Origin: a virus
Lineage: Duplodnaviria; Heunggongvirae; Uroviricota; Caudoviricetes
Virus record (IMG/VR): IMGVR_UViG_2513237361_000016
Length of the DNA: 10,740 nucleotides
Reading direction: 5' to 3' (one strand)
Position numbers and translations under genes: made by a program. Position 1 is the stretch's first letter, and each line of letters begins with the position of its first letter. This document shows positions 1 to 10,740 of the stretch, piece by piece. The notes under the pieces were generated by a model that was not told where the DNA came from, made no database searches, and worked only from the letters and a program-made list of their open reading frames with translations.

Positions 1-6524: not shown

Positions 6525-7370
6525 TTACTGATAAGTAACAGAAATATTCAGCGGTGCTTTCCATACAGTTGTTTGCGTTACCGGGTTTGTGAAAGTCAAT
6601 TCGAGAGTTTGACCAGACTTAATCCCCATTGCATAAGTAGCAGATGCACCTCTCCCGGTCATGTCTGAAGACTGAGCGTATGTTGAAGCTGCGATATTGA
6701 TAATCGTCGGATCAAACGCGGCCAGCTGATTCAACATATCTACAGCTTCAAGCCCCCCCATAGATCGAGCAAAGTTTATCGCATTCATCCCATGATTGAT
6801 AGCACCTTCTGCAATCGTTGGGACGCCGCCGTGGAAAATATCATTTGAAGTGTCAGCAATAATAGAAGCAGCTACCCCACGTTGCCGTGCCGCATCAGCC
6901 GCCATACGAGCACCAGCAGCAGTCATGTTCACTTTTGCCTGACCAATCGGAGATGATTGAGCATCAATAACTGGAATCTCTAAATAGCCAGTACCTGCAT
7001 TACCTACATTGTCAAATACCGGAGTGATCTTTCCTTTTTGATAGTCAGAGAACGCAATTTGAGGAATTGCTAAGCTGGTAGCATCAGTTGCCATAAATGC
7101 TTCATTAGTTTTACCCAGCAAAATAGCGGCATTCTGAGCTGCAGTAATCACTAATTTTTTGCCGCCATCAGTCATTTCTTTTACATTACTATCAAAAGCG
7201 CCTAAACTTGTTCCTGTTTTCCAGGCCCACTTCTGCGCAAAGTTATCACCAACAGTAACACTGCCGCCAATATCAACGGAATCGTTAAAGTTACCGTTAG
7301 TCCATGCCATGGCAGAACCAGATACTGCAGCAGAGGCAGCCACAGCCAGTGCAATCAGAGTCTTTTTCAT
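6525..7370 (-). CDS. FaeG-like (K88/F4 fimbrial major subunit family) secreted protein
   Basis: Signal peptide MKKTLIALAVAASAAVSGSAMA. Segments QKWAWK, KLVITAAQNAAILLGKTNEAF, IPQIAFSDY and C-terminal YAMGIKSGQTLELTFTNPVTQTTVWKAPLNISVTYQ align by eye with FaeG as recalled from memory. AAGGAA Shine-Dalgarno precedes ATG at 7370. Confidence 0.65.
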   Translation of the reverse strand: MKKTLIALAVAASAAVSGSAMAWTNGNFNDSVDIGGSVTVGDNFAQKWAWKTGTSLGAFDSNVKEMTDGGKKLVITAAQNAAILLGKTNEAFMATDATSLAIPQIAFSDYQKGKITPVFDNVGNAGTGYLEIPVIDAQSSPIGQAKVNMTAAGARMAADAARQRGVAASIIADTSNDIFHGGVPTIAEGAINHGMNAINFARSMGGLEAVDMLNQLAAFDPTIINIAASTYAQSSDMTGRGASATYAMGIKSGQTLELTFTNPVTQTTVWKAPLNISVTYQ

Positions 7371-7618
7371 AAAATAATTTCCTTGATATTTCATAAATAA
7401 TAAACTGAAATCGGTAATCCTTATTTTTCTGAGTCGTAAAAATCAGCACGTACGAATTCAAACTCTGCCATAAAAGAACATATAAGTAATTTATTAACAT
7501 ATAGATATAGGTTATATTACAAATTGAAAAATTATTGGAGAGCAACAATGAATCAAAATCCATTCTCATTCTATGACTTTCTTGGATATTTAATACCAGG
7601 TGGTTTTTTATCCTATTA

Positions 7619-8413
7619 ATGTATTTCTGTGGTTTGACATTCGATCTAGATATTGTTATTGACTTAAGTGAATTGCTCAGAGGTCAAAGTCAAATCTTTG
7701 GCATTTTGAACTACGCTTCAATAGTTATTATATCTTATATAGCTGGACATTTTATTTCTATCACATCAGCATTTTTTATCGAAAAATACATGAATAAAGA
7801 ATTAGGATATCCTTCCAAATATCTATTTAAAAAATTGATAGATACCTCAGAAAGCATTTGTAGCCCATCATGCGATGAGAGAAGCGCTGATAAAAAAACA
7901 AAAATAAAGAATCGCATAATCAAATGCGTATTATGTCCAATAATACTATGGGATTTTATAACACAAAAACTATGTTATTCTCAATCTCTACCATTTCATT
8001 TAGCTAATACAACATGGTTAATGATCAAAGAAGGTTATGAGAAAAAGTTCATAACAAATCGCCAATTATTACAAGATAAAAACGGACTTGATGATGATCT
8101 CTTCAGATTGGCATATCATTATGTTTATGAGTTTTCAAAACAACATCAAACAAAAATTCAAAACTATGTTGCATTATATGGTTTTTGCAGAAACATATGT
8201 TTAATCTTTATAATTTCATTTTGGGTATCAGTTCCAACCTTTATTTATCGATTATGTACTCATAGTGATTATCTTTATAGTTTACTTTCAATAATGCTTA
8301 GCTTTTTCTTCGTCTATGTTTTCTATGTTGGTTTTGTTAAATTTTATAGAAGATATACTTTAGAAGTATTAATGGCATTTGCTGTACTTCAAAGTAACGA
8401 CACTATTCGTTAA
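7619..8413 (+). CDS. AT-rich multi-pass membrane protein of unknown function
   Basis: 264 aa with several hydrophobic segments (IFGILNYASIVIISYIAGHFISITSAFF, ICLIFIISFWVSVPTFIY, LLSIMLSFFFVYVFYVGFV). Markedly AT-rich compared with neighbours. Start ATG 7619 overlaps (TAATG) the stop of a 23-codon upstream ORF that begins at ATG 7548 with a GGAGAG Shine-Dalgarno. Confidence 0.5.
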   Translation: MYFCGLTFDLDIVIDLSELLRGQSQIFGILNYASIVIISYIAGHFISITSAFFIEKYMNKELGYPSKYLFKKLIDTSESICSPSCDERSADKKTKIKNRIIKCVLCPIILWDFITQKLCYSQSLPFHLANTTWLMIKEGYEKKFITNRQLLQDKNGLDDDLFRLAYHYVYEFSKQHQTKIQNYVALYGFCRNICLIFIISFWVSVPTFIYRLCTHSDYLYSLLSIMLSFFFVYVFYVGFVKFYRRYTLEVLMAFAVLQSNDTIR

Positions 8414-8454
8414 TAATGTTGCTCCCGTGTGCAGACGGGATAATGGAGAAACGT

Positions 8455-8661
8455 ATGCTGAACCTCGATTGTGTTCCTATCTCAACTTATTGCAAAGAAA
8501 CTGGCGAAACTCCTGAAGCAATAAACAAACGTGTACAGCGCGGTGTTTGGCGTGAAGGTGTTCAGGTTTTAAAGGTTGAAGGCGTTAAGGAGAGGTGGAT
8601 TGATCTTAGTGAGGTTGCAAAATGGGCCAGACAAAACTGCTCAAACTACCGCGCGGCGTAA
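8455..8661 (+). CDS. xis: Excisionase-like protein
   Basis: Small basic ORF directly upstream of and overlapping the integrase gene. GGAG sits 7 nt before ATG 8455. Earlier in-frame ATGs at 8416 and 8443 are alternative starts. Confidence 0.5.
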   Translation: MLNLDCVPISTYCKETGETPEAINKRVQRGVWREGVQVLKVEGVKERWIDLSEVAKWARQNCSNYRAA

Positions 8662-9794
8662 CAATCAGGAAACACCGCCAGGGAGAAACGATCAATATAA
8701 CTTTCACCTACAAAGGAGTTAGATGTCGTGAGCCGCTTTCCAATCTGGAAGTAACACCAAAGAACATTAAATACGCCGAGCGTACACTCGGCGAAATCCA
8801 TAATAAGATCGAAAGGGGAACATTCATTTATGCAGAATATTTTCCCCGTTCTGCTCGTTTGAAAATTTTTGGTAATGCTGCTGCAAGCAAAACGGTAAAG
8901 ATGTACCTGGACGAATATCTTGAAATCTGCGAAACAAGAAAACTTTCACCCTCTACGATTGGTGGCTATAAAAAATGCCGTAGTGCGTTAGCCTCACTTC
9001 ACATTTGCCCTGCAAGTGAATTAACACCAGCAACCCTGAAAGCGTGGATTCAAAGCCAGAAAACAACCTTAAAAACCATTCGCAACCAGTTATCTTTCCT
9101 ACGGTCAGCACTTGATGAAGCCGTGACCGATGGGGTACTTCAAATTAACCCCGTATCGTTAGTAACAGCTTCGCGCTACCAAAGTGATAAGTCAGAAGCA
9201 GAAAGCAGCTATGTGGTTGATCCGCTATCACCAGCAGAAGTTGATGCATTACTAGCAGCAGCCGGAAACAAACAATGGGAAAATCTGTTCCGGTTCGCCA
9301 TACATACAGGCCTGCGTAGTTCTGAATTATGTGCCTTACGATGGCATGATATCGACTTTGTTGGAAAAACAGCCCATGTTCAGAGCGCAAGTGTTGTCGG
9401 AGTTATCAAAGGAACAAAGACAAAAGCCGGTACCCGTAAAGTTGAACTGACTGAAGAAGCAATGTTGGCGTTGATAAACCAGAAGCCATTTACATTCATG
9501 AAGGATGCTACTGTCTTTGAAGATCCAAAGACCAATAAACCCTGGGCAAGTGCTGATGCAATTAGGAAAAAAGCATGGGTGCCAACATTGCGAAAAGCAG
9601 GTATTCGTTACAGAAACCCATATCAAACCAGGCATACATTCGCCACCAGCCATATCAGCCGGGGAGCAAACCTGTTTTGGCTTGCGGCTCAAATGGGCCA
9701 TAAAGGGCCTGAAATGTTATTCAGGCACTATGGACAATACTTGAAAGAGTATGATGGGAGGGCAAGTATCAAGGATAAAAAGGCTTTATTTTAA
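8622..9794 (+). CDS. int: Tyrosine site-specific integrase
   Basis: 390 aa. Catalytic-domain residues are visible: Arg in HTGLRSSELCALRW, the His-x-x-Arg motif in RHTFATSH, and the nucleophile Tyr in RHYGQY. N-terminal arm-type DNA-binding region. Confidence 0.85.
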   Translation: MGQTKLLKLPRGVTIRKHRQGETINITFTYKGVRCREPLSNLEVTPKNIKYAERTLGEIHNKIERGTFIYAEYFPRSARLKIFGNAAASKTVKMYLDEYLEICETRKLSPSTIGGYKKCRSALASLHICPASELTPATLKAWIQSQKTTLKTIRNQLSFLRSALDEAVTDGVLQINPVSLVTASRYQSDKSEAESSYVVDPLSPAEVDALLAAAGNKQWENLFRFAIHTGLRSSELCALRWHDIDFVGKTAHVQSASVVGVIKGTKTKAGTRKVELTEEAMLALINQKPFTFMKDATVFEDPKTNKPWASADAIRKKAWVPTLRKAGIRYRNPYQTRHTFATSHISRGANLFWLAAQMGHKGPEMLFRHYGQYLKEYDGRASIKDKKALF

Positions 9795-10403
9795 GTCATT
9801 ATGCCAATCGTCTACTGTTTGAAACCAAATTTTTAACCTTTGCATAAAGGTACGATCCTTTTTGGGAGGGTGGTACCTTTGAAAAGAAGTATGTAACGCT
9901 TCGATAACTCCCATACAAGCATCAATTACTTCTTGTGCTTTAACCGGGCGATCGGCATCTGAAAGCTTGTGAGCGACCTCACAATCCAGAGTTGCTTTCT
10001 CTAGTACAGATGAGAACACCTCGTCAGGTATATACAGTCCTCTGCTTTCCAAAATGCAAATCAGTTTGGAAACTTGTTGAGCTTTAGCCAAGATAGTTAA
10101 CAAGTATGAAACAGAAGCCTTTGTTCTATCCTTTTGCAACCTTAACAATCGATGCTTTGATGCTCTAATTTTAGGTTGAGTTGTCTGACTGAGCCAATAG
10201 TTAGAAGAAATATCAGAAATTTCAATAACTAACTTTGAAATAGCATCAATAATTGATTTCGATTCAGAACGTGTCGCCAGTTTTACAGAATTATTGTACG
10301 CAACTCGCCATCCAATGAAAACTAAGCAGACGCTAACTACTGTGATACACCACGAATACTGTCCTATTTGTGCTACTAATGACATTGGTTCCGTACTGAT
10401 CAA
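9786..10403 (-). CDS. Membrane-anchored protein of unknown function (N-terminal TM helix)
   Basis: 205 aa with a hydrophobic N-terminal segment (YSWCITVVSVCLVFIGW) and a charged, helix-rich remainder. TTG start at 10403 has GAGG 6 nt upstream; alternative ATG at 10385. Its 3' end overlaps the integrase 3' end by 9 nt. Confidence 0.45.
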   Translation of the reverse strand: MISTEPMSLVAQIGQYSWCITVVSVCLVFIGWRVAYNNSVKLATRSESKSIIDAISKLVIEISDISSNYWLSQTTQPKIRASKHRLLRLQKDRTKASVSYLLTILAKAQQVSKLICILESRGLYIPDEVFSSVLEKATLDCEVAHKLSDADRPVKAQEVIDACMGVIEALHTSFQRYHPPKKDRTFMQRLKIWFQTVDDWHNDLK

Positions 10404-10413
10404 CTATCGCCTC

Positions 10414-10740
10414 TTATACTCTTTCTGGTTGTGCTAAATCAATAAATTTATCAATCTGTTCTTTGTAGAACGGAACATCACTTTTTATAATCAAACGTGC
10501 TTTAACGTTGGCTTTAGGTATCCCTTCCTTACGGATGAGACCTCCAAACGCCTCTTCTAAGAAAGAGGAACCAACACCCAGTGCTATACCGCGAAAATCA
10601 ACCACAATCTCCTGTTCAGTACCCTTCAGCGCAGGCACCAAAAACTCTCTACGAAATCTTTCCGCACTGTGTGGGCTATCCGTTGTGTAACGTCCGAAAG
10701 GTGTTCTGGAGAACTCCTTCGCTATGACGATATTTCTCAT
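10414..10740 (-). CDS. Small STAS-like (anti-sigma-antagonist fold, DUF4325-like) protein
   Basis: 108 aa. Pattern IVVDFRGIALGVGSSFLEEAFGGLI resembles STAS-like domains as recalled from memory. ATG falls at the window edge (10740-10738). Stop lies 10 nt before the start of the downstream membrane-protein ORF. Confidence 0.4.
   Translation of the reverse strand: MRNIVIAKEFSRTPFGRYTTDSPHSAERFRREFLVPALKGTEQEIVVDFRGIALGVGSSFLEEAFGGLIRKEGIPKANVKARLIIKSDVPFYKEQIDKFIDLAQPERV

What the first reader, a model, noticed from the sequence alone, without database searches (positions are those of the whole stretch)
7548..8413. AT-rich multi-pass membrane protein upstream of xis, with TAATG-coupled leader or homopolymer frameshift
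This gene is strikingly AT-rich next to its neighbours and encodes a protein with roughly four hydrophobic segments and a soluble middle region. A 23-codon ORF with a good Shine-Dalgarno (ATG 7548) ends in TAATG overlapping its start. Adding one T to the T6 run at 7604-7609 would fuse the two into a single protein with a continuous hydrophobic N-terminus (...FLGYLIPGGFFILLMYFCGLTF...). This is either a coupled leader peptide or a slippage-prone or frameshifted start. Membrane proteins at this position in prophages are often superinfection-exclusion or abortive-infection factors.
Basis: partly seen in the sequence, partly recalled or inferred. Interest (0 to 1): 0.6.

Follow-up and report, generated by a model that had tools for sequence, protein, structure and literature searches.

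The report
Frameshifted prophage Csx27-like membrane gene
The short "leader" ORF and the 264-codon ORF are two halves of one conserved 288-codon prophage membrane-protein gene, split here by loss of one T from a run of seven; the break is ordinary, but the intact protein belongs to a large uncharacterised family distantly related to the CRISPR accessory protein Csx27.

Summary

Adding one T makes the gene 100% identical to an intact 867-nt CDS in E. coli CFT073. Among 205 complete E. coli genomes with the gene, 184 match the T7 allele exactly and 2 match T6. Homologs down to about 30% identity are single ORFs of about 275-300 aa, and their best-conserved block is the N-terminus that is cut off here. 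The T-run and Met25 are not conserved, and no frameshift-stimulating RNA structure follows the run. So this is neither a coupled leader nor a programmed frameshift.

The deletion bisects TM1 of a 4-TM protein predicted to have both ends in the cytoplasm. The family (phrog_12528; 958 clusters at 50% identity) has no Pfam family and no significant match to a solved or viral predicted structure. It does show reproducible remote similarity to Csx27.

It is stand-alone cargo in phage accessory slots: directly upstream of xis-int, in the nin region, in the P2 old/tin hotspot, and in defence islands. An exclusion or abortive-infection role is plausible (about 0.4) but untested. This copy is most likely inactive.

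The parts
7429..7547 (+). AT-rich upstream region that stays with the gene whatever the upstream neighbour is; contains the Shine-Dalgarno GGAG at 7537-7540
   Evidence: Identity with CFT073 and about 200 other genomes begins at 7429, although their upstream gene is yfdR rather than the fimbrial gene found here. No sigma-70-like promoter was found.
7548..7619 (+). 5' fragment of the disrupted gene: 23 codons plus TAA. Codons 1-20 are the true N-terminus (conserved NPFSxYDFLGYxxPG motif plus the first half of TM1); codons 21-23 are out of frame
   Evidence: In the diverse alignment, residues F6 and Y14 are invariant, and N4 P5 S7 Y9 D10 F11 L12 G13 P17 G18 are at least 90% conserved.
7604..7609 (+). 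T6 homopolymer, the site of a 1-nt deletion relative to the prevalent T7 allele
   Evidence: Alignment with CFT073 (T7) and UM146 (T6). The T7 74-mer matches 184 genomes exactly and the T6 73-mer matches 2. T6, T8 and A+T7 variants exist in other assemblies.
7619..8413 (+). 3' fragment: 264-codon ORF starting at the former internal Met25. It encodes the second half of TM1, TM2, the soluble cytoplasmic domain, TM3, TM4 and the C-terminal helix
   Evidence: Met25 is Leu in homologs at 56% identity or less.
7548..8413 (+). Whole disrupted gene. With one T restored it is the 867-nt, 288-aa CDS WP_001075212.1, family phrog_12528
8455..8661 (+). Small ORF (68 aa as annotated in RefSeq; 81 aa from ATG 8416) that overlaps the integrase start; a putative excisionase by position only
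   Evidence: No Pfam hit. A 69-88-aa ORF occupies this position in about 47 related loci.
8622..9794 (+). Tyrosine integrase (390 aa)
   Evidence: Arm-DNA-bind_2 at E=9e-24 and Phage_integrase at E=2e-16.

Best explanation
Window 7548-8413 is one gene broken by a 1-nt deletion (T7 to T6) at codons 20-21. It is not a leader peptide plus a gene.

The intact gene encodes a 288-aa inner-membrane protein. It has an N-terminal conserved motif, TM1 and TM2, a cytoplasmic helical domain of about 135 residues, TM3 and TM4, and a cytoplasmic C-terminal helix. N-in/C-in topology is inferred from the positive-inside rule. Nearly all conserved polar residues (D10, H68, S74, E79, S90, H191, E195, H200, K203, N206, R215, K265, E273) lie at or near the cytoplasmic face.

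The deletion separates the most conserved motif and half of TM1 from the rest. This copy can make a 23-aa peptide. By termination-reinitiation at TAATG it may also make an N-terminally truncated 264-aa product lacking TM1, which is most likely non-functional (inferred). Whether T6 in this particular assembly is a real mutation or a homopolymer sequencing error cannot be decided without reads. T6 is real in at least one other lineage.

The protein belongs to a large, uncharacterised, stand-alone family (phrog_12528). The family is remotely related to the type VI-B1 CRISPR accessory membrane protein Csx27 but is not an ortholog of it. It travels as cargo in variable accessory slots of temperate phages and in defence islands.

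The most likely function (inferred, about 0.4) is a phage-borne membrane effector used in conflict between phages or mobile elements, either blocking DNA entry or acting as an abortive-infection effector. It is probably transcribed with the early-left operon that ends in xis-int.
For: One gene, frameshifted:
- T7 matches 184 of 205 genomes exactly; T6 matches 2.
- The exact intact protein is on at least 1000 contigs, against 56 for the exact 264-aa product.
- The 83% allele, in a different prophage, is also a single 288-aa ORF with an identical N-terminal 40 aa.
- All homologs are 275-300 aa and cover residues 1-288.
- 958 representatives nearly all start at profile position 1-4.
- The N-terminal motif is the best-conserved block.
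- dN/dS is 0.23 overall, with dN=0 and dS=0.11 in the first 32 codons.

Not programmed:
- The T-run is absent from homologs at 51% identity or less, and is A+T6 in frame in the 78-83% allele.
- Met25 is not conserved.
- The downstream RNA folds at z=+1.56.
- Another allele is broken at a different homopolymer, A7 to A6.

Topology.

Confident fold: pLDDT 90.6, pTM 0.89.

Csx27 link:
- PADLOC Csx27 matches at E=1.4e-5 over residues 6-268, and 76 of 102 diverse members hit it (best 2e-10).
- NCBIfam Csx27 is hit by 19 of 102 members, best 2e-6.
- In the reversed-sequence control, 0 of 10 hit Csx27.

Cargo and defence context:
- The order gene, small ORF, integrase holds in about 47 viral loci with at least 5 integrase size classes.
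- One homolog lies in the nin region.
- One lies in the P2 gpA-gpQ old/tin hotspot (PMC9122126).
- One lies in an island with R-M, Vsr, AbiJ, ParE and HigB; another lies next to AbiH.
- No conserved partner gene was found.
Against: - No read data, so a homopolymer error in this assembly is not excluded. Some assemblies carrying variants are clearly indel-rich (L020 and L022).
- The defence function rests only on guilt by association.
- PADLOC has no stand-alone system built on this protein.
- No sigma-70-like promoter was found upstream. Expression in the repressed lysogen, which classical superinfection exclusion needs, is therefore doubtful.
- The Csx27 similarity is weak for this protein (14.9 bits against the 65-bit NCBIfam cutoff). 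I could not obtain a genuine Csx27 sequence for a direct profile-profile test.
- In frame 0 the T6 allele reads GG-T TTT TTA, an X XXY YYZ heptamer. A -1 slip there would restore the frame, so a low level of full-length protein cannot be excluded.
Confidence: 0.88

Rival explanations
1. Sequencing or assembly artefact: the real genome carries T7 and an intact 288-codon gene, and T6 is a homopolymer miscall in this assembly.
For: The window is 100% identical to a single assembly, GCA_000208565.2. Apart from the missing T, the gene is identical to the intact CFT073 CDS. Homopolymer length errors are typical of some sequencing platforms (general knowledge). Other assemblies with variants at or near this run contain many indels (L020 and L022 have 5-6 gap openings in 3.3 kb). 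T8 and A+T7 variants also occur.
Against: T6 occurs on at least four different flanking haplotypes. It is shared by three independent projects on one haplotype (UM146, ADIR01, OZ040287), so real T6 alleles exist. The exact 264-aa product is called on 56 contigs.
Confidence: 0.3
2. Translationally coupled leader peptide: a conserved 23-codon upstream ORF regulates or couples translation of a 264-aa membrane protein through TAATG.
For: There is a good SD before ATG 7548, and the stop and start overlap in TAATG. Overlaps of this kind can support termination-reinitiation (general knowledge).
Against: The two-ORF arrangement is confined to rare frameshift alleles. In every intact homolog the 'leader' is the in-frame N-terminus and the most conserved part of the protein. 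Met25 is Leu in homologs at 56% identity or less. No SD precedes ATG 7619 (direct reading).
Confidence: 0.02
3. Programmed recoding or phase variation: the T-run is a functional switch, acting by DNA slippage, transcriptional slippage or -1 ribosomal frameshifting on T TTT TTA (7604-7610), that tunes production of a potentially toxic membrane protein.
For: Length variants (T6, T7, T8) recur on several haplotypes. The T6 allele places an X XXY YYZ heptamer in frame 0, and a -1 slip there would give a 288-aa product with F21L (direct reading). Membrane effectors are often toxic, so off-variants might be selected (inference).
Against: A run of 7 is short for a contingency locus (general knowledge). 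Variants are at most about 5% of copies, and about 1% in complete genomes. The run is not conserved in other alleles or homologs. There is no downstream stimulatory structure (z=+1.56). A different allele is broken at another homopolymer, as expected for random indels in AT-rich DNA.
Confidence: 0.06
4. The intact protein is not a conflict or defence factor. It might be a membrane enzyme, a transporter or a phage life-cycle protein, for example linked to DNA modification or DNA transport as proposed for Csx27-like proteins.
For: Conserved His, Glu, Ser, Lys and Arg residues cluster at the cytoplasmic membrane face, which would suit a catalytic or ligand-binding site. Two distant members directly adjoin C-5 cytosine DNA methyltransferases, and a third lies in an island with Dcm, Vsr and HNH. 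The gene sits in the early-left operon without a recognisable promoter of its own. As I recall it, Makarova et al. 2019 predicted ssDNA channels and a DNA-modification-linked subfamily; the paper was not available, and it is cited in PMC7642515 and PMC11662929.
Against: No Pfam or NCBIfam enzyme or transporter family matches. No fold match to transporters is significant. There is no conserved partner gene. The gene is patchily distributed (205 of 5426 E. coli genomes) and is dispensable in frameshifted lineages.
Confidence: 0.3

Closest known systems
Csx27, the accessory membrane protein of type VI-B1 CRISPR-Cas13b systems (Smargon et al. 2017; bioRxiv 10.1101/092577)
   Same: It is a small, helical, multi-pass (about 4 TM) protein with a matching N-terminal region. 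PADLOC and NCBIfam Csx27 profiles are hit reproducibly across the family (76 of 102 and 19 of 102 members), and reversed-sequence controls hit neither.
   Different: There is no cas13b or CRISPR array nearby; the setting is an E. coli prophage. The score is far below the NCBIfam equivalog cutoff (14.9-16.2 bits against 65). The protein is about 80 residues longer, with a larger cytoplasmic insert: 263 residues align to 185 profile positions. Csx27's only known activity, repression of Cas13b, has no counterpart here.
The expansive Csx27-like 4-TM family proposed by Makarova, Gao, Zhang and Koonin 2019 (FEMS Microbiol Lett 366:fnz088). My own recollection of the abstract; cited in PMC7642515 and PMC11662929
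   Same: It has four predicted TM helices and remote similarity to Csx27, it occurs outside CRISPR loci, and some distant members adjoin DNA methyltransferases. This echoes the DNA-modification-linked subfamily described there.
   Different: The associations emphasised there (natural-transformation genes, ubiquitin-system multidomain proteins, WYL-HTH regulators) were not seen in any context I sampled. Here the gene is stand-alone phage cargo. I could not read the paper, so I cannot tell whether this prophage clade was included.
phrog_12528 (PHROGs v4, unknown function)
   Same: Full-length match at E=8e-174, residues 1-288 against profile positions 1-288. This is the family the gene belongs to.
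   Different: No function is attached. The window copy is split by a frameshift.
Phage-encoded membrane exclusion or abortive-infection proteins, such as P22 SieA (PMC10883804), lambda/P22 SieB, and membrane effectors in the P2/P4 hotspots (PMC9122126)
   Same: It is a stand-alone, AT-rich, patchily distributed inner-membrane protein in variable prophage slots, including the P2 gpA-gpQ hotspot that holds old and tin.
   Different: There is no sequence or profile similarity to any of them. It has no recognisable promoter for expression in a lysogen. No phenotype is known.
MotA/PomA/ExbB-type stator subunits (ZorA of the Zorya defence system is of this type; general knowledge)
   Same: They share the gross layout: two TMs, a large cytoplasmic helical insert, then two TMs. 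These are the top Foldseek PDB hits.
   Different: The hits are not significant (E about 1, TM-score about 0.2), and there is no sequence similarity. This is a topological resemblance only.

Membership tests
Csx27 (type VI-B1 CRISPR accessory protein), ortholog | Encoded adjacent to cas13b and a type VI-B CRISPR array | tested here: not met
   The neighbours are prophage genes: CI, CII, K88 fimbrial subunits, a small ORF and an integrase. All 75 viral loci and the sampled contexts lack a cas13b-sized gene next to it.
Csx27 (type VI-B1 CRISPR accessory protein), ortholog | Scores above the NCBIfam NF040557 equivalog cutoff (65 bits) | tested here: not met
   14.9 bits for the repaired protein and 16.2 bits for P0001. 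The best E-value among 102 family members is 2e-6.
Csx27 (type VI-B1 CRISPR accessory protein), ortholog | Represses Cas13b interference | not testable with these tools
   This needs a plaque or interference assay like the one in bioRxiv 10.1101/092577.
Csx27-like membrane protein superfamily (Makarova et al. 2019) | Four predicted transmembrane helices | tested here: met
   Kyte-Doolittle peaks at 12-32, 50-77, 213-234 and 244-266. The AF2 model has matching long helices.
Csx27-like membrane protein superfamily (Makarova et al. 2019) | Detectable profile similarity to Csx27 that is not due to composition | tested here: met
   PADLOC Csx27 matches at E=1.4e-5 over residues 6-268. It is hit by 76 of 102 members (best 2e-10), and NCBIfam Csx27 by 19 of 102. 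None of 10 reversed controls hits it. A direct HMM-HMM comparison with genuine Csx27 sequences was not possible.
Csx27-like membrane protein superfamily (Makarova et al. 2019) | Operonic association with natural-transformation, ubiquitin-system, WYL or DNA-modification genes | tested here: inconclusive
   None of these is in the window. Among distant members there are two direct C-5 DNA methylase neighbours and one island with Dcm, Vsr and HNH. No competence, ubiquitin or WYL partners were seen, and there is no conserved partner overall.
phrog_12528 | Full-length match to the family profile | tested here: met
   E=8e-174, 578 bits, residues 1-288 against profile positions 1-288.
Translationally coupled leader peptide plus downstream gene | The upstream small ORF and the overlapping stop-start are conserved in homologs | tested here: not met
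   Homologs are single ORFs, and the two-ORF state is found only in rare frameshift alleles.
Programmed -1 frameshift or transcriptional-slippage gene | The slippery run is conserved across homologs, with a stimulatory element downstream | tested here: not met
   The run is absent at 51% identity or less and is A+T6 in frame in the 78-83% allele. The downstream fold scores z=+1.56. The heptamer T TTT TTA exists only in the T6 allele (direct reading).
Phase-variable contingency locus | A long repeat tract with frequent on/off length variants within a lineage | tested here: inconclusive
   The tract is only 7 nt. Variants T6, T8 and A+T7 recur on several haplotypes but make up at most about 5% of copies. 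Switching rates were not measurable.
Known superinfection-exclusion or abortive-infection families (SieA, SieB, Abi and others) | Sequence or profile membership in a described exclusion or defence family | tested here: not met
   The only PADLOC hits are Csx27 and tm_4. The PHROG has unknown function. Pfam gives nothing.
Known superinfection-exclusion or abortive-infection families (SieA, SieB, Abi and others) | Protects the host against phage infection when expressed | not testable with these tools
   This needs plaque assays with the intact T7 allele.

The most novel reading that the evidence does not exclude
The intact gene founds an unrecognised single-gene anti-phage or DNA-entry-control system. 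It would be a stand-alone, prophage-borne Csx27-like inner-membrane protein with a fold not yet seen in solved structures. It would gate or collapse the membrane, or block incoming DNA, during phage conflict. The recurrent T-run frameshifts would then be escape mutations that relieve its cost. If so, studying it in E. coli could also reveal what Csx27 does in type VI-B CRISPR systems, which is still unknown.
Probability: 0.25. Interest if true: 0.65.

Novelty: new member of a known kind. Interest (0 to 1): 0.3.

Why it matters
For the window itself this is an annotation point. The locus should be called as one frameshifted gene, not as a leader plus a gene, and no recoding mechanism is needed.

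The wider value lies in the intact family. It is large (958 clusters at 50% identity), uncharacterised, confidently modelled, and without a match among solved structures. It occupies the phage slots where anti-phage genes are usually found. It is also one of the few handles on the function of Csx27, whose mechanism remains unknown. An E. coli prophage homolog (for example in CFT073 or UTI89) is far easier to study than Bacteroidetes type VI-B loci.

Tried and rejected
- **Pfam and NCBIfam.** Pfam on the repaired protein and on 102 family members gave nothing consistent. NCBIfam gave only sub-threshold Csx27 hits.
- **First structure prediction.** With a shallow 15-sequence alignment it reached only pLDDT 56 and was discarded.
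- **Genuine Csx27 sequence.** I tried to fetch one through the Bergeyella zoohelcum CRISPR repeat. cas13b and the arrays were found, but csx27 lies outside the 8-kb loci, so no direct profile-profile test was possible.
- **Makarova et al. 2019.** The paper is not held.
- **Literature by accession or PHROG id.** Nothing found. No papers mention Csx27-like, Csx27 family or Csx27 homolog.
- **Promoter search upstream.** None found with standard or relaxed spacing.
- **Frameshift stimulator.** None found.
- **Conserved partner gene among distant members.** None found.
Full report
**1. Observation**

- GGAG lies at 7537-7540, seven nt before ATG 7548.
- A 23-codon ORF follows (MNQNPFSFYDFLGYLIPGGFLSY). 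Its TAA (7617-7619) overlaps ATG 7619-7621.
- The T6 run is at 7604-7609, and a 264-codon ORF runs to 8413.
- GC is 0.26-0.30 across the gene, against about 0.41-0.59 in most of the window.
- Inserting one T gives a continuous 288-codon ORF.

**2. One gene, broken by a 1-nt deletion**

The region from 7429 onward is present in 205 of 5426 complete E. coli genomes.
- CFT073 annotates an intact 867-nt CDS (WP_001075212.1), while UM146 has a truncated call.
- The three sequences differ only by T7 (CFT073) against T6 (window, UM146).
- With one T restored, the window gene is 100% identical to the CFT073 CDS.
- A 74-mer with T7 matches 184 genomes exactly. The 73-mer with T6 matches only UM146 and MEI008.
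- In the large protein collection, the exact intact 288-aa protein is on at least 1000 contigs (the counter's cap). The exact 264-aa product is on 56.

**3. The N-terminal extension is ancestral and constrained**

- A second E. coli allele (83% nt identity, in 24 genomes, in a different prophage with a PrtN-type neighbour) is also a single 288-codon ORF. Its first 40 residues are identical.
- Homologs in Salmonella, Citrobacter, Klebsiella, Enterobacter, Cronobacter and Hafnia are 275-300 aa and cover 98-100% of the repaired protein.
- The block M-QNPFS-YDFLGY-IPGG is essentially invariant down to 49% identity.
- A profile search of 1.84 billion cluster representatives found 958 relatives (213 at E<=1e-30). 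Almost all are 260-320 aa and start at profile position 1-4.
- In a 102-sequence alignment (27-78% identity), F6 and Y14 are invariant. N4 P5 S7 Y9 D10 F11 L12 G13 P17 G18 are at least 90% conserved.
- Between the two E. coli alleles dN/dS is 0.23. In the first 32 codons dN=0 while dS=0.11.

The 'leader' is therefore the best-conserved part of the protein.

**4. Not a coupled leader, not programmed recoding**

- Met25, the start of the 264-aa ORF, is Leu in more distant homologs.
- No SD precedes ATG 7619 (direct reading).
- TAATG is simply the in-frame CTA-TTA-ATG read in the shifted frame.
- The T-run is not conserved. The 78-83% allele reads GGA-TTTTTT in frame, and homologs at 51% identity or less have no homopolymer there.
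- RNA downstream of the run folds no better than shuffled sequence (z=+1.56).
- Another strain's copy of the divergent allele is broken at a different run, A7 to A6. Random indels in AT-rich DNA would produce this pattern.

One caveat from my own reading. In the T6 allele, frame 0 reads GG-T TTT TTA (7604-7610), an X XXY YYZ heptamer. A -1 slip there would restore the frame and give a product with F21L. Trace amounts of full-length protein cannot be excluded, but nothing suggests this is selected.

**5. Real mutation or sequencing error?**

The window is 100% identical over all 10,740 nt to one assembly, GCA_000208565.2. Reads are not available.

Among loci where the 264-aa product was called, the run is T6, T8 or A+T7. 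T6 occurs on at least four flanking haplotypes. Three independent projects (UM146, ADIR01, OZ040287) share one haplotype and T6. The run is therefore a recurrent indel hotspot, and at least some T6 alleles are real.

For this particular assembly I put the chance of a sequencing artefact at about 0.3. Either way, the functional state is a single ORF.

**6. Consequence of the break**

Hydropathy gives TM1 at 12-32, TM2 at 50-77, a soluble region of about 135 residues, TM3 at 213-234 and TM4 at 244-266. Lys and Arg are concentrated in the middle region and the C-terminus. That implies N-in/C-in topology with a cytoplasmic domain (inference by the positive-inside rule).

The frameshift at codon 20/21 bisects TM1. 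The 264-aa ORF keeps 8 residues of TM1 and lacks the signature motif. The truncated product, if it is made by reinitiation at TAATG, is most likely misinserted and inactive (inference).

**7. What the protein is**

- It matches phrog_12528 (unknown function) end to end, at E=8e-174.
- It has no Pfam family.
- With the 102-sequence alignment, AlphaFold2 gives a confident all-helical model: pLDDT 90.6, pTM 0.89.
- The only recurring similarity is to Csx27, the membrane accessory protein of type VI-B1 CRISPR-Cas13b:
  - PADLOC Csx27 matches at E=1.4e-5 over residues 6-268.
  - 76 of 102 diverse members hit it independently, best E=2e-10.
  - 19 of 102 hit NCBI's Csx27 model, best E=2e-6, all far below its 65-bit cutoff.
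  - None of 10 reversed-sequence controls hits Csx27.

I conclude that this is a remote relative of Csx27, not an ortholog. There is no cas13b nearby. Csx27's only known activity is repression of Cas13b (bioRxiv 10.1101/092577).

From my own recollection, Makarova et al. 2019 described an expansive Csx27-like 4-TM family. It was linked to competence, ubiquitin-like and DNA-modification genes and was predicted to form ssDNA channels. The paper was not available. It is cited in PMC7642515 and PMC11662929.

**8. Genomic context**

*Position in the prophage.* The gene lies on the + strand downstream of the CI-type repressor, on the early-left side, and directly upstream of a small ORF and a tyrosine integrase.

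*Conservation of that position.* In 75 viral or prophage loci, homologs at 46% identity or more show the order gene, 69-88-aa ORF, integrase in about 47 cases. These span at least five integrase size classes. The same order holds in Enterobacter prophages and in Klebsiella phage P7641.

*More distant members lie elsewhere:*
- in the nin region of a lambdoid prophage;
- between gpA and gpQ of a P2-like phage, the interval that Rousset et al. 2022 define as the P2 anti-phage hotspot carrying old and tin (PMC9122126);
- in an island with R-M, Vsr, AbiJ, ParE/Phd and HigB/A;
- next to AbiH;
- in two cases directly beside C-5 DNA methyltransferases.

*Other points.* No partner gene is conserved. 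No sigma-70-like promoter is detectable upstream.

**9. Mechanism: best estimate**

*Shown.*
- It is a single gene with a T7-to-T6 frameshift.
- It has a 4-TM architecture.
- It belongs to a large stand-alone family that is remotely similar to Csx27.
- It is cargo in variable phage slots.

*Inferred.* The intact protein is a phage-borne inner-membrane effector whose conserved cytoplasm-facing polar site gates or senses something. It most likely acts in phage-phage or mobile-element conflict, either blocking DNA entry or as an abortive-infection effector (about 0.4). It is probably expressed with the early-left operon rather than constitutively in the lysogen. A DNA-modification or transport role is the main functional rival (about 0.3). 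This copy is probably null.

**10. Verdict**

The underlying family is of moderate interest. It is uncharacterised, widespread and structurally unmatched, it sits in defence-type slots, and it is a tractable E. coli relative of the enigmatic Csx27.

Noticed in passing
window 5585-6418 (-) and 6525-7394 (-): Two paralogous K88-type (FaeG-like) fimbrial subunit genes (PF02432; E=1.6e-64 and 1.5e-48) sit inside the prophage early-left region. More than 200 other E. coli genomes carry yfdP-yfdQ-yfdR at this position. No usher or chaperone gene is in the window, and only the source assembly (L023) shares this arrangement.
   Followed up: partly
window 1-279 (-); L023 1-1661: In the source assembly the prophage is cut on its left side. 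A 92-aa KilA-N fragment abuts Flavodoxin_2 and KefB-type chromosomal genes, so the element looks like a cryptic remnant lacking structural genes. That fits relaxed selection on its cargo.
   Followed up: no
window 9786-10740 (-); L023 11168-16577: Downstream of int there is variable cargo: a 205-aa ORF with a hydrophobic N-terminus, a DUF4325 STAS-like protein and a 303-aa ORF. In the source assembly these are followed by a second integrase and a 652-aa NACHT/nSTAND protein. CFT073 carries different genes here. This may be a defence-type island at the attachment site.
   Followed up: no
L107 4501-5343 (Escherichia phage vB_EcoM-705R2): A 280-aa homolog (about 42% identity) lies between gpA and gpQ of a P2-like phage, the old/tin anti-phage hotspot defined by Rousset et al. 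2022.
   Followed up: partly
L011 1012-2996; L086 3743-6819; L012 2681-7828: Distant family members sit next to C-5 cytosine DNA methyltransferases. In L011 the two genes overlap by 4 nt. In L086 a 723-aa methylase-domain protein lies directly upstream. The L012 island contains Dcm, Vsr and HNH.
   Followed up: partly
L004 3009-3874 (E. coli OkiPb01688): The divergent 83% allele is independently frameshifted at a different homopolymer (A7 to A6, about codon 165), and RefSeq flags it as 'frameshifted'.
   Followed up: yes
window 2151-3092 (-), especially about 2660-2850: The replication-initiator-like gene (HTH_36 type) contains a short tandem peptide repeat (SKSDASKSDPSKFDASKSG). The ORF translations on both strands there are also repetitive (QILTGQ...), which suggests iteron-like DNA repeats inside the gene, as in lambdoid O genes.
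   Followed up: no
RefSeq annotates it as a 68-aa hypothetical protein (from 8455) that overlaps the integrase start by 40 nt. The excisionase assignment rests on position and size only.
   Followed up: partly

What the first reader, a model, noticed from the sequence alone, without database searches (positions are those of the whole stretch)
9786..10740. AT-rich two-gene cassette beyond the integrase: STAS-like protein plus membrane-anchored protein
Two co-directional, closely spaced minus-strand genes (108 aa, then 205 aa with one N-terminal TM helix) converge on the integrase, with 9 nt of 3' overlap. The DNA is more AT-rich than the phage core. The int-proximal end of a prophage is a known slot for accessory genes such as exclusion or abortive-infection modules. 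A small sensor or partner paired with a membrane effector is a common layout for such modules. I do not recognise the pair as a named system.
Basis: partly seen in the sequence, partly recalled or inferred. Interest (0 to 1): 0.7.

Follow-up and report, generated by a model that had tools for sequence, protein, structure and literature searches.

The report
Prophage kinase–STAS–membrane protein operon
The two genes are the last two-thirds of a conserved three-gene prophage operon (a serine kinase, its small STAS-domain substrate and a single-pass membrane protein) that resembles the recently described VapKSC anti-phage toxin–antitoxin system but carries a new membrane protein where VapKSC has a nuclease toxin.

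Summary
Both ORFs exist exactly as described. The 108-aa protein is a true STAS-like (Pfam DUF4325) protein. The 205-aa protein has one N-terminal TM helix followed by a helical domain that is probably cytoplasmic.

The order K→S→T (T being the 205-aa membrane protein) holds in 66 of 66 loci across Gammaproteobacteria. Three distant T homologues also follow a K–S pair.

The operon lies inside an ssrA-integrated prophage, between int and attR. Sibling prophages carry other cargo in that slot, including DarT with its NADAR antitoxin.

The closest known system is VapKSC (Chambers et al., EMBO J 2026). There a STAS-GHKL kinase phosphorylates a DUF4325 antitoxin to release a PIN toxin. VapS S48 aligns with our invariant S58. 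Here a new 1-TM family replaces the PIN toxin.

Most likely mechanism (inferred, not shown): kinase-triggered release of a membrane effector, giving abortive infection. I rate this a new variant of a known kind, of moderate interest.

The parts
10414..10740 (-). Gene S: 108-aa STAS-like (DUF4325) protein, the predicted kinase substrate and antitoxin-like switch
   Evidence: Pfam DUF4325, E 6e-14. VapS, the experimentally characterised antitoxin of VapKSC, belongs to the same Pfam family (E 2.7e-17). hhalign of the S family against VapS gives E 1.9e-4 (probability 48%) and aligns S58 with VapS S48. RefSeq names it 'STAS-like domain-containing protein', WP_001244589.1.
10564..10569 (-). Codons for Ser58-Ser59 of S (motif G-S-S-F-L-E-E-A-F-G-G), the predicted phospho-acceptor site
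   Evidence: S58 and S59 are invariant in 47 of 47 distinct S sequences. S58 aligns with VapS S48, the residue whose S48A mutation abolished phage protection and whose S48E mutation abolished toxin neutralisation. Codons read directly.
9786..10403 (-). Gene T: 205-aa single-pass membrane protein with an all-helical C-terminal domain (probably cytoplasmic), the predicted effector
   Evidence: No hit in Pfam, NCBIfam or PADLOC; full-length match to phrog_30059, function unknown. AlphaFold2 model pLDDT 78.9, with helices 17-73, 83-120, 128-138, 151-177 and 186-204. No significant PDB fold match. The family has 203 cluster representatives at E<=1e-3 among 1.84 billion proteins; the 150 listed are 65-289 aa, too short for an added domain. 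E47 is conserved in 55 of 56 and T138 in 54 of 56 distinct sequences.
10293..10367 (-). Codons for residues 13-37 of T, the only transmembrane segment
   Evidence: Kyte-Doolittle 19-residue windows exceed 1.6 only at residues 13-37. The N-flank has 0 positive and 1 negative charge; the C-flank has 3 positive and 2 negative, a weak indication of N-out/C-in.
10404..10416 (-). S-T junction: the S stop codon TAA sits inside TAAGAGG (Shine-Dalgarno), followed by 6 nt and the TTG start of T
   Evidence: Read directly. It indicates translational coupling and supports the 205-aa start.
10740..10740 (-). Window edge: the operon continues beyond it. Gene K (303 aa, STAS + SpoIIAB/RsbW-type kinase) lies at window-equivalent 10745-11656 (L001 16146-17057). 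The attR repeat lies at window-equivalent 11805-11986.
8622..9794 (+). Prophage tyrosine integrase, convergent with T and overlapping it by 9 nt (context, not part of the operon)
   Evidence: Pfam Arm-DNA-bind_2 plus Phage_integrase. A convergent integrase lies within 25 nt of the T stop codon in 31 of 66 loci, from at least three integrase lineages.

Best explanation
The finding is the distal two-thirds of a three-gene prophage operon, K-S-T. K is a STAS-domain plus SpoIIAB/RsbW-type GHKL serine kinase. S is a small DUF4325 STAS protein with an invariant Ser-Ser at the position where anti-sigma antagonists and VapS are phosphorylated. T is a single-pass inner-membrane protein with a helical domain that is probably cytoplasmic. 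By analogy with VapKSC, unphosphorylated S would bind T and hold it inactive. An infection or DNA-damage signal sensed by K (ssDNA in the precedent) would switch on the kinase. K would phosphorylate S58, phospho-S would let go, and freed T would act at the membrane, most likely by oligomerising and dissipating membrane integrity or potential. That would abort infection by a superinfecting phage. Shown here: gene order and coupling, the folds of K and S, motif conservation, obligate three-way co-occurrence, and prophage cargo-slot context. Inferred: S-T binding, phosphorylation, the trigger, T's toxicity and the anti-phage phenotype.
Against: No experiment exists on this cassette. T has no recognisable toxin, pore or enzyme fold, so its activity is a guess. 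Sequence similarity of K to VapK and of S to VapS is weak (hhalign probabilities 59% and 48%). VapK's proposed ssDNA-contact residue F54 has no clear counterpart: it falls at an alignment gap, and the nearby aromatic at K position 48 is not conserved. PADLOC has no model for any of the three proteins. None of 50,697 deposited phage genomes encodes K (tblastn) or matches the cassette DNA, so the evidence for carriage on phages is from prophages and predicted proviruses only.
Confidence: 0.55

Rival explanations
1. K, S and T form a partner-switching regulatory module that serves the prophage's own life cycle rather than defence. A DNA-damage-sensing kinase and its STAS partner would control a membrane-anchored regulator that tunes induction, excision, lysis timing or host envelope physiology. 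Convergent transcription into int might also modulate integrase expression.
For: The precedent kinase responds to DNA damage, which is also the prophage induction signal. T abuts and overlaps a convergent integrase in 31 of 66 loci across three integrase lineages. T's fold resembles generic four-helix sensor or signalling bundles rather than a known toxin. A prophage kinase-phosphatase module controlling both lysogeny and defence is known in Pf phages (PMC11341870, listed).
Against: The trio also occurs without any adjacent integrase or phage genes: Photobacterium L030/31, and loci next to HsdR or NERD genes in L072 and L074. In Yersinia it lies among tail and pRha genes. No DNA-binding domain or sigma factor is present in the operon. 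The int-att junction is simply the common place for phage cargo, as the DarT-NADAR siblings show.
Confidence: 0.2
2. T is a constitutive superinfection-exclusion protein at the inner membrane that blocks DNA entry, like Sie or Imm-type proteins. K and S only adjust its activity or level, and no cell killing is involved.
For: T is a single-pass inner-membrane protein encoded by a prophage in a cargo slot. T evolves faster than K and S: 37% identity against 58% and 73% in the same locus pair, as expected for a protein in direct conflict with phage components.
Against: T's bulk appears to be cytoplasmic, with only about 16 residues outside, which is a poor fit for blocking injection from the periplasmic side. 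The strict requirement for an active-looking kinase and a phospho-acceptor STAS protein suggests a triggered switch rather than a constitutive block.
Confidence: 0.12
3. One reading: a self-contained two-gene module in which the STAS-like protein is the sensor and the membrane protein is the effector.
For: Only these two genes are visible in the window.
Against: A third gene is translationally coupled 4 nt upstream and is present in 66 of 66 loci. No locus shows S-T without K. STAS proteins of this type are kinase substrates in every characterised precedent.
Confidence: 0.03

Closest known systems
VapKSC three-gene toxin-antitoxin / anti-phage system (Chambers, Rani, Min, Villa, Corbett, EMBO J 2026; PMC13373217)
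   Same: Three-gene operon in the same order. The first protein is STAS + GHKL kinase without an HTH (302 aa against 303 aa). The second is a small DUF4325 STAS protein with a short C-terminal tail (116 aa against 108 aa) and a conserved serine at the start of helix alpha-2 (VapS S48, ours S58). The system is mobile and associated with defence neighbourhoods.
   Different: The third gene is a 1-TM all-helical protein of a previously undescribed family, not a PIN-domain VapC nuclease. K and S are only remote sequence relatives of VapK and VapS (hhalign E about 1e-4). The ssDNA-contact residue is not recognisably conserved. The paper and its 69 supplementary files contain no transmembrane variant and none of our accessions. 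No phenotype is known for our cassette.
CapK/CapS regulators of immune operons (same paper)
   Same: A kinase with STAS+GHKL domains is paired with a STAS-domain substrate encoded immediately downstream, on mobile or defence loci.
   Different: CapK has an N-terminal HTH, and CapS has a C-terminal wHTH and acts as a transcriptional repressor. Our K starts directly with the STAS domain. Our S is 108 aa with no DNA-binding domain. The downstream gene is a single small membrane protein, not a known immune operon.
SpoIIAB-SpoIIAA and RsbW-RsbV partner-switching modules (anti-sigma kinase and anti-sigma antagonist)
   Different: No sigma factor and no PP2C phosphatase is annotated in the operon or its neighbours. 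K carries an extra N-terminal STAS domain. The output is a membrane protein. The module is carried on a prophage.
Prophage cargo ('moron') defence slots, for example DarTG in sibling ssrA prophages and the tmRNA hotspot #9 of Hochhauser et al. 2023 (PMC10121019)
   Same: The position is the same: between int and attR of a prophage integrated at ssrA. The content is variable, AT-rich and exchangeable between otherwise near-identical prophages.
   Different: That is a description of location, not of mechanism. DarTG is an ADP-ribosyltransferase toxin-antitoxin system unrelated in sequence.

Membership tests
Pfam DUF4325 (STAS-like) | Score above the Pfam gathering threshold for PF14213 | tested here: met
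   51.9 bits against a cut-off of 23, E 6e-14, residues 25-87.
VapKSC | Three co-oriented, tightly linked genes in the order kinase, STAS protein, effector | tested here: met
   K stop, 4 nt, S; S stop, 10 nt, T. The order is conserved in 66 of 66 loci.
VapKSC | First protein is STAS + GHKL (SpoIIAB/RsbW-like) kinase with intact ATP-binding motifs | tested here: met
VapKSC | [quoted passage not shown] | tested here: met
   S and VapS are both DUF4325. S58 aligns with VapS S48. S58/S59 are invariant in 47 of 47 sequences.
VapKSC | Third protein is a VapC-like PIN-domain nuclease toxin | tested here: not met
   T has no Pfam, NCBIfam or PADLOC hit. It is predicted to be a 1-TM all-helical protein, with no PIN-like fold match.
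VapKSC | K and S are sequence homologues of VapK and VapS | tested here: inconclusive
   hhalign of the K family against VapK: probability 59%, E 9.4e-5, 237 collinear columns. S family against VapS: probability 48%, E 1.9e-4. The shared Pfam family for S supports homology, but K is remote.
VapKSC | Kinase activated by ssDNA through a conserved aromatic residue (VapK F54 / CapK W68) | tested here: inconclusive
   VapK F54 falls at a gap in the profile alignment. K position 48 is aromatic (Y or F) in 36 of 49 sequences, and F58 is conserved in 44 of 49, but equivalence cannot be established without a structural superposition.
VapKSC | Antitoxin neutralises toxin; the system protects against phage | not testable with these tools
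   Requires toxicity-rescue and plaque assays.
CapK/CapS | Kinase has an N-terminal HTH; the STAS partner has a C-terminal wHTH and represses a downstream immune operon | tested here: not met
   The K model begins with the STAS beta-strand at residue 2, with no HTH. S is 108 aa with only DUF4325.
RsbW-RsbV / SpoIIAB-SpoIIAA partner switching | The kinase doubles as an anti-sigma factor with a cognate sigma factor, and a PP2C phosphatase resets the STAS protein | tested here: not met
   No sigma factor or PP2C gene is annotated within 15 kb in UTI89 or in the Pfam-annotated neighbourhoods of L022-L031 and L072-L075.
Prophage cargo (moron) in a variable int-att slot | Lies inside the att-bounded element; the slot content varies among sibling prophages; base composition is atypical | tested here: met
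   A 188-bp ssrA-derived direct repeat brackets the 43-kb element, with the cassette inside it. The int stop overlaps the T stop, leaving no room for an att site between them. Sibling prophages carry DarT-NADAR, ParA plus two genes, or AAA ATPase plus Dam in the slot. GC is 41% against 53% for the phage core.
Known anti-phage systems in PADLOC-DB v2.0.0 | Any of the three proteins matches a PADLOC model | tested here: not met
   No hits at E<=0.1 for S and T or at E<=1 for K.

The most novel reading that the evidence does not exclude
K-S-T is a new anti-phage abortive-infection system. A STAS-GHKL kinase that senses DNA damage or ssDNA phosphorylates a DUF4325 antitoxin and thereby unleashes a previously unknown family of single-pass membrane effectors. 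This would show that the kinase-STAS switch is a portable trigger that can be wired to unrelated killers (a nuclease in VapKSC, a membrane protein here). Temperate phages of Enterobacteriaceae would carry it next to their integrase as a weapon against competing phages. Because the trigger is also the prophage induction signal, it might in addition couple induction to membrane events.
Probability: 0.4. Interest if true: 0.65.

Novelty: new variant of a known kind. Interest (0 to 1): 0.55.

Why it matters
If the model is right, it extends a signalling principle published only in 2026, a GHKL kinase phosphorylating a STAS antitoxin, from one effector (a PIN nuclease) to a second, unrelated one. 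That would support the view that the K-S pair is a modular trigger for bacterial immunity.

It would also define a new membrane-effector family that currently has no annotation: 203 cluster representatives at E<=1e-3 in 1.84 billion proteins.

It would assign a function to three 'hypothetical' genes present in well-studied uropathogenic, avian-pathogenic and neonatal-meningitis E. coli strains (UTI89, NU14, APEC O1, S88, IHE3034). The same trio occurs in prophages or chromosomes of Salmonella, Klebsiella, Yersinia and other Gammaproteobacteria.

The system is small (1.9 kb), comes from a genetically tractable host, and has obvious point mutants to test (K N159A; S S58A and S58E; T E47A), so the hypothesis can be tested directly.

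Tried and rejected
- **Family libraries.** PADLOC, NCBIfam and Pfam give nothing for T. PADLOC and NCBIfam give nothing for S. PADLOC gives nothing for K (NCBIfam was not run for K), and Pfam gives K only a sub-threshold HATPase_c_2 hit.
- **PHROGs.** The matches are to families of unknown function only.
- **PDB sequence searches.** The K profile hits only RsbW, at E 0.39. The T profile and the S sequence give only chance-level hits, and VapS/CapS entries are not detected by sequence.
- **Foldseek of the T model against the PDB.** There are no hits at E<=0.001. The best are generic four-helix bundles (QseE and Tsr sensor domains, designed proteins), which I treat as uninformative.
- **Word-seeded search with a broad T alignment.** It added only 3 distant members. 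The full HMMER search was needed to see the family.
- **GenBank phage genomes.** Neither the cassette DNA nor the K protein has a match.
- **tRNA/tmRNA search.** ARAGORN finds no gene in the 31-kb UTI89 locus. The att site is only a 3' fragment of ssrA.
- **Promoter scan.** Hit counts are no higher than in shuffled sequence. One candidate ends 33 nt upstream of the K start codon, but it is not evidence on its own.
- **Literature.** DUF4325, the accession numbers and the locus tags give nothing relevant apart from the CapK/VapK paper.
- **Considered and rejected: CapK/CapS-type transcriptional regulator.** There is no HTH or wHTH.
- **Considered and rejected: classical sigma-factor partner switch.** There is no sigma factor or PP2C phosphatase.
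- **Considered and rejected: variable third gene.** My first impression came from 29 hits for T against 163 for K. It was overturned by 66 of 66 synteny; T simply diverges faster.
Full report
**Observation.** One is at 10414-10740 (108 aa, ATG) and the other at 9786-10403 (205 aa, TTG). They are 10 nt apart. The distal one overlaps the stop of the plus-strand integrase (8622-9794) by 9 nt.

The finding region is 39.8% GC. The phage early region in the window is 52.7% and the structural genes of the same prophage in UTI89 are 53.7%. The 205-aa protein has a single hydrophobic segment at residues 13-37. The N-flank has no positive charge and the C-flank has three positive against two negative, so the bulk of the protein is probably cytoplasmic.

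RefSeq calls a 199-aa product from an internal ATG. The longer TTG start is better supported. It has an AAGAGG Shine-Dalgarno 6 nt upstream, overlapping the stop codon of the preceding gene. Two homologues also lack the internal methionine.

The 108-aa protein scores well above threshold for Pfam DUF4325, 'STAS-like domain' (E 6e-14).

**The window edge hides a third gene.** The window stops on the first base of the STAS gene's start codon. The region is identical, or nearly so, in 125-126 of 5,426 complete E. coli genomes. These include UTI89, NU14, APEC O1, S88 and IHE3034. Over int+T+S there are 2 mismatches in 2,119 nt relative to UTI89.

In UTI89 a 303-aa gene (WP_000154254.1, here called K) ends 4 nt upstream of the STAS gene (S). 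An AGGAGA ribosome-binding site for S lies inside K's last codons. The unit is thus a tightly coupled three-gene operon K-S-T, where T is the 205-aa membrane protein.

**What K is.** Pfam gives only a sub-threshold HATPase_c_2 hit. An alignment of 36-48 homologues shows the motifs of a Bergerat ATP-binding fold to be invariant. These are the N-box (E155...N159), G1 (D201-x-G-x-G) and a G2-like GRGNGSED. They remain invariant in 49 distinct sequences from 66 loci.

**What T is.** T has no match in Pfam, NCBIfam or PADLOC, and only a PHROG of unknown function. Its model (pLDDT 78.9) is all-helical. The TM helix runs on into a long helix (17-73), followed by four more helices. Foldseek against the PDB gives nothing at E<=0.001.

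A full HMMER profile search of 1.84 billion cluster representatives finds 203 members at E<=1e-3. The 150 listed are 65-289 aa, so none is long enough to carry an added domain. E47 and T138 are almost invariant.

**Conservation of the trio.** A scan of species-representative genomes with the K profile gave 15 loci. They span Enterobacterales, Haemophilus, Colwellia, Teredinibacter, Aliidiomarina and uncultured Gammaproteobacteria. In all 15, K is followed directly by a DUF4325 gene and then by a small protein with an N-terminal TM helix.

I added contigs encoding K homologues from Salmonella, Klebsiella, Yersinia and Photobacterium and 40 IMG/VR proviruses. Profile HMMs then find K->S->T in 66 of 66 loci.

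In the reverse direction, three distant T-family members are each preceded by a 293-375 aa gene and a DUF4325 gene. T diverges faster than K and S (37% against 58% and 73% identity in the same pair of loci). That explains why the word-seeded search found only 29 T relatives against 163 for K.

**Genomic setting.** In UTI89, ssrA lies 43 kb to the left. A 188-bp direct repeat at 90% identity occurs at ssrA and again 149 bp beyond the K start codon. It comprises the last 35 nt of ssrA plus 153 nt downstream, including the terminator. Rfam also recognises the ssrA 3' fragment there.

The element between the repeats is a lambdoid prophage with HK97-type head and contractile-tail genes. Because the int and T stop codons overlap, no att site can lie between them. 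The operon therefore lies inside the prophage, between int and attR.

Sibling prophages have the same yfdPQR-xis-int arm at ssrA but carry different cargo in that slot. It is DarT plus its NADAR antitoxin in two strains, ParA plus two unknown genes in one, and a 577-aa AAA ATPase plus a Dam methylase in another. The tmRNA locus is a documented integration hotspot for defence-carrying mobile elements in E. coli (PMC10121019).

Elsewhere, the trio abuts a convergent integrase within 25 nt of the T stop in 31 of 66 loci, involving at least three integrase lineages. In Yersinia it sits among tail and pRha genes. In Photobacterium it forms a small island without phage genes. Two distant loci lie next to a Type I restriction HsdR gene or a NERD-domain gene. 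It behaves as a self-contained mobile module.

**Closest known system.** A literature search found Chambers et al., EMBO J 2026 (PMC13373217).

- **CapK and CapS.** CapK is an HTH-STAS-GHKL kinase. CapS is a STAS-wHTH repressor. ssDNA activates CapK, which phosphorylates CapS on a conserved serine and so de-represses adjacent immune operons.
- **vapKSC.** This is a three-gene operon. VapK is a STAS-GHKL kinase of 302 aa. VapS is a 116-aa STAS protein that acts as antitoxin. VapC is a PIN-nuclease toxin. A crystal structure shows VapS bound to VapC. The S48E mutation abolishes neutralisation. The operon gives about 2-log protection against phage Bas42, and the VapC D28A, VapS S48A and VapK F54A mutations each eliminate it.

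I extracted the VapS and VapK sequences from the authors' AlphaFold3 file. VapS is itself a DUF4325 protein (E 2.7e-17). Profile comparison aligns VapS S48 with our S58. S58 and S59 are invariant in all 47 distinct S sequences. VapK aligns collinearly with our K family over both domains, but weakly (probability 59%, E 9.4e-5). In that alignment the N-box, G1 and G2 motifs are matched.

Our K lacks CapK's HTH and our S lacks CapS's wHTH. The pair is therefore of the VapK/VapS kind. The paper and its 69 supplementary files do not mention transmembrane partners or our accessions. No other paper in the library uses the names VapKSC or VapK; CapK is mentioned in passing in one other relevant preprint, on the CapP+CapH regulators.

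**Most likely mechanism.** By analogy, S would bind the cytoplasmic domain of T and hold it inactive. K would be switched on by an infection-associated signal, which is ssDNA or DNA damage in the precedent, and would phosphorylate S58. Phospho-S would then dissociate. Free T would act at the inner membrane, most plausibly by self-association and loss of membrane integrity or potential, which would abort the infection.

Shown here are the architecture, the folds, the catalytic and acceptor residues, the obligate co-occurrence and the cargo-slot context. Every dynamic step is inferred.

The main weaknesses are these:
- T has no recognisable toxic fold.
- VapK's proposed ssDNA-binding residue has no clear counterpart.
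- No complex could be modelled.
- No deposited phage genome carries the operon.

**Rivals.** Three alternatives remain:
- **Regulatory module.** The module might serve the prophage's own induction, excision or lysis. The shared DNA-damage signal and the frequent integrase adjacency support this. The copies that lack an integrase or any phage genes weaken it.
- **Constitutive exclusion.** T might be a constitutive exclusion protein that K and S merely modulate. T's apparently cytoplasmic bulk and the strict conservation of an active-looking kinase weaken this.
- **Two-gene sensor-effector unit.** This is refuted as a description of the unit.

**Verdict.** The cassette is best described as a VapKSC-like kinase-STAS switch coupled to a new single-pass membrane effector family, carried as cargo in the int-attR slot of enterobacterial prophages. 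It fails one defining feature of VapKSC, the PIN toxin. It should therefore not be filed as a VapKSC member but as a new variant of that kind. I rate interest as moderate (0.55). The trigger module is known, and the effector and its mode of action are new and directly testable.

Noticed in passing
window 5585-7394 (-): Two F4/K88-family fimbrial subunit genes: a faeH-like gene (277 aa) and a 289-aa subunit gene (Pfam Fimbrial_K88, E 1e-48 to 1e-64). They are about 90% identical to plasmid-borne fae-type operons. They sit in the prophage arm where UTI89 and sibling prophages have yfdP-yfdQ-yfdR. No usher or chaperone gene is in the window, and no complete E. coli genome in the collection has this arrangement.
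   Followed up: partly
window 7619-8413 (+): A 264-aa ORF at only 28% GC with several hydrophobic segments. It matches phrog_12528 (function unknown) over its full length and lies just upstream of the xis-like gene and int. UTI89 has a 288-aa version (WP_001075212.1). It is probably another cargo gene.
   Followed up: no
L018 4423-5739; L019 5423-6739; L020 5650-7572; L021 5446-8159: The int-attR slot of sibling ssrA prophages holds DarT plus a NADAR/DUF6977 antitoxin, or ParA plus two hypothetical genes, or a 577-aa AAA ATPase plus a DNA adenine methylase. The last two sets are uncharacterised candidates for other cargo systems.
   Followed up: partly
L017 20624-25942 (UTI89, ssrA-proximal end of the same element): A second cargo cluster lies at the other end of the prophage. 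It contains a LEM-3-like GIY-YIG protein, a 629-aa DUF262 protein, a DinI-like pseudogene and a recombinase remnant.
   Followed up: no
L017 20010-20197 and L001 17206-17387: The att repeat is unusually long: 188 bp at 90% identity, extending 153 nt past ssrA and including its terminator. The attR copy has a 3-nt deletion in the region encoding the tmRNA 3' (CCA) end, reading CCAGC-CAATC where ssrA has CCAGCTCCACCAATC.
   Followed up: partly
PHROG phrog_5816 (profile positions 341-439 of 441): The DUF4325 protein matches the C-terminal quarter of a 441-residue phage protein family. This suggests that kinase-STAS fusions, or other large DUF4325 proteins, exist in phages.
   Followed up: no
L028 9623-14939 (Yersinia prophage): In Yersinia the trio lies next to a pRha gene and a giant (>2,700 aa) polyvalent protein with MuF_C/LPD domains, so the prophage context differs from that in E. 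coli.
   Followed up: no
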